Shown piece by piece: positions 1-64,000 of a stretch of 64,000 nucleotides of DNA. The translations under genes and the position numbers were made by a program. The number at the start of each line of letters is the position of its first letter. Within the stretch, counting starts at the first letter, position 1. This DNA is from a virus (taxonomy: Duplodnaviria; Caudoviricetes), in IMG/VR virus record IMGVR_UViG_3300010282_000004, positions 83,595-147,594 of that record, one strand, 5' to 3'. The notes below the pieces were generated by a model. It was not told the DNA's origin. It saw only the letters and a program-made list of their open reading frames with translations, and searched no databases.

Positions 1-150
1 TTTATTTAATTTATTTAAATGATCTATACAAAATGTTTTCTTAATTCCAGTGGAAACATCAAATGCTATAGCATCAAGATTTGAAACTTTAGCAACCCTG
101 AATACTCCGTTTAAGCACTTATGTCTAACAATATCTCCAACCTTAATCAT
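1..150 (-). CDS. hypothetical protein, runs off window edge
   Basis: ATG at 150 after an AGAGAGG RBS; MIKVGDIVRHK... open to position 1. Confidence 0.45.
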   Translation of the reverse strand, partial: MIKVGDIVRHKCLNGVFRVAKVSNLDAIAFDVSTGIKKTFCIDHLNKLNK

Positions 151-168
151 CTTCTTGATCCTCTCTTT

Positions 169-504
169 CTATAAAATAGGTCTCCCATTTAAAACCTTAT
201 CAATATCAACCATCATCTGATCCATATCATCTTTATTTGACATAATATATCTATAAGTATCCTCTCCATTATACATTTCGTAGTAAGGCACATCTACACA
301 TCCAAGTACCCCATAGCAGTCAAGATACACAGATACATGTTTATTATTATAACTAATCCAAAATCTAGCCATAGCACCCATAAACGGTGGAATAATTTTC
401 ACTTCCCATTCCGGTTTAAAGTGTAGTGCTGGAATACAATTACACCAAGTTTCCCATTGTTCTTCTTTTTCAACTAATCTTCTACTATCATATGAGTTAA
501 TCAT
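169..504 (-). CDS. hypothetical phage protein
   Basis: ORF track 169..603; start trimmed to MINSYD after GAGGAGG. Confidence 0.7.
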   Translation of the reverse strand: MINSYDSRRLVEKEEQWETWCNCIPALHFKPEWEVKIIPPFMGAMARFWISYNNKHVSVYLDCYGVLGCVDVPYYEMYNGEDTYRYIMSNKDDMDQMMVDIDKVLNGRPIL

Positions 505-982
505 AAATATCCTCCTCATTTTCTTCATCATTAATTTCGAAAGTGTAATGTGTTCCTGGTACATTAGATGTTTTATCACCAACCGTAAATGATACATTAA
601 CATTTTCTTTGTTTACTTTTATTTCTTTTACAGTTGTAAGTCTATTGATATTAAATTTTCTACATATCATTTCAATCTCTTTTTTATGATTAACAAGGTA
701 TTCCATAATGTCATTTATGATTTTAATTTCAGTGTTATCAATACCATAGTCTGTTGGATTAAATATTTTTCTATACTCATCATCTGGGATATATGCAAAT
801 TCATCTACAGATGAATATATAATTGGGATAATCGTTTGATCTTCTTCCTTATCAATGTACTCCCCATTTGGCGAATACTCCAAATATACCTTAACATCCC
901 ACTCATTAACCTCAACTTTCAAGTAATGTTCATTGTCTTTGTGTTTAATTAAAATGTTTGCAATGTCTTCTAGTAAGTTCAT
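497..982 (-). CDS. hypothetical protein
   Basis: 161-aa ORF with GGAG RBS. Confidence 0.75.
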   Translation of the reverse strand: MNLLEDIANILIKHKDNEHYLKVEVNEWDVKVYLEYSPNGEYIDKEEDQTIIPIIYSSVDEFAYIPDDEYRKIFNPTDYGIDNTEIKIINDIMEYLVNHKKEIEMICRKFNINRLTTVKEIKVNKENVNVSFTVGDKTSNVPGTHYTFEINDEENEEDIYD

Positions 983-1046
983 ATAACTATTCTCCTTCCT
1001 TATAATTACCTAATATTTAATTCTCTGTTTTCTAATGAGATAAATC

Positions 1047-1080
1047 AAAAAAATAGCAGTGTGCATTACACACACCGCCA
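1047..1080 (-). terminator. intrinsic terminator
   Basis: TGGCGGTGTG-loop-CACACTGCTA followed by T7 on the minus strand. Confidence 0.75.
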
Positions 1081-1135
1081 AATGAAAAGAGGTTTAAATA
1101 TTGGATACGAAAAAATAAATATGAAAAACAAAACT

Positions 1136-1268
1136 AAGTGGTCGGGCAGAGCCTTTCACTCTTGCAGCACCCTTGCCAAGTTCAGGTACTTATTACTAAG
1201 TCGATTACCTTGCTGATCGAGGGAATATTATTGTCTTGAATGTGTTTATCTTTCACCACCGACCACTT
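1136..1268 (-). ncRNA. putative small structured RNA (~133 nt)
   Basis: perfect 10-bp closing stem AAGTGGTCGG/CCGACCACTT; GC-richer non-coding DNA between a promoter-like motif and a terminator. Confidence 0.5.
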
Positions 1269-1272
1269 TAAT

Positions 1273-1284
1273 ATATTATTCTCT
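1273..1284 (-). promoter_or_regulatory. AGAGAATAATAT motif, putative phage-sigma promoter element
   Basis: identical 12-mer also at 19631-19642 and 22681-22692, always intergenic and upstream of minus-strand units. Confidence 0.5.
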
Positions 1285-1287
1285 GTT

Positions 1288-1668
1288 TTAATATCTTTCA
1301 TCATCTAAAATTTTAATAATACCACTTTCTTCCATATCGAATAGTCTATCTCTTAATTCTTCATTGCAATTATCAACTTCTTTTACAAATATAACATTGC
1401 CATTTTCAAATTCTTTTTTACATTCATTCATCAATTCAGTTTCATCATCATAAAAACATCCGTCCATTTCATCAAATGATCTAAATAGTTCTCCTCTGCT
1501 ATCCTCTGGATAATAATCATCACTCTTTAACATAGACATAATTGTTTCACCAAAATCTTTAAGGAATGGATATTTATCAACTGTATCCTTATCAATCGGA
1601 TCTTCATTAAAACTTATAATAAAACTACTACTACTAGAATTTGTTACAAAATCTGTTCTAACCTTCAT
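1288..1668 (-). CDS. TNSSSSS-motif protein, putative rSAM substrate/partner
   Basis: N-terminus MKVRTDFVTNSSSSSFII. Confidence 0.8.
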   Translation of the reverse strand: MKVRTDFVTNSSSSSFIISFNEDPIDKDTVDKYPFLKDFGETIMSMLKSDDYYPEDSRGELFRSFDEMDGCFYDDETELMNECKKEFENGNVIFVKEVDNCNEELRDRLFDMEESGIIKILDDERY

Positions 1669-1841
1669 TATTCATCTTCACCTTCTTCGTCTGGAATTGG
1701 AATACTATATTCAATTTCTGCACCACAATTACAACAATGCAACACATGGACAATACCTTCACCTTCATAGCAGAAATCCTCAAACGTAAAGTCATTATCC
1801 CAAATTACTGTCCGGCAACCACAATGAAAACATTCATACAT
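1668..1841 (-). CDS. 57-aa zinc-ribbon-like acidic protein (not in ORF track)
   Basis: MYECFHCG...LHCCNCG...DEEGEDE; GAGGTG RBS; TAATG overlap with the next gene. Confidence 0.7.
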   Translation of the reverse strand: MYECFHCGCRTVIWDNDFTFEDFCYEGEGIVHVLHCCNCGAEIEYSIPIPDEEGEDE

Positions 1842-1856
1842 TTTTATCTCACCTCA

Positions 1857-2579
1857 CTATCCCATATGATTACAACTAAATCTACTAACATCCATCAACT
1901 TATTTACTACATAGGAAGGAATATTCCCACTTTCAGAGCTGACACACACTTTACCAAGTATATATAATGGTGCTTGTTCTTTTGTAATATTTAATTGCTT
2001 GGTTTTATATTCAACTTCATCTTCGTTAAAATACCAATATAATATATCTTCTTTGATATCTTTATCTTTTATTTCATTAACACCATATTTCCCATAATGC
2101 AAAATGTCTACATCACTATTCCCAAATTCAAATATTGTAAATGGTGCATGTGGGAAATATTTATTATCAGACTTACTCATCTTATCAATCCAATATCTCT
2201 CATAGTTTTTATATGTATTACACTTTCTCCATTCATCTTCATACAAATAATCTAATGTGTTTACACCAAACATCTTATCCAATTTTAAATCAAGTTTGAA
2301 TATTGCAATTTTATCACTTTTTTTATCTTCATACATATCTCTATCATACATAATTTGATAATACATATTATCACTATTGCCAGTTAGTTCAAACCTTGCT
2401 TTCGGATCTATATTATCCTTTATGTAATTAAAAGCCTTGTTTAACTGTATTACATATTCTGCATAAAGCTTTTTAATCATCTGATACACTGACTCTACTG
2501 TAATATCAGTATAGTCCTCTCTACCAATAATAAAGCTGCTTGAAGATGAGTTTGTTACAAAATCTGTTCTAATTTTCAT
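1857..2579 (-). CDS. TNSSSSS-motif protein
   Basis: N-terminus MKIRTDFVTNSSSSSFII; GGAGG RBS. Confidence 0.8.
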   Translation of the reverse strand: MKIRTDFVTNSSSSSFIIGREDYTDITVESVYQMIKKLYAEYVIQLNKAFNYIKDNIDPKARFELTGNSDNMYYQIMYDRDMYEDKKSDKIAIFKLDLKLDKMFGVNTLDYLYEDEWRKCNTYKNYERYWIDKMSKSDNKYFPHAPFTIFEFGNSDVDILHYGKYGVNEIKDKDIKEDILYWYFNEDEVEYKTKQLNITKEQAPLYILGKVCVSSESGNIPSYVVNKLMDVSRFSCNHMG

Positions 2580-2588
2580 ATCTTCCTC

Positions 2589-3074
2589 CTAGTCACAATA
2601 GCCACGTTCATAAGGTATGTCCCCGAAATATTCTTCGATTGTATTCCAATCGTATCTGTATTCACCAAGATTATCTACAATGTAATGATGATCATATTTT
2701 GTAATATCTTCTTTACTCTCAGGGGCTTCTTCGTAATGATTTTTAAAACCACCAAAATACTTATCATTACGTAAATAGTATGGATTATCTGGTGTTGCTT
2801 TGCCAACGTAATAGTTACCAGCTACACGTAAATACTCTGGATAATCTTCATCGAAGTCCATATGCTTAACCTTATATTCTTTCTTAGGTTTCTTCTTGGA
2901 TTTGTTATCCTCATCTTCGTCATAATCATCACCATAGTCATAGTATAAGTCATTGTATTCTTCATTAGCCATATCAATTAACTTCTTAATCAGTTTACCA
3001 AATGTAATGTTTTTGGTATCAATAATAAAACTTGAACTACTACTGTTTGTTACAAAATCGTTTCTAATTTTCAT
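2589..3074 (-). CDS. TNSSSSS-motif protein
   Basis: N-terminus MKIRNDFVTNSSSSSFII; ATGA overlap with the rSAM gene. Confidence 0.8.
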   Translation of the reverse strand: MKIRNDFVTNSSSSSFIIDTKNITFGKLIKKLIDMANEEYNDLYYDYGDDYDEDEDNKSKKKPKKEYKVKHMDFDEDYPEYLRVAGNYYVGKATPDNPYYLRNDKYFGGFKNHYEEAPESKEDITKYDHHYIVDNLGEYRYDWNTIEEYFGDIPYERGYCD

Positions 3075-4153
3075 AGTAAATTTTTCTCCTTTCTATCACA
3101 CAATACAATATTTCTTCTTATAGGGCATCCACCCATACACTCTCTTCTATTTGGGCATTCACTACAAGAATTTCTAAAATGACTTCTAAAGTCATCGAAT
3201 TGTTTACTATTCCATGCATTCTGAATTGTGTCATTGGAAATGTCATATGCCCATCTAAGTTCTTGATTGTCAAAGCTGCAAGGAATCATCTTCATATCAG
3301 ATGTAATATAACAAGACCAACGTCCACCCTCACAAGTATCGAAGCTATCATGGTTAATGTTTTTAGTATGGTTAATAAGTCCAGGAATGCTACATGAATC
3401 AAATCCGATTCCAAAATCAAATGTCTTTGTATCAATGAGTTCAAAAAATCTTTTAACCTTATCATCATTTACATTCAAGACATTTGCAGTACTTCCTTGA
3501 CCAACATCTTTATGTAATAACCAAATAACATTTCTAATACCATTTGGAAAATCATTTTTTTCAAGCCTTTCAATAGCCTCATCAATAGAGTTATTACCAA
3601 GGACATAATGAATATTTGTTCTTACACCAGCTTTAAGCAACAACTCAATTGCTCTATAGGTATGCTCTTGTCTATACCAACTGATTGCAACTGCACCACA
3701 ATACTCCTTACAAATATCAGCAATTCTTTCTGTAAAACCAAGACCTGATGATGTAAAATTCGGAACAATACCACATCTTCTTGAGTATGCTAATATCTCT
3801 TCAAAGTTTTCGTGCTGATCTACATCACCACGACCACCAAGGGCAAATGTATATGTTTTATTAACACATTCATCTGCAATCTTTTTAAAGTTTTCAAATG
3901 TCATATTTGGCATTTTTGTTCCGAGACCATTTTGGTAACATTGCACACCGCCTTTAATGCATAACCCACTACAACCATGGATGCAATGTCCCATTATCCC
4001 TATATCAATTAACTCAGGAAAGTCAGCCATAAAAGGATCTACACCTGTGTCCTTACCATTCTCATCGATGACACCAGATCTCATATAGAACCCGGTCTTT
4101 GGATTAAACATTGATACAAAATTATTTTTTTTATCTATCTTCTTTATCATCAT
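3071..4153 (-). CDS. radical SAM enzyme with SPASM domain
   Basis: Cys cluster CIHGCSGLCIKGGVQCYQ; GGRGD (GGE-like); CEGG...PC and Cx2Cx5Cx3C SPASM motif. Confidence 0.9.
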   Translation of the reverse strand: MMIKKIDKKNNFVSMFNPKTGFYMRSGVIDENGKDTGVDPFMADFPELIDIGIMGHCIHGCSGLCIKGGVQCYQNGLGTKMPNMTFENFKKIADECVNKTYTFALGGRGDVDQHENFEEILAYSRRCGIVPNFTSSGLGFTERIADICKEYCGAVAISWYRQEHTYRAIELLLKAGVRTNIHYVLGNNSIDEAIERLEKNDFPNGIRNVIWLLHKDVGQGSTANVLNVNDDKVKRFFELIDTKTFDFGIGFDSCSIPGLINHTKNINHDSFDTCEGGRWSCYITSDMKMIPCSFDNQELRWAYDISNDTIQNAWNSKQFDDFRSHFRNSCSECPNRRECMGGCPIRRNIVLCDRKEKNLL

Positions 4154-4385
4154 ATAAACTTCTCCTATAAAAACTTACATTATTAAAATATTTGTTTTCA
4201 TTAATATATAATGGGTAGTTGTTTTTAACATCATACATTGCTCTATTACCAAAGTTTATAATAAACTCTGGTGCTTCATTAATCATTTGAGATAATATCT
4301 CATCAATAACTTTATCTAAAATTTTAAATTGAAATTTCCTATCATTAACAATATTCTGCAACATTTTAAATCCTTCTATCATCAT
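4131..4385 (-). CDS. hypothetical protein
   Basis: co-oriented overlapping ORF. Confidence 0.6.
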   Translation of the reverse strand: MMIEGFKMLQNIVNDRKFQFKILDKVIDEILSQMINEAPEFIINFGNRAMYDVKNNYPLYINENKYFNNVSFYRRSLYDDKEDR

Positions 4386-4779
4386 ATACTATCTCCCTAT
4401 CACTCTTGCACCCATTTAATGCCCACGTTAAATTATCAATAATCTTAAGAATATCGCTTTCTTCGTATACGACAAAATAACTATTTTCATCATAATCATG
4501 ATCACATGTGTCGGTTGTTGTTTCACTGATTGAATTTTCTAATAAAATATAACCATCTTGTCTGTCCATTTTAACTTCAACATAATCTAACATGTGTAAA
4601 ACACAACAAAAATGACCACTATTTTCAGAAAAATAACCATCTTCAGTATGACCACATAAAATATTTAATCCATCAATGTCCATATCACCATTATATTTAC
4701 CAAAGTTATCATCTACAATTTGACTAAACACAGTTCCATTTGGCATATGTGCTAATTCTTTTATGTTTACTATTTTCAT
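4366..4779 (-). CDS. hypothetical protein
   Basis: 137-aa ORF with GAGGAG RBS. Confidence 0.75.
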   Translation of the reverse strand: MKIVNIKELAHMPNGTVFSQIVDDNFGKYNGDMDIDGLNILCGHTEDGYFSENSGHFCCVLHMLDYVEVKMDRQDGYILLENSISETTTDTCDHDYDENSYFVVYEESDILKIIDNLTWALNGCKSDREIVYDDRRI

Positions 4780-5309
4780 AAATTGTTCTCCTCAATATAC
4801 TTTTCTAATATTGTAAACTTTTCTTCCAATTTATTAAATCTTTCTCTTCTCTCTTTAATACGTTCTTCTTTCTCACGTCTAATTTCATCTTCAACTTTTT
4901 GAACATGCTCCATGTTTTCGTACTTATATTGAGCAATCTTATCTGCAAAAATTTTCTTTGCATGTTCTTCATCTTCTGCTAATAAACTAATAGAATATTC
5001 GCCATTATGATTAAAATGCATTTCGTTATTTTCATACCATTCAAATGGGTTACTCCAAGGTTTTTCAAGAGATTCTCTAGTAATATAAATTTTTCCATCA
5101 AATTTCCTACGACAAAAGAACCCAATTTTACCACGATACGTTTTCTTCATGTCTCTTAAATCAATCTTAACCTCATCAGTATCAAACTCTGTTATTGATG
5201 CATCTGGACATACATAGTCAACATACTGCTTTGCAATCTCATAGTTGTCTGTAACATGAGAAACATATCTATCAGAATATTCTCCAACTTCAATCACATA
5301 TACTTTCAT
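4776..5309 (-). CDS. hypothetical protein, paralog of 5290..5727
   Basis: shares MKxY...PDASIxEFD and A.D.E.A.K.F motifs. Confidence 0.75.
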   Translation of the reverse strand: MKVYVIEVGEYSDRYVSHVTDNYEIAKQYVDYVCPDASITEFDTDEVKIDLRDMKKTYRGKIGFFCRRKFDGKIYITRESLEKPWSNPFEWYENNEMHFNHNGEYSISLLAEDEEHAKKIFADKIAQYKYENMEHVQKVEDEIRREKEERIKERRERFNKLEEKFTILEKYIEENNL

Positions 5310-5727
5310 CGCTCATTCTCCTTTTTTCTCTCAATTGTTTCCTAAACTCTGCAATCATTTTTTCTTCTTCAATATAATCGTTCATCATCTTCCTGAATTT
5401 CTTCTCAGCTTCTTCTCTATCGTTTGCAAAAATATGACCAATAGCAGTTCCACCATTAACACTAAACATATCGTTATCTATATCATCATCAGAAATACCT
5501 TCATTTTTAACAACAATAGGAGAATGAGGTTCTCTAGTACATTTATATAACTTTTTACCATTATATTTTTCTATAACTGGATCAACCTTTTCACATACCT
5601 TGTCTGAATCAAATTCTTTTATACTTGCATCAGGTCTAATATACTCAATAAATTTTTTTGCATATTCATAATCGTTAGTAATATAACGGACATCACCATA
5701 ATAATTCGTTATTGCATATAATTTCAT
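5290..5727 (-). CDS. hypothetical protein, paralog of 4776..5309
   Basis: same shared motifs; AAGGAG RBS. Confidence 0.75.
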   Translation of the reverse strand: MKLYAITNYYGDVRYITNDYEYAKKFIEYIRPDASIKEFDSDKVCEKVDPVIEKYNGKKLYKCTREPHSPIVVKNEGISDDDIDNDMFSVNGGTAIGHIFANDREEAEKKFRKMMNDYIEEEKMIAEFRKQLREKRRMSDESICD

Positions 5728-5990
5728 TCTTCATACTCCTTAAATAAAATTTTAACTGGCCAACAACAACACATATTACCTTTCTTAATAACCTCTTCGT
5801 AATCAGTACCCGGAAATGGTATATTATAAACCATAACAAAATCTGGACTGAACCAATCTGATTGGGTATGCAGCTTTCTAACCTTATTATTAATCACACG
5901 ACAAATACTGTTGTTGCAAATATCCTCATCGGCTATTAAATTTATTATCTCTTGCTTATAACAATCTCTTCGTGATTTCCAAACACTCAT
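5724..5990 (-). CDS. hypothetical protein
   Basis: 88-aa ORF with RBS. Confidence 0.65.
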   Translation of the reverse strand: MSVWKSRRDCYKQEIINLIADEDICNNSICRVINNKVRKLHTQSDWFSPDFVMVYNIPFPGTDYEEVIKKGNMCCCWPVKILFKEYEE

Positions 5991-6004
5991 TCTTTTTCTC
6001 TCCT

Positions 6005-6301
6005 TTACACAACAACCGCACCGGGATTCTTTTTTCTTAAATCAATATCACGTCTACAGTCCTCAATAGAATTAAAATAATATGGAGATTGCAAATAACT
6101 AACATATTTATTCTCTTCAATCCTATAAATCTTATGTCCGTTGTATGTTTCAGCAACCAAAAGTTCTTCAAAATTACTTCTGCATCCAGAATGACAAAAT
6201 CTAAATGTTTCTCCTTTAATTATAAGTTTAGGAAATGTTTTAATTTGATCAACCATTTTTATGTCATGCTCTTTACCACAATATCTACATTTAATAACCA
6301 T
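6005..6301 (-). CDS. zinc-finger protein (CxxC...FCxxxC)
   Basis: MVIKCRYCG...FCHSGC after AAGGAG. Confidence 0.65.
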   Translation of the reverse strand: MVIKCRYCGKEHDIKMVDQIKTFPKLIIKGETFRFCHSGCRSNFEELLVAETYNGHKIYRIEENKYVSYLQSPYYFNSIEDCRRDIDLRKKNPGAVVV

Positions 6302-6356
6302 AATAAACTCTCCTTTCAACAAACACACAATATGTATCTATCTAGTTATTCCACAA

Positions 6357-6393
6357 AAATAAAAATGAGATACAGAAAAACTGTATCTCATTT
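6357..6393 (-). terminator. intrinsic terminator after recD2
   Basis: AAATGAGATACAG/CTGTATCTCATTT stem plus T tract. Confidence 0.75.
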
Positions 6394-6397
6394 AAAA

Positions 6398-8683
6398 TTA
6401 TTTATCATATTTAATAGATAACCATGTGTTTCTACTATTATGACTTGTTCTTATACATTGTAAGAACGCCTGTGGCTCTGCCAATAACAAACATCTTTTC
6501 TTTGCTCTTGTAATTAAAGTATAAAGCATACAATTATCAAGCAATGCATAATGTGTATTATCAATGATACCAATTACTGTTTTATATCCACTACCTTGGC
6601 ATTTGTGACATGTAAGTGCATAAGCTAAATCAAGAGCAGACGTTTCATTAATGGTATATTCAACAAACTTTGAGCCACCATTAGTATCATTAAACTTTAC
6701 GACACAATATTTGCTATTATGGTTCTTGTCCTTATTATGAATCTCCACAATGTATCCGATCTCGCCATTGAACACGTTCTTTTGATAGTCATTTACAGTC
6801 TGCATTACCCTGGCACCAAGCTTAAATGTATTCTCGTAGTTACCAATCTCTTCTTTAACATTCCCAAGTAACTGTTCTTGTAAGAACTTATTGATTTCAA
6901 ATGTAGAATTAAGGCAATTTGACTTTCTTGGAACAATGATTACCACATTTTCAAGTCCATCAGTCTCAACCGTTTTTAAGAACGTTTTCGTTGCAATATC
7001 AAATAGACTCTGACGATTGGTACGAAACATGTAGAACATATCTTGCAGTTCACCACGAACAATCTTCGGTTCAAACGTTCCCCCAAGAGGATTTTTATTC
7101 TCTCTTATTACATTGGCATCCATGAGAATCCCGGATTTCTTTGCTTGTCTCATAGGCTCTGTAAGTTTGCTAACTACCTTATTGCCAAGTAAGTCTATAA
7201 TATCAGAAAATACATTGCCATATCCAATAGGCGGTAACTGTTTATGGTCACCTGATATAATGATTCTAGTCTTGTCATCAATGGCCTCTAACCAATTAAG
7301 GAATAACCTAGCATTAACCATAGAACCTTCGTCCAAGAAAGCAACATCTACAATCATATGATTATCTTTATTGAATGTAAATGTATTTAACCCCATACAT
7401 CCTAATGTTCTATGGATTGTCATAGCAGGATATCCTGTAGCTTCAACAATTCTTTTGGCAGCCATTGCAGACAATGCACATGCAGATACAGAATGCTTGT
7501 TCTCACAATAAGCTTTAATAATACCTCTCATTAACGAACTCTTACCAACACCAGCCTTACCAGTAATAACACTAACTGGTCTATTAAGACATGTATTGAT
7601 TACATTTTTTTGTTCTTCTGTATATTCAAAGCCTTGTTCTTCTTCAGCTTTCTTAATGCCCATATCATTCTTTTTAGGATCGAGTACAAAACTACAATCT
7701 AATTTAGACTTATTATACAAAATGTCAACAATCTTACATTCAACATCATAGTAATATTTCAATCCAATTTTATCATCCTTTATATATAAGAAGTCGTTGT
7801 TCTCTAAAAGCCACTCAAACTTATCACTACATTCAGTAACTGTGTTATCAATAGCTTCTTTAAGAATATCTTTTGATACCCATGTATGTCCGTCACTCTC
7901 ACCAATCTCCTTTAAATAATATGTTACAAATGCAACAAGCCTTTCAGGAGACTGAAGAAGTTGTGGTTTAAGTTTAAGTGCCAATCCATCAATCTTACGA
8001 AAACCTAATCCAGAAATACGTGTCATAACATATGGGTTTTCTTCAAGTTGTTGTTTAAGCAATGCCGGGTTAGGCTCATCAGTAAGCAACTTCCTAATCA
8101 TATTATATGTAACACCTAATGGTTTTAACATAATAATGATATCAGAAATAAGGTAGTTATTTAAAATTGTTTCCTTAATACGTTCCCATGTCGCCTTGCC
8201 AACACCTTTAACTTTATTGTAGTCAATATCCTTAACCTCTCCAGAAGTCACATCATTTACAATATTAGGATATGCTTTAGTAAGGTTTACTGCCAAACTC
8301 TCACTTATTAAAGATTTGAGAAACATAATCTGATCCTCTTCTGTCTGTGGTGCAAGAGCATAAATAGCAATAGGAACGTATTGGTCACCATAAGTCTTAT
8401 CATACTTATAAGTGGCTTTGATAGTATACTTCCCACCTACTACTAACTCTTGCATCTTCCCGGACAGAGATGAAAACTTCTTTTCTACATCTGACTTATT
8501 ATCAAATGGTGTAGCAGTTTCTTTTGTATAATGAGGAATGTCATCTTCAGTGGAGAACAAATATGCTCCCCACGAAGAATCTGGATTATAGTATTTCTGA
8601 TATGTGATTGTGGCATCAAACTTTATTACTTCATCATTAGTTGTCAACTCTTCGCACCTCTTTCTTTCATTTGGGCAACCCAT
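6398..8683 (-). CDS. recD2: RecD2-like SF1B helicase
   Basis: Walker A GKAGVGKS, DEGSMV, GDHKQLPPIG, LAYALTCHKCQGS, LYTLITRAK; true start may be TTG at 8647. Confidence 0.92.
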   Translation of the reverse strand: MGCPNERKRCEELTTNDEVIKFDATITYQKYYNPDSSWGAYLFSTEDDIPHYTKETATPFDNKSDVEKKFSSLSGKMQELVVGGKYTIKATYKYDKTYGDQYVPIAIYALAPQTEEDQIMFLKSLISESLAVNLTKAYPNIVNDVTSGEVKDIDYNKVKGVGKATWERIKETILNNYLISDIIIMLKPLGVTYNMIRKLLTDEPNPALLKQQLEENPYVMTRISGLGFRKIDGLALKLKPQLLQSPERLVAFVTYYLKEIGESDGHTWVSKDILKEAIDNTVTECSDKFEWLLENNDFLYIKDDKIGLKYYYDVECKIVDILYNKSKLDCSFVLDPKKNDMGIKKAEEEQGFEYTEEQKNVINTCLNRPVSVITGKAGVGKSSLMRGIIKAYCENKHSVSACALSAMAAKRIVEATGYPAMTIHRTLGCMGLNTFTFNKDNHMIVDVAFLDEGSMVNARLFLNWLEAIDDKTRIIISGDHKQLPPIGYGNVFSDIIDLLGNKVVSKLTEPMRQAKKSGILMDANVIRENKNPLGGTFEPKIVRGELQDMFYMFRTNRQSLFDIATKTFLKTVETDGLENVVIIVPRKSNCLNSTFEINKFLQEQLLGNVKEEIGNYENTFKLGARVMQTVNDYQKNVFNGEIGYIVEIHNKDKNHNSKYCVVKFNDTNGGSKFVEYTINETSALDLAYALTCHKCQGSGYKTVIGIIDNTHYALLDNCMLYTLITRAKKRCLLLAEPQAFLQCIRTSHNSRNTWLSIKYDK

Positions 8684-11600
8684 GTATTATAGAGTTTAAC
8701 CTTTTCCACAAAGAAATGATTGCCCTCTCTCTTCCTACCAAGCATAGCCAAACAATTGCCCTTTTTAATATATTCTCCATATTCTTTTAATTGGCTCGAC
8801 CAAATTGTAGCTTCTATAATTCCACTTGGTGTATATAAATCTAAGTATGCAAACTGATTGCCGTTCTTATCCTTCTTTCTTTTTATGTCTACAATCACAC
8901 AAAACAAAGTAATCTTCTCGTTATCCTCTACATCGTTCCATTCCATCTTTGTATACTTATATGCATCCTCTAACGGATCATTTGTAAGGAACATTGACAA
9001 TGTATCAAATTCCCACATATATTCATCCCTAGCATACTTGTCTCTAAACTCTTCCATATGTGCTTTAAATCTTTTCTGTTGGTCTTCATCAAACATTTTC
9101 TTTCTTATATTATTATAGTCGTTAAGCAGTTTGTCTTTATCTACTTTCTTACCATCCTTGTAGTCATCAACGTTAATACCATATTGCAATAACTTTGAGT
9201 ATGGCGATGGAACAGATGCTACAGGTTTAAACTCTCTCTTATCAAATATGTGAGCGGCATATTTTTGTAATGATGCAACCTTGTTTTTTGTTGGGATTGC
9301 TCCTGCTTTGATAAGGGTAACAATTGCAGTCTTATCATTCACTTTATCAGTAAAATCATTAAAACTAGTGTATGGTCTATTTTCAATAATATTTTTAACA
9401 ATAGACTCACCAAGTCCTTTTACCGCCAACAATCCAAATAATATCTCATTCTTGTCAGGAAGTGCAGTAAACTCCATATTTGAAATGTTTACATTTGGTG
9501 GAGATACTTTAATTCCTAATCTCTTACAGTCATTAATCACAATACTAATCTTTTCAACCTTATCGCTCTTAGATGTTAACAGTGATGCCATGAAATAAAT
9601 TGTGTAATGTGTCTTTAAATATGCCGTGAGATATGATAATAATCCGTAAGCAACTGCATGGCCTCGATTAAAACAGTACGAGCTTTGCTTTAATAGTAAT
9701 TGCCAAATCTCAATTAATTGTTCATTAGTCCAACCTTTCTCAGACAAACTCTTTGTAAATCTTGACTCAAGTTTTGCCATAACATCTTTTTGTTTTTTCC
9801 CCATGCTACGTCTCGCATTATCCACTTCATTTTCAGGGAAATTTGCATACCTAAAAAGTTGCAATGCCTGCTCTTGATACAACAAAACATATTGTGTTTT
9901 ACCAAATATTGTTCTTAAATCTTCGTGCAATACAGTTGCATCTTCTGGATGCAATTTATTTTTACAGTAGTCTGGAAAACTATCTTTGGTTCCAGGTCTG
10001 TTTGCAGCATTTACAACAATGATATCCTCTACATTGTCTGCTTGAGCTTCTACACACATCTTCTTTGCTTCGGCAGACTCCATCTGGAAGATTCCTACTG
10101 TATTACCTTTCTTATATACGTTGTCAAATACCTCTTTATCACACAAATCTAAGTGATTAATATCGACATCTTCCCAAGTAATACCTGCCATCTTAAGTGC
10201 ATCATCAATAATATCCAATGTTTCAAGACCAAGGTAGTCCATCTTAATAAGTCCTAAATCATCCATTGCATTGTGCATCTCAAGTTCGATCATGATATTC
10301 TTTTCTGAATCGTAGCACAAAGGACAGTAGTCTGTTATTGGAGTCGGTGTAATCAAAGTCCCGGCTGCATGTCTTCCCATAGACTTTGGAAGTCCTTCAA
10401 CATCCATAACGTATTTAAACCACAATGGGAATTTATTATAAATGTCTTCAAGTTTTTTGTTCTTGCTCAAGATATCTTTAAGCAATACATCCTTTTCTTC
10501 TTCCTCTCCCAAATCATTTAATGTTTTAATAGTAGGAATCATCTTTGCAACTTCGTCCCTCATTGTATAAGGAATCTGCTGATAGTACGGAGAGTCTTGC
10601 TTTTCATTGAGAACTTTTCCAATATCTCTGATAGCAACCTTTGTACTTAATGTATTAAATGTTGCAATAGGAGCAACGTTCTCCTTTCCGAATAACTCTT
10701 CAGAAATTTCCACCATTTCTTTTCTACGTCTTTTTGAGATATCCCAATCATAATCAGCCATAGATGTTCTGCCCAAATTTGCAAATCTTGAAAAATCAAG
10801 ATCCCATCTAACACTATCTATCTGTGTTACATTAAGCATAAATAAACATAAACAGTTAGCACCAGATCCTCTTGAATATCCCAAAGGAATTCTTCTTTTT
10901 CTAGCTTCTTTTGCAAGCATATATAACATAATGAAATAATCAGTGTAGCCAACTGCATAAAGAACCGGGAGTTCTGTTTCTAATCTATGTATTCTTTTCT
11001 CTTGCTCTTCTTTGCTCATACGTCCAAACTTTTCATCAAATGTACTGAATACTAAATGCCTAAGATATTCTTCATGGTCTTCATATCCACCTTCAATATT
11101 AACTTTTGGCATGATATTCCCTTTGTTTAAACCAATATCAATATCTTCAATCATATCAGCAATATGATTTGTTTCTTCAATGCCAGCTTTGATAATATCT
11201 TCTGAGAAGTTTGACGACATTTTTTCATAGATTTCATCTTCTGTTTGAAGATAACAATCTGTATAACTTTCTCCAACCTCTCTACTTTCTCCGATTTCAA
11301 CAAACATCGCATGTGAATCCAACAAACTATCACTAAGCATATGAGCATCTGTCGTTATGATATATGGGAGTTTATGTTTGATCGCAAAGAAATGAATCAA
11401 ACTATTTGCATACATCTGAGCATCTGTTGAATGAGACTGTAATTCACAAACGACATAATCAAATGTGCCCTGTAATTTTTGAAAGAATTCCCAAGCCTTA
11501 TCGTCTTCTCCCATAACAAGATATCTACTAAGTCTTCCTGCTTGACATGCCGTAGAACAAATAATTCCTTTACCAAGACCATGCTCTTTGATATAATCAA

Positions 11601-11964
11601 TATCAATTCTAGGTTTCTTATAAAATCCGTCCGTCCTTGAAATAGAGGTAATCTTAATCAAGTTCTTATAACCCTCTTGTGTCTTTGCTAGAAGTATCAA
11701 ATGATATCTTGGCTGATAATAATCTTTTGTGTCGGCTTTTTCACTCATATCATCAACTTCATATACTTCGTTACCAATAATTGGCTTTATATCATTTTTC
11801 TTACACTCTTTAACAAAATCTACAAATGATGACATACTTCCATGATCGGTCAATGCCATTGCTTTATGTCCGTTATCTTTTGCAAACTTAACTGCTTGCT
11901 CAACAGTTAGAATAGAATCGAGTAGAGAACCTTTGGCGGTATGTAAATGTAAATGTGTAAACAT
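8644..11964 (-). CDS. dnaE: DNA polymerase III alpha subunit (SPbeta YorL-like)
   Basis: PHP motif HLHLHT...SLLD, RGSGA, DYDWD catalytic motif, HAAG, KMDYLGL, FNRGHAVAY. Confidence 0.96.
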   Translation of the reverse strand: MFTHLHLHTAKGSLLDSILTVEQAVKFAKDNGHKAMALTDHGSMSSFVDFVKECKKNDIKPIIGNEVYEVDDMSEKADTKDYYQPRYHLILLAKTQEGYKNLIKITSISRTDGFYKKPRIDIDYIKEHGLGKGIICSTACQAGRLSRYLVMGEDDKAWEFFQKLQGTFDYVVCELQSHSTDAQMYANSLIHFFAIKHKLPYIITTDAHMLSDSLLDSHAMFVEIGESREVGESYTDCYLQTEDEIYEKMSSNFSEDIIKAGIEETNHIADMIEDIDIGLNKGNIMPKVNIEGGYEDHEEYLRHLVFSTFDEKFGRMSKEEQEKRIHRLETELPVLYAVGYTDYFIMLYMLAKEARKRRIPLGYSRGSGANCLCLFMLNVTQIDSVRWDLDFSRFANLGRTSMADYDWDISKRRRKEMVEISEELFGKENVAPIATFNTLSTKVAIRDIGKVLNEKQDSPYYQQIPYTMRDEVAKMIPTIKTLNDLGEEEEKDVLLKDILSKNKKLEDIYNKFPLWFKYVMDVEGLPKSMGRHAAGTLITPTPITDYCPLCYDSEKNIMIELEMHNAMDDLGLIKMDYLGLETLDIIDDALKMAGITWEDVDINHLDLCDKEVFDNVYKKGNTVGIFQMESAEAKKMCVEAQADNVEDIIVVNAANRPGTKDSFPDYCKNKLHPEDATVLHEDLRTIFGKTQYVLLYQEQALQLFRYANFPENEVDNARRSMGKKQKDVMAKLESRFTKSLSEKGWTNEQLIEIWQLLLKQSSYCFNRGHAVAYGLLSYLTAYLKTHYTIYFMASLLTSKSDKVEKISIVINDCKRLGIKVSPPNVNISNMEFTALPDKNEILFGLLAVKGLGESIVKNIIENRPYTSFNDFTDKVNDKTAIVTLIKAGAIPTKNKVASLQKYAAHIFDKREFKPVASVPSPYSKLLQYGINVDDYKDGKKVDKDKLLNDYNNIRKKMFDEDQQKRFKAHMEEFRDKYARDEYMWEFDTLSMFLTNDPLEDAYKYTKMEWNDVEDNEKITLFCVIVDIKRKKDKNGNQFAYLDLYTPSGIIEATIWSSQLKEYGEYIKKGNCLAMLGRKREGNHFFVEKVKLYNTWVAQMKERGAKS

Positions 11965-12021
11965 ATCTGTATCTCCTTTTAATTAATTAAAACGAGTGCC
12001 GTTTCCGACACTCATTTTTTA

Positions 12022-13773
12022 TTACCAAACGAAATCATCATCGTCTTCTACTGTATTATTCTCTGTTATTTCTAAATCGGATATTGTAATTTGCGGTGTT
12101 CTTACTCCATCATGTTCATTTATCCCTGGCTTACCAACAACTGTAATAACAATACTGTCGTTATCAGACCAAGCATAGTTAATCCAATCATATAATGGAT
12201 CGCCATCCTTACATTTAAACCGAATAAACTTTACATCATTAATGTAAAATGACATCGTGTCTTCTGTCTTACCGAAAATACTAATATCATTCTTGTTAAG
12301 TCTGATATTTTCTACTGCAAACATAGGTTCAGGAATACCTTGACCAATTAAATACTTTGTGTTTTCAAACTGAATGACATCTTTAACCGATACTTCTTCA
12401 GAATCCAATATATCATCAACATAAAAGGTACTATCATATACAACATCTTTCAGCATATTATTAAACTTATCATTAGCCTTATCTTTATCAGAGACTGCAA
12501 AGTTTAAAATACCAAAAGCATTTGCATGACCTTGACCATTTAATATGTCTGTCTGGTTAACTACGTCCTTAAAACTATCAATAGGTGAATTGTCAATATT
12601 TCTAGCAGAACCACCAAACCTATCTTCGTTTTGGACAAGTAACAAACATGGCCTATTGTAGTATTCAGTGACCCTTGAACTTACTACACCAGTAAGACTA
12701 GGCGGTATAATATCTGTAACATCTACAATAATAACCTTATCTGTATTATCTTTTGGATCTCCAATGCTCTCTATGATTTCTTTTAATGCCTTATCTCTCA
12801 TTTTATCTTGTCTTGACTTAGCATTCTTAGAAAGTCTGGCTGCTCTATCATAGATTGATTCTTGGATAACCTCTGCAGGTTTATCTTTTGTTGCTCTCTT
12901 CTTATATTCAAATGATTCATCTGTTTGGATGAATGCCCTAAATAATAAATCCCTCTCTTCATAACTACCAATCCTTATACAACCGTTTATAACCGGGGTA
13001 ATATTATATTGAACATTGTGAATTGTGACTAATCCTTTCATTGAAAACTCTTGAGCATTGATTAGTGCCTGAAAGCATTTATTATTAATAGATTTTAACC
13101 CCAAATCCACGTAGTACTTAGTCTCTTCTGACCTCATATCCATTACGTCAGAAATGTTTGCCAATGCCACTAAATCTAATTGATTATCTGCAAGTTCTTC
13201 CCAATAGTAATCGTCAAGAGACTGTAAGAACTTATAAACAATTCCAGCTCCACAAAACTCTTTGTTCGGATATTTTGGACTCATCTGATTATTTACAATG
13301 ATTGCATACGGATTATCACATTCGCTTTCATGATGGTCTAAGATAATAACCTTAATGCCTCTGTCTGACAAATCTTTACACTGTTCTGTATCGTTTGTTC
13401 CACCATCAGGTACGATTAATAATTTTGTATCATCTGGAATATCAACACCATTTAACCCATGAGCCTTTTTTTCATGCAAGATATAGTCTATAGGATAGTC
13501 ACTATCCATTGACTTAATATAGTTGTACATCATAGCTGCCGAACAATAACCATCTACATCTTCATCAACTAGAATAGAAATCTTTTCTTTGTTTTCAAAT
13601 GTTTTAGCAAACAATTCTGTTGCATAACCAATGTTGTCTAAAAGAGTATAATGGTTTGTTACACTTTCATCTAAAGATAAGTACTTAGAAGGATCGGCAA
13701 TTCCTCTATTAAAGAGGAACTGCTCAATCATATTATTTTTTTTACCATTGTTTGGATACAATTTATATTTCAT
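12022..13773 (-). CDS. recJ: RecJ-like ssDNA exonuclease (YorK-like)
   Basis: DEDVDG, ILDHH, DLVAL...SDVM, GSAR, GHANAFG. Confidence 0.92.
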   Translation of the reverse strand: MKYKLYPNNGKKNNMIEQFLFNRGIADPSKYLSLDESVTNHYTLLDNIGYATELFAKTFENKEKISILVDEDVDGYCSAAMMYNYIKSMDSDYPIDYILHEKKAHGLNGVDIPDDTKLLIVPDGGTNDTEQCKDLSDRGIKVIILDHHESECDNPYAIIVNNQMSPKYPNKEFCGAGIVYKFLQSLDDYYWEELADNQLDLVALANISDVMDMRSEETKYYVDLGLKSINNKCFQALINAQEFSMKGLVTIHNVQYNITPVINGCIRIGSYEERDLLFRAFIQTDESFEYKKRATKDKPAEVIQESIYDRAARLSKNAKSRQDKMRDKALKEIIESIGDPKDNTDKVIIVDVTDIIPPSLTGVVSSRVTEYYNRPCLLLVQNEDRFGGSARNIDNSPIDSFKDVVNQTDILNGQGHANAFGILNFAVSDKDKANDKFNNMLKDVVYDSTFYVDDILDSEEVSVKDVIQFENTKYLIGQGIPEPMFAVENIRLNKNDISIFGKTEDTMSFYINDVKFIRFKCKDGDPLYDWINYAWSDNDSIVITVVGKPGINEHDGVRTPQITISDLEITENNTVEDDDDFVW

Positions 13774-13777
13774 ATCA

Positions 13778-14803
13778 TTACCTCAACTTATATATATTAT
13801 TCTTAACCAACTTAACCCATTTTTCAGGATTATCTGTAGGGGACTCATGACCTATAAGTAAGTTATCCTCATCAAACATATAATAAATAGGAACGTTATC
13901 CGGGAATTTATCTGCCAATTGTTCGTACTCAGACTTTTGAACATCTTTGTCAAAACAAAAGATAATCTCTGCACCAAGCCTTATAAGCATTTCAATTTGA
14001 TGTTGAGATACTTCCTTACCACCAGTTGCGACACAGTTCTTATATCCATATGCCCATCCTTGTTGCACTGCTTTTTCAGATTCAACAACATATACTTTAC
14101 CAATACTCTTAATATAATCTATTGTTATGTTAAGTCCGTAAAGTATCTTTGACTTGCTACAAGACTCTATGTACACATACTTGTTATATCCTTCAGGGAC
14201 TTCTCTATTGAAGTATCTCCCCTTTACACCTACTAAATCACCAATTTCTGATCTAATTGGGATTGTGTATCTGTTTGTCTCCTCATCAAATCCTATCTCA
14301 AATTTCATTTGTGTTTCATAATCTATGTTATCCTCTGCAAATAAGTCATTCACATAAGGTTTATAGTAAGTTAAGATTTTCTCACTAATCGGAACTAAAG
14401 GTTTATCATCATCCTTAGTACTTTCTGTACTCATTCCGTTTATCATTTTTAATATTTTAAAGCTCATTGGAGTTTCTTCATCAAAGTTGTGATAATATGA
14501 AACCCCAATTTCTGAGCATATCATTCTCAAAGTGTCTACGAAATTCAAACCTTTAGTATAAGATACCAAATCTATAAGGTCTGTCGCTCTAGCGATACTT
14601 GTCATCTGTCTTGTGTAATTAATGCAAATTAGTGGTTCTGAATTGTAAATCACTATAGCATTATTGTTATCCCCGGTTGCATTGGCACATGTCCAATAAC
14701 CATTTGCCGTATGATACTTTATATGGTGACATCCTATTGACTCTAATATTTGTTCAACATATCTGTTTTCATAAATGTAAGTCTTTAACTCACGGATATC
14801 CAT
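13778..14803 (-). CDS. DNA primase (YorJ-like, TOPRIM)
   Basis: RYTIPIR...GVKGR, LYGLN, VVESEK, FCFDKD. Confidence 0.85.
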   Translation of the reverse strand: MDIRELKTYIYENRYVEQILESIGCHHIKYHTANGYWTCANATGDNNNAIVIYNSEPLICINYTRQMTSIARATDLIDLVSYTKGLNFVDTLRMICSEIGVSYYHNFDEETPMSFKILKMINGMSTESTKDDDKPLVPISEKILTYYKPYVNDLFAEDNIDYETQMKFEIGFDEETNRYTIPIRSEIGDLVGVKGRYFNREVPEGYNKYVYIESCSKSKILYGLNITIDYIKSIGKVYVVESEKAVQQGWAYGYKNCVATGGKEVSQHQIEMLIRLGAEIIFCFDKDVQKSEYEQLADKFPDNVPIYYMFDEDNLLIGHESPTDNPEKWVKLVKNNIYKLR

Positions 14804-16362
14804 TAGTCACCACCGCCTGACTTTTTAATCAGGTAGCCACATTCATTCCAAACATTGTAGTCTAAGTTAATTTCAAGCAATGGAACAAATTTCTTATTAC
14901 CACCTCTGTTCTTGTCTACTACAATAGCAAAGTATTCCTTCGACAAATCTAAGTCATTTGGTACAGGATCTCCCCAATCATCTGGAGATACATACTGATA
15001 TTTGTGATAATCTTCACGTCTTAAAGCCTTACCAATCATCAAATGGTCTGCCACATGTTTAATCTGTTTAGCATTAGCAATGTTATTACTGCTCAGATTA
15101 AAGATATCAGTAAATACAGTTTCATCTGTAAGCTGGAATACTGACCAACAAAACATCTTTAATTCTCCCATCAACTCTTTAATCTTTGTGGCAGTCTGCT
15201 TGATTGTTGACCATTCATCAGTACGGAATCCCTTTAATGTATCATAGGCACAGTACTTAATATCACTAACCATCTTAGCCTTTCTGAACTCGAACTCCAA
15301 TGTTGTGTCTGAGTAGTCAGAACTTACATCCTTAAACAATAATTTTCCTTCTTTGTTTCTGTCAATCCATTCTGTGACTTTAAGAATATTATTGAATTCG
15401 TCTGATTCATTAAGAAGTCTCTGTTCAAATTCTTTTTCAGTTTCAATCCACGTTCCATCTTCCTCATTAATTTTTCTACGGATGATTTCATTATTTCTAT
15501 CTCTATAAACACCAAGTACAATCTCTCTTTCAGGTTTCTTCATGTGAACACCATGCAGATCTTGGAAGTACTTATTGTTTACTACAGTTGTAATAAGACA
15601 ATTCTCAAGGTCTTCTTCATCCATCTCATTACTCAATAATAAGAACTTCTCATTCTTGACCAATGTAATGTAGGCAGCTAATAACATAAGGTTTCTTGAC
15701 TTTCCTGCATTACTAAGGAATCCATTAAATACAACCTTTCCGGGTCTGCAGCCTCTAAACATTTCATTTAAGATAGGCCATGGCATTTCCAATCCCATAT
15801 CAGGAATGCTAAGATATTTCTTAATATGTGAACTTGTATTGTTTGTAAGTTCAACTGCATCAGCACCTACGTTAATGATTGTATGAATCTTGTCTGCTTG
15901 CACCCTTATGATTCTGTAGATGTCACCTGCAGTCATCTTTTCAAAGTTCTTGTTCTTAAGAATCTTATTGATCGGATAACCATTACGTTCATACTCTCTA
16001 AGTAATGAATACTTCTTTACGATGTCGAAGTAATTCCTACAATCATTCTCATCTGCCAAGTCCATGAACTGTTTAATTGTCTTCCAACCTTTATACTTTT
16101 TATAAGTTTCTAATCTCTCAGGATTCTGAGACATAAATGTGTTAACCTTAGTCTCATCAATATCTTGAGAAAACTTTAAATAGTAAATTTCAAAACTGTC
16201 ATAAAAGAACTTTACTACCGGGTCTGAGAAGTCATACTTACTTCTCACAAAACTACCATAAGTAACAAATAAATCTGTGCTTTTAAGTAAAGCACCTAAG
16301 AAACAAATCTCTGCCTGAACATTGACAGTTGAAATATTCAGTTCTTCATCCATGCTGACCAC
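14803..16362 (-). CDS. DnaB-like replicative helicase (YorI-like)
   Basis: SNAGKSR Walker A, SNEMD, YDTLK, FQL, DKNRGG. Confidence 0.85.
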   Translation of the reverse strand: MVSMDEELNISTVNVQAEICFLGALLKSTDLFVTYGSFVRSKYDFSDPVVKFFYDSFEIYYLKFSQDIDETKVNTFMSQNPERLETYKKYKGWKTIKQFMDLADENDCRNYFDIVKKYSLLREYERNGYPINKILKNKNFEKMTAGDIYRIIRVQADKIHTIINVGADAVELTNNTSSHIKKYLSIPDMGLEMPWPILNEMFRGCRPGKVVFNGFLSNAGKSRNLMLLAAYITLVKNEKFLLLSNEMDEEDLENCLITTVVNNKYFQDLHGVHMKKPEREIVLGVYRDRNNEIIRRKINEEDGTWIETEKEFEQRLLNESDEFNNILKVTEWIDRNKEGKLLFKDVSSDYSDTTLEFEFRKAKMVSDIKYCAYDTLKGFRTDEWSTIKQTATKIKELMGELKMFCWSVFQLTDETVFTDIFNLSSNNIANAKQIKHVADHLMIGKALRREDYHKYQYVSPDDWGDPVPNDLDLSKEYFAIVVDKNRGGNKKFVPLLEINLDYNVWNECGYLIKKSGGGD

Positions 16363-16367
16363 TCCTT

Positions 16368-17048
16368 TTAGTTGAAAATATCATCAACCAAATCATCGAA
16401 GTCAAATGTATCTCCACTTTTATTTTCATTGGATTTAACAACATTCTTATCTACGATAGGTCTGATTGATGTCGTATCATAGTTATTTTTGATACGTTCT
16501 ACTTCTATTATTCTCTGTTTTTCAATCCAATTAAGGTAACTATCGTACTTGCCAATCAATACTGCTAAGTCGTAGTTAATTTTTTGAATAGGATCAAGAT
16601 ATTTACCTTCATGTTCCATCTTGTTATGCATTTTATCTAATGCAGCCATCTGTCTTTTCCACATATCAAGAAGGTGTTCTGGTGGTATACCTCTAGTCAT
16701 ATCCTTATATGTTCCATTATATATATCATCCAACTTATTCCAGACGTAATATGGAATGTTTGTTGGGTTATATTGTTTTACAATAAACCTATATACTAAA
16801 TCCTTATTAATCATAGGCTTAAAGTATTTAACTGTATCAGCACTTAATTCATCTATGCTATTAAGCAACTTAGTGTATTTTTCAACAGTGTCTTTTCGTT
16901 TTGATTGCATCTTCTCTTTACAAAGATTGGCGAAACAATCCTTATGATATGTCTTTTTATCACAATAAATCATTTCGCCAATCGCATGTTTTGTAATTTG
17001 AAGAGTATCACCACAACAAGCACACTTTCTTGTCAGTGACTCTTTCAT
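16368..17048 (-). CDS. replication-associated Zn-finger protein (YorH position)
   Basis: N-terminal CxxC...HxxC; located between ATPase and helicase. Confidence 0.6.
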   Translation of the reverse strand: MKESLTRKCACCGDTLQITKHAIGEMIYCDKKTYHKDCFANLCKEKMQSKRKDTVEKYTKLLNSIDELSADTVKYFKPMINKDLVYRFIVKQYNPTNIPYYVWNKLDDIYNGTYKDMTRGIPPEHLLDMWKRQMAALDKMHNKMEHEGKYLDPIQKINYDLAVLIGKYDSYLNWIEKQRIIEVERIKNNYDTTSIRPIVDKNVVKSNENKSGDTFDFDDLVDDIFN

Positions 17049-17079
17049 ATTAATTACCTCTGTTTATTTAACCAACTTG

Positions 17080-18243
17080 TTAACCAATAACTTCAATAAT
17101 CTTCTTAAGCTTTTCTACATCAGTTTCATTCTTGAATGTAGTAGGAAGTCCAGCTTTAGTAAGGCTATCCTTAACCTTTGTCTTGTCTACCGGGGAAAGA
17201 GCAGCAATCTTTTCCTTGATAGTAGCCTTGAGTGTTGCGACTTCATTTTCAGGAGAAGGTGTAGGATCAGAAGGTGATACATTAGATACAGGCTCGCCAA
17301 CACTTCCCATTACCTCTCTAGTATATAAATCCTGCTCTACTTCTACAGATTTAACCAAGTCGTTCTTTACTACAAATACCTTATTGTTTGCAGTTTTATC
17401 AATGATCTTCTGCCAATCAAGAAGGGTAGGATCTTCAATAATCGAATTATCCTCATGTACATGAGTTCTATCCTTTTCTACATGAGCGCAAACCTGACCG
17501 TCTTCATCACGGAACATTCTAATTACAGTCTTTGCATTATATCCCATATCCTTAAATCCATCAGGTATTTTCTTTCCAGTAGATACACTATTAACACTTC
17601 CATCAGAACCTTTTACAGATTCTGTTTTATCTTTTTCTCTTGCAGTTACAATATAATGTACTCCAGATGCAGCCAAATCAAGGATTAAGTTCTGACCTTT
17701 GTAGTTAATCACCTGATAATCACGAAGTTCCATTCCTGAACCCTCAATCTTAACTAACCTTGCATCTCCAATAAGACCTGCAGCATCTGCCTTAACCTTA
17801 TTTCTCTTTTTAGAGAATTCAACCAATCCCTGTTTTGCAGTCAAATTAAGAATTGTAGAACCATCAATAACAATAGCATCTGCTCTAAAAGGTTCTCCAT
17901 CTGCATCAACCAATACAGTTTCAGTTTCATTTCCTTCGTCATCAAGTTCATAAATATCTTCGTGATTCTTAACCTTTGAAATATACTGTTCTACTTCAGC
18001 TAATGACTGAGTATATACAATGTAAATATTTCTAAGGTCAATACCTTTTTCTTCAAGTTCTCCAAGATAATCATCAATAGATCCTGTTTCAGGGTCAAGA
18101 TACAATACTCTAAACGGTTTACCATCAGGTCTTTTAAAGTATGCGAACTGCATTGCCATTGTTGACTTTCCTGTGAACTGCTCGCCATAAATGAGCATAC
18201 CAATTTTACTCTGTGTTGCTGATGCAACTCTTGCTTTTGCCAT
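17080..18243 (-). CDS. AAA/RecA-fold ATPase (YorG/Sak4-like)
   Basis: YGEQFTGKST Walker A, YLDPETGS, IVIDG. Confidence 0.8.
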   Translation of the reverse strand: MAKARVASATQSKIGMLIYGEQFTGKSTMAMQFAYFKRPDGKPFRVLYLDPETGSIDDYLGELEEKGIDLRNIYIVYTQSLAEVEQYISKVKNHEDIYELDDEGNETETVLVDADGEPFRADAIVIDGSTILNLTAKQGLVEFSKKRNKVKADAAGLIGDARLVKIEGSGMELRDYQVINYKGQNLILDLAASGVHYIVTAREKDKTESVKGSDGSVNSVSTGKKIPDGFKDMGYNAKTVIRMFRDEDGQVCAHVEKDRTHVHEDNSIIEDPTLLDWQKIIDKTANNKVFVVKNDLVKSVEVEQDLYTREVMGSVGEPVSNVSPSDPTPSPENEVATLKATIKEKIAALSPVDKTKVKDSLTKAGLPTTFKNETDVEKLKKIIEVIG

Positions 18244-18378
18244 ATTTATTATCTCCTTTATATTTTATATTTATTACTTTATTAATATATCTCTCACATT
18301 TTATGAGCGAACCATTACAGTTCGCCCATATTGTATGTATCAAAGAGCGAGTCCTAATAATCCCCACTCTAATTTAGA

Positions 18379-19440
18379 TCAATCCCACGCTACGTCATCA
18401 TCTGAATCGTCAAGCTTTGCGTCTCCCCACTCAGAATCTGAGTCAGTACCAAAACTTGCTTCAGCATTCTTAGCCTTGTTAATCTTTGCAATAGCTTCAG
18501 TAATGTTCTTCTCTGTGTATGTGTCCTTGTCGATTGAGTCACCTGCGGCACCTGTGATAACAAAGATTCTTCTAGTAGGTGCAGTAACCTTTGTTGCCAT
18601 AGGATCAGCTTCACCCCACTCATCAACCTCTTCAACGACCTCTGTCTGTGTCTCACTTACAATATGGCCATGAACTTTGATTGCATTGTAAGGCTTAAGT
18701 GCAGTCCTGAATGTCTTAGCCAACTTGGGATTCTCAATATAAAACTGAACATCCTCGATACTTCCCCAATTAATAATCTTTGCAAGAACAATGAACTTGC
18801 CAGTAGGCTTATCGTTACTATCTTTTTCCTGCTCGATTCCCATGAATACAATAACCTGATTGAAGTCGTTCTGTGACTTATAGTCACTAGCTTCAAAATC
18901 ACAGTCTGCACACAATGAAACCTGATTAGGAACTAACTTGGTTGTCGTTCTCTTTTCACCATTGTTTGTAACGAAACTACTGTAATCCAAATTACCACGA
19001 ATAAATACAGACTGACCATCTTCCAAGTTTTCTTTGATTTCAACACAAGCATCGTAATCAGTTAAAATCTTCTTGTCGTTTACAACCTTACCAGTCTCGT
19101 CTACCTTCTTCTTTACTCCGATGTTCTTTCCAATCATACGGTAACCTTCACGATTAAACTTGAATCTCTCTGCCCAAGATACTCTCTGAGTATCACCCTT
19201 CTCACCGGGTTTATCAGCTTTCTTAGTGAAGTAAACCAAGTCCTGCTCGATACCCTGCATGTTAACATAGAGAGTCTTTCCAGTATCATAGGAAACACCG
19301 AAGTTAACAATCTTCATATCCTTTTTGTTTTTTGTTTCGATCTCTTTGTCAAATCCGTCTTTTTCTGTACCAGAAACAATTCCTTTCAACTGAAATGAAC
19401 CTTTTGTTTCAGGCAAATCAAATAATCTTTCTCTAGACAT
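18379..19440 (-). CDS. putative ssDNA-binding protein (YorF position)
   Basis: OB-fold-like beta pattern, acidic tail DDSDDDVAWD, first gene of the replication operon. Confidence 0.6.
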   Translation of the reverse strand: MSRERLFDLPETKGSFQLKGIVSGTEKDGFDKEIETKNKKDMKIVNFGVSYDTGKTLYVNMQGIEQDLVYFTKKADKPGEKGDTQRVSWAERFKFNREGYRMIGKNIGVKKKVDETGKVVNDKKILTDYDACVEIKENLEDGQSVFIRGNLDYSSFVTNNGEKRTTTKLVPNQVSLCADCDFEASDYKSQNDFNQVIVFMGIEQEKDSNDKPTGKFIVLAKIINWGSIEDVQFYIENPKLAKTFRTALKPYNAIKVHGHIVSETQTEVVEEVDEWGEADPMATKVTAPTRRIFVITGAAGDSIDKDTYTEKNITEAIAKINKAKNAEASFGTDSDSEWGDAKLDDSDDDVAWD

Positions 19441-19488
19441 TTTGTTTTTCTCCTTACTTTAATTAATTTTATTTTGTTAATAGGTTAT

Positions 19489-19632
19489 ATACTGTTAAGA
19501 TTGTTAACAGTTTTGGCAGGCACCCAATAGGGTGTCCACAAAATCTAATTTTGGAGGGTTTTGAACATGGATCTATGAGAAGAGCCATCAAATATTAGAT
19601 GCCTGTCAAAACTATCAACAACCTCACAGTAT
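19489..19632 (-). promoter_or_regulatory. long imperfect hairpin in the 5' leader of the SSB-like gene
   Basis: ATACTG...TTGTTAACAGTTTTGGCAGGCA pairs with TGCCTGTCAAAACTATCAACAA...CAGTAT. Confidence 0.55.
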
Positions 19633-19669
19633 ATTATTCTCTATTTATTTTTAGATTTTCGGCAAATTT

Positions 19670-19972
19670 TTAATTTTTTGCCGATGTGCTATTGTGCCAA
19701 AATGCATTACAGTAATCGGATACTGTAAAATGATACTCCTCATATTCAGTTCTCCACTCATACAATAAAACTGCATAGATCATTGCAGAGAATAAATTAA
19801 GCATGCTCAGATCAATTCTATCTTTCATTACATTCCCATATGTAAACTGTAATGATATAATCATTGATACTGTAAAGAACGAAATATGCCAGTAATAACA
19901 TTCAACTTTAGTTTTAAACTTCAGTTTGTTTACAATACTTTTAATTACCTTCATTGGCATCCTCTCTTTCAT
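19670..19972 (-). CDS. small membrane protein
   Basis: two hydrophobic segments. Confidence 0.55.
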   Translation of the reverse strand: MKERMPMKVIKSIVNKLKFKTKVECYYWHISFFTVSMIISLQFTYGNVMKDRIDLSMLNLFSAMIYAVLLYEWRTEYEEYHFTVSDYCNAFWHNSTSAKN

Positions 19973-20123
19973 TAATCCGATTCAACTCGTTTCTAATGTC
20001 TTCAAGTTCCTCAGATATTAACTGTAGTTCTGTTAGGTGCTTGAGGTATGTCAGTGAAAGCATTGGAGCTATCACCAATACAATAACCAACAAACCGAAA
20101 GCACAAGCTGCAATCACTTCCAT
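19941..20123 (-). CDS. small membrane protein
   Basis: N-terminal TM helix; AAGGAG RBS. Confidence 0.6.
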   Translation of the reverse strand: MEVIAACAFGLLVIVLVIAPMLSLTYLKHLTELQLISEELEDIRNELNRINEREDANEGN

Positions 20124-20163
20124 TTTGCTATTCTCCTTTTTAATTGACGTGCATTAATTATTT

Positions 20164-22199
20164 TTAAATTCCTTCATTCACACTTCTTTCCAAACATTTC
20201 TTGAATGCATCATATGCAATCTCAATACCTCTAAGTTCATCATTGTTATTAATCCCGGTGCTACTGAACCTCCCACGACTAAAGTCGTAGGGTTCTCGTT
20301 TCACATATTTCGTAACCTACTTTCTCCACGAGCAGATGCGATAGTTCCTACCGCCATAAATATGTTAATTAAACAATTTTTAAACCTTCATTTAGTATAT
20401 TCGTTGCAGCATTAACATCTCTGTCATGATGAGTACCACAATTAGGACATATCCATTCACGAACACCTAAATCTTTTGTTTCCTTATTTATATATCCACA
20501 ACAACTACAAGTTTGAGAACTTGCATACCATTTGTTTATCTTAACTACTTTCTTTCCGTACCAATCTGCCTTGTACTGAAGTTGTCTTGTAAACTCATAC
20601 CATGATACATCTGAGATTGACTTAGCGAGTTTATGATTCTTGACCATATTACTTACTTGTAAATCTTCAAGGCAGATAATATCATTCTCCTTAATTAAGT
20701 TTGTTGACAACTTCTGTAAGTAGTCTTTTCTTTGGTTCGCAATATGTTCATGTATCATAGCCACTTTAATTCTTGCTTTGTTATAACGATTACTGCCTAT
20801 TGTTTTTCTAGACAATTCTCTTTGTAACTTAACAAGTTTGTTAAATGACTTCTGTAAATACTTAGGATTTTCATATTTCGTACCATCAGATGATATGGCA
20901 AAATCTTTTATTCCTAAATCCAATCCAACACTTTTACCAATTTTAGGTAATTGTTCAATCTCAACATCTGTACAACAGATAGAACAATAATACTTGCCAG
21001 ATGGTTCTTGAGATATAGTTGCATTCACGATTCTTCCTTGAGGAATATGTTTATCTCTTGTTTTAACATATCCAAGTTTAGGTAATTTAATTGCTTTACC
21101 TAAAAATTGTATGTTATTATTTATATAAGAGGTTCTATAAGAGTATCTATGAGTTTTCTTTGACTTAAACTTTGGATATCCAAATCCACTCTTAAAGAAA
21201 TTTTTATATGCCTGTTCCAAGTCTTTTAAAGTGTTTTGTAATGCACATTTATCAGAAATCTGAAGCCATTCATGTTCTTTCTTTAATGAAGTGAGATCCT
21301 TACTACATTGGTTATATCCAAAATTTTCTTTTGTCTCTTCATAGATTTCTATTCTTTTAGCCAAATAGTAGTTATACACAAATCTGCAATTACCAAATGT
21401 TTGTGCTAAAAGTGCTTTTTGTTTTTTGTTAGGATATATACGATATTTATATGCTTTTTCCATATCAATCCAACTTTCTACAAAAATAACAGACTGTTTG
21501 TTACAATATGTTATTCCACGTTTTTTCAAAAACTTTTTCAAAAAAAAACGAAAAAAGTTGAATTTAATTAACATATTTATGGTGGCTGATACTATTGCAT
21601 CAACCTACAACTTTAACCATTTTAGAGGTTGTCGTTCTTTTACGATTCGCTATTTCGTAAACAGTTCTCTAAGGAACACCCCTTACTTTTCAGTAAGGCA
21701 CAGACTATATCTTATCCATGTGTAGTAAAAACTACATTTAGGCGAAACCACTTCGGCATGCTTATGCCTACTCCCCTCAGGAGGGATAGTCGTTGAACGT
21801 TCTCCTATTCGGAGCTTCGCTGCTGATTACCAATTTTTGTAGAAAGCACTTAGGATTTAACCATATGCCATATAATTACTTTTTTCTGCTTTCGCAACAT
21901 TCACACTTAGGCTTATTTCATCCTTATGTTGTAGTGTAATTATCTTTAAGGTATTCCAGCAATTCAGTTTCTTTATTGGACGATTTCTCGCCACTATGCA
22001 CAGATTTCTCTATGCACTAACTATTGTTTTGTCTAACTCATGACTAAAGTCACGAGTGTGCGACAAAATTTCTAATCAAATCAATTTCCTTTGTTACATC
22101 TGACAGAAGTTTGATACAATACTTCTGATTTGATAGCTTACAATACTTTTCAAGTAATGCCTTGAATTCATCAACATCTACTTCATTTTTGTTCAACAT
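20164..22199 (-). CDS. 74-aa hypothetical protein split by the IStron (exon 1 22199-22075, exon 2 20263-20164)
   Basis: joining ...TTGAT|TAGCACC... gives in-frame MLNKNE...[18 protein letters not shown]...VNEGI*. Confidence 0.8.
20264..20370 (-). ncRNA. omegaRNA scaffold / right end of the IStron
   Basis: structured region from the tnpB stop to GGTTCAG; guide would be exon 2 (TAGCACCGGGATTAAT). Confidence 0.6.
20369..21463 (-). CDS. tnpB: RNA-guided endonuclease TnpB
   Basis: [42 protein letters not shown]; RuvC D-E-D intact. Confidence 0.95.
21690..22074 (-). ncRNA. group I intron catalytic core
   Basis: P GAATTGCTGGAA (21954-21965), Q AATCAGCAG (21820-21828), R GTTCAACGACTA (21787-21798), S AAGATATAGTC (21703-21713). 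Confidence 0.9.
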
Positions 22200-22212
22200 A
22201 TTATTCTCCCTT

Positions 22213-22539
22213 CTAAATGTAAGCCAACCATTTATCCTTTTGATCAATCTTGATTCCAAATTTTCTTCTTACTCTTTTACGTTTTCTTGTATTCTTTGGT
22301 TCATATTCGTAATAATTGCCCTTGTCCACACTCCATTTGAGAACCTTATGTCCCCTTTTAATATCTGGTATGAAACCATCAAAGACATCACTATAACATT
22401 GTTCAACTGTATACCCACATCTATTACAATATCCATGTCTTTCTACTATTCCATAACATTCTTCAGCATAGTGTTTGTACCTGTATTTATCTGAATTACA
22501 AATTGGACATCTATTTGTCTTTGCCAACATCTTCGTCAT
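22213..22539 (-). CDS. Zn-ribbon hypothetical protein
   Basis: CPIC...CNRC; start trimmed to MTKML. Confidence 0.65.
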   Translation of the reverse strand: MTKMLAKTNRCPICNSDKYRYKHYAEECYGIVERHGYCNRCGYTVEQCYSDVFDGFIPDIKRGHKVLKWSVDKGNYYEYEPKNTRKRKRVRRKFGIKIDQKDKWLAYI

Positions 22540-22636
22540 CCTCACTATCTCCACCTGCCAACAAAGCACCAAGAAATACTCCACATCCAAATGCACATAA
22601 ACACTTCAAAGCTACTTCATAAACTGCAAGTCCCAT
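22511..22636 (-). CDS. 41-aa membrane peptide
   Basis: MGLAVYEVALKCLCAFGCGVFLGALL after AAGGAG. Confidence 0.45.
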   Translation of the reverse strand: MGLAVYEVALKCLCAFGCGVFLGALLAGGDSEDDEDVGKDK

Positions 22637-22662
22637 GTTTTACAACTCTCCTTTCTTTTTAA

Positions 22663-22676
22663 TAGAAAACTTTCTA
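22663..22676. promoter_or_regulatory. remote operator palindrome TAGAAAACTTTCTA
   Basis: matches the boxes at 33595-33781; abuts the AGAGAATAATAT motif. Confidence 0.6.
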
Positions 22677-22760
22677 AGATATTATTCTCTAAAAATAAAA
22701 AAAACAGATCACAATTTTTAAATTGTAACCTGTTTTTGTTTACAAATTAAATTATTTATT

Positions 22761-22949
22761 TTACCTATAACAATAAGCCTTATTTCCACATGTTGGGCAA
22801 GTACATTCTGCCACAATTCCATCGTGCATATAGGCCATCTGATCTGCTGCTTTATACTCTCCGTATTCTGCAATGAAAACACAGCCACACTTATTACATT
22901 CGAATTTTCTTTCAATTAATTTAGTTTCACCCGGTTTAATAATCTTCAT
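22761..22949 (-). CDS. Zn-ribbon protein
   Basis: FECNKCGC...CPTCG. Confidence 0.7.
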   Translation of the reverse strand: MKIIKPGETKLIERKFECNKCGCVFIAEYGEYKAADQMAYMHDGIVAECTCPTCGNKAYCYR

Positions 22950-22953
22950 AACC

Positions 22954-23160
22954 TTACGTCCTTCCTGTTATAAACACAACAAAACTGTAACACGACAACA
23001 CAATAATATGACTGATCGCACAAACCTTAGAATACGTTTTAAGTTCAATCCAAATGTGTGTAAAGAAATAACTCTCTGATGTATTAATTAAATCTTTAAT
23101 AGATGCAATCAGCCATATCATATAAATAATTCCAACTACAATTATAAGTATGTATCTCAT
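22954..23160 (-). CDS. small membrane protein
   Basis: two TM segments. Confidence 0.6.
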   Translation of the reverse strand: MRYILIIVVGIIYMIWLIASIKDLINTSESYFFTHIWIELKTYSKVCAISHIIVLSCYSFVVFITGRT

Positions 23161-23466
23161 TTAATTATCCTCATTATCACTCTCATCATCTTCATTACAA
23201 AAAATATTATTAGAATAAGGCTTAACATCTGCCCAGGCAGAAACACCTGTCATCTCCATGTTATAAAATGGAGTTTCAATATACCATCCCGGTCTTTTTT
23301 TAAATTTAAAATTATATTCATCGACTTCATATAGATTTTTTGAAAAATAATATAGTTCAATAGATGTATCTTTATCACATCCAACTGTTACAAGATATCT
23401 GCCATCCTTATCTGGAAGGCTTTCCGAAACAAGATGCCAATTAATTTCATTCTTCATCATCTTCAT
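23161..23466 (-). CDS. DUF551-like phage protein
   Basis: WHLVSESLP...YLVTV...VSAW. Confidence 0.6.
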   Translation of the reverse strand: MKMMKNEINWHLVSESLPDKDGRYLVTVGCDKDTSIELYYFSKNLYEVDEYNFKFKKRPGWYIETPFYNMEMTGVSAWADVKPYSNNIFCNEDDESDNEDN

Positions 23467-23623
23467 CTATCTCCTCATCTTCATTATCGCAATCATACTC
23501 ATCCCTATCATCAGGATCGTAATCATCATGGTCATCCATATAGGGTCTTTCAGTTAAATTAAACCAATTAATTAACTCCCATCTGTCAATAAGTCCGTGA
23601 TTGTATTCAGCATAAGCACTCAT
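23447..23623 (-). CDS. 58-aa highly acidic protein
   Basis: MSAYAEYNHGL...DDHDDYDPDDRDEYD; RBS GAAAGTGAGG. Confidence 0.55.
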   Translation of the reverse strand: MSAYAEYNHGLIDRWELINWFNLTERPYMDDHDDYDPDDRDEYDCDNEDEEIDEDDEE

Positions 23624-23781
23624 TCTTTAACCTCACTTTCCTGTGATTTAATTTCTGTCTTATATGGGCATTCTTTCTCGTCACAACACCATTCCCACCA
23701 TATATCCTCTATATATGAATTTTCACACGATAAACATGGTTCATCTATTAAACCTTCCTCATCCAAAAACATACGGGCCAT
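23620..23781 (-). CDS. 53-aa Cys-rich protein
   Basis: MARMFLDEEG...PCLSC...WCC...CPY. Confidence 0.55.
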   Translation of the reverse strand: MARMFLDEEGLIDEPCLSCENSYIEDIWWEWCCDEKECPYKTEIKSQESEVKE

Positions 23782-23841
23782 TATTCCTCATCTCCTCTAT
23801 ATTCCCAAAATATACACTCACTTCCATCTTCGTAATTCAAC

Positions 23842-25128
23842 TTGAACCTCTCATGACTAAAGCCACGAGATTCTTGGGAACAGTAGACCAACGTCCACTT
23901 ATTAACCAAGCTAACCCGGCAGTTCCTGCCGTTATATTTTTAACTCTAAGTTACATTCAATATTCTTAATCCTTCGTTTAGAATATTTATTGCTGCATTT
24001 ACATCTCTATCATGATGTGTATTGCAACAAGGGCAAACCCATTCCCTTACAGAAAGATCTTTTGTATCCTTGTTTACATATCCACATACATTACATGTCT
24101 GAGAACTTGCAAAGAACTTATCTACTTTTACAACCTGTTTGCCATACCAATTTGCTTTATATTCAAGTTGCCTTACAAATTCTGACCATGATACATCTGA
24201 AATAGATTGTGCGAGTTTATGATTTTGAATCATATTTTTTATTTGTAAATCTTCAATGCAGACAACATCATTGTATTTTATAATGTTTGTGGACAATTTA
24301 TGTAAAAAGTCCTTTCTTTGATTTGCTATATGTTCTTGTAATCTTGCCACATTTATTCTTGCTTTATTACGGTTTGAACCACCTTTTGTTTTTCGAGATA
24401 ATTCTCTCTGTAATTTAACAAGTTTTTTAAGTGATTGCTTTAAGTAATGAGGATTAGGTATTGACTTCCCATCACTTGTAATACAAAATTCCTTTATTCC
24501 TAAATCAATACCTATTTCACTATTTGTTTTAGGCAATGGCTTATTGTCTACATCAGTACAACATAATGAAACGTAATACTTGCCATTCGGTTCTTGAGAT
24601 ATTGTTGCACTAAGTATTCTTCCCTGTTGGATCAACTTGTTTTTTGTTTTTACCATCCCTAATTTAGGTAATTTAATATACTTATAACAATATTCTATGT
24701 TGTTATTATTACATTTACTTTTATAAGAAAACTTGTGAGTTTTCTTGGTTTTAAACTTAGGGTAACCGGTATGCTCTTTAAAGAATTTTTGATAAGCATT
24801 ATCTAAATCTTTAAGTGATGATTGCAATGCAGTAGCATCAACTTCTTTAAGCCATTCAAGTTCTTTTTTAAGTTGTGTTAAATCACTTGAACATTGATTG
24901 TATGTATAAGATTCTTTATTACTTTTATATCTTTCAATACGTTCTGCAAGATATTTATTGTATACAAATCTACAACAACCAAACGTTTTGGCTATTAAAA
25001 CCTTTTGATTTTTATTTGGATATATTCTATATTTATATGCTTTCTCCACATTGCCACCTCACTTTCTTTTAATATTTATTGTGCCAATTCATTCCATGAC
25101 TGAAGTCACGGGTGTTCTTGGTCTATTT
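23842..25128 (-). mobile_element. TnpB-only IS200/IS605-family (IS1341-type) element
   Basis: follows TTTAT; left-end hairpin CCCGTGACTTCAGTCATGG, right-end hairpin CTCGTGGCTTTAGTCATGAG, ends GGTTCAA. Confidence 0.85.
23946..25049 (-). CDS. tnpB: RNA-guided endonuclease TnpB
   Basis: [26 protein letters not shown]. Confidence 0.95.
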
Positions 25129-25144
25129 ATAAACCTTCATAATA

Positions 25145-25342
25145 TTATTCTCCAATCTTTTCTTCATGTTCTTTATATAACCAATCAATCAACATATCAT
25201 AACAACTCTTACCAATATTTTCTGTGGTAAAACACTGCTGATGGTACGACTCAATTGGGCAACCACTACAATCCATTGAACTGTGTAACTTTGCCAACTT
25301 CTCAGGTGTCATAATTGACATAACATATTCGTAGTTAGTCAT
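25145..25342 (-). CDS. hypothetical protein
   Basis: MTNYE...CSGCP...C...WL. Confidence 0.6.
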   Translation of the reverse strand: MTNYEYVMSIMTPEKLAKLHSSMDCSGCPIESYHQQCFTTENIGKSCYDMLIDWLYKEHEEKIGE

Positions 25343-25523
25343 TCGATTCATCCTCTTTCCCAATAATCTGGTCTTCCCAAACTTCTTCTTGATTATCATA
25401 ACCGACCTTTACTCTGTATCTAATACCTTTGCGAGTAATTGTTATCATAGAGATAGTACCGGTTGCAACACCGTAGTAGCAATTACACAACACTGTATCA
25501 TCTAAATTATATTTAGTTGTCAT
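25335..25523 (-). CDS. small SH3-like hypothetical protein
   Basis: KYNLDDTV...; RBS present. Confidence 0.6.
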   Translation of the reverse strand: MTTKYNLDDTVLCNCYYGVATGTISMITITRKGIRYRVKVGYDNQEEVWEDQIIGKEDESND

Positions 25524-25525
25524 TA

Positions 25526-25747
25526 CTATTCCTCCTGAAATCTTTTATTTATTTCTATTTCTTTCTCTTCCAGAATCTCTTTGATAAATTCTATTTCAGT
25601 TTCTGAAAGTTTTACTAATGCAATCCTATCTTCAGATCCGTTTATAGCATCTTCTAAGGCAATGATCAGGTTGCTTAATGCATCCTTGTATGCTTGTGAG
25701 ATATCATCATAACAAGGCCTTGTATCTAGTAAACTAAAATCATTCAT
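25526..25747 (-). CDS. hypothetical protein
   Basis: 73-aa ORF with RBS. Confidence 0.6.
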   Translation of the reverse strand: MNDFSLLDTRPCYDDISQAYKDALSNLIIALEDAINGSEDRIALVKLSETEIEFIKEILEEKEIEINKRFQEE

Positions 25748-26051
25748 GCCTATACCTCACTTTCCTGTGGCTCTATATCTTCAATTTCCACCGCAGTTCT
25801 TACAGCCATAAGCAAACATTCTAGCATTCGTTTGCCTTCGTCTGACAGATACTTTTCGATACACTCAGCACACATTTCGTATCCGTCAAGATAAGCTTTC
25901 TGTTCGCCTTTTGTTCGTAATGTCATTCCTTATCCTCACTTTCTGACTTACTGTGACAAAATTCATACGCAGGGCATTCTTCTACGCACTCTTCATATTC
26001 CATACACACTTCATTAAGAGTGGGTCTATTATCTTCCAAATACGCTTCCAT

Positions 26052-26333
26052 TTATTCCTCACTTTCTTCCTTTGGTTGCCACTTGTCATTCCAAGAACAA
26101 CATCCACCACATTCATCATCCATTGTTGTTGTGTCATAGCCATTTTCATAATTCCTTCCAAACTTGCAAGTGTTACATTCATGTGGTTCTACACCTTTTT
26201 CCTCATCAGATTCAATAAGTGGCTCTCCGTTAGCAATGATACTTTCAAACCTTGACAAATCCCTAGGAAAATTTTCTTTTCTTTTTAATGCAATCTTGTA
26301 TTCTCTTTCATCAATATCAATCACTAATTTCAT
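26052..26333 (-). CDS. hypothetical modular phage protein
   Basis: MKLVIDIDE...IANGEPL...CNTC; ends ESEE. Confidence 0.6.
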   Translation of the reverse strand: MKLVIDIDEREYKIALKRKENFPRDLSRFESIIANGEPLIESDEEKGVEPHECNTCKFGRNYENGYDTTTMDDECGGCCSWNDKWQPKEESEE

Positions 26334-26540
26334 TCTTATCCTCACTTTCTGCCTTGTACTACTTATTAAACACTTGCTTTAATGAAAAATTCATTGTTCC
26401 ATATTTACTTTTTTTCAAATATTGATATCCATATTCAACTAAAGCACCAATCAATGTGGAACAATAATAATGAAAAGGCTGACCTTGGCAACAAACAATT
26501 ACATCGAACTTTGGATTTTTACATTTTCTTTTTGTCATCC

Positions 26541-27011
26541 CTATTCCTCACTTTCCTGTGGATCAACCATCATCGCATTGCAATTCGGACAATAATTAAT
26601 AAATTGGCTTGAATGTGGGTCATATTCTTTGCTACATTCAGAACATTTACAATGTGGTATGTTTTCCGTGTACCACTCATGTTCTTTTTGTTCATACCAC
26701 CTTACCCAATGCCCTATCTTCTGCGGATTGACGGAAGGTAAAACCTCATAACATTCTTTCAGCAACTCTTTATAGTTTTCGACTGTTCTATCCTCGTCAA
26801 GAACATTATCCATATCATCCAATGTTTCAATCACCGCTTTTCTGCTCACTGCATCTTCGCAAGGCTCTTGCTCTAATGCTTTGATTGCCATTTCCATAGA
26901 TTCTAAATCTTTTTCATCATCTTCGCTTATGTGCTTGGAATCAAAATAAAATGCTCTCATTTCTTGCAATGTATTTGTTAACCTATTTAATGCCTCTTCC
27001 CTTGTAATCAT
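26541..27011 (-). CDS. modular phage protein with C-terminal Zn ribbon
   Basis: MAIKALEQEPCEDAVSR, GHW, CSEC, CPNC. Confidence 0.75.
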   Translation of the reverse strand: MITREEALNRLTNTLQEMRAFYFDSKHISEDDEKDLESMEMAIKALEQEPCEDAVSRKAVIETLDDMDNVLDEDRTVENYKELLKECYEVLPSVNPQKIGHWVRWYEQKEHEWYTENIPHCKCSECSKEYDPHSSQFINYCPNCNAMMVDPQESEE

Positions 27012-27259
27012 TCCACATCACCCCCATACAACAACAAATTGTCTATTGCGATCAGAAATTCGTCTAATGTCATATAATCGTGACCAATTATTTTCTTCTT
27101 TAATGCCCTAAGATATGGCTTAATAACTTTCTTTTCTGTAATAGTTGTCATTGAATCTATTGCCTGCTTTATATCCTTGCCAGAGTATATACATTCATCC
27201 GTTTCTAAATTGAAAACATATTGTATATGTGACTTGTCTATGAATTCTTTGTTTGTCAT
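27008..27259 (-). CDS. hypothetical protein
   Basis: ORF with RBS. Confidence 0.6.
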   Translation of the reverse strand: MTNKEFIDKSHIQYVFNLETDECIYSGKDIKQAIDSMTTITEKKVIKPYLRALKKKIIGHDYMTLDEFLIAIDNLLLYGGDVE

Positions 27260-27280
27260 TCCCTATCTCCTTCCATTCAA

Positions 27281-27724
27281 TTATTTTCCAAAATATACCC
27301 AAAATTTATAATTAGAAATTTTAAGAACCTCAGATTTAAGTTCTTTTATTTTATTGTTGTTGCTGACATATATCTCGATTTCATTTGATACTAGAATATC
27401 AGCACCAAGTTCAGGATATAAAGACACCAATGTGAATGCATCATCATCTGGACTTACTTTGACGACTATATCCTTCTCATATTCCATATATTTATTTACT
27501 GTGTTTGACACCCTTTCTTCAATCAATGCGTTCTCTTCTTCATACATGGCGATCTGTGCCGGAATAACATATTTGCATTGGTGGATCATATATGAGTTAT
27601 ATCCAAATATAAATAGTGCAATCATTACCATTGCTAGTGGTAGTAATGTAATATCACCATCCCAACCTGCCGCTGCAAAGAATATAAACAAAGCAACACT
27701 TATAACAAATATCAATATAGCCAT
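27281..27724 (-). CDS. membrane protein
   Basis: two N-terminal TM helices; LYPEL motif; ends WVYFGK. Confidence 0.7.
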   Translation of the reverse strand: MAILIFVISVALFIFFAAAGWDGDITLLPLAMVMIALFIFGYNSYMIHQCKYVIPAQIAMYEEENALIEERVSNTVNKYMEYEKDIVVKVSPDDDAFTLVSLYPELGADILVSNEIEIYVSNNNKIKELKSEVLKISNYKFWVYFGK

Positions 27725-27726
27725 AA

Positions 27727-27927
27727 TTATTTTTCTCCTTTCAATGCCTTATCCATTTTATGTTCTTCAATAATTTCTTTCAAAAATTTACAACAGTCTT
27801 CACAAACATTTCCATGAATATCATTTCCAAATCCATTTTTTGATTCAATAATATTTCCACATATACAACATGGAATTCCTATTTTAAAGTTTGCTATTTC
27901 ATCTATATTCATTCTTAAAGTACCCAT
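27727..27927 (-). CDS. Zn-finger small protein
   Basis: CCICG...VCEDC. Confidence 0.6.
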   Translation of the reverse strand: MGTLRMNIDEIANFKIGIPCCICGNIIESKNGFGNDIHGNVCEDCCKFLKEIIEEHKMDKALKGEK

Positions 27928-27929
27928 AT

Positions 27930-28304
27930 CTAGTCCCCACTTTCTGCCTTGTATTTGTCGATAATATCGATAATAACTTCAAGTATAATATCCTTGCTTA
28001 CCATATTGAACAATAGATTGTTTTTTGTTTCCTTTATCTCGGATCTTATCTCGTCAAGTATACCTGTTTTTGTCTTCTGAGGATTGACTGATGGTAAACA
28101 ATCCTCAACAAATTCTGTTACAGTCATATCTGGAGCATGAAATCCATAATAAATCATTTGCTCTTTTACTGACTGTCTACTCACTGCATCTTCGCATGTC
28201 TCTTTTACTGAAGGTTTGGCAGCTGCAACTCCGTCTTTATATCCAGTGTGATATATCTCAGCTACCAATTTATTTTTATCCTCGTCAAATATAATTCTTG
28301 CCAT
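27930..28304 (-). CDS. modular phage protein
   Basis: CEDAVSR, LPSVNPQK, IIDKYKAES modules. Confidence 0.7.
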   Translation of the reverse strand: MARIIFDEDKNKLVAEIYHTGYKDGVAAAKPSVKETCEDAVSRQSVKEQMIYYGFHAPDMTVTEFVEDCLPSVNPQKTKTGILDEIRSEIKETKNNLLFNMVSKDIILEVIIDIIDKYKAESGD

Positions 28305-28310
28305 TATTCC

Positions 28311-28673
28311 TTATACCTCACTTTCTACTTTGTACTTGTCTAAAATATCAATGCACCTTTCCATCCCGTATCTGAAATCATCTTGTGGAATACTGTCTAA
28401 AACATCTTCACAATCCTGTCCTAAATACTCTACTTTGTATCTTTCAAAATCAGCATAAGCACATTCTTTTTCCTCAAGTATTTCTGCTCTTATCTTATCA
28501 AGAACATCTTCCTTCTCTAATGCTTTGATTGCCATGTCATAAAATGATTTTTCTATGAGTGTGGCTATGTATTCATTAGAATTTTTAGGACAATTTTTTA
28601 AATGATTATCACAAAAAATCCTACGACGAAGCTTAAAAAATCCTATCGCCAATCCTCTTTCTTCTCTTGTCAT
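28311..28673 (-). CDS. modular phage protein
   Basis: MAIKALE, LDKIRAEI, ILDKYKVESE modules. Confidence 0.7.
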   Translation of the reverse strand: MTREERGLAIGFFKLRRRIFCDNHLKNCPKNSNEYIATLIEKSFYDMAIKALEKEDVLDKIRAEILEEKECAYADFERYKVEYLGQDCEDVLDSIPQDDFRYGMERCIDILDKYKVESEV

Positions 28674-28873
28674 TCTTCTGTACCTTCTTCCATTCTCACT
28701 ACCGAAAATGTTACTTCCGTATTAAGTTTTAGATTCAAATGAGGAAATTCCAATATAAACGATAAACAATCCGTATTATCATTAGCGCATATATCTAACA
28801 GATTAGCCATATCTTTCATGAAACCCTCACTAAATTCATAATCTATTTCTTTACGTTCAAATTCTTCGTTCAT
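28670..28873 (-). CDS. hypothetical protein
   Basis: translationally coupled ORF. Confidence 0.6.
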   Translation of the reverse strand: MNEEFERKEIDYEFSEGFMKDMANLLDICANDNTDCLSFILEFPHLNLKLNTEVTFSVVRMEEGTEE

Positions 28874-29046
28874 TCTGCACCTTCTTTCGGTTCAAACTTT
28901 GGTTTGTAAATATAAATCAAATCAAAATCTTCAATATATTCTATTAAAGTCGCATCTTCATGTTCCGTTCTATGTTCTGTTCTAACAAACACATCTGCAT
29001 CTTGTGGCATTTGTTGTAGTTTATTAATCCATTCTTTTACTGTCAT
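28870..29046 (-). CDS. hypothetical protein
   Basis: MTVKEWINKLQQMPQDADV after GAGGTG. Confidence 0.6.
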   Translation of the reverse strand: MTVKEWINKLQQMPQDADVFVRTEHRTEHEDATLIEYIEDFDLIYIYKPKFEPKEGAE

Positions 29047-29063
29047 TCCGCACCACCTCTTAT

Positions 29064-29261
29064 CTAAATTTTGTTTAACGTATGCAATCTTTCCAAATCG
29101 TAAATAGAAAAGCAATGACTATTTGTTTCATATACTGTTCCATTGTCTAAGACTATTTTAATGGAATCATCTGGAAATTCATCTATGCTTACTATATGGT
29201 TTGGATTTACTTGGTGAATAGTTACTTCGTTACCTTCGTATTCATAAAATTTAATCATCAT
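29064..29261 (-). CDS. hypothetical protein
   Basis: VNPNHIVSI motif. Confidence 0.55.
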   Translation of the reverse strand: MMIKFYEYEGNEVTIHQVNPNHIVSIDEFPDDSIKIVLDNGTVYETNSHCFSIYDLERLHTLNKI

Positions 29262-29869
29262 TCTTCTGCACAACCTTTCATCTTCTCTAACACTTCTACT
29301 ATTTGAGGGAATGTTCTTCCGGTCTTTTTTAATTTTGTTTTATAGTGATAAGAACAACGTTCACCATTTGAATCGAAACCCATGATATATTCATTTTTAA
29401 CAATACTTGTAATTACAAAAACTCTATCAAGGTAAACAACTTCATCTCCAACCTTAATCTCTTCATCCTTCTTTTTACGTTTCTCATATTCTTTTATCTT
29501 AGCTATTGCTTCTGATGCGGAATATTTGTTTATTACTTCGCAAGAATATTCATATTCCTCTGGTTCATATTCGCCATCATTGGTACAAATTAATCCACAT
29601 GACTTTAAGTTTTCAATAGTCATATCAGCTGCTATCTTCTTGGCGCATTCCCATGCTAAGTTTAACCCACGTTCGTAACTTGCATCTATTAATGTTTTAT
29701 ACATTTTGCTTGGGTTTTCATTCTCAAGGATTGATATAGCCTGATCAATTACGAACTTAGCACTATCACATGAAATACCGTCTATAAATGTTGCATTAAT
29801 AATATTAACTTCTTCAAGACTATTTTTGATTTCCTTTAACATTTCAATACACTCATCACGTCTTTCCAT
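29258..29869 (-). CDS. hypothetical phage protein
   Basis: AWECAKKI...EIKVGDEV...KKTGR. Confidence 0.75.
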   Translation of the reverse strand: MERRDECIEMLKEIKNSLEEVNIINATFIDGISCDSAKFVIDQAISILENENPSKMYKTLIDASYERGLNLAWECAKKIAADMTIENLKSCGLICTNDGEYEPEEYEYSCEVINKYSASEAIAKIKEYEKRKKKDEEIKVGDEVVYLDRVFVITSIVKNEYIMGFDSNGERCSYHYKTKLKKTGRTFPQIVEVLEKMKGCAEE

Positions 29870-29871
29870 TT

Positions 29872-30066
29872 TTAATTCTCCTCACATATATTTTTAGTCT
29901 TTAAAATAATATATTTTGCATTTTCAAAAGCATCTTGATGTTGTTCAGAAATTTCAAGACTAAAGATTCCATCTGATGTTGGGTTTAAAGGCAATTCAAA
30001 CTCGCCAATCTTCGTATCTCCTAACATAACATCAAATTTATTTGATAATTTAAATTCATTTAGCAT
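29872..30066 (-). CDS. hypothetical protein
   Basis: 64-aa ORF. Confidence 0.5.
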   Translation of the reverse strand: MLNEFKLSNKFDVMLGDTKIGEFELPLNPTSDGIFSLEISEQHQDAFENAKYIILKTKNICEEN

Positions 30067-30385
30067 TATTCAATGACCTTTCTTGATTATTATTTTTACA
30101 TTCATTTATAAAATCCAAAATGTAATTACAAGCATAGTCACTCTCGCTGCTACTTGGATTCACATCTAGCATAAAGTGACGTATTTCTTTTGCTATTGTA
30201 TCTAATGCATCTATGCATCCTTTTTCATACTGATTTCTGTCATATTGTAAGGCTTTTACCAATTCGTTCTTGTCAATCTCATAACCCATAGCCTGATTTA
30301 CTTGATACATTACTCTGTCTTCTTCATCAATGACCATTTTAGAGACTATATCTCCAATAACCTTATTAATTGGACTTTCAAACAT
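30056..30385 (-). CDS. hypothetical phage protein
   Basis: MFESPI...ELVKALQYDRNQYEKG. Confidence 0.7.
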   Translation of the reverse strand: MFESPINKVIGDIVSKMVIDEEDRVMYQVNQAMGYEIDKNELVKALQYDRNQYEKGCIDALDTIAKEIRHFMLDVNPSSSESDYACNYILDFINECKNNNQERSLNNAK

Positions 30386-30388
30386 ATT

Positions 30389-30604
30389 TTATTCCTCACT
30401 TTCATTATTCATTTCACATTCACACGAAAAATAAAATGTCATATCCTCTGGATATATCCCTTCGTTTTTCATTATTTGAATTTGATTGTAATAAGCCACA
30501 AGATCATGAATAGAAATCATTGTGTTATTTGCATCTTCAAGTTCCACAATGTCTTCTGAATGCTCTTTGTATTTTATTTTATTTTCTACATTGTTATTCT
30601 CCAT
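30389..30604 (-). CDS. hypothetical protein
   Basis: start trimmed to MENNN. Confidence 0.55.
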   Translation of the reverse strand: MENNNVENKIKYKEHSEDIVELEDANNTMISIHDLVAYYNQIQIMKNEGIYPEDMTFYFSCECEMNNESEE

Positions 30605-30611
30605 TATTTTT

Positions 30612-30935
30612 TTACCTACTTTCCACAATATAGTATGTACCCTCAATCAAACCTAAACTGCTCTTCTCACTGAAAGTCCATGTTACCGGGACTTCATCTT
30701 CCGTCATAGGTCTTGTGAGAATCCAAAGATTATCATCTTTCCAAGTTACTTCTTCTAACTTTTGCCCAGGCTCTAACTCGTACTCAGCAGATCCACCCCA
30801 ATGCTTCACTCTTGAATTCTTTGTGCATCCACTTTGCAGAGCCACAACAATAATAAGAATCACTGTAGGGATTAATAATAGCTTTGTTCTGTTTTTGTAG
30901 TTCTGTGTGTTACAATTTTCTTTTGTTTTAATCAT
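30612..30935 (-). CDS. putative lipoprotein
   Basis: hydrophobic signal then SGC; WGG...LEPGQKLEEVTWK...LWILTRPM. Confidence 0.7.
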   Translation of the reverse strand: MIKTKENCNTQNYKNRTKLLLIPTVILIIVVALQSGCTKNSRVKHWGGSAEYELEPGQKLEEVTWKDDNLWILTRPMTEDEVPVTWTFSEKSSLGLIEGTYYIVESR

Positions 30936-30969
30936 TGTTCTATTCTCCTATTTTTTGAAAGTATTCGCT

Positions 30970-31320
30970 TTACCACCATTCACTTGATGCTTTAATGCAA
31001 ACTCTATATGGTAGATCACTTGTACTTAACGTATCTCTTGCAATAGTAAGAGCTTCTATATCATCATCAATCGGAATATCAATTCCAACTCCGTTTGTTT
31101 TACAGATTTTATATGTGTCAATCATTCTGTCAATATGTTCAATAGCTTTCACTCTTGTCATGCTGCTATCATTGTTGATAAGATATTTATTTGATCTATT
31201 CTTACTCATCGCATCAATAGCTTCGTCAATCACTTCAGGAAAGTCTGTGTAACTCTTCAGACTTTCCAACATTTCAGTTTTAGTCATGCCGTTAGGCAAT
31301 TTATTTTCCATTCTGTTCAT
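30970..31320 (-). CDS. hypothetical protein
   Basis: 116-aa ORF. Confidence 0.65.
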   Translation of the reverse strand: MNRMENKLPNGMTKTEMLESLKSYTDFPEVIDEAIDAMSKNRSNKYLINNDSSMTRVKAIEHIDRMIDTYKICKTNGVGIDIPIDDDIEALTIARDTLSTSDLPYRVCIKASSEWW

Positions 31321-31648
31321 GATTTAATCTCCTCTCACAGTCAAATGCTCCCATCTGATATCCTTCCTTCCAACCATCAGCAAAACATACTGTGTCCCAT
31401 TCAATCTTACCTACAATATCTGCACTAACTTCATCATTTGCGGTTTCAAGATTCTTAATATAGCCTTCAAGCCTGTTATTAATCATATCTTTTGCAATAA
31501 GTAAACCTAAATTCTTCCCCTGATCAAAGTCATCGTAAGGATAGGTCGTTAACCTATCCTCGATTTCCTTCATTGCAATTTGAACAGTGGCAACTAAACC
31601 AAGAAAAACCTTATTATCAATCTTTTCTATTTCCATATTGCTCACCAT
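31301..31648 (-). CDS. hypothetical protein
   Basis: 115-aa ORF. Confidence 0.65.
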   Translation of the reverse strand: MVSNMEIEKIDNKVFLGLVATVQIAMKEIEDRLTTYPYDDFDQGKNLGLLIAKDMINNRLEGYIKNLETANDEVSADIVGKIEWDTVCFADGWKEGYQMGAFDCERRLNHEQNGK

Positions 31649-31656
31649 TTCCTTTC

Positions 31657-32796
31657 TTAAGCCACCTTCTCAATCCCAAGGAAATCCTTGAGAAGAGATT
31701 CGATGTGATTAATCTTTGCAACTACAAGACTCTTGTCTTTGGTAGAACGTCTACCTTCCAAATCGTCATAAGACTTTTCACCAATGACAACACTGTGAAG
31801 TTCTTCTACAAATTTAGTCATGAACTCAGCAAAATCATCATCGTTTTTTCCGTACTTCTTATAACGACTGAACACTGAGAACCAAATGAATGATTCCTTA
31901 TTTGTAAACAGACCTTCGTTGCTACCGTCAACCAGATCCTCAAGTCTTGTAAGTGTGTCATTCATATCATCAAACTGTTCCAATGTTGCATTGTCACGGA
32001 TATAAGCACATGTATCTTCCTGATTAGTCTTCCAATCATCAATAAAGTTTGCTGCCATAATAGACTCACAGATAACTCTATCAATGTTTCCGTTAACACG
32101 GCCATTCTTTCCGTACTCACCACAATCTGTGAAGAAGTCATGATTAGCAAGATCCTTAACTTCCTTTGCAAAATCTTCACCAAGATTGATGATTCCCTTC
32201 TGAGTCTTGTTCATAGGTCTGCCAGCATTATATCTAGCAATGTGATATACAATATCCTCTGAAGGACAATTCATATATAATGTGCAATCAAAACAGTATT
32301 CCATGATTTTATCCTGAAGTTCTTCAGGCAACTGAGAATATGATTTGTTTGCAATATCAAACTCTCTCCACTCCATTACCGGGATTCTATCCTCATCAAC
32401 AACATAGTTTCCGTCTTCGTCCTTTAACTGTGTCTGATAAGAAATAATATTTCTTGTTACTTTCTTTGAAACCTTGAATGCATCATGTACGTAATTGTAA
32501 ACAGTAGTACATCTCTGTTTGCCATCAAGATTCCAAATGATATAAGTTCCGTTAACAACCTGTTCAGCCAATACAATTGCAGGAATAGGATTGCCTTGGA
32601 TAATATCAGAGATAAAGTTACCCTTTGTCTTGTTATCCCACTGTTCAGCTTCTCTCTGATTGGGATGATCGAATCTGATAGTCTGCTTGTCAATCTTCTT
32701 TATAATAGAAGAAACAGAATATTTCTCCATCTTGCTCTTTTCAAATGTCTGTGTGTTGTTATTGTTCATGTTCATGTTTGTGTTTGTGTTTCTCAT
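31657..32796 (-). CDS. DUF262 (ParB-like/GmrS-type) domain protein
   Basis: QR...W, IIQGNPIPAI, LDGKQR, YNAGRPMN. Confidence 0.8.
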   Translation of the reverse strand: MRNTNTNMNMNNNNTQTFEKSKMEKYSVSSIIKKIDKQTIRFDHPNQREAEQWDNKTKGNFISDIIQGNPIPAIVLAEQVVNGTYIIWNLDGKQRCTTVYNYVHDAFKVSKKVTRNIISYQTQLKDEDGNYVVDEDRIPVMEWREFDIANKSYSQLPEELQDKIMEYCFDCTLYMNCPSEDIVYHIARYNAGRPMNKTQKGIINLGEDFAKEVKDLANHDFFTDCGEYGKNGRVNGNIDRVICESIMAANFIDDWKTNQEDTCAYIRDNATLEQFDDMNDTLTRLEDLVDGSNEGLFTNKESFIWFSVFSRYKKYGKNDDDFAEFMTKFVEELHSVVIGEKSYDDLEGRRSTKDKSLVVAKINHIESLLKDFLGIEKVA

Positions 32797-32821
32797 AATT
32801 CATTGCCTCCAAATCTTCTTA

Positions 32822-33415
32822 TTAATATGTACAGTTACTAAGTAAAATACGATTGTTAAATGTTTTCATTCCATTCATACAAGTACGGAATCTCTTTTCT
32901 GTCATGTTTAAAATCTTTTTGATTGCATCAAAGTCATATCCTTGGATGATTAAGTCTACAATTGCAATCTGTTTCTTTGAAAGTCCTGAAAGAAACCTAT
33001 CAAAGTTTGTGTTACCACTCAGTTCTTCAATTTCTTCTGTCACATCAAAATCTGATTCAAGAACTTCTGCATATGTTCTTTCAGATCCGTCAGCAACCGG
33101 GGCATCAATGCTTGTGATCAACTGAGAAGGAATTCTTTTCTGTCTGTTTCTTTCCGTAATATATGTTTTAAACTTCTTGCTAAGACAACCATAAAGGAAG
33201 TTTTCAAACTTGATCAGGTTATCTAAGGAATACTCTTCGTCATAATCTCTTGCAGCTTTCCATAATGTTTCATTTGCTATGGAATAGAAATCATCATAGT
33301 CTGCATTGCTTACTCCACCATACTTTGCTATCAGTGGATAACTGATTCTTTTCAATCGAGCCATGTTGTTTTCACTATACTTGTTACAGATTTCTTTAAC
33401 TTTTGCTTCGTTCAT
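32822..33415 (-). CDS. phage sigma-70-family factor
   Basis: DDFYSIANETLWKA (region 2), SIDAP, LSKKQ...GY (region 4). Confidence 0.75.
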   Translation of the reverse strand: MNEAKVKEICNKYSENNMARLKRISYPLIAKYGGVSNADYDDFYSIANETLWKAARDYDEEYSLDNLIKFENFLYGCLSKKFKTYITERNRQKRIPSQLITSIDAPVADGSERTYAEVLESDFDVTEEIEELSGNTNFDRFLSGLSKKQIAIVDLIIQGYDFDAIKKILNMTEKRFRTCMNGMKTFNNRILLSNCTY

Positions 33416-33579
33416 TTTTAAACCCTCACCTTCATTAATAGTTGAATTTTGGCAACAAAGAACCAGACCATCTAAAAGTTATACTTTTAACAGTTTATTC
33501 TCCGTTTCTTATTAAGTTGTGTTTGGAAATTACTTCTGATCCTTTCTTGATATTTAAGAACTTAGAATTTAAGATATGT

Positions 33580-33591
33580 GAACAACAGTTC
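33580..33591. promoter_or_regulatory. Firmicute LexA/DinR (SOS) box
   Basis: GAAC-AACA-GTTC followed by G. Confidence 0.65.
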
Positions 33592-33594
33592 GTG

Positions 33595-33781
33595 TTGAAA
33601 TTTTTCAGTAAAAAGTTTATAATGTACTTACAAAGACTATAGAAACTTTTCAGTAGACAAATTTCAAAATGCGTTTATTCTCTATATCTTATTTTATTGT
33701 GCCGAATCTTTTCTGCAACTCTATATCCTATTATACAGAAAGATTTCTGCATGTCAATACTTTTTTGTAGAATATTTTCTA
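33595..33781. promoter_or_regulatory. five 14-bp operator-like palindromes (YAGAA-N4-TTCTR)
   Basis: 33595-33608, 33640-33653, 33702-33715, 33736-33749, 33768-33781. Confidence 0.7.
33730..33757 (-). promoter_or_regulatory. sigmaA promoter towards the sigma/DUF262 operon
   Basis: TTGACA-N16-TATAAT with an operator in the spacer. Confidence 0.75.
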
Positions 33782-33798
33782 CAGAGAGGAGTGATTAT

Positions 33799-34149
33799 AT
33801 GTCGACCCTATATGAAAAGGTAGAAACGTTAAGAAGAGAAAAAGGAATCTCTCAAAGAATATTAGAATCAGAACTTGGTTTCTCTAATGGTTCTATTTCT
33901 AAATGGAAAAAAAGCACGCCAACCATTGATCGAATTCAAAAGTTGGCGAACTACTTTAATGTTCCTGTTGAATATTTAACTGATACCGGGTTAACTAAGA
34001 TTGTTAATGCTTATAATACTCACATTATAAAAGAACAAGAAGAAGCTGATGCAAGAGTCAAGGAGTTATTTGATCTATATGAGAAAGCAACTCCTGAAAC
34101 TCAAGAAACAATAATTGCTTTCTTAAAAGCTTCTCTACGCAAGTCTTAG
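33799..34149 (+). CDS. Xre-family HTH repressor
   Basis: LRREKGISQRILESELGFSNGSISKWKK...LANYFNV; start after GAGGAG. Confidence 0.88.
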   Translation: MSTLYEKVETLRREKGISQRILESELGFSNGSISKWKKSTPTIDRIQKLANYFNVPVEYLTDTGLTKIVNAYNTHIIKEQEEADARVKELFDLYEKATPETQETIIAFLKASLRKS

Positions 34150-34344
34150 ATTCTTCATCTGCATTATTAAATAAGTAAATAAATTGTAATAATTTTAAAT
34201 CCCTATCCATAAGCAATACCCCCATATATTTCTTATGAGATAATAATACCACTTTTTGAGTACTATATAAAGTTCTTTATACGAAAAGACCGTTCGACTT
34301 TTGTTCCATTTCTGTTCCACACAAGAAACAATTGGAGGATTTTA

Positions 34345-34935
34345 ATGACTACTACAAGAGATATTATCATTAAACTAAAAGAAGTCAGAGAAGAAAAGAA
34401 CTTATCTTTCAACGACATCATTTCTCTTATGGAAAAAAATAACGATTATATAGCAAAATCAACATTATCCAGGGTATTTGCAGAGGGATCTGAAGAGCAT
34501 ACAAATTTTAAATATGAAGAAACAATTCGACCAATTGCAAAAGCTCTCTTAGATATTGAGAATATTGAAGATGATGATACAATGGACATCAAGGCAATGA
34601 AATCCCTTCTTAAATATAAGATGGAAAAGATAAATGAACTTGAGATCCAAGTGTCAAGATTAGAATCTCAGTTGGATAAAGAACAGATTAAGCACCACCA
34701 AAAGTTGGAAAAAGAAAGAGAACAACATAGAAACAGTATAGAGTTCCTTAAGCACCAGATCGAACTTGAGGACAAAAGAATGGATTGGCTTCTTGAATCT
34801 GTGTTTAAAAAGGATGAGCAGCATGGAATATTGCTCGAACAATTTATCTCTAACCGGGAAATGCTACAAAGAATAATAGATGATTTGCCTTGTGGAAGTT
34901 GCGACAATAAGGGCTGCCAAGGATTGGAAATATAG
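34345..34935 (+). CDS. HTH plus coiled-coil regulator
   Basis: LKEVREEKNLSFNDI...KSTLSRVF; coiled-coil C-terminus. Confidence 0.7.
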   Translation: MTTTRDIIIKLKEVREEKNLSFNDIISLMEKNNDYIAKSTLSRVFAEGSEEHTNFKYEETIRPIAKALLDIENIEDDDTMDIKAMKSLLKYKMEKINELEIQVSRLESQLDKEQIKHHQKLEKEREQHRNSIEFLKHQIELEDKRMDWLLESVFKKDEQHGILLEQFISNREMLQRIIDDLPCGSCDNKGCQGLEI

Positions 34936-35007
34936 AAAATATAAGAATCGCAAAAAGGCCCTAAGACGAATTTTAAAATATTAAAATACGGAATTTAAAA
35001 ATGGGCA

Positions 35008-35049
35008 TAAAAAAAATGCGGTTAGCCACAATTAAGTGACCAACCGCAT
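35008..35049 (-). terminator. terminator between converging genes
   Basis: ATGCGGTT/AACCGCAT stem with a long A/T tract. Confidence 0.7.
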
Positions 35050-35106
35050 CTGTAAAATATCATATTATAATAGGAAGAAACTCTATTTTGCAATTCCGTT
35101 TATAAA

Positions 35107-36117
35107 TTAATCCTTGATTCCATGCATCTGTTTTGCAAGCATTTCAGTTGCATTCATTCTATCATTGTTATCTACCATCGCATACTTTCTTGTTGTTGCC
35201 GGAGATTTGTGTCCAAGTGTTTCTGCTACAATATAAATATCTCTTGTCGCCCGGTACATATTTGTAGCACATGTACTTCTAAGTTTGTGAGGTGTAATGT
35301 GTTTATTGATTCCATTTGTATATTTATTTACAATATATTGAATGGATCTTACATCCATTTTTTCTTTTCTATTTGATATAAATAAATATCCACAATCATT
35401 ACTACCTTTTAAAAGTTCCTTTCTATGCCTAATCCATGTATGTAATAGTTCTATTGTCTCATCATCAAGATATAATTTCTTTTCTCTTGCCTTATCAATT
35501 ACATATATACATTTCTTATCGAAGTCTATATCTTCCATTGATATTTGACTTAATGCAGTAACACGAACGCCTGTCATAATTGGAATTTGGAATAACAATA
35601 AATCTCTATACATCCATGGTTTTTGTCTTGCCCTTGCCCTACTGCTCCCTGTTCCAGATAAAATATTATTTTTTACAATACTATATTCCTCTGGCTCAAG
35701 AAAAGTAATTTCATTATCTCCAACATTTGGCCTTTTAATTCTCTTGCCATCAAATGGATTGTCAGTTATAATATTATTATATTTAAGAAATGTTGTAAAT
35801 GCATTTATGTAGCAATATAGATTTGCTTTTGCATCATCACGTAACTCTTTATTGTCATCAAAATATTGTATCTCAGACATAAACTGTTGAATTACTCTTG
35901 GACTAATTTTGTTTAGTTTTTCATTGTTAACACTATTAATATTTCCATTTGAATACCAATTAAGAAATCTTATTGCACTATCAATATAAATCTTTTTTGT
36001 CTTATATGTTTTTTCATTTAAGTAATAATAGTAATCCATAAGAAATTCCGGCATGCCACTTATTTTTTCTCTTATTTTTTTCTCTTCCCTAATCTTATCT
36101 TCAATACGTCCTCTCAT
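35107..36117 (-). CDS. tyrosine recombinase (XerC/D-like)
   Basis: TGVRV (R), PHKLRST (HxxR), LGH, TRKY (Y). Confidence 0.92.
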   Translation of the reverse strand: MRGRIEDKIREEKKIREKISGMPEFLMDYYYYLNEKTYKTKKIYIDSAIRFLNWYSNGNINSVNNEKLNKISPRVIQQFMSEIQYFDDNKELRDDAKANLYCYINAFTTFLKYNNIITDNPFDGKRIKRPNVGDNEITFLEPEEYSIVKNNILSGTGSSRARARQKPWMYRDLLLFQIPIMTGVRVTALSQISMEDIDFDKKCIYVIDKAREKKLYLDDETIELLHTWIRHRKELLKGSNDCGYLFISNRKEKMDVRSIQYIVNKYTNGINKHITPHKLRSTCATNMYRATRDIYIVAETLGHKSPATTRKYAMVDNNDRMNATEMLAKQMHGIKD

Positions 36118-36240
36118 AATTTAAATCCTCCTTATAATATTATTCTTTAAAAATTATCTTTATATAAATAAAAAGACCAATCAATTGTACCGACCCCCAA
36201 AAGTTAGACCAAAATCTAACGATTGGAGGTCGGTATTTTT

Positions 36241-36819
36241 ATGTCTAAACATTCCTATGAATTTAAGAAACAAGTAGTCATGGAGTATCTTAATGGTAAC
36301 GGTGGAACCCATTATCTTTCTAGCAAGTATGACCTTGGCTCAAATTCTCAACTTAGAAAGTGGATTGCAGCTTATAAAAAATACGGAGACGAAGGACTAA
36401 AACGGTCTCGAAAAAAAGAAACTTACTCTTTTGAAAAGAAACTTTATGTAGTAGAGTTATATCTATCAAGCGAGATTTCATATCAAGATTTGGCAATACA
36501 AGAAGGCATAACCAATCCAAGCATGATTGCGATCTGGGTTAATCGTTATAGAATTGCTGGTCCTGATGCTTTGAGACCTCGTAAGAAAGGTCGAAAGAAA
36601 ACTTTGGATAAACATAAGATAGAAAATCATAAAAAAGATACTGAAGAAATAACTGTTGATACAAGTGCTGAACATGTAAAAGAATTAGAAGACGAGCTTC
36701 TTAAACTAAGAATCGAGAATGCATTTTTAAAAGAACTGAGGAGACTGCGTTTAGAGGACGAGGCAAAAACGAGAGAACGGCGCTCATCATCAGCAGCCTC
36801 CGAAGAGAGTTCAAATTAA
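36241..36819 (+). CDS. IS3 transposase OrfA
   Basis: MSKHSYEFKKQVV HTH; LRIENAFLKEL. Confidence 0.9.
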   Translation: MSKHSYEFKKQVVMEYLNGNGGTHYLSSKYDLGSNSQLRKWIAAYKKYGDEGLKRSRKKETYSFEKKLYVVELYLSSEISYQDLAIQEGITNPSMIAIWVNRYRIAGPDALRPRKKGRKKTLDKHKIENHKKDTEEITVDTSAEHVKELEDELLKLRIENAFLKELRRLRLEDEAKTRERRSSSAASEESSN

Positions 36820-36842
36820 AAGACCTTCTCTCTTATACAGGC

Positions 36843-37661
36843 ATGCCTAAAGCTACATACATGTATTGGCAAAAACGGTTTGATAGAGAAAATCCTGACA
36901 AAGAAATTGAAGAAAAGATTCTTGAAATACGTACGATTAATAAGGATTATGGTTATCGTCGTGTATTAGGCGAATTAAAAAATCAGGGATATGCTGTAAA
37001 CAAGAAAAAAGTACAGCGCATAATGCAGAAACTTGGGTTGCAAGTCACTTCATTTACACGTAAGAGCCGTAAATATAGTTCATACAAGGGCAAGATTGGA
37101 ACAGTCGCACCTAATCGTATAAGAAGACGCTTTAATACACATATTCCTCATCAGAAGATCACTACAGATACTACAGAGTTTAAGTATTACGAAATTGATG
37201 CTAAAGGTCATATGATAATGCATAAGCTTTATTTAGATCCATATATGGATATGTGTAATGGAGAGATCATCAGCTATGGAATAGCAAAACAACCATCTGC
37301 TAAAAATGTAATGGATGCTTTGGAACAGGCAATAGTCGTAACATCTGATTGTCCATATCGCAGAACTTTTCATTCTGACCAAGGTTGGGCTTATCAAATG
37401 AAAGCTTATTCTCATCGCCTTAAGGAAGAACGAATCTTCCAGAGTATGTCTAGGAAAGGGAACTGCCACGATAATTCAGTCATGGAAAACTTTTTTGGCT
37501 TGCTCAAACAGGAAATCTATTATGGAGTTGTTTATTATAGCTACGAAGAATTGAAATCTGAAATCGAACGATATATAAAGTATTACAATGAACAAAGAAT
37601 TAAAGAGAAACTAGGATGGCTGAGTCCTGTTCAATACAGGCTTCGCCTCTTGGCTGCATAA
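36843..37661 (+). CDS. IS3 transposase OrfB (DDE), likely joined to OrfA by frameshift
   Basis: YGYRR, TDTTE, HSDQG, SRKGNCHDNSVMENFF. Confidence 0.92.
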   Translation: MPKATYMYWQKRFDRENPDKEIEEKILEIRTINKDYGYRRVLGELKNQGYAVNKKKVQRIMQKLGLQVTSFTRKSRKYSSYKGKIGTVAPNRIRRRFNTHIPHQKITTDTTEFKYYEIDAKGHMIMHKLYLDPYMDMCNGEIISYGIAKQPSAKNVMDALEQAIVVTSDCPYRRTFHSDQGWAYQMKAYSHRLKEERIFQSMSRKGNCHDNSVMENFFGLLKQEIYYGVVYYSYEELKSEIERYIKYYNEQRIKEKLGWLSPVQYRLRLLAA

Positions 37662-37738
37662 AAAAAGCGTAGCAGCCATAAAACTGCTACGCTTAAAAAG
37701 TCTAACTTTTGGGGGTCACATCAAATTGATTAGTCTTT

Positions 37739-38401
37739 TTATAATTTGTATTTAAGTTTATATTTATTTTTATATTTATTGTTTGTTAAAAAAGAATAAA
37801 TATAATTCTGTTGTTGCTCCAGCAATTCTCTACTAACAGTTATACCATACATATCACAATGATCTAATGCCCACTGTGTAGCTAAATATTCCTGTTCAAC
37901 TCTCCACATATATGATAAGTTTGTTTCTATATGACCTATCTCATGTAAAATTGAGAACAAATCAATATTATTAGGATTTTCTATACATTTTAATTTCAAA
38001 TAAACTTTTTTATTAGTTATTTCTGCATATGCATAATAATTTTCATTTGATTTTGCTATTATGTCATCTAACTCATCATTCATTTTTTCTATTGTATTAT
38101 CAACAACATTGAGTGTTATATGTTTATAGTCTGACAGTATTTTTCTTAATATTATATTGTTTATTTCTCCATTATATTTCTGTGGTACCACATACAGTTT
38201 ATGAGCAATTTTATCCATTGACTCAACCACAAATTTAATTGCATCCTTATCTATATTTCCATTATCATTTACTAAATATTTTTTCATACCATCATACTTA
38301 TCTTTTTGTAACAATTGAGATAATATAATTGTTTTATTGTCAATATTATTACCTGCCATATAAAGCATAACATTTAAATAAAATTCAAATTCTTTACTCA
38401 T
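37739..38401 (-). CDS. HExxH metallopeptidase-like protein (ImmA/IrrE-like C-terminus)
   Basis: LHEIGH...EQEYLATQWA. Confidence 0.6.
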   Translation of the reverse strand: MSKEFEFYLNVMLYMAGNNIDNKTIILSQLLQKDKYDGMKKYLVNDNGNIDKDAIKFVVESMDKIAHKLYVVPQKYNGEINNIILRKILSDYKHITLNVVDNTIEKMNDELDDIIAKSNENYYAYAEITNKKVYLKLKCIENPNNIDLFSILHEIGHIETNLSYMWRVEQEYLATQWALDHCDMYGITVSRELLEQQQNYIYSFLTNNKYKNKYKLKYKL

Positions 38402-38421
38402 TATTATAATTTCCTTTCTTT

Positions 38422-39774
38422 TTAAATATTAATCTGTTGAATACCAAAGAACTTTAAAAGTTCTGGATAATCATCTTTAACGTCTTCTATATTTTCTATT
38501 TTAAATTTTATATTAGCAATATCTTTTATGTTTATTAAATCTCTTCTGTCACTTTCGTTTTCCATATATTTTCTATCTAAAATTAAATTTCCCCATTTTT
38601 TGCAAATTTTATTTTTAATCTTAAGCATTATTTCTTTTTCATCACGCTCCCTCTCTTCGTACATTTCACGTTTTTTCTCTGCAACTATATATTTATATGG
38701 CGTCTCTTTCTCTTTGATTATATTCATTATTATTTGTTCTTCAGTAGTCCCATATCCATATTTTTTCATTCTATTTTTAAATGCACACTCTGACAATTTT
38801 TCATAATCTTTTTTATAGTAATATAAATGAATTTCTTTTTTACCTTCATAAACTTTCATTATGCATCTATCTAAGAAATTTTCTATCTTTTTATATACAG
38901 TGTCGTATGAATTAAAATCGCTAATTTTCATATAATGTAATGCTTTGAGTTCACATCTATCACCACGGACAAAATAATCCATTAACCCACCACCAACAAT
39001 TAAATAATACTTTCTTCCAGTATCAACTTCCGTATAGTAATATAATGGATCGTTAAAATTATATTTGCAGTATTCGTTCTCATGTAATTTTACCTTGCTT
39101 AAATATCTGTTTAAACTTTCTTCGTCATATCTATAATTTCTATTAGCCAAATCGCATATTTCACCTTTATCATGCTTTTGATTTATTTCATCATAGAATC
39201 TATTGTTCCAATATTCTTCTTCATCAAACTTGCCTGTGTCATTTACCATCCAATTTCTATACTCGTAGTCCATGAATATAATAATGTTGCCATCTTCATA
39301 TAATTTTCCTTTTACATACTTATACCCATTGTAAACTCTACTTCTGAATGTTACAATTTTATACTTCTTTCCAGTACTTATATCAAAATATTCGTATCCA
39401 TTTTTGTTATAACTATAACCAAATAATTTATCTTTAGTTTTTACATTATATGCCTCAATTTTATTTAATAACTTTTCTCTTTCCTGCTGGCTAAGGATTT
39501 TGTCAACTTCTTCTTGTAAGCTTCCATTATAATAATCAATAATAACTTTTCCATATGTTCCATCTGGTTCTTCTGATACTAAACAATCATGCCCATCTAC
39601 ATTCTTATGACCAACAAACATATTATCATATTTTAATCTTCCATATGCATCACGATACACATGAGATCCGTTTGATAATGCCTTATTTCTATTTTCGTTT
39701 GTCTTTTTACTGTCTTTAACTTTTTGTTTCACAGATAAAGCTCCGCCAGTTAAGAAGTACAAAATATCTAACAT
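38422..39774 (-). CDS. very AT-rich hypothetical protein
   Basis: 450 aa; internal repeat YFDISTGKKY / YTEVDTGRKY. Confidence 0.75.
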   Translation of the reverse strand: MLDILYFLTGGALSVKQKVKDSKKTNENRNKALSNGSHVYRDAYGRLKYDNMFVGHKNVDGHDCLVSEEPDGTYGKVIIDYYNGSLQEEVDKILSQQEREKLLNKIEAYNVKTKDKLFGYSYNKNGYEYFDISTGKKYKIVTFRSRVYNGYKYVKGKLYEDGNIIIFMDYEYRNWMVNDTGKFDEEEYWNNRFYDEINQKHDKGEICDLANRNYRYDEESLNRYLSKVKLHENEYCKYNFNDPLYYYTEVDTGRKYYLIVGGGLMDYFVRGDRCELKALHYMKISDFNSYDTVYKKIENFLDRCIMKVYEGKKEIHLYYYKKDYEKLSECAFKNRMKKYGYGTTEEQIIMNIIKEKETPYKYIVAEKKREMYEERERDEKEIMLKIKNKICKKWGNLILDRKYMENESDRRDLINIKDIANIKFKIENIEDVKDDYPELLKFFGIQQINI

Positions 39775-39792
39775 ACTATTATCTCCTTTCTA

Positions 39793-40038
39793 TTATTTAA
39801 TTATACCACGTTTTTTAAATTCACAGATAGCAAAATCAATAATGCAGGTATACTCACCTTTTGTTACATCTCTATCAATTCCGTTTTTATCATAATTTGT
39901 ATAAGTCCCACTATATAATATGTATACAAAACCGTCTTCACATAATTTTACATCAACATATTCATTACTATCAAGTCTAATAGACATATACCATTCTTCT
40001 GTTTCAGCTTCTTCATTCCATATGCTTGCAACTCTCAT
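39793..40038 (-). CDS. hypothetical protein
   Basis: start trimmed to MRVAS. Confidence 0.6.
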   Translation of the reverse strand: MRVASIWNEEAETEEWYMSIRLDSNEYVDVKLCEDGFVYILYSGTYTNYDKNGIDRDVTKGEYTCIIDFAICEFKKRGIIK

Positions 40039-40040
40039 AT

Positions 40041-40229
40041 TTATCTCTCCTTCCATTCAACGATCTTAATCGCATCAACCTTGCAGTTCTTCATTACACT
40101 TAATTTAAATCTTGCATTCCGTAAGTCGTTTGCTATAACAACATCATTATGAAGTTTTCCTTTATACTTATACGCCAATTCATATTGTGCTAAACTATTC
40201 TGTTTTAAATTAATACTACTACAATTCAT
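40041..40229 (-). CDS. hypothetical protein
   Basis: ORF with RBS. Confidence 0.55.
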   Translation of the reverse strand: MNCSSINLKQNSLAQYELAYKYKGKLHNDVVIANDLRNARFKLSVMKNCKVDAIKIVEWKER

Positions 40230-40250
40230 ATTATTTCTCCCTTCAATTAA

Positions 40251-40526
40251 TTAAAAATCTCCGTCATCAATAACTAACATACCCAAATCATGCGCGTTTC
40301 CATATTCATCATGCCTTTCACCATTATGATAATAAGCTAATGGAAAGTAACCATCTGGACAACCAATAAGTATAGGGGTGTCTAATGAAATATTCTGCTC
40401 TATACAAAAATTAATTAAATCATTCATTGTTATTGGAACATTTCCTTCTTCCAATCCACAAATAATATCACCTTTCTCTTTCATAGCATTAATCAAATTG
40501 ATATTTAATTCATCAATTGTACTCAT
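40251..40526 (-). CDS. hypothetical protein
   Basis: ORF with RBS. Confidence 0.65.
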   Translation of the reverse strand: MSTIDELNINLINAMKEKGDIICGLEEGNVPITMNDLINFCIEQNISLDTPILIGCPDGYFPLAYYHNGERHDEYGNAHDLGMLVIDDGDF

Positions 40527-40528
40527 AT

Positions 40529-40696
40529 CTAATCTCTCCCTTCTAATTCATTTCTAACTCTCTGTTTAAATCTTTCAACTAAATCAATGTATCCTTGGTT
40601 TGTAACCTGAATATTTTTTAAATCTTCCGGCTTAACTAATACACCATTTACATAACAATTAAATACTAATGGTTTTATTTCCTTTGTTCTTCGCAT
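40529..40696 (-). CDS. hypothetical protein
   Basis: MRRTKE after AAGGAG. Confidence 0.55.
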   Translation of the reverse strand: MRRTKEIKPLVFNCYVNGVLVKPEDLKNIQVTNQGYIDLVERFKQRVRNELEGRD

Positions 40697-40760
40697 AATA
40701 TGCTCCTTTCCTAATAAGAAACGATGAAGCCACAATTGTGACCTCATCGTTGTATGTTTG

Positions 40761-41390
40761 TTATTTAAGTTTCTCTCTAATATGTTTTTCTCCATTATTC
40801 TTGTAGCATCTAAGACATGATGCACAACTTCTACCGCCACAGTTTATTTCAATATTGTTTTCAGAAATTGTTTTCTTGTCATATACTGTGAACACCTTAT
40901 CTATGTATGGCATATTACTTATATCAACTTCCTTATTAAGGAACAGACTTGATACAAGTATCTGTAAGTTCTTTGGCTTTTTATCTGCAATCTTTGCAAC
41001 AATGTGAGGGTTCTTAGTCCAAAGTGCAAACTTTGTTCCCTTGTTTTTCTTACAAATATTGAAATAGTTTTCAAGCTGGATCTCATTGTGCAAATCTCCA
41101 AAGGCCTCAAATCTAAAATATTTACTGTTAATAACAGGAAGCTCATCCTTTTTAAGAATTCTGCTTGTTAAGATTTCTGCATTCCGTTCATAGCAAGGAC
41201 TCATCTGTTTGTACATCTGCATCATTCTTTGTGCATAACATTTTTGACAAACACTTCCAGGGATCTTTGAATATCTCTCGCAGTTAGCATTGGTCTTGCA
41301 GCTAGTACTAATGCTGCACATTCCTTTCATTTTTCCAGTATGGTTAGTTGTGATGTGAAGTTCGTTGTTCATAATTTCATTTGCTTTCAT
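40761..41390 (-). CDS. GP88-like, divergent radical-SAM-like protein
   Basis: C...VCQKCYA, FRFEAFGD, FALWTK, CGGRSCASCLRCY. Confidence 0.65.
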   Translation of the reverse strand: MKANEIMNNELHITTNHTGKMKGMCSISTSCKTNANCERYSKIPGSVCQKCYAQRMMQMYKQMSPCYERNAEILTSRILKKDELPVINSKYFRFEAFGDLHNEIQLENYFNICKKNKGTKFALWTKNPHIVAKIADKKPKNLQILVSSLFLNKEVDISNMPYIDKVFTVYDKKTISENNIEINCGGRSCASCLRCYKNNGEKHIREKLK

Positions 41391-41462
41391 AATTTTGATC
41401 TCCTTTGTTCTTTAAAATTTGTTTATTTGTTGTTCAATATTCAGTTGTATGCATTAAAAAAC

Positions 41463-41912
41463 TCACACTGCTTCTTGTGTGAGTTCTCTAACTTCATCTT
41501 CAGTTAAAATTCTGATTGGTTTTAACCATTCAGATAAATACCAGATGCCTTGTGGTCTTTCATACTCAACAACATTCATTGCCTCGCATTCCATCCACAC
41601 TCTTCTTTCACCACTCTTTAGCTGATCTGCTATCCAACTTGCTTCCGGCAACGGACATGAATGCCAACCACCAATTGGATTCTCGCTATCAGTTCCATTA
41701 ATGCTTCTAGGTGCAAATCCCTTTGTAGGATGATATTCAGATTGCATCCATTCACCAAACTCAAATGGTTTCTTGTTATCAATAAACAGTGGATAATACT
41801 TACCATCATTAAGTACTCTAACTTTCTTATAAACGATCTTTGTTCCTTTCATATTCATTACCTCACTTTCATTTGCATTGTTTGTTGCTACATTTGTTCT
41901 TACTTCACTCAT
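41463..41912 (-). CDS. hypothetical phage protein
   Basis: YPLFI...GFAPR...GWHS...RVWMECE. Confidence 0.75.
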   Translation of the reverse strand: MSEVRTNVATNNANESEVMNMKGTKIVYKKVRVLNDGKYYPLFIDNKKPFEFGEWMQSEYHPTKGFAPRSINGTDSENPIGGWHSCPLPEASWIADQLKSGERRVWMECEAMNVVEYERPQGIWYLSEWLKPIRILTEDEVRELTQEAV

Positions 41913-41936
41913 TGTTTTAATCTCCCTTTTGTTTAA

Positions 41937-41969
41937 TAAAAAAGGAAGTCCATGTTTCAGGACTTCCTT
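41937..41969 (-). terminator. intrinsic terminator
   Basis: AAGGAAGTCC/GGACTTCCTT plus T tract. Confidence 0.75.
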
Positions 41970-41986
41970 GATAACGTGTTCTATAT

Positions 41987-42262
41987 TTAGTTTTCAATTT
42001 GTTTAATATCATTGTATGGAACTGCATAATACTCTATTGAATAATCATTAAACATATTAAATCCACAAAATCCATTTGAATCAATTACTTCAAGATCATA
42101 TACATCTTTTGTGCCAAAGCTAAAATTGTCTGCATCTTCATTTCTGTCTTCTTCTATAATTTCAATAATATAATTTTGTGCTTCTTCTCTTGTACCAAAT
42201 ATTTTTCTTATAAAGAATTCTCCATCACTTCCAAATGCAGTAATAATATAAGTTTTTTTCAT
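41987..42262 (-). CDS. acidic hypothetical protein
   Basis: ORF with AAGGAG RBS. Confidence 0.7.
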   Translation of the reverse strand: MKKTYIITAFGSDGEFFIRKIFGTREEAQNYIIEIIEEDRNEDADNFSFGTKDVYDLEVIDSNGFCGFNMFNDYSIEYYAVPYNDIKQIEN

Positions 42263-42328
42263 AATTTAATCTCCTTTCTTATTTAAAAAGGAGTGGCATA
42301 CATTTTAGTACACCACTCAAAATATTAA

Positions 42329-43264
42329 CTATGCACTAAGCACTACATCTAAGGCACGATCAAGCATCTTATTTCCATCGATTGTTTTAAGAAATTTGTT
42401 TTCCTTGTAGTTTGCAGTTCTTCTAAAGGGTTCAATGTGAGTTGTTGTATCTGCAACTGCCTGAATCAATCTTGCTCCAGTCTTATCTAACATGATTAAA
42501 TCAGGAGCATCATTATATCTTCTGATAATATCTAACTGTATTACCTTAGCATTCTTAATTTGTGTTTCAGTCATCTTACTCTCGTCAATAGGAACAATAT
42601 CATTAACCATTCTTCTAAGAGAGATGTCGTTTAACTTAACCTTATACAGATCTTCGAAAGTTTCTTTTGTACTTTCCATATAAGCATGAGCAAGTTTTAA
42701 TGTGTCACTTGCATCATTTAACTTTGAGTTAATGTTTCCTGTATGTCTTGTAGACCATGTTCTACTTGCATTTCTCATTGCCATATTCAATGTGTTTTGG
42801 CATACAACTCTAACAGGTGTCATAGCAACTCTAACAGAACCACTTCCATCATGTGTATTTGTAAATACTACATATGGATCTACCTTATCACCAAGAATGG
42901 TAAATTCATCTGGAAGTAATGCTAACAACCAAATTGTTCTTCCACCATTAAGCGATCCGGCAGTTTCATATCTTACACCTTCTCCAAGAAGAGAGTCTGT
43001 AAAATCAAATGCATCTCTGTTCTGTACAATCTGATATCTGTCACCTACAATACCAAGTGGCTTTCCGTCAACATCTCTTATGTTTACATAATTGCCAGGA
43101 ATTTGGATTCCATTTTCTGTGTAGATGTTCTGTCTTTCTACATTCCAATCAAGTCCTGCAAGTCTAATTGCATCTGCACTTGTTGGTGCTTCCTTTACAA
43201 TAATTCCCATTCCATGCCACGGTGTTACTCTTGTTGAATACATTGTTTCTACGTTTGCTGCCAT
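42329..43264 (-). CDS. DUF932 / TIGR03299-type phage-plasmid protein
   Basis: MAANVETM...PWHGMG, AGLDW, YETAGSL.GG, NTHDGSG, TPVRVVCQNTL. Confidence 0.9.
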   Translation of the reverse strand: MAANVETMYSTRVTPWHGMGIIVKEAPTSADAIRLAGLDWNVERQNIYTENGIQIPGNYVNIRDVDGKPLGIVGDRYQIVQNRDAFDFTDSLLGEGVRYETAGSLNGGRTIWLLALLPDEFTILGDKVDPYVVFTNTHDGSGSVRVAMTPVRVVCQNTLNMAMRNASRTWSTRHTGNINSKLNDASDTLKLAHAYMESTKETFEDLYKVKLNDISLRRMVNDIVPIDESKMTETQIKNAKVIQLDIIRRYNDAPDLIMLDKTGARLIQAVADTTTHIEPFRRTANYKENKFLKTIDGNKMLDRALDVVLSA

Positions 43265-43400
43265 AATTTTTTCCTCCTAAAAATTAGATTCGTTTATTAA
43301 TCGTTCCATATTCAGTTGTATGCATGAGATTAAAGTGTATTGTTAAAATAAATCTTTCTTAATATAATTCACCTTGCATAACTTTATTCTCCTTTTTTGT

Positions 43401-44018
43401 TTATTCAAATGCCCATTTTGCAACTTGTTTATATGCATGTTCCATAAGATGCTCGTGTTTATCATCGTCTATCATTTTGGTTATTGCTATCTCACATTCT
43501 TTTTTGAATTTATCAAATGAATTTGTGATTGGAACTTCAATATTTGCATCGAACATAGTGTATGGGAATCCATTATAATTTCCATAATGATCATTTTCAT
43601 CTTCATCAATATTGGTGCAATATGTATTTGTATATAAATACCATGCACTTAAATCTAATGTATGCTGAAACTCAATACTTAAATCTCCAACACACACTTT
43701 TCCATAGAAATCAGATCCGTCAGTATTTTTAGTTAAATGATCAATCATCATTTCTGCCCATTCACTTTCTGTCATTGCCCATACAAACTCAAGTTTTTCA
43801 ACATGTTGACAAACTTCTTGGCAAAAGATTACATCATCATTATCAAATACATGTAATGTATATTCATCATCTTCTGGTTCTCTATGTAGTCCAATTTCAA
43901 GGAATCTATTTGGTGTGTATTCAATTAATCTTCCGTTCTTTGACCACTCACCTGGTTTAAGTTCTCTCCAATCAGGGAACATTTCCTGTACAGAATCATC
44001 AACACTAATCTTTCTCAT
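43401..44018 (-). CDS. acidic hypothetical protein
   Basis: 205-aa ORF. Confidence 0.7.
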   Translation of the reverse strand: MRKISVDDSVQEMFPDWRELKPGEWSKNGRLIEYTPNRFLEIGLHREPEDDEYTLHVFDNDDVIFCQEVCQHVEKLEFVWAMTESEWAEMMIDHLTKNTDGSDFYGKVCVGDLSIEFQHTLDLSAWYLYTNTYCTNIDEDENDHYGNYNGFPYTMFDANIEVPITNSFDKFKKECEIAITKMIDDDKHEHLMEHAYKQVAKWAFE

Positions 44019-44020
44019 AC

Positions 44021-44221
44021 TTATTTACCTTCCTTTCCAATAATCTCGTTCCAAATGTTCATACCATCTTCACTGGTAATTTTTCCTTCAAGTTCCAATA
44101 CTGTAAGAACTCCATTCCAAAATGCCAATGCAACTTCGTTTGGATTCTTAACATAAAACTGCATCAAATCATAACCGGGTCTCTTACATAAATACTTCCA
44201 TACTTCATTCCATGTTTTCAT
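44021..44221 (-). CDS. hypothetical protein
   Basis: MKTWNE after GTGAGG. Confidence 0.6.
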   Translation of the reverse strand: MKTWNEVWKYLCKRPGYDLMQFYVKNPNEVALAFWNGVLTVLELEGKITSEDGMNIWNEIIGKEGK

Positions 44222-44248
44222 ATTATTATTCCTCACTTTTTTTAATCT

Positions 44249-44279
44249 AAAAGGGAACCCATATAATGGATTCCCTTTT
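44249..44279 (-). terminator. terminator hairpin
   Basis: AAAAGGGAA/TTCCCTTTT. Confidence 0.7.
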
Positions 44280-44295
44280 GTTATCAGTTCCATAT

Positions 44296-44670
44296 TCAGT
44301 TGTTAGTATTAAATTTCTTTTCGAAGAATACATCCCATTCTTCATCGCTTATTGATACAAGGCTATCAAAGTCAAGCCATTCAAGCTCAAGTCTAATAAA
44401 CTCTTCAAGTGTACTATACTCATTATCTGATACAATATATCCATCAATCTCTGTTACGATTGCATTTCTTGTAAGATCGATGGTTACTTGTACTTCATGA
44501 CTATCTCCATTTATTTCGTCTTCCAAATCTGTACATGCCACACTAATATTTGAAAGATCAGAGAAGTCTACATCATAATCAAATTCCGTCTCATCCCCAA
44601 GGAAATCCTTGATATAATAGTCGTTAATAAGCTTTTTTGCTTGATCGATAAGTTCATTTGTTTTGCTCAT
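44296..44670 (-). CDS. acidic protein resembling a domain of Firmicute large polyvalent proteins
   Basis: AKKLINDY...DFSDLS...HEVQVTIDL...LDFDSLVSI (recalled similarity). Confidence 0.6.
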   Translation of the reverse strand: MSKTNELIDQAKKLINDYYIKDFLGDETEFDYDVDFSDLSNISVACTDLEDEINGDSHEVQVTIDLTRNAIVTEIDGYIVSDNEYSTLEEFIRLELEWLDFDSLVSISDEEWDVFFEKKFNTNN

Positions 44671-44870
44671 ACTTCACACCTCACTTTCTATTCCCATTTA
44701 TCCCATTGTTCATTTTCAACAACAGGTATTTCTTCTATTACCTCAAGTCCATCTAACTCATCTATATAAAGAATAAAACTTCCAGTTGAATCACAATAAC
44801 CAATGATACCATTTAACTCATCGTTATCAGGTGTCTCAATAATTCTTTTATAATCACTTACTATCATAAC

Positions 44871-45125
44871 TCATACCTCTCTTTCCCAAATAACTTCGTA
44901 TACATCAGGTTGTTCAAACCTATTGTTATACTTGTCTTCCGTTTTCCATGCTCTCAGGACAATTTCATCAAATCCATTCTCTTCAGCAACTTCAATTGCA
45001 GATTGGAAATCATAACAGATTTCATTGTCCCAGTTATCAAACTTACTTATCAGAAAGTCAACACATCTAAACTTTTTAGAATCGATTGCCTTTCCGTCTT
45101 GTGTAAAGAATACCATATTCATCAC
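44871..45125 (-). CDS. hypothetical protein
   Basis: ORF with RBS. Confidence 0.6.
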   Translation of the reverse strand: MMNMVFFTQDGKAIDSKKFRCVDFLISKFDNWDNEICYDFQSAIEVAEENGFDEIVLRAWKTEDKYNNRFEQPDVYEVIWEREV

Positions 45126-45310
45126 CTCTCTTTCTCAATCATAACTATATGGTTGTCTACCATGTTCATAATCATCTTGTGTCCAAGATGCCTTCCATGA
45201 TGCTCCAAGAACAGAATAGCCAAGGCTTTCTAAAGCCTCAGCTATCTTTTCTGCATCAATATCATTTCTGTCAAGTAAAATGTCCAATGAAAACTGTACT
45301 ACATCCATAA

Positions 45311-45856
45311 TTAATTCTCCTTTCCGTTTAATATTCTGATTTCATTTAGTATATTGAAGTATGCATTAGTTGCATCATACTCTTCTTCTGTTAAGTATCT
45401 ATATGACATAAGGAATTCATCCTTACTTAACATCATAAAATCAAACATCTTTTCAGCATCGTTTATAAATATTGATCCTGATTTTTTCTTAAGTACATTT
45501 TCGCTTATATAATCAAGGATAAAAAACTTCATTTGCTCTATAAGCTCGCCATCAATTATAATCCTGTTATAATTAAATGGCTCAAATTCGTTGTAATCAG
45601 TTGAATACTGATCAAATTCATTGTAGTTAGCAGATGTAGTATCCAATTTCATTATGTATATTGCAGAATAATCATTGCCTGAATTACATGAAAGATTAAG
45701 TTCTGCTCCATACATAACTCCACCTATTGGAGCATTAAGATATACTTGAACTTCTCCCCATAAATCAACATACTCATAATTTTTAAGTGCTTTTACATAT
45801 TTGTTGTACTCATCATTTGTAATATTAATTTGTACATCCCACATTTTGTTTTCCAT
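45311..45856 (-). CDS. hypothetical protein
   Basis: C-terminal DAEKMFDF...EFLMSYRYLTEEEYDAT. Confidence 0.7.
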   Translation of the reverse strand: MENKMWDVQINITNDEYNKYVKALKNYEYVDLWGEVQVYLNAPIGGVMYGAELNLSCNSGNDYSAIYIMKLDTTSANYNEFDQYSTDYNEFEPFNYNRIIIDGELIEQMKFFILDYISENVLKKKSGSIFINDAEKMFDFMMLSKDEFLMSYRYLTEEEYDATNAYFNILNEIRILNGKEN

Positions 45857-46076
45857 AATTTTAATCTCCTTTCAAAATTTACTTTTATTGTTAATCGTCG
45901 CCACCATCTTCAATTAGTTCTCCACAATCTGGACAACATGGAACTTTTTCATTTTCATCAAAACTTAGGTCAAAAGCATCTTTCCACATATATCCACATA
46001 CTGGACATTCATACCATCCATCTTCTCTTTTAATTTTATATGCCATATATCATTATCCTCCATTAAAAATCTTGTT

Positions 46077-46286
46077 TTATTGTTCTCCAAAGAATACGTA
46101 AACCATTTCACTGAATGTTTCAAAATATAATTGTGTACCAGCAAATATACAAGACACAATCGTATCTCCAAGATCAGGAAGATCACATTCTCCATTGTAT
46201 TCCTCATACATTTCCGTAGGTGTCATATGCCATTCTCTTTCTTCTCCATTACAGTTAATGCTAATAAATTCGATTTTGTGTTCCAT
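46077..46286 (-). CDS. acidic hypothetical protein
   Basis: ORF with AAGGAG RBS. Confidence 0.6.
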   Translation of the reverse strand: MEHKIEFISINCNGEEREWHMTPTEMYEEYNGECDLPDLGDTIVSCIFAGTQLYFETFSEMVYVFFGEQ

Positions 46287-46303
46287 AATTATTCTCCTTT
46301 CAT

Positions 46304-46744
46304 TTATTGAAATTTTTTGTTAGCACTTGCATAAATTAATGCCTTTAATTTGTGACCAAGTAATTGTTGTGCCGTAAAAAATGTCATACCTGTATCAATT
46401 ACATTGTCTACAAAATATATTTCTGTTCCTTCTTTTATTGCACAAGTTAGATACATTGTAGGTTTGTGTATGATTCCTTTCTTTTTTTGTTGATATAACA
46501 TTTCATGCGGAATACATTTCAATACATCACATACAGTAGTACCAGTATTTTTTGCTATTATTTTTGAAATCTCCCTTGTATACATTGCAAATCCTTGATG
46601 ATTTGGAGCCGGGACTAAGATAGACTTTTCATTTATTAAATCCAGGTTCATAAAATAATCTGCCATCTCATTTATAGCCACTTTATCGTTTTCTTTTACA
46701 CCATGGCAAACTTCTCTTACGTGTTTGTTTTTGTAATTCTGCAT
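46304..46744 (-). CDS. phosphoribosyltransferase-like (ComF-type) protein
   Basis: LVPAP; FVDNVIDTGMT PRPP-binding loop. Confidence 0.75.
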   Translation of the reverse strand: MQNYKNKHVREVCHGVKENDKVAINEMADYFMNLDLINEKSILVPAPNHQGFAMYTREISKIIAKNTGTTVCDVLKCIPHEMLYQQKKKGIIHKPTMYLTCAIKEGTEIYFVDNVIDTGMTFFTAQQLLGHKLKALIYASANKKFQ

Positions 46745-46762
46745 TCCATTCTCCCTTCATTT

Positions 46763-47143
46763 TTAATAAACAAGTTTAATTGTTTCGTTTTCAACCATTT
46801 CTTTATGCTCCCTATACATTTCAGCTTCTTCATCATCACGAGGCCCACCAGCATTATAATCAAATATAGTAATTTCAACATTTTCGTTAGATGAATAAAT
46901 GTTATAAAATCCATATTCGTCTACCTCAATATGTATGATTGTTTTATCCACATTTTCATTTTTAACAGTTTCAATTTCAAATCCATACACACAGAAATCA
47001 TATGTATCAGACAACCAATCTGCAATATCCTCATCATCGACATCATTTGGAATATCAACATGATCCGGCAATCCAATAAATTGTGCTAATCCATTTTCCT
47101 CTTCCTCATCATAATCCCATACAATATTTACTGCTCTTCTCAT
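46763..47143 (-). CDS. highly acidic hypothetical protein
   Basis: NIVWD...LP...IADWLSDTYDFCVYGF. Confidence 0.7.
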   Translation of the reverse strand: MRRAVNIVWDYDEEEENGLAQFIGLPDHVDIPNDVDDEDIADWLSDTYDFCVYGFEIETVKNENVDKTIIHIEVDEYGFYNIYSSNENVEITIFDYNAGGPRDDEEAEMYREHKEMVENETIKLVY

Positions 47144-47160
47144 ATTTTCGTTCTCCCTTC

Positions 47161-47709
47161 TTATTTAAACTCATCAAATTCTCTTCCGTATTTATGAAAG
47201 TGCCTATCCATGTACTCACAGAAGAACTCTTCCATTGTATAGTATTCGCCAAAATCACAAAGAATATCTTGTACAATATCCTGATCCATTTTGTTAACTG
47301 TATCATCCCACATTCCATTGTCCATAAGATATCTTGCCCACAAATCATCATAATCGATTGCTCTTACGAACCAATCAAGCACACTCTTATCTTTGTAACC
47401 TTTTATATCATCATACGTATAACCAAGTTCGTCATACAACAACTCTGCCTCATCGATATCTGTTTCACAATAATCATTTGACATTTTTATAAATGCCTCA
47501 AGTCCTATATCAATTGCCTTTCTATACTCTGGTGTTTGATATGTTTTTGTTTCAATTCCATCAAATTCTTCCTTTGTCAACTCACCATAACTACGGAACA
47601 ATGTATTCATATACCCATAGCCATAATAAATTTTCTCTGCTTCTTTCTCTGTTGCAACATATTCAACATCCTTTTTACAATCGTCCCAAATAGTAATTAC
47701 TTCGTACAT
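47161..47709 (-). CDS. acidic protein with AcrIC5-like C-terminal domain
   Basis: VNKMD...EEFFCEYMDRHFHKYGREF. Confidence 0.55.
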   Translation of the reverse strand: MYEVITIWDDCKKDVEYVATEKEAEKIYYGYGYMNTLFRSYGELTKEEFDGIETKTYQTPEYRKAIDIGLEAFIKMSNDYCETDIDEAELLYDELGYTYDDIKGYKDKSVLDWFVRAIDYDDLWARYLMDNGMWDDTVNKMDQDIVQDILCDFGEYYTMEEFFCEYMDRHFHKYGREFDEFK

Positions 47710-47796
47710 AATTTTAATCTCCTTTTTGTTTAAATAAGGGCGACTCTATATGAATCGCCCTATGTTTACAAACTCCATATTCAGTTATATATATGA

Positions 47797-48009
47797 TTAT
47801 TCTTCATCGAATTCATCATATGTGTTACGAACGTAATCGTATCCGTTATCTGCCTTACGACCAATACGTTCAAATTGTGATTCGATTACAAATAAATCAC
47901 CAGAGCTAGTTACATCTTCTGCATCCTCAAGGATACATTCACACATTGCTTGAATATCAAGTGCCATTTTCTTGATTCCTTCTAATCTCTTTTCTACGTT
48001 CTTGCTCAT
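47797..48009 (-). CDS. hypothetical protein
   Basis: ORF with AAGGAG RBS. Confidence 0.65.
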   Translation of the reverse strand: MSKNVEKRLEGIKKMALDIQAMCECILEDAEDVTSSGDLFVIESQFERIGRKADNGYDYVRNTYDEFDEE

Positions 48010-48026
48010 AATTTTTAATCTCCTTC

Positions 48027-48347
48027 CTAAAAATCTTTTTCCACTATTGCAATCTTTCCTTCGTTTCTATATACAAAATACCTGCCACTCAATGTATAAA
48101 GAATGTTTGCCTTATCTTTCAATTCTTCTTGACTTAGACAATCATAAGAATATATATTAATCTCGCTACCATAAATCTCACCTAGCCATTTCCACTTTTC
48201 ATGTTCTTTATTAAATTTCTCCTTCTGTTTTTGTGTTCTAACGATTTTAACACTAAAACCTCCGTCACCATATCCGTTTGGAAAACAAACATTAAAATTA
48301 CTTGTGCCAATCATTATTGTTCCACCATCACAATCGTACTTCTTCAT
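48027..48347 (-). CDS. hypothetical protein
   Basis: PNGYGDG motif. Confidence 0.7.
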   Translation of the reverse strand: MKKYDCDGGTIMIGTSNFNVCFPNGYGDGGFSVKIVRTQKQKEKFNKEHEKWKWLGEIYGSEINIYSYDCLSQEELKDKANILYTLSGRYFVYRNEGKIAIVEKDF

Positions 48348-48367
48348 ACCTCATCTCTCCTTTCTGT

Positions 48368-48790
48368 TTATAACAACTCACTATCTTTATCCCAACGTTC
48401 TACATAGTCGCCACATGGAGTGTCAATTGTAAGTTCAGAGAAATTTAATTGCTTGGACAAATTATTTAACATAATTTCTTCTGCTTCTGTTGGTGTTAAA
48501 TCTGTTGAATATTCATCCCTGTTTTCATATTCATCTGAACTAAACAAATCTTCTTTGCCAATAACAAAGCGATCAATAAAATCTTTCAGTTTAAATGTAA
48601 CACTTTCGTAATAGTCAACTGCCCTTGAAGTATACCTCTCGTCTTTTTCTCCGTTTTCGTTATATCCAGGATTACCAACATCATAGAAATTGCCACGCAA
48701 TTTTATCATCTTAACATCCGTATTTGTGTATACATCACAAAGCATATAAATCGTATAGTACTCTTTCTCCCACATATTTATCATGTTCAT
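48368..48790 (-). CDS. hypothetical protein
   Basis: start trimmed; ends LTIDTPCGDY. Confidence 0.65.
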   Translation of the reverse strand: MNMINMWEKEYYTIYMLCDVYTNTDVKMIKLRGNFYDVGNPGYNENGEKDERYTSRAVDYYESVTFKLKDFIDRFVIGKEDLFSSDEYENRDEYSTDLTPTEAEEIMLNNLSKQLNFSELTIDTPCGDYVERWDKDSELL

Positions 48791-48857
48791 CTCTCCTTTT
48801 CTTAATATGGGGAGCCTATATAAGACTCCCAGGTTGTTAGTTCCATATTCAGTTGTA

Positions 48858-49154
48858 TTATTGTTTGTAATCATCCTTGTCCTTACATACAATTCCGTTA
48901 CAATACAAACCACCTGAGTTATAAGCTCCCTTCATAACTCTTAAGAAGCAACTCATGAAATCTTTGAACGTTTCATCTTCTGTGTAGTAGTCATCTACGT
49001 CATCAACATCAATACTTCCGTACTTTATGTCACCATCTGGCACACCACTCATAAGCCAACGATCAAATACATCCTCATCATTGACATGTCTGGCAATAAA
49101 TTCCATTGCAAGAATCATTTTCTTTCTCTCGTTAATGTTTACTTCCTTTCGCAT
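48858..49154 (-). CDS. hypothetical protein
   Basis: NDEDVFDRWLMSGVPDGD. Confidence 0.7.
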   Translation of the reverse strand: MRKEVNINERKKMILAMEFIARHVNDEDVFDRWLMSGVPDGDIKYGSIDVDDVDDYYTEDETFKDFMSCFLRVMKGAYNSGGLYCNGIVCKDKDDYKQ

Positions 49155-49158
49155 AATC

Positions 49159-49407
49159 TTAGTCCTCCTCTTTAACTTCGATACAGATTAACTCATCTTC
49201 TGGATACATATACGTGACTTCCCAATCCATCCATTCATTAGATCTGTCAAGCCATTCTGCATTATCATTAAATAACATATGGCTACAAAAATATTTATCA
49301 GTCTCCTTTACAAGCACATTGCCTTGTATTGTAATTCCGGCATCCAACATATCATTAATACTCATATTCTCAATCTCCTTTCTTATGCTCTCAATGAATC
49401 GATCCAA
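49159..49407 (-). CDS. hypothetical protein
   Basis: acidic ORF; start uncertain. Confidence 0.55.
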   Translation of the reverse strand: MDRFIESIRKEIENMSINDMLDAGITIQGNVLVKETDKYFCSHMLFNDNAEWLDRSNEWMDWEVTYMYPEDELICIEVKEED

Positions 49408-50162
49408 TTTAAAAATCCCTTTTCAAACTTAGGGAATTCGTCAAGGAATTTTTTAAGATCATGCTCTGATGGGACTTTAATTTCTTTTCTATTGGTTTCA
49501 TGTATATGCATAGTAACATTTCCATTAGTCCAAAAATCATAGCAGCCACAAGCACCACCATTTTCTATTCCAATGTATTTAAATTTATATTTGCGTCTTA
49601 GAATATCATCTCTACAACATTCAGAAATAAGACCAACATGATGCGCCCATCCTTCTGCTATAAATTCATATGGGTAACCATATTCACTTCCTGCATCACA
49701 ATCAAAGTTGAATGGTTCTGACATTGGTATTTTAATTCCGTTATCAACACATATATTTGCAAGTTTAATAATATCTTGTATTCTATCCTTCATGTCTCGT
49801 ATATTATCAAGCATAGCTTCAATTCTATCCTGTTCCTCATGTAACTTTCTAATCCTTTCTGCTCTGTCTCTTTCTGCCTTGCCTGTAATGATATCAATTC
49901 TGTTCTTTAATGCTTCCTCTCTGTTCATCTGTTCGCTCTCCTTTTCATTATTAAACAATCCTTCAACTGAAATCATAGGTGTCACCTTTACTGTACTCAA
50001 TGTAATAAATTCATTGAAGTCCATATTTGCAACTCTGCCTTTAAAATCGTGCTGGACTCTGTCATGAAGACTCCTTAATGCTCCAGCCTTATCGTTACCA
50101 ATAGCAACGATCTGTTTTCCGTTAAGAAATTCTGCTAACCAAATGTACTCTTCATTTTTCAT
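49383..50162 (-). CDS. hypothetical protein
   Basis: 259 aa; GIENGGACG. Confidence 0.75.
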   Translation of the reverse strand: MKNEEYIWLAEFLNGKQIVAIGNDKAGALRSLHDRVQHDFKGRVANMDFNEFITLSTVKVTPMISVEGLFNNEKESEQMNREEALKNRIDIITGKAERDRAERIRKLHEEQDRIEAMLDNIRDMKDRIQDIIKLANICVDNGIKIPMSEPFNFDCDAGSEYGYPYEFIAEGWAHHVGLISECCRDDILRRKYKFKYIGIENGGACGCYDFWTNGNVTMHIHETNRKEIKVPSEHDLKKFLDEFPKFEKGFLNWIDSLRA

Positions 50163-50181
50163 GTTCGTAATCTCCTTTCAA

Positions 50182-50370
50182 TTAACCATTTGCCCTTGCC
50201 ATAAGTTCTTGCTCATTTGTCCAACTAAACATCTTGTTGTATCCAATGTATTTTATTTGGTTACCAAGTGCAGTTCTCATTCCATTACACATAACATCAC
50301 ATTCATGTTCTGATAACTTATAAAACTCCTGCTTTGTTCCGTCATCCCAAACTAAATTTACCTTGTACAT
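50182..50370 (-). CDS. hypothetical protein
   Basis: ORF with RBS. Confidence 0.6.
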   Translation of the reverse strand: MYKVNLVWDDGTKQEFYKLSEHECDVMCNGMRTALGNQIKYIGYNKMFSWTNEQELMARANG

Positions 50371-50372
50371 AA

Positions 50373-50669
50373 TTACTTCCCACCTTTCTTTGCTAAAAAG
50401 CCATTTTTGTTACATTCCATATTCAGTTGTAACATGCAGATTGTATTATCAAATTCCGTTATCTGTTTCACAAGTCGCTTTGCCATAGGCCCACTAAGCA
50501 TCTTATTATTTGTTGGAATGCTAATTGAATCTTTAAACGTAACACTTCCAATTGTTACAGATCGCTCATATACTGTATGAGAACCACCATTATTTCTTGT
50601 TCTTACATATCCGTATTCATCTAATATGTTTTGGAAATCTCTCAATTTCATATTTTGCATTTTGTTCAC
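50373..50669 (-). CDS. HicA-like mRNA interferase
   Basis: FQNILDEYGY...GGSHTVY...ISIP. Confidence 0.65.
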   Translation of the reverse strand: MNKMQNMKLRDFQNILDEYGYVRTRNNGGSHTVYERSVTIGSVTFKDSISIPTNNKMLSGPMAKRLVKQITEFDNTICMLQLNMECNKNGFLAKKGGK

Positions 50670-50741
50670 CTCTTTTGTATTTTTTGCAATACAAAAGGGA
50701 ACAGATTTCTCTGCTCCCTTTTGTACATTTATAGTTTCCTA

Positions 50742-52589
50742 TTAATCGTTGTATTTCCATGTGCCTGTTTCTTCATCATAAACACAACCATATGCTATTG
50801 CGTTTTCTTCGCTTACAAATACAAGTGTTGCACCATTACGACAGTTAACAATTACCTCATTGTCACACCTGAAATACCAGTTGTTATCATAGTCGTCATG
50901 CAGACAGTTGTCTACAAAATGATATGCACAATCATCCTCACAATATACTGTGTCTTGACTATGGTAGCTGCCATCATCTTCACAGTATTCCACACCATAA
51001 TTTGAAGCACAGTCACTATCGCAATAATAATGATCAGTATCTACATCAAGCACATAATCATCATTGTCTAAATGTATTCTTGCTCCACATCTATTACATA
51101 AGACAGTTCTCTCTTCATTGTCTCTACAATCACTGCATGTAATCCATTCTTCCTCTTCATGTTCACGTCCACATTTAGGACAAATAGGAAGTGAACCAAT
51201 TCTAATACGAGGGAATTCTTTTATTCTGTCTTTTAAGAATGAATACCCACAATCTTCATACTTGAAGTAATCAGGATAGTGTGTTGAATATTCATCATTT
51301 ACAAACTCGCAAGGTACAGTTCCCTTTATTACTTTCCACAAATTGTTAAAGCCAAGGCACTCTGTCAATACTCTTTGTACTACGTTTCTGAACTGTGCTG
51401 CAAGACCCTTTTCTCCACCGTCTCTTCCGTCCGGGTACAATCTACCGAAGATAAAGAATTCTCCATCTTCATTGATATGGAAATTCATTCTTCTGTCCTT
51501 GTCTGCTTTCCACATCTTACCATTATAATTCTCGTCTACTGTATAGAAGATTACTGTGGATGGATCGAACATATAGCTTTCTGTTCCAGATGAATAACAA
51601 CCACTATATGAATGTTCACAACCTCTTTTATTCTTCTTGTCTATGGTATGACAAGTTGCCTTTTTATGTGCTAAGAATGACATAGTGTAGTAATCCAAAT
51701 CAAGGATTGAGATGACAGTGTACTTTTTGATTATGATTGGATTGATTGCATCACCAAGTTTTGCGAAGTAGTAATTATATCCATAATTCTTATCAATATA
51801 CTCTCCATTTCTGTATATCTTCTGAACGTTGACAATCTTATCAAGACCAAAATATACACAAATCTTATTAACGATTCTTGATATTTTCTGTCCTACAGAC
51901 ACATTGATATCAAGACCTAAATCATTAATTGCATTAACAAATTCTTGGTCTGCATTGCTACTTTCTATGTTTCTGATGATACGATTTAATTTGTCTACTA
52001 GCTTATATTGCTCTTCATTCAAGTAAATTCCATCATCTACTTGATAGTAGCAATTTTTATTATATATATCTCTCAGTCTTTTGTAATCTTCCCTCAAGTC
52101 ATAATAACGTTCGACTAAAAGAGGATAGGCATCACCAAATACTTCCTCTCTGTTATATCTAATTATGTCCTTTATATTTTGGAAATTGCGAGTAACTGCA
52201 TCATACTCGTTTCTATCAAATCTGAAACCTTCTTTCTCACCAATAGTCTTAAACATATTGTCAGTAAACCATGTTAAGAACTCATTGATCAAATCCTTAT
52301 TGATACCAGTTTCATATTCTGTTGCATCATAAATAATAGCCTGTTGCTCTTCATCCCAGTTAGGATGCTTACGGAAAATGTTTCTAAGGTTGGTCTTCTT
52401 GTTCCACCACTTGTTGACGATTGTATCAATGCCATTATCACTGACATTGTAATCGTACTCCTCAAGTAATTTCTTCATTTCCATTCTGTTCTCTTCCAAG
52501 TTAAATACCTTTGCTCCTCGCATAACTTCATCTCCTTTATTTGCATTGTTTACAGTTGCCATTGTGTTGTTGATTGTTTCTACTACCAT
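50742..52589 (-). CDS. large conserved-Cys/His protein with C-terminal Cys-rich Zn-finger repeats (paralog A)
   Basis: ATCHTID, YSSGTESYMFD, FGRLYPDGRDGG, CPKC, CNRC, YCDSDC. Confidence 0.8.
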   Translation of the reverse strand: MVVETINNTMATVNNANKGDEVMRGAKVFNLEENRMEMKKLLEEYDYNVSDNGIDTIVNKWWNKKTNLRNIFRKHPNWDEEQQAIIYDATEYETGINKDLINEFLTWFTDNMFKTIGEKEGFRFDRNEYDAVTRNFQNIKDIIRYNREEVFGDAYPLLVERYYDLREDYKRLRDIYNKNCYYQVDDGIYLNEEQYKLVDKLNRIIRNIESSNADQEFVNAINDLGLDINVSVGQKISRIVNKICVYFGLDKIVNVQKIYRNGEYIDKNYGYNYYFAKLGDAINPIIIKKYTVISILDLDYYTMSFLAHKKATCHTIDKKNKRGCEHSYSGCYSSGTESYMFDPSTVIFYTVDENYNGKMWKADKDRRMNFHINEDGEFFIFGRLYPDGRDGGEKGLAAQFRNVVQRVLTECLGFNNLWKVIKGTVPCEFVNDEYSTHYPDYFKYEDCGYSFLKDRIKEFPRIRIGSLPICPKCGREHEEEEWITCSDCRDNEERTVLCNRCGARIHLDNDDYVLDVDTDHYYCDSDCASNYGVEYCEDDGSYHSQDTVYCEDDCAYHFVDNCLHDDYDNNWYFRCDNEVIVNCRNGATLVFVSEENAIAYGCVYDEETGTWKYND

Positions 52590-52616
52590 GTTTTTCTCTC
52601 CTTTTTCTTTGCATAC

Positions 52617-52648
52617 AAAAGAGAGTGACCAAATAGCCACTCTCTTTT
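52617..52648 (-). terminator. intrinsic terminator
   Basis: AAAAGAGAGTG/CACTCTCTTTT. Confidence 0.75.
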
Positions 52649-52686
52649 AACATTTGTTCCATATTCAGTTGTATATATGATCACTT

Positions 52687-53502
52687 CTATTCGAAGTAAT
52701 ACGGCTTATTTGAAAGCACTTCTTCAGGAGCAACCTGTTCCCTATTTATTTTTGCAATCATATTGTAAAGTTCCATTGCATCTTCTGTTGTATCGCCCAA
52801 TGGAAGGACAAGAACTTCCCAAACACTAGATGGAAGAACTACAAATTTTTCCGGCAACATTTTACGTACTGCCCTTGTAAGAATTGCAGCAGCTCCATAC
52901 ACACCACCATTCTTTCTTCTAACAATTTTCATTTGAATTTCTATTTGATTTACAATTTCTGCCGGCATCCCCATTCTAATAAGTACTTCGTTCATTTTGT
53001 CTATAGTTACGTCATTTTCCATGTTTAACAACCCTATGTTAAATACATCATCTGGCTTAACCCCCCATAATTCTAGTTGTGAATTTCTAACTTTTGTAGT
53101 TTCGCTATCGCCAACTTGAATGTATGGGAACATTATTAAATCTGGGAAGCCATATGATAGTGCATTTTTACTTACTTCAATATGCTCATTCATAGCTTCA
53201 TTAACAAGACCAACTCTCAATTTGTCTTTTACTTTCTCAAAGTCACAGATCCAACTGAAATCCAAGTTAAGCACAGGAGTTTTGCTTACTACTCCCTTAA
53301 CATAATCTACAGTTTCGCTTATACTTAAGCCTGCATCGTACTGTTCATCAATATACACTGTTGGTGCACATGATGTTCCTTCAAGTTCAACAATTATTCC
53401 AGTATGTTTAATACCATTTGTTTTCGTTATTTCCTTTACAGTACCGCCAACTAACATTGCTACTTCTTCTGCGAACATTTCCTTTGACATTTCGTTTCTC
53501 AT
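52687..53502 (-). CDS. DUF5688-like protein
   Basis: TKTNG...APTVY, YGAAAIL, VLPSSVWEVL, PEEVLSNKPYYF. Confidence 0.75.
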   Translation of the reverse strand: MRNEMSKEMFAEEVAMLVGGTVKEITKTNGIKHTGIIVELEGTSCAPTVYIDEQYDAGLSISETVDYVKGVVSKTPVLNLDFSWICDFEKVKDKLRVGLVNEAMNEHIEVSKNALSYGFPDLIMFPYIQVGDSETTKVRNSQLELWGVKPDDVFNIGLLNMENDVTIDKMNEVLIRMGMPAEIVNQIEIQMKIVRRKNGGVYGAAAILTRAVRKMLPEKFVVLPSSVWEVLVLPLGDTTEDAMELYNMIAKINREQVAPEEVLSNKPYYFE

Positions 53503-53617
53503 AATTAAACTCTCCTTTTCGTATAAAAGTTTTTTGCACGGCTCTCGTTTAGTGTCGGCTTTCCATTGACCGTGTGACAAAATAGGAGAGCAATCATTTG
53601 ACTGCTCTCCGTATTTA

Positions 53618-54649
53618 TTAGTACATATAATAATCCATAACCATACTCCAGCTAAGTTCACAGTTCTCAATCATTAACTGCCCGATTGCTTCTTGTAATG
53701 AGCGACCAAGTGCTTCAACTTCACTTCCATCTTCCAGCATGAATATCCATGCCTTTACTTTTTCAGGCTCTTCGTTTGCCTTGTCCTCAATTTTTTGATA
53801 CCAATCTTCACAATTATCTCCATCATATTCATAGTACAACTCACTCTTTTCATTTTTGTATGCCTGATAGAGATTTGAATTGTAGCCATATCCATATCCA
53901 TAGTAGCCATAACCTCTTGTGTAGATATGCTCTTCGTACTCAAATCCCTTTTCAAGATTCTTACTTGCATCTAACAACTTTATAGTTGCCTCAATACTAT
54001 CTTCCATTTCCTCAAATACAACATACTCGTCAAGATGATGTGCATTGTAGTATCCACAACTTATGTTTACAGATGATACCATGCAATACGGAGATAATAC
54101 AGATATGTCTGAGAATGAACCATAACTCTCTTTATACCCGGTTACTTCCTCACAGAAACTATGAAATTCCTTGTTGTCGTCATCATAATACACCAGATCC
54201 TTATCATGTGCTCTGTCAAGCTCTACAAGGAATAACATCTTTTCAAGTTCTGTTATGTAATTTGTCTCTACAAACTTCTTGCTACCTACACCACCAATCT
54301 CTTCATCTTCACAAAACAGGATGAATGGTCTATATCCTCTTTCTACAATTTTCATAATCATGTAGACTCCACATCTATCATCACCGCCAATTCCCTGTTT
54401 AGAAGTAAGTGTATGCAACACTCTTCCATCTTCCTTTTTCTTACTAACAGTGATATACTTCTTGAGGCTTTCATCATGTACTGTATCCATATGTGCAGTT
54501 AACAATACATTCATATTGCCTCTTGCATATACAAAGCCATCGCCAACTACCACATCACTGTAGTAGTTGCGAATCCAATTTGTTAAGTATCCCTTCAATT
54601 CACCTTTATTCAATTTGCAAACCTTCATAAATCTACCAATCTTACTCAT
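53618..54649 (-). CDS. M20/M28-fold zinc peptidase
   Basis: AHMDTVH, GGDDRCG, EDEEIG, ELDR, SFSDI, GYYNAH. Confidence 0.85.
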   Translation of the reverse strand: MSKIGRFMKVCKLNKGELKGYLTNWIRNYYSDVVVGDGFVYARGNMNVLLTAHMDTVHDESLKKYITVSKKKEDGRVLHTLTSKQGIGGDDRCGVYMIMKIVERGYRPFILFCEDEEIGGVGSKKFVETNYITELEKMLFLVELDRAHDKDLVYYDDDNKEFHSFCEEVTGYKESYGSFSDISVLSPYCMVSSVNISCGYYNAHHLDEYVVFEEMEDSIEATIKLLDASKNLEKGFEYEEHIYTRGYGYYGYGYGYNSNLYQAYKNEKSELYYEYDGDNCEDWYQKIEDKANEEPEKVKAWIFMLEDGSEVEALGRSLQEAIGQLMIENCELSWSMVMDYYMY

Positions 54650-54673
54650 AATATTATTCTCCTTTCTTTTCCC

Positions 54674-56644
54674 TTATGCTCTAACCCACTCGCCATTTTC
54701 GTTGAGTTCGAATCCGTAGTTCCTTGCGTTTTCTTCGTCCCTGAAACGGTATTCATATTCAATTACGATATAGTCATAATCATTTGTTAAATACCACTGC
54801 TCATCGTAATTATCCCAAAATGCCTCCTCGCTTCTGTATGCATCTCCATCAACCTCTACGTAGCCTGCATTTTCCATGTTTTCTCTGTTTGCGAACCAAA
54901 CTCCGTCTCCACTAATCCATTCATCGCTATTATCATAATAGTCCTGTGAATAATATGCTCCTGTATATGAATCTGCCCACCAATCTGTGTGCCAATTTTC
55001 ATCATCTTCACAGAGTCTAAGTCCATCATTTCTTGCACAACTCTCGCAACAATAATACTCATCATTGTCTTCACAATAAATACGATCCCAATCATCTTCA
55101 TATATTGTTCCATCACAATTACAACAACTTGCAATTACATCTTCCCTTTCAGGCTCTTCCATTGAATTGTGATGATAGCAGAATACACTTTCCTTTCCTC
55201 TATGAGTGTCTCCACAGTAAGGACATATAGGATTATGACCAATATTTATTGTTCTCATTTCTGTTTCTGACAGATGACTATATCCACAATCATCATAGCT
55301 TAAATAATCAGCATAATGTGTACCTTCTGTACATGAATAATCCTCACATCCAGATACTCCCTTTTTCACTTTCCACAAATTGTTGAATCCGAGGCATTCT
55401 GACAATACCTTCTGCATTACATTTCTAAACTGTGCGGCTAATCCTGTTTCACCGCCATCTCTTCCATCTGGATATAATCTACCGAAAATAAAGTGCTTTC
55501 CGTCTTCTCCAATGTGGAACATCATACGTCTATCTTTATCTGCTTTCCACATATCTCCCTTATAATCTGCATCAACCGTGTAGAACACAACTGAACTATT
55601 ATCAAGCATATAGCTTTCTGTTCCTGCACTATACATTCCGTTGTATACATGCTCAGAGTCATATACATCTCTTACATTTAACTTATCAATGGTATGACAG
55701 GAAGCAGTATTCTTAAAGAACGACATTGTCCAGTAATCCATCGGATTAATGGAGATTACAGTATACTTTGTAATATGCAAAGGATTTACTGCATCACCGA
55801 GCATTGCCATGTAGTAATTGAATCCATAGTCTTTCATCTCCCTTACTTCATGGTCACTTCCGGCATGACGGACAACTTCTTTCATGTCTTTTACTTTATC
55901 AATTCCATAATGCTTACAAATCTTATTAATAATTCTTGACACTTTCTGTCCTGCAACTGCCCTAAAATCTCCAAGATTATTTACCTTTCTTGCAAAATCT
56001 TCATCAGCAACATTACTGTCATACGAGTAATAGTTGAAGAACTCAAATACCTTTCTAAGCTCCGTGTAGTCTGTATAAAGCATATAAAATTCTTCTTCAT
56101 CAAATGTGTACTTTGTAAGAGTATTAAAGTAATCAGTAAGCCTTACATACTCTTCCTTATACTCATACCTCTGTCTTACGGCAGCTTCGTAAAGATCGTC
56201 ATTAATACGATTTCTGTTGTATAAGGTGATATCTCTTGCAGCAATGTACCTTTCTCTTACGAATAAGTACCTTTCTTCATCAAACTGAACCTTACGTTCA
56301 GCATTCTTTTTTCCGATTTGCTTTGCAAACCAATAGCAAGCTTCCTTTATATGAGCCATATCAATGCCAGTATCATAGGAACTGTCATAGATAATAACCT
56401 GCTGACGCTCATCCCATCTAGTATGCTTTCTTAAGATAGAACGAAGATTCTTCTTTGCGTTCCACCACATAGGGAATAACTTTGTTGCGATGTTATTATC
56501 ACTTTCAGATCCATATGAGTACTTCAACTCATCGAACAAATCTGCTGCCTCTCGAGCGGTCTTATTGAAGTCGAAGATATTACTTGCCTTTCCTTCAGAT
56601 ACCAAATTTGCCTCTACTGCATTTCTCATTGCTTCCATTTTCAT
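54674..56644 (-). CDS. large conserved-Cys/His protein with Zn-finger repeats (paralog B)
   Basis: ASCHTID, YSAGTESYMLD, FGRLYPDGRDGG; start after AAGGAGG. Confidence 0.8.
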   Translation of the reverse strand: MKMEAMRNAVEANLVSEGKASNIFDFNKTAREAADLFDELKYSYGSESDNNIATKLFPMWWNAKKNLRSILRKHTRWDERQQVIIYDSSYDTGIDMAHIKEACYWFAKQIGKKNAERKVQFDEERYLFVRERYIAARDITLYNRNRINDDLYEAAVRQRYEYKEEYVRLTDYFNTLTKYTFDEEEFYMLYTDYTELRKVFEFFNYYSYDSNVADEDFARKVNNLGDFRAVAGQKVSRIINKICKHYGIDKVKDMKEVVRHAGSDHEVREMKDYGFNYYMAMLGDAVNPLHITKYTVISINPMDYWTMSFFKNTASCHTIDKLNVRDVYDSEHVYNGMYSAGTESYMLDNSSVVFYTVDADYKGDMWKADKDRRMMFHIGEDGKHFIFGRLYPDGRDGGETGLAAQFRNVMQKVLSECLGFNNLWKVKKGVSGCEDYSCTEGTHYADYLSYDDCGYSHLSETEMRTINIGHNPICPYCGDTHRGKESVFCYHHNSMEEPEREDVIASCCNCDGTIYEDDWDRIYCEDNDEYYCCESCARNDGLRLCEDDENWHTDWWADSYTGAYYSQDYYDNSDEWISGDGVWFANRENMENAGYVEVDGDAYRSEEAFWDNYDEQWYLTNDYDYIVIEYEYRFRDEENARNYGFELNENGEWVRA

Positions 56645-56742
56645 TTGTTCGTCCTCCTTAGACATAAACATTTAATAGTTAATTCTCCGCAATTCTCGTT
56701 TAAGGTCGGTTTTCCGTTGATTGCGTGACCAAGTATTTGGGC

Positions 56743-56778
56743 ATAAAAAAAGACACTATCCAAATTTGGACAATGCCT
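56743..56778 (-). terminator. intrinsic terminator
   Basis: hairpin followed by TTTTTTTATGCCC. Confidence 0.65.
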
Positions 56779-57015
56779 TTAAATCAAATTCTCGTATACC
56801 ATCAACTGAAAACAGGCTCTGGTATATTCACGTTCTGTGAACATTGCCCTAGAGCCTGTTTCATCAAAATTGATGTTACACTTTCGTAAGAACTTCTTCT
56901 GCCTTTCGTTCAAGCCCTTAATCTCGAAGTCCTTACTTTCGCTTCTGTATTTAGTTTTCCGTTTCAATATCCTCACCACCTTTCGTATATGATTCAAGAA
57001 ATTCTCTAATCTCAA
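56779..57015 (-). CDS. hypothetical protein
   Basis: ORF; start uncertain. Confidence 0.5.
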   Translation of the reverse strand: MRLENFLNHIRKVVRILKRKTKYRSESKDFEIKGLNERQKKFLRKCNINFDETGSRAMFTEREYTRACFQLMVYENLI

Positions 57016-57316
57016 TCGTATGTCTCAATTCATCTGCAAAAATACTGTAATATTCTTTGCATATAAAATCGAGCAAATCCTGATATGAACAAATTTTGAC
57101 AAGCTCACATGTAGCAATATCAGTTTCGCATTTTCCATCCCTAAAGATCAATACAATGTCAGTTCCTGCTATATTTACCTCTACAGTTTCTCCAGAAACT
57201 TTTTCTACAACACCTATTTCTTGTGACCCTCTATGATGTTCTCCACCATACACTTTAAACAATACTGTGTTTCCAGCCACAAGACTTGCACCGTTAAGCA
57301 AAAATACATTTTTCAT
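56951..57316 (-). CDS. hypothetical protein sharing a domain with 57684..58112
   Basis: VEVNI.G...F..GKCE...C.LV...Y.DL. Confidence 0.65.
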   Translation of the reverse strand: MKNVFLLNGASLVAGNTVLFKVYGGEHHRGSQEIGVVEKVSGETVEVNIAGTDIVLIFRDGKCETDIATCELVKICSYQDLLDFICKEYYSIFADELRHTIEIREFLESYTKGGEDIETEN

Positions 57317-57504
57317 TTTCGTACCTCGCTTTCTATTTTATACATGTCAAATTCAACTCTTTTCTTCTTGAGTTTTTCAAAAACTTCTGCCGATGAATTT
57401 GAAGTACGTACTGCAATTATTACTTTTGCGTAATCTTCGCAACTAAAAATGTACCCATCTTCTGTTTTAAAAGAATGTTCAAGCATTTTGAGTTCCATTT
57501 TCAC
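57313..57504 (-). CDS. hypothetical protein
   Basis: translationally coupled ORF. Confidence 0.55.
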   Translation of the reverse strand: MKMELKMLEHSFKTEDGYIFSCEDYAKVIIAVRTSNSSAEVFEKLKKKRVEFDMYKIESEVRK

Positions 57505-57683
57505 TTCACCTCGCTTTCTTCCTTAACAACAATTTCCTTTATGCTGCAAAAGCTTAGTCCTTCTATTGCTTTTTCTGCAAGTTCTCTTGTTGCATAGAAT
57601 TCGTCATAGATAGTAAATGTTTCACCATCATATGTATAATCATCTACCCATTCTTCGTGTACAGTTGCATAAATTTTCATATC

Positions 57684-58112
57684 TTAATATCCTCCTTTTA
57701 TATATTTGATTAAATCACTGTATCTTGCACACCTAACAAGCTTACATTTTTCCCTGTTGAATTCACATTTTCCGTTGACAAATTTTAGGTGTGGTGCATT
57801 TTCACCAAAAATATTAACCTCTACCACATCTCCTTCAACACTTGTTACACATCCAACTTCCATGTTTCCAAATTCCATTCCTGAATTAGCAGAGGTTAAA
57901 TCCATGTCTACAATTACAACATCGCCAGCACTAAATACAGGATTAAATTCCTCTTCTACTATCGCATCAACAGACAATACTTCTGGATCATAAGTACACG
58001 TATGTATCAAAGTAAAGTTATCTGTTGCTCGTTCAATAGCCTCATCTAATGAATTTGCCTCTACAAACTCACAATCTTCAAACATCATAGTTACACAATA
58101 TTCCTTGCTCAT
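57684..58112 (-). CDS. hypothetical protein
   Basis: VEANSLDEA; C-terminal domain shared with 56951..57316. Confidence 0.7.
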   Translation of the reverse strand: MSKEYCVTMMFEDCEFVEANSLDEAIERATDNFTLIHTCTYDPEVLSVDAIVEEEFNPVFSAGDVVIVDMDLTSANSGMEFGNMEVGCVTSVEGDVVEVNIFGENAPHLKFVNGKCEFNREKCKLVRCARYSDLIKYIKGGY

Positions 58113-58131
58113 AATCTCAATCTCCTTTTCT

Positions 58132-58314
58132 CTATCTGCTTACGTATTTTTCCATGGCTGACTTACAAGTTGCAAGGTCACCACGAAGGATGATCTTATT
58201 CGTATATGTCTCAATGAACATATACTGACCAAACAGTTCTACGATTGCCTTTCCGTACTGTGAATCGACAATCTTCATATACTTCACATATCTGGAATCA
58301 ATTTTTCTTCCCAT
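58132..58314 (-). CDS. hypothetical protein
   Basis: ORF with RBS. Confidence 0.55.
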   Translation of the reverse strand: MGRKIDSRYVKYMKIVDSQYGKAIVELFGQYMFIETYTNKIILRGDLATCKSAMEKYVSR

Positions 58315-58584
58315 ATAGCACCTACACCTCCTACATCATCATTCTGATTGCGATTGAAATGACTAACAACAGTACAAATGAAATCGCATTGACGATTTTT
58401 GCTCGTCTTGCCTTTGCTTTGCTCATATTAAATACCTCCTTCCAAGCTATCGAATGCTATGTACCATTCGCCAATAAAGTTTATGTAATAAAAACCGTTT
58501 TCTCCAATTCCAGTTAATACGGAGTTGTGTTTTTTGCACCATTCTGTTGCAACTTCCATAAGTTTTTGTGCATTACTCATTGAA

Positions 58585-58887
58585 CTACGCCTCCTTTCCT
58601 ACTTCATACATAATATCCGGCATCAAATCTAATACAGAGTACTTAACAAAAGTTTGCCTTGCATCCAAAGCTTCATCTCCATCGAGTTCTTCGACAATCA
58701 CTTCTCGTGATTGCACAAAGTAAATTCTGCCTGTATCTATGTCGATGAAATCTGCAATTCCGTCATCATCTCTAAAGTCGATACATCTACCCTTAGAAAT
58801 CTTTCCATCCTGTACAAGAGTGTAGTTATACACTCTCTGATCCATAGGTCTATCAAATTCCATTTCCATTTCTCTCGCTCCTTTCAT
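58585..58887 (-). CDS. hypothetical protein
   Basis: 100-aa ORF. Confidence 0.65.
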   Translation of the reverse strand: MKGAREMEMEFDRPMDQRVYNYTLVQDGKISKGRCIDFRDDDGIADFIDIDTGRIYFVQSREVIVEELDGDEALDARQTFVKYSVLDLMPDIMYEVGKEA

Positions 58888-59117
58888 TAGCGAATTTCTG
58901 TGTTCATTAACATAAGATACAAGCCTACAGGAAACAAAAATACTGTTGCGGTGATATCACCATCAAGCAATACTGGACATGCAATTCCAATCAAAGCCAA
59001 TGCAGCTCCCATAATTTTCTGCTTAAGAATAACCATTTTCCTTCTTCTCATCTCACGCACTCTCCTTTCCCTATTCAACTGCCACATATCTTCATCAACA
59101 AGTGTTACTTTGCTCAT
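58887..59117 (-). CDS. small membrane protein
   Basis: KQKIMG...DGDITA; two TM segments. Confidence 0.65.
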   Translation of the reverse strand: MSKVTLVDEDMWQLNRERRVREMRRRKMVILKQKIMGAALALIGIACPVLLDGDITATVFLFPVGLYLMLMNTEIR

Positions 59118-59118
59118 A

Positions 59119-59415
59119 TTAGCAAGCCTCCTTTCTGATTGTGATGAGAACTCGCAAAATATCATTCTCCGTTTTGCAAGCATCAATCATCTTCTGCGCC
59201 TTATCTACGAGTGACAACTGGTCAGAATACAACTGACTCACTACTTCCTTTGCCTCATCCCATGGTGTTTTCTGTGTTTCTTCGTTATGCATTTCAATAC
59301 CTCCATTTCTCTTCTCTGCGATTGCATGCAGCTCTTTGATTGTTGTAATCATATTGCGGTTAATTTCTTCTACAACTTCCTTTGCTACCAAAAGGTTCTG
59401 TTCACTTAATCCCAT
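59119..59415 (-). CDS. hypothetical protein
   Basis: MGLSEQ after GAGG. Confidence 0.65.
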   Translation of the reverse strand: MGLSEQNLLVAKEVVEEINRNMITTIKELHAIAEKRNGGIEMHNEETQKTPWDEAKEVVSQLYSDQLSLVDKAQKMIDACKTENDILRVLITIRKEAC

Positions 59416-59437
59416 AGTGTTTACCTCGCTTTCCACT

Positions 59438-59473
59438 AAAAAAAGGACATCCACTGTATAAGTGAATGCCCTT
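59438..59473 (-). terminator. intrinsic terminator
   Basis: AAGGGCATTCACT/AGTGGATGTCCTT plus T tract. Confidence 0.75.
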
Positions 59474-59496
59474 ATCATTGGTTCCATATTCAGTTG

Positions 59497-59799
59497 TCAA
59501 TCTTCATACCCACAGTAACGAACATCTCGAACCGTGTCATCCTCGATGTTGTCTGTTCCGTTGTCATCCATGGTCATTGCCATGATGTCTCCAACCATCC
59601 AGTCTTCGATACCAGTAAACGACCACATATTTCCGTTGAAGTCCTCTGCAACAAAGCAATCTGCAGACTCATCAACATATGTGATTGTTGCACACAACGG
59701 ATATGTTGTATGCTTTTTAGGTACCGTTACAAGTGTAACAGTGAACATTACAAAGATTGCAACAACCACGAATGCCCACAACTTATCTCTGAGTTCCAT
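59497..59799 (-). CDS. membrane-anchored small protein
   Basis: TM helix then DFNGNMWSF...MDDNGT...DD...RY. Confidence 0.7.
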   Translation of the reverse strand: MELRDKLWAFVVVAIFVMFTVTLVTVPKKHTTYPLCATITYVDESADCFVAEDFNGNMWSFTGIEDWMVGDIMAMTMDDNGTDNIEDDTVRDVRYCGYED

Positions 59800-60025
59800 A
59801 TGCCAATCTCCTCCTTTCCATGTACTCCTTATTTCCTTTTGCTTCATATTTTTCCTTAAGGTATTCATATGACCTCAAGGCATAATTGTAATCTGTGTTC
59901 TGTGATGATGCATGTCCTCTATTTCCGTCAGATACATATACACAATAGGCTCCATTACTATATGTAAGTGAAATCCTGTATGTGTTGTGGCCAATCCATG
60001 ACCACTTATATTCTTGCATTTGCAT
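59783..60025 (-). CDS. hypothetical protein
   Basis: MQMQEY after GGAGG. Confidence 0.6.
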   Translation of the reverse strand: MQMQEYKWSWIGHNTYRISLTYSNGAYCVYVSDGNRGHASSQNTDYNYALRSYEYLKEKYEAKGNKEYMERRRLAYGTQR

Positions 60026-60026
60026 T

Positions 60027-60254
60027 TTAGTTACCTCCATTTCCATTTCCGTTTGCTACTGCATCTACGATTGCATAGATTGTTAACAGTTCCGTTGCAT
60101 TGTTAATAGCTTCGATTATTTCTTTTGCGTTTCCGTTTCCCTTTGCCAACAAAAGAGATACGAATGAATATCCGTATTTCTCTTTCGAGTACAAATTTGC
60201 CTTTTCCATTTCCGTTTGCCTCCTTATAGGTTTTGATTTCCGTTTCTGTTGCAT
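60027..60254 (-). CDS. hypothetical protein within a hexamer-repeat tract
   Basis: GNGN repeats; start uncertain. Confidence 0.45.
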   Translation of the reverse strand: MQQKRKSKPIRRQTEMEKANLYSKEKYGYSFVSLLLAKGNGNAKEIIEAINNATELLTIYAIVDAVANGNGNGGN

Positions 60255-60330
60255 TTGCCTTACTAGGTAAATATGAATTTGATTTCCGTTTCCGTTTCCG
60301 TTCCATATTTACCTAGATATTGATTTCCCT

Positions 60331-60639
60331 TCATTCCATGAACAATTTTACAATCTTATTTCCGATTGCTTCGTTTCCATTTGTCTTGTGTAATTTTTCT
60401 ATCTTAGAAAGAATTGCCCAAGACAGGAATGTTAACGTACTGTAGTTTTCTACAGTTACAGTTTCTGTTTTCTCATCAACTCGAACAACTACATTTTCGT
60501 TTCCGTTATACTCAACTGTCGTATTGGAATTTGGAACGTATTTATTGATATTAGTTGTCATGTAGTTACAATAGTGATTAACAACTCTAGGTCTTAACCC
60601 ATACTTCATTGTTGTCACACCCATAACTACCATCATCAC
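60331..60639 (-). CDS. hypothetical protein
   Basis: 102-aa ORF. Confidence 0.55.
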   Translation of the reverse strand: MMMVVMGVTTMKYGLRPRVVNHYCNYMTTNINKYVPNSNTTVEYNGNENVVVRVDEKTETVTVENYSTLTFLSWAILSKIEKLHKTNGNEAIGNKIVKLFME

Positions 60640-60722
60640 TCATTAGGTAGTTGACATGGTTGAGGAACTACTGTACTCTAGTAGTGAGTCCCCTCGATGT
60701 TGTTAATAGTTACTAGTGATTG

Positions 60723-60905
60723 TTATTCACAACAACCACTGATTGAGTAGCCAGCATCGACTAACTCACGAGTGGTGTCGTGGTAGTCATCTTCATCACA
60801 CTGAGCTACCACTACACCATCACACCAAAACAAGTACTTAGTATATACTGGATTGGTGTCACGCATGCTCTCAACAGATATTCTTCTCGAATACCCCATT
60901 GGCAC
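60723..60905 (-). CDS. hypothetical protein
   Basis: ORF after GGAGG. Confidence 0.55.
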   Translation of the reverse strand: MPMGYSRRISVESMRDTNPVYTKYLFWCDGVVVAQCDEDDYHDTTRELVDAGYSISGCCE

Positions 60906-61009
60906 ACCTCCTTCCTATGCACCTATTGAGTACTTATGGCACATAAAAAGGGACACGACCAAATCTATACGAAATGGTCATGCCCCATGTTTATATGTCA
61001 TAATGGAGA

Positions 61010-61858
61010 TTAAGCGTTCATCTGACGTTCTTCCTCATTGTCAAAGAAGATGACGTAGGCTTTCTCATGACTGATGTAACCATCAGGCTCTTCGATTGCT
61101 ACATCTCTGAGTTCATAGTCACAACGACCATTCTCAGATTCTTCAATAATAGATTTTGCCACATCAACTTTATATGCAAACTGTACAGTCTTGCCGATGT
61201 ATAATTTCTCAGCAAGATCCTTGGAGAATACTGCCGTATAGTCAGACATCTCCTCATGGCAATATCTCTCCTCGAATACATAGCCAAGGCTGAGTTTGTC
61301 ACTAATATCCTTAATACAGTTGATGACTTCCTCGGAATTGGAGTAAATTGCTCCTCGTCCATAATTCTGAACGTCACAGATAGTGTCTATAACTTCATCC
61401 CACAAATCCCGGCACTCCTCAAGATTACGAGAGAATTCGTACTCATAACGGTACGGATTGTCACTGTTGCCATGCTCAAACTCAACCTCAAGAGTTGCAC
61501 TGTCGCCATGCCCTATGACATAAAATGTAGTGTCCTTGAGATTCGGAATCTCAATCATGATTGTTCCAATAGCATCACCGAGATGACCGTCCTTAGATCT
61601 AGTATGAAAGTAATAGATTGGCTGGTCTTTCATAATATCTAAACGGCAGATAAAGTCGTTTGAATCTGAAGGTAAGAACCACTGAAGTCGGCTACCCCAC
61701 TCATATTCAGTGATACTTGGATGAGCATTAGGCTCAACAATCTGATCAAAGACAAATAAGAAATTGCCACCGCTGAGTCTTGATGCCTTGGTTACGAATT
61801 CAACAAAGTTTGTGGATTCGGACTTGTTAACAGTTGCGATTTTTGATTCTTTTTTTAT
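61010..61858 (-). CDS. hypothetical protein, probably starting at a non-canonical ATA
   Basis: frame stays open 75 codons above the ATG at 61633, up to an ATA preceded by AGGAG. Confidence 0.65.
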   Translation of the reverse strand: MKKESKIATVNKSESTNFVEFVTKASRLSGGNFLFVFDQIVEPNAHPSITEYEWGSRLQWFLPSDSNDFICRLDIMKDQPIYYFHTRSKDGHLGDAIGTIMIEIPNLKDTTFYVIGHGDSATLEVEFEHGNSDNPYRYEYEFSRNLEECRDLWDEVIDTICDVQNYGRGAIYSNSEEVINCIKDISDKLSLGYVFEERYCHEEMSDYTAVFSKDLAEKLYIGKTVQFAYKVDVAKSIIEESENGRCDYELRDVAIEEPDGYISHEKAYVIFFDNEEERQMNA

Positions 61859-61899
61859 AGAATTCTCCTATTCTCCACCGTTAGCCGTGGTCGCTGAAA

Positions 61900-62166
61900 T
61901 TAAAATTTAATTTTTTTAACTGATACATATTCATTTCTACTAGCGTAATCCTTATTAGAGTAGTGAGCGATAATCTCCTCCGGTGAAAACTTAAGACCGT
62001 TGTCAGTCCATGTTCTACGACTTGATTCATAGATTTTACCATTGCATGAGACAACAGTGTTAGCACTGTACTCCCATGAATGGTTCACATAATCAAAATT
62101 GAAAGTGATTAATATCACTCTCTTAAATCCATTCATTGGGTTGAAGAATGTTATTTTATACTTCAT
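61900..62166 (-). CDS. hypothetical protein
   Basis: AAGGAGG RBS. Confidence 0.7.
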   Translation of the reverse strand: MKYKITFFNPMNGFKRVILITFNFDYVNHSWEYSANTVVSCNGKIYESSRRTWTDNGLKFSPEEIIAHYSNKDYASRNEYVSVKKIKF

Positions 62167-62204
62167 ATTATTCCTCCTTGTAATATATAGGTGTTAACAG
62201 TTAC

Positions 62205-63358
62205 ACAAAGTATTCTGTCGTAGCATAGTCACTACCTTTGTGACCTATCCAACAGATACTTCGAAAGGGTGTGTTGGGAGTCGAACCCAAGAACATTGGT
62301 TCTTTATCCAGCCAATGTATCCGCAAAGCTCCAAATGACAAATGAGCCATTCTTCACAATCAACACCCATCTTTCGAGTAGCCATCACTAATGGTGGTAT
62401 CCCACGACTACTCTAGCCAACCGTCTGTATGTTCTACTATGTATGTAGTAGTCTTGCTAGTAAGCAAGTTTCAAGAGATACACACTACCTCTTGTGGCAT
62501 GGGGTCAACAATCTAGCGGATGGCTAATTATCCATACCAAACTGTGGCACTACTCACAGTCAGTTCTTAGGAGCTTTTCACAAGCAATCCCTGTCTGCGA
62601 CTTGGTCGTTGCTTGCTCTAACTGGGCTTTTACCACTAAGTAACATGTTGTCGATTCACATCGGAACTGTTACTATCATTGTGCTACTGCTCACACCCAG
62701 ACCTTGTACCCTTCGTCTCTTCCTCCACGGAACGGCTAACCGATTATCAGGCTCTACGGTTATCATGGTGACGTTGTCGTAACTGCGGTTATCCCAGAGA
62801 AGTTTTGTTGGTAGAGTATGAATACCAACACTTGCTCTGTCGTCCCACATAGAAGTGTCTGTCACCCACTTCGTTACGTCCTCGACCATTGGGGAACCCA
62901 TATGTAATTGTCAACCATTACTAGATAGTCTTACACAGAGTTGACTAGACTCTGATGCTACTTTCATGGCGAATACCTTCAGTCAAGGTACTCTAGGAAC
63001 GTTGATACTACTGTTATTCATATCAACGTTTGTTGGGTAGTTTGGTATTTGACCCAACTGATACACATCTAGTCTGTGACTAGGAAAGCATCCCCTCAAA
63101 AACTGACTACCGTAAGATATATACCCGGAAACCTCTGTAGTCGGCTTTTGAGATGACGCTTTGATATATGAAATTTTTATAAATCATAGAGTATATATAA
63201 GAGCGTAAGATGGATAACTCTATGAAATTTATGGTGATTGGTTGTAGGGTAGATAGTGTGGAGAGCCTGTGTAGATTACACATCCACTATCTACGACCGA
63301 TATGTGGCTCTCACCCTACTCGGTCTGTGAAGTACAAAACTTGAAAAGTCGACTTCAC
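62205..63358 (-). ncRNA. putative large structured non-coding RNA / leader (~1.15 kb)
   Basis: GC-richer, no credible CDS, more than a dozen consecutive inverted repeats, embedded tRNA-like T-arm; strand inferred from context. Confidence 0.6.
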
Positions 63359-63367
63359 CTTTGGGCA

Positions 63368-63404
63368 TAAAAAAAAGCCGTTCACACGTCTGTGAACGGC
63401 TTTT
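63368..63404 (-). terminator. strong intrinsic terminator
   Basis: AAAAGCCGTTCACA/TGTGAACGGCTTTT followed by a T tract and ATGCCC. Confidence 0.8.
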
Positions 63405-63430
63405 CAATCAATATTCAGTTGTATCGGCTA

Positions 63431-63694
63431 TTACTTCTTGAAGCCAGCCTTGATGTCTTCAACGAACATCTTGCCATACTCCATTGTTCTTTCGCCAGCC
63501 ATAATCTTATAGATGACAGGACGTACGGCCTTCAAAGGTCTTCCATTCTGACACAGGGCATCAAGCTCCTTAGCAATAGAGAGATACTTCTCTCTATCGA
63601 AGGTGTCCTTCTTAGGAGTTTCAGCAGGAATCTCAATTCCTAACTGCTTTGCCAATGCCACCAAAATGATTTTTTCTTCCTTAGTCATACTCAT
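63431..63694 (-). CDS. small basic protein, first gene of the early region
   Basis: MSMTKEEK after GGAGG. Confidence 0.7.
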   Translation of the reverse strand: MSMTKEEKIILVALAKQLGIEIPAETPKKDTFDREKYLSIAKELDALCQNGRPLKAVRPVIYKIMAGERTMEYGKMFVEDIKAGFKK

Positions 63695-63764
63695 TACCTC
63701 CAAAAGTATAATATTTTTTTTATTTTTTTACTTCAATAAATCGTCATCTATTGAAGTTGAGTCC

Positions 63765-63792
63765 ATCATAACACTATCTTAAAAGTTGTCCA
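63765..63792 (-). promoter_or_regulatory. sigmaA-type promoter of the early region
   Basis: TGGACA-N16-TATGAT with extended -10 TG. Confidence 0.55.
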
Positions 63793-64000
63793 TTTTTCAC
63801 AAAATTTACATTTTGCGAAATTTTAAGTGGGTGGGGGTAGACAAAACTAGCGGTTTGACCGCTTTTTTCCTGCGTCCCCTGGGCAGATTCACCCACACAC
63901 CACGAGAAAAATCTACCCCAACTCAAGCCAAACTAAAATGTCGCAAAATATGTTTTTAAATCATCACACTCATCACAAACATCACAACACCCAACCCAAC

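Follow-up and report, generated by a model that had tools for sequence, protein, structure and literature searches.

Judged by comparison with its relatives, the minus strand of a gene-free stretch of about 1.15 kb in a phage genome is a genuine, conserved and structured RNA locus. The stretch lies at 62205-63358 of the window, i.e. of the whole 64,000 nucleotides of DNA that were analysed, the closing part of an IMG/VR phage record that is 147.6 kb long. An earlier, sequence-only reading had described a hairpin-dense non-coding region here and had proposed a large phage RNA made at the start of the early region. The description holds, as the stretch lacks conserved ORFs, is GC-richer than its surroundings and folds beyond chance; the proposal gains support in that a large, conserved and structured RNA locus does lie on the gene strand at the head of the early operon. 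Our preferred explanation, in which we place slightly better than even confidence, is a single structured non-coding RNA of about 1 kb, encoded on the minus strand, belonging to an uncatalogued family and processed from the early transcript.

Conservation, covariation and architecture

The longest ORF within 62205-63358 is 81 aa, and the earlier view that there is no credible gene is confirmed by the relatives, in which the frames of 81, 58, 49, 47 and 41 aa are interrupted by frameshifts or stops. The sole frame retained among them is a 38-aa TTG frame, which lies within near-invariant sequence. Since the ORF frames are not kept among relatives, a protein-coding reading was rejected. The G+C content reaches 0.44-0.48 at 62300-62900, as against 0.34-0.36 in the flanks. 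The minus strand folds at -369.6 kcal/mol compared with -313.5 +/- 8.1 in 74 dinucleotide shuffles (z -6.9), and over 62170-63360 it is the more stable of the two strands (-376.9 vs -337.4 for the plus strand).

Close relatives were found via the upstream protein on Logan assemblies, and their contigs hold the same non-coding stretch. In these four near relatives the RNA is 87-99% identical:

L005: stretch 811-2124, upstream protein 89% identity
L006: stretch 631-1823, upstream protein 62% identity
L007: partial stretch, upstream protein 88% identity
L008: stretch 6292-7471, upstream protein 37% identity

Over the RNA core (63190-62194) L006 and L008 show 95-99% identity, while the adjoining DNA reaches 70-80%. 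The core of L006 (95-97%) is far better kept than its upstream protein (62%) and its flanks (72-77%), which marks the RNA as a module. In L008 the block of 97-99% identity extends past the RNA into the downstream genes, so that the conservation must partly reflect recent mosaic exchange and not constraint on the RNA alone.

Sequence differences between the relatives cluster in helices, and pairing is preserved. The consensus of four sequences has an energy of -338, compared with -120 +/- 10 in column shuffles (z -22), and these sequences show 28 compensatory pairs, as against 4.3 (maximum 7) in column-shuffled alignments; with three sequences, 26 of 335 pairs are compensatory. Three hairpins at 62494-62434 are nearly fully rewritten in L005 and yet keep their pairing, with 5, 3 and 4 compensatory pairs. 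Length changes are located at hairpin tips or in the leader: 52 nt are found in the window and L008 only, 95 nt in L005 only, and about 60 nt are swapped for other sequence in L006 and L008. The linkers between the hairpins are as conserved as the hairpins themselves. The stretch accordingly shows two features of a large structured non-coding RNA, namely a covariation-supported structure and the lack of a conserved ORF.

Several independent observations identify the minus strand as sense. The consensus fold is more stable on this strand (-338) than on the antisense strand (-284), and contains more G-U cells (142 vs 93). T-loop hairpins (4 bp, UUCRANY, 4 bp) are present on the sense strand of every full-length type of the RNA described below, whereas the antisense strand yields two matches to the pattern, both in L005. 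The pistol ribozyme of a distant relative (L010) lies on the sense strand, and all flanking genes have the same direction as the RNA.

Four parts can be distinguished along the locus, from its 5' to its 3' side:

63195-63358, minus strand: variable 5' leader, with hairpins 63357-63327, 63325-63295 and 63294-63249 plus an AT-rich hairpin
62380-63190, minus strand: conserved core of about 25 hairpins, with lineage-specific insertions at their tips
62263-62378, minus strand: tRNA-like domain, consisting of acceptor stem, T-stem, T-loop, two non-tRNA hairpins and a CGAAAG/CUUUCG extension stem
62205-62262, minus strand: 3' compound hairpin without a U-tract

The leader occurs in two alternative versions: L006 and L008 have different sequence in this part, and their block of high identity starts at about 63190. 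This bears on the five stem-loops that the sequence-only reading had named, four of which recur in the four-sequence consensus (62998-63030, 63085-63162, 63327-63357 and the domain 62261-62377); the fifth, 63249-63294, appears in the three-sequence consensus only, because two relatives have other sequence there. Helices of the core that are backed by covariation are 63030-62998, 62872-62852, 62539-62495 and 62494-62472, and further such helices are found at 62468-62453, 62451-62434 and 62413-62376. All covariation-backed helices span less than about 150 nt, which leaves one global fold unproven. Long-range helices proposed by RNAalifold (63371-63363/62698-62690, and 583-590/1274-1281 and 805-812/1146-1153 in the numbering of alignment A2) carry no compensatory support, and one of the long-range helices, GGGUGUG/CACACCC, conflicts with L005. 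An 11-nt GAAA receptor (CCUAAG/UAUGG near 62570-62530), noticed by eye, was dropped as UAUGG is not conserved. As the 3' compound hairpin lacks a U-tract, transcription would continue into the next gene.

In the tRNA-like domain the acceptor stem is formed by G62369-U62363 with C62274-C62268, which make Watson-Crick pairs at six positions and are mismatched (U-C) at pair 7. It is accompanied by a T-stem (62291-62287/62279-62275), the T-loop UUCGACU (62286-62280) and the discriminator U62267; CCA is not encoded. The D arm and the anticodon arm are replaced by two long hairpins, so that 70 nt, including these two, separate the acceptor strand from the T-arm. At the first acceptor pair, L005 has C-G where the three other sequences have G-C. 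By its sequence the domain contains the minihelix of a tRNA, i.e. a 7-bp acceptor stacked on a 5-bp T-stem with a UUCRANY loop, with one mismatch; MFE folding alone pairs the T-arm otherwise. ARAGORN called no tRNA or tmRNA gene in the window, its relaxed setting gave implausible calls only (introns of 96-786 nt), which were discarded, and the Rfam tRNA model (RF00005) had no match at E up to 10. A degenerate pattern of 22 nt comprising the T-arm and the acceptor 3' strand matches three phage tRNA arrays in IMG/VR, once within a called tRNA-Met(CAT) and twice in uncalled tRNA-like gaps. These matches make descent from a phage tRNA the most likely origin of the domain.

Early operon, small protein and positional orthologues

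The DnaE-type polymerase of the phage is nearest to that of Clostridium phage Amboise of [Clostridium] innocuum (48% identity), and the phage genome carries three tRNAs elsewhere. The phages that host the RNA are best read as a small group of roughly 150-kb, temperate phages of Firmicutes type. Between about 36.8 and 63.7 kb of the window, nearly every gene is on the minus strand. The contig of L008 passes without a break from window position 63826 to the beginning of this record, which places the small gene and the gene-free stretch first in a leftward early operon, beside whose head lies a divergently transcribed block. The relevant features are:

63765-63792, minus strand: sigma-70-like early promoter ahead of the small gene (TGGACA, 16 nt, TG-TATGAT)
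63431-63703, minus strand: gene for a small helical protein (90 aa in the window), with the RNA directly downstream
63369-63404, minus strand: predicted intrinsic terminator (hairpin and U8) that separates the small gene from the RNA
61900-62166, minus strand: first downstream early gene (88 aa), with the ribosome-binding site AAGGAGGA
35107-36117: tyrosine integrase, 27 kb from the RNA stretch

The putative promoter (63792-63765) is a consensus match, agreeing at 10 of 12 positions and having an extended -10 element. The pairing of the terminator stem is retained via two compensatory changes in L006 and L008, and no further promoter-like site lies between that promoter and the RNA. At the other end L005 and L006 have other downstream genes, which indicates that the RNA module stops before the ribosome-binding site of the 88-aa gene. 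The order of the early operon is best read as promoter, gene of the small helical protein, RNA as second unit, and many small early genes.

The small protein belongs to a family with 13 members of 85-133 residues, in which the N-terminal part is variable and a C-terminal part of about 55 residues is conserved (motif FDRxKY...RPxxYxxMxG). It matched no Pfam or PHROG family. AlphaFold2 predicts a helical structure with a pLDDT of 80, rising to about 90 over the conserved part, for which Foldseek gave no match at E up to 0.001 and VIA-align gave generic helical bundles with a best Z of 5.8; these searches of PDB structures revealed no recognisable RNA-binding fold.

A search of 1.84 billion representatives with the small-protein profile yielded ten distant relatives. 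Given enough contig, every distant gene directly precedes 1.1-1.65 kb without called genes: the gene-free stretch measures 1145 nt in L010, 1153 nt in L009, 1651 nt in L013, 1516 nt in L018 and at least 1254 nt in L015, and is seen in part in L014 and L017. Such constant adjacency across very divergent RNAs suggests that the small protein and the RNA may form a functional pair. The distant homologues reveal five further types of the RNA. L010 and L013 have an 871-aa gene in common on the far side of the stretch, by which they can be regarded as positional orthologues. When the window RNA was aligned with L009, L010, L013, L017 and L018, credible homology was limited to the T-arm/acceptor segment, of which the element of L010 likewise matches the 22 nt; a short leader motif following the terminator, UUUUUUAUGCCC and then GGUGAA, was seen by eye in both the window and L017. 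It is their position that suggests homology of the RNA bodies. Between L013 and L017, which are 67% identical, 41 of 122 pairs are compensatory, a two-sequence estimate and hence a generous one. A canonical tRNA is found in none of the nine loci, and L009, L010, L013, L017 and L018 contain no Rfam family except the pistol ribozyme, and no match to GOLLD.

The pistol ribozyme of L010 is complete (6391-6457, 73.2 bits, E 3e-13, gathering score 34.5) and begins 10 nt past the stop codon of the small gene, which is the exact 5' edge of the gene-free stretch. From homology to the mapped G-U site, its cut is expected between G6452 and U6453, and cleavage there would give the large RNA a new 5' end. 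A tRNA-like minihelix (T-arm 7270-7285) comes about 820 nt later, and behind it are a terminator-like hairpin and a hydrophobic ORF of 29 aa. In L009, L013, L017 and L018 a T-loop minihelix is found close to the 5' edge. The window shows at the place equivalent to the pistol a terminator and leader hairpins, and the pistol model finds no match in the window, even with 63180-63440 searched alone. A tRNA-like element near the 3' edge is present in the window, L010, L009 and L018. T-loop hairpins number two in L009 (967 nt apart), two in L018 (913 nt apart), three in L013, at least two in L017, and one in the window, near the 3' end.

The family comprises about ten loci, all of them from raw-read assemblies, which limits statistics and reach. 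A blastn search against 50,697 phage records gave no match, and exact or degenerate patterns of the RNA retrieved nothing from IMG/VR, JGI metagenomes or GTDB genomes. The small-protein profile found nothing in IMG/VR and JGI, and the flanking proteins have no relatives in IMG/VR apart from one distant relative of the 665-aa protein, whose contig is without the RNA.

One RNA, several RNAs or none

If the preferred explanation of a single RNA of about 1 kb is correct, transcription of the RNA would start at the early promoter and pass the terminator, or would start at a promoter that escaped recognition, and the RNA would then be excised from the polycistronic transcript by RNA 'punctuation'. 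On the 3' side RNase P and RNase Z would cut the tRNA-like domain, and on the 5' side this task would fall, in the relatives, to a pistol ribozyme or a T-loop minihelix. Once freed, the RNA would serve in trans, during early infection, as a stable scaffold or decoy, perhaps in a particle with the co-inherited small protein. A single molecule is favoured because the linkers are kept like the stems and because the 0.9-kb body of the window RNA has no internal punctuation. Against this explanation stands the strong terminator that separates the only good promoter from the RNA.

The most serious alternative is a non-coding island derived from a degenerated tRNA operon, whose transcript would be chopped at tRNA-like elements, ribozymes and hairpins into several independent small stable RNAs, similar to species 1 and 2 of the T4 tRNA region. 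The confinement of covariation to local hairpins is compatible with such an island, as are the one to three T-loop elements per stretch in the relatives, the identity of the T-arm/acceptor segment with that of a phage tRNA-Met from tRNA arrays, arms that are swapped like cassettes, and the small ORFs inside the stretches of L018 and L010. However, the linkers are conserved as well as the hairpins, the single tRNA-like element of the window leaves nothing obvious to cut the 0.9-kb body, and none of the nine loci has retained a canonical tRNA. We regard this alternative as improbable, though worth serious consideration.

Alternatively, the stretch might be a cis-acting leader, i.e. a long structured 5' UTR that regulates the 26 kb of early genes behind it at the level of read-through (antitermination), stability or translation. 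Its placement between terminator and operon, on the strand of the operon, would suit this role, and in the window no terminator intervenes between the RNA and the 88-aa gene. Nevertheless, a length of one kb far exceeds that of known antitermination or leader RNAs, and L010 and L013 have a terminator-like hairpin between the RNA and the ORF that comes next. The pistol and tRNA-like elements imply that the RNA is separated from its neighbours, and the RNA stays while downstream genes are exchanged between relatives. A leader function is accordingly unlikely in our view.

The sequence-only reading had itself favoured a sponge comparable to CsrB/RsmZ, in which many GUAG loops titrate one RNA-binding protein. 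CTAC, the minus-strand GUAG, is indeed found at all six places at which it had been reported, and the loop repeat stands in so far as GUAG is enriched at loop edges: it has two or more nucleotides inside the MFE hairpin loop in 6 of 29 hairpins, compared with 0.72 +/- 0.91 in 74 shuffles, none of which exceeds 3. The motif is never wholly within a loop and straddles the 3' loop edge; the actual pattern is a loop that ends in '...GUA', with the G opening the 3' strand of the stem. The total count of the 4-mer is 12, compared with 7.6 +/- 2.5, which is not significant (P 0.065). Its complement CUAC, with 10 copies compared with 5.05 (P 0.02), is as enriched as GUAG itself, from which it follows that many GUAG copies are plain helix strands. 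In the relatives the six loops behave as follows:

62541-62560, minus strand: GUAG retained in all relatives covering the loop
62955-62967, minus strand: GUAG retained in all relatives, as GAAAGUAG even in the divergent L007
62228-62244, minus strand: AUAG in L005 (and in L007 if covered)
62998-63030, minus strand: AUAG in L005 and L007
62481-62496, minus strand: GUAG lost and the loop rewritten, while the stem covaries
62680-62695, minus strand: GUAG lost, with GUAA in L005 and L006

Conservation in two of six loops is less than the repeat had promised, and family-wide enrichment is likewise lacking: among the positional orthologues GUAG is enriched in L009 (z 3.5) and L017 (z 2.3), but not in L013, L018 or L010 (z -0.2, -0.4 and -1.8), although words similar to AAGUAGU recur in L010, L013 and L017. 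In a sponge one would expect the loops to stay constant while the stems vary; here it is the hairpins that are conserved and not the loop word, which is hardly the signature of a CsrB-type sponge. The window RNA shares with CsrB/RsmZ its many hairpins, some of them with a common short word at the loop edge, but its stems are long and conserved, in contrast to the short GGA hairpins of CsrB/RsmZ, its word is not conserved across homologues, and it has no known CsrA-like partner. A CsrB-like sponge is therefore not supported as it was formulated, and we give it little credence; in a weaker role, the repeats may represent a structural module of RUAG or AGUA type, e.g. one that is loop-E-like.

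A DNA-level element such as a replication origin, a packaging site or an attP with the tRNA 3' fragment as integration core is highly improbable: the stretch does lie 0.6-1.8 kb from the end of the record, beside a divergent control region, and an attP typically holds a tRNA 3'-end fragment, but compensatory changes including G-U pairs and the strand asymmetry argue for RNA, the contig of L008 passes straight through the end of the record, and attP was rejected since the integrase is 27 kb away (35107-36117), the 23-mer occurs in none of 185,579 species reference genomes, and the acceptor 5' strand is also present and covaries.

Relation to known RNAs and significance

The Rfam comparison that had been suggested earlier as a means to recognise a known RNA placed the locus in no known family. 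A cmscan of 61800-64000, at the gathering threshold and at E up to 10, returned weak terminator look-alikes only. GOLLD (RF02032) had no Infernal match at E up to 10 in the whole 147.6-kb record. ROOL (RF03087) had no cmscan match, and none in a search of the whole record, in which the control genomes likewise remained unmatched and which by itself is therefore uninformative. To our knowledge, bacterial or phage non-coding RNAs of more than 500 nt with a proven structure are very few, namely OLE, GOLLD, ROOL, raiA and HEARO.

Stable RNAs with tRNA-type processing signals have precedents. Species 1 and 2 (rnaC, rnaD) of the T4 tRNA region are stable structured RNAs, co-transcribed and processed with tRNA-type signals, but each measures about 120-140 nt and has real tRNAs around it, whereas the present RNA is about 1 kb long and contains no real tRNA. 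In tRNA punctuation, reportedly described by Ojala in 1981, and in the 3'-end formation of MALAT1-mascRNA, reportedly described by Wilusz in 2008, the analogy lies in a tRNA-like module placed at an end of a long RNA, where cleavage by RNase P and RNase Z could define that end and free the neighbour. Those systems are eukaryotic or mitochondrial, and the module of the window differs from theirs in the lack of D arm and anticodon arm.

The closest likeness is to the large RNAs of phages and prophages. GOLLD is large (over 800 nt), ornate and encoded by phages or prophages, with a conserved and a variable part (PMC12286853); it is found near tRNA islands, sometimes with embedded tRNAs, and its representative env-38 lies downstream of a Met-tRNA (PMC12286853). 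The window RNA resembles GOLLD in these general traits but matches no GOLLD model, and its variable part consists of the 5' leader and the hairpin tips; it shows no sign of multimer formation. ROOL is likewise a large RNA of phages and prophages, often near tRNA islands (PMC12286853), but with about 580 nt it is roughly half as long as the window RNA, which gave no match to its model. The pistol class (RF02679), present in the positional orthologue L010 and not in the window, is associated with phages (PMC4604425).

The locus is an uncatalogued family within a known kind, i.e. large phage RNAs tied to tRNA-type elements. To this kind it adds a covariation-supported example of about 1 kb, in which the genomic address is fixed (first non-coding unit of the early operon), the protein neighbour is constant and processing signals are visible. 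The exchange of a pistol ribozyme, a T-loop minihelix, or a terminator and leader at one position in related phages amounts to a natural experiment, which suggests that these elements may be functionally equivalent as makers of RNA ends. It bears on the long-standing question of what purpose self-cleaving ribozymes serve in phages. A bolder interpretation, which we consider possible but doubtful, is that the locus stands for a new class of phage RNAs of about 1 kb, comparable to GOLLD and ROOL but unrelated to them in sequence, excised by interchangeable punctuation and joined with the small protein in an RNP or a higher-order assembly. Host factors that handle tRNAs or associate with the ribosome may then, for example, be captured by RNA and protein together when infection begins, and, if this interpretation is true, the pistol ribozyme would gain a concrete biological job.

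A pistol ribozyme and a hairpin that recurs behind the punctuation

In L010, one of the positional orthologues whose RNA bodies cannot be aligned to that of the window, a full pistol ribozyme (73.2 bits) starts 10 nt past the stop of the small-protein gene, which is the 5' edge of the RNA's positional orthologue. A terminator-like hairpin and a hydrophobic ORF lie about 880 nt 3' of this ribozyme. Four divergent RNA types, compared by eye, carry, after their pistol or T-loop punctuation (the proposed cutting signals near the RNA edges), a small hairpin whose internal loop is asymmetric: an outer stem opens to CUCU, an inner stem of 3-4 bp and a loop of 4-6 nt, and closes after AU with the second strand of the outer stem. 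Covariation in both stems is likewise visible by eye; this hairpin has no Rfam entry and is not present in the window-type RNA.

Ribozyme, recurring hairpin and ORF in the positional orthologues
L010:6391-6457, plus strand: pistol ribozyme
L010:6477-6511: asymmetric-internal-loop hairpin
L009, about 960-1000: asymmetric-internal-loop hairpin
L013 and L017: asymmetric-internal-loop hairpin, two copies each
L010:7348-7437: hydrophobic ORF of 29 aa with a good ribosome-binding site

Small ORFs and gene-free stretches

The apparently 'gene-free' stretch of the orthologue L018 holds two uncalled small ORFs, both with ribosome-binding sites, so that the RNA part there comprises only about 0.95 kb. 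In L013 the RNA body is followed by a terminator hairpin and then by a small hydrophobic ORF, the same arrangement as in L010, and a third T-loop hairpin lies 3' of that ORF. Stretches without called genes are also located upstream of the small-protein gene in two relatives: an additional one of about 1.2 kb in the close relative L008, and one of 1.7 kb with a single T-loop hairpin in the relative L020, a contig that stops 176 nt past the small-protein gene, where the stretch is upstream and not downstream of this gene.

Small ORFs and stretches without called genes
L018:4525-4692, plus strand: uncalled ORF of 55 aa, upstream of the first T-loop hairpin
L018:4710-4868, plus strand: uncalled ORF of 52 aa, likewise upstream of it
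L013, gap position about 1231 onward (L013 about 5585): terminator hairpin and hydrophobic ORF
L008:4756-6000: stretch without called genes
L020:326-2061: stretch without called genes

T-arm/acceptor pattern and promoter boxes

The 22-nt pattern of T-arm and acceptor 3' strand also occurs in two IMG/VR phage tRNA arrays, in gaps without an ARAGORN tRNA (L021:1069-1090, minus strand; L022:3667-3688, plus strand), and these sites are possibly further tRNA-like elements that are not tRNAs.

Just upstream of the early promoter lies an inverted pair of ATTTTGCGAMAT boxes (window 63810-63821, plus strand; 63938-63949, minus strand), the nearer about 20 nt from the -35 hexamer. The pair may represent an operator; the box count does not exceed chance, as three matches were reached in 22 of 100 shuffles.

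Mobile elements and record ends

L008 contains a group I intron (L008:1109-1356, minus strand; 56 bits, above the gathering score) adjoining a NUMOD4 homing-endonuclease-type gene, and the phage itself harbours a TnpB gene (window 20369-21574, minus strand) with OrfB_IS605 and Cas12f-like TNB domains. The same contig L008 (L008:5139-6026) links the end of the 147.6-kb record (window 63826-64000) to its start, which points to a record that is probably near-complete, circular or permuted.
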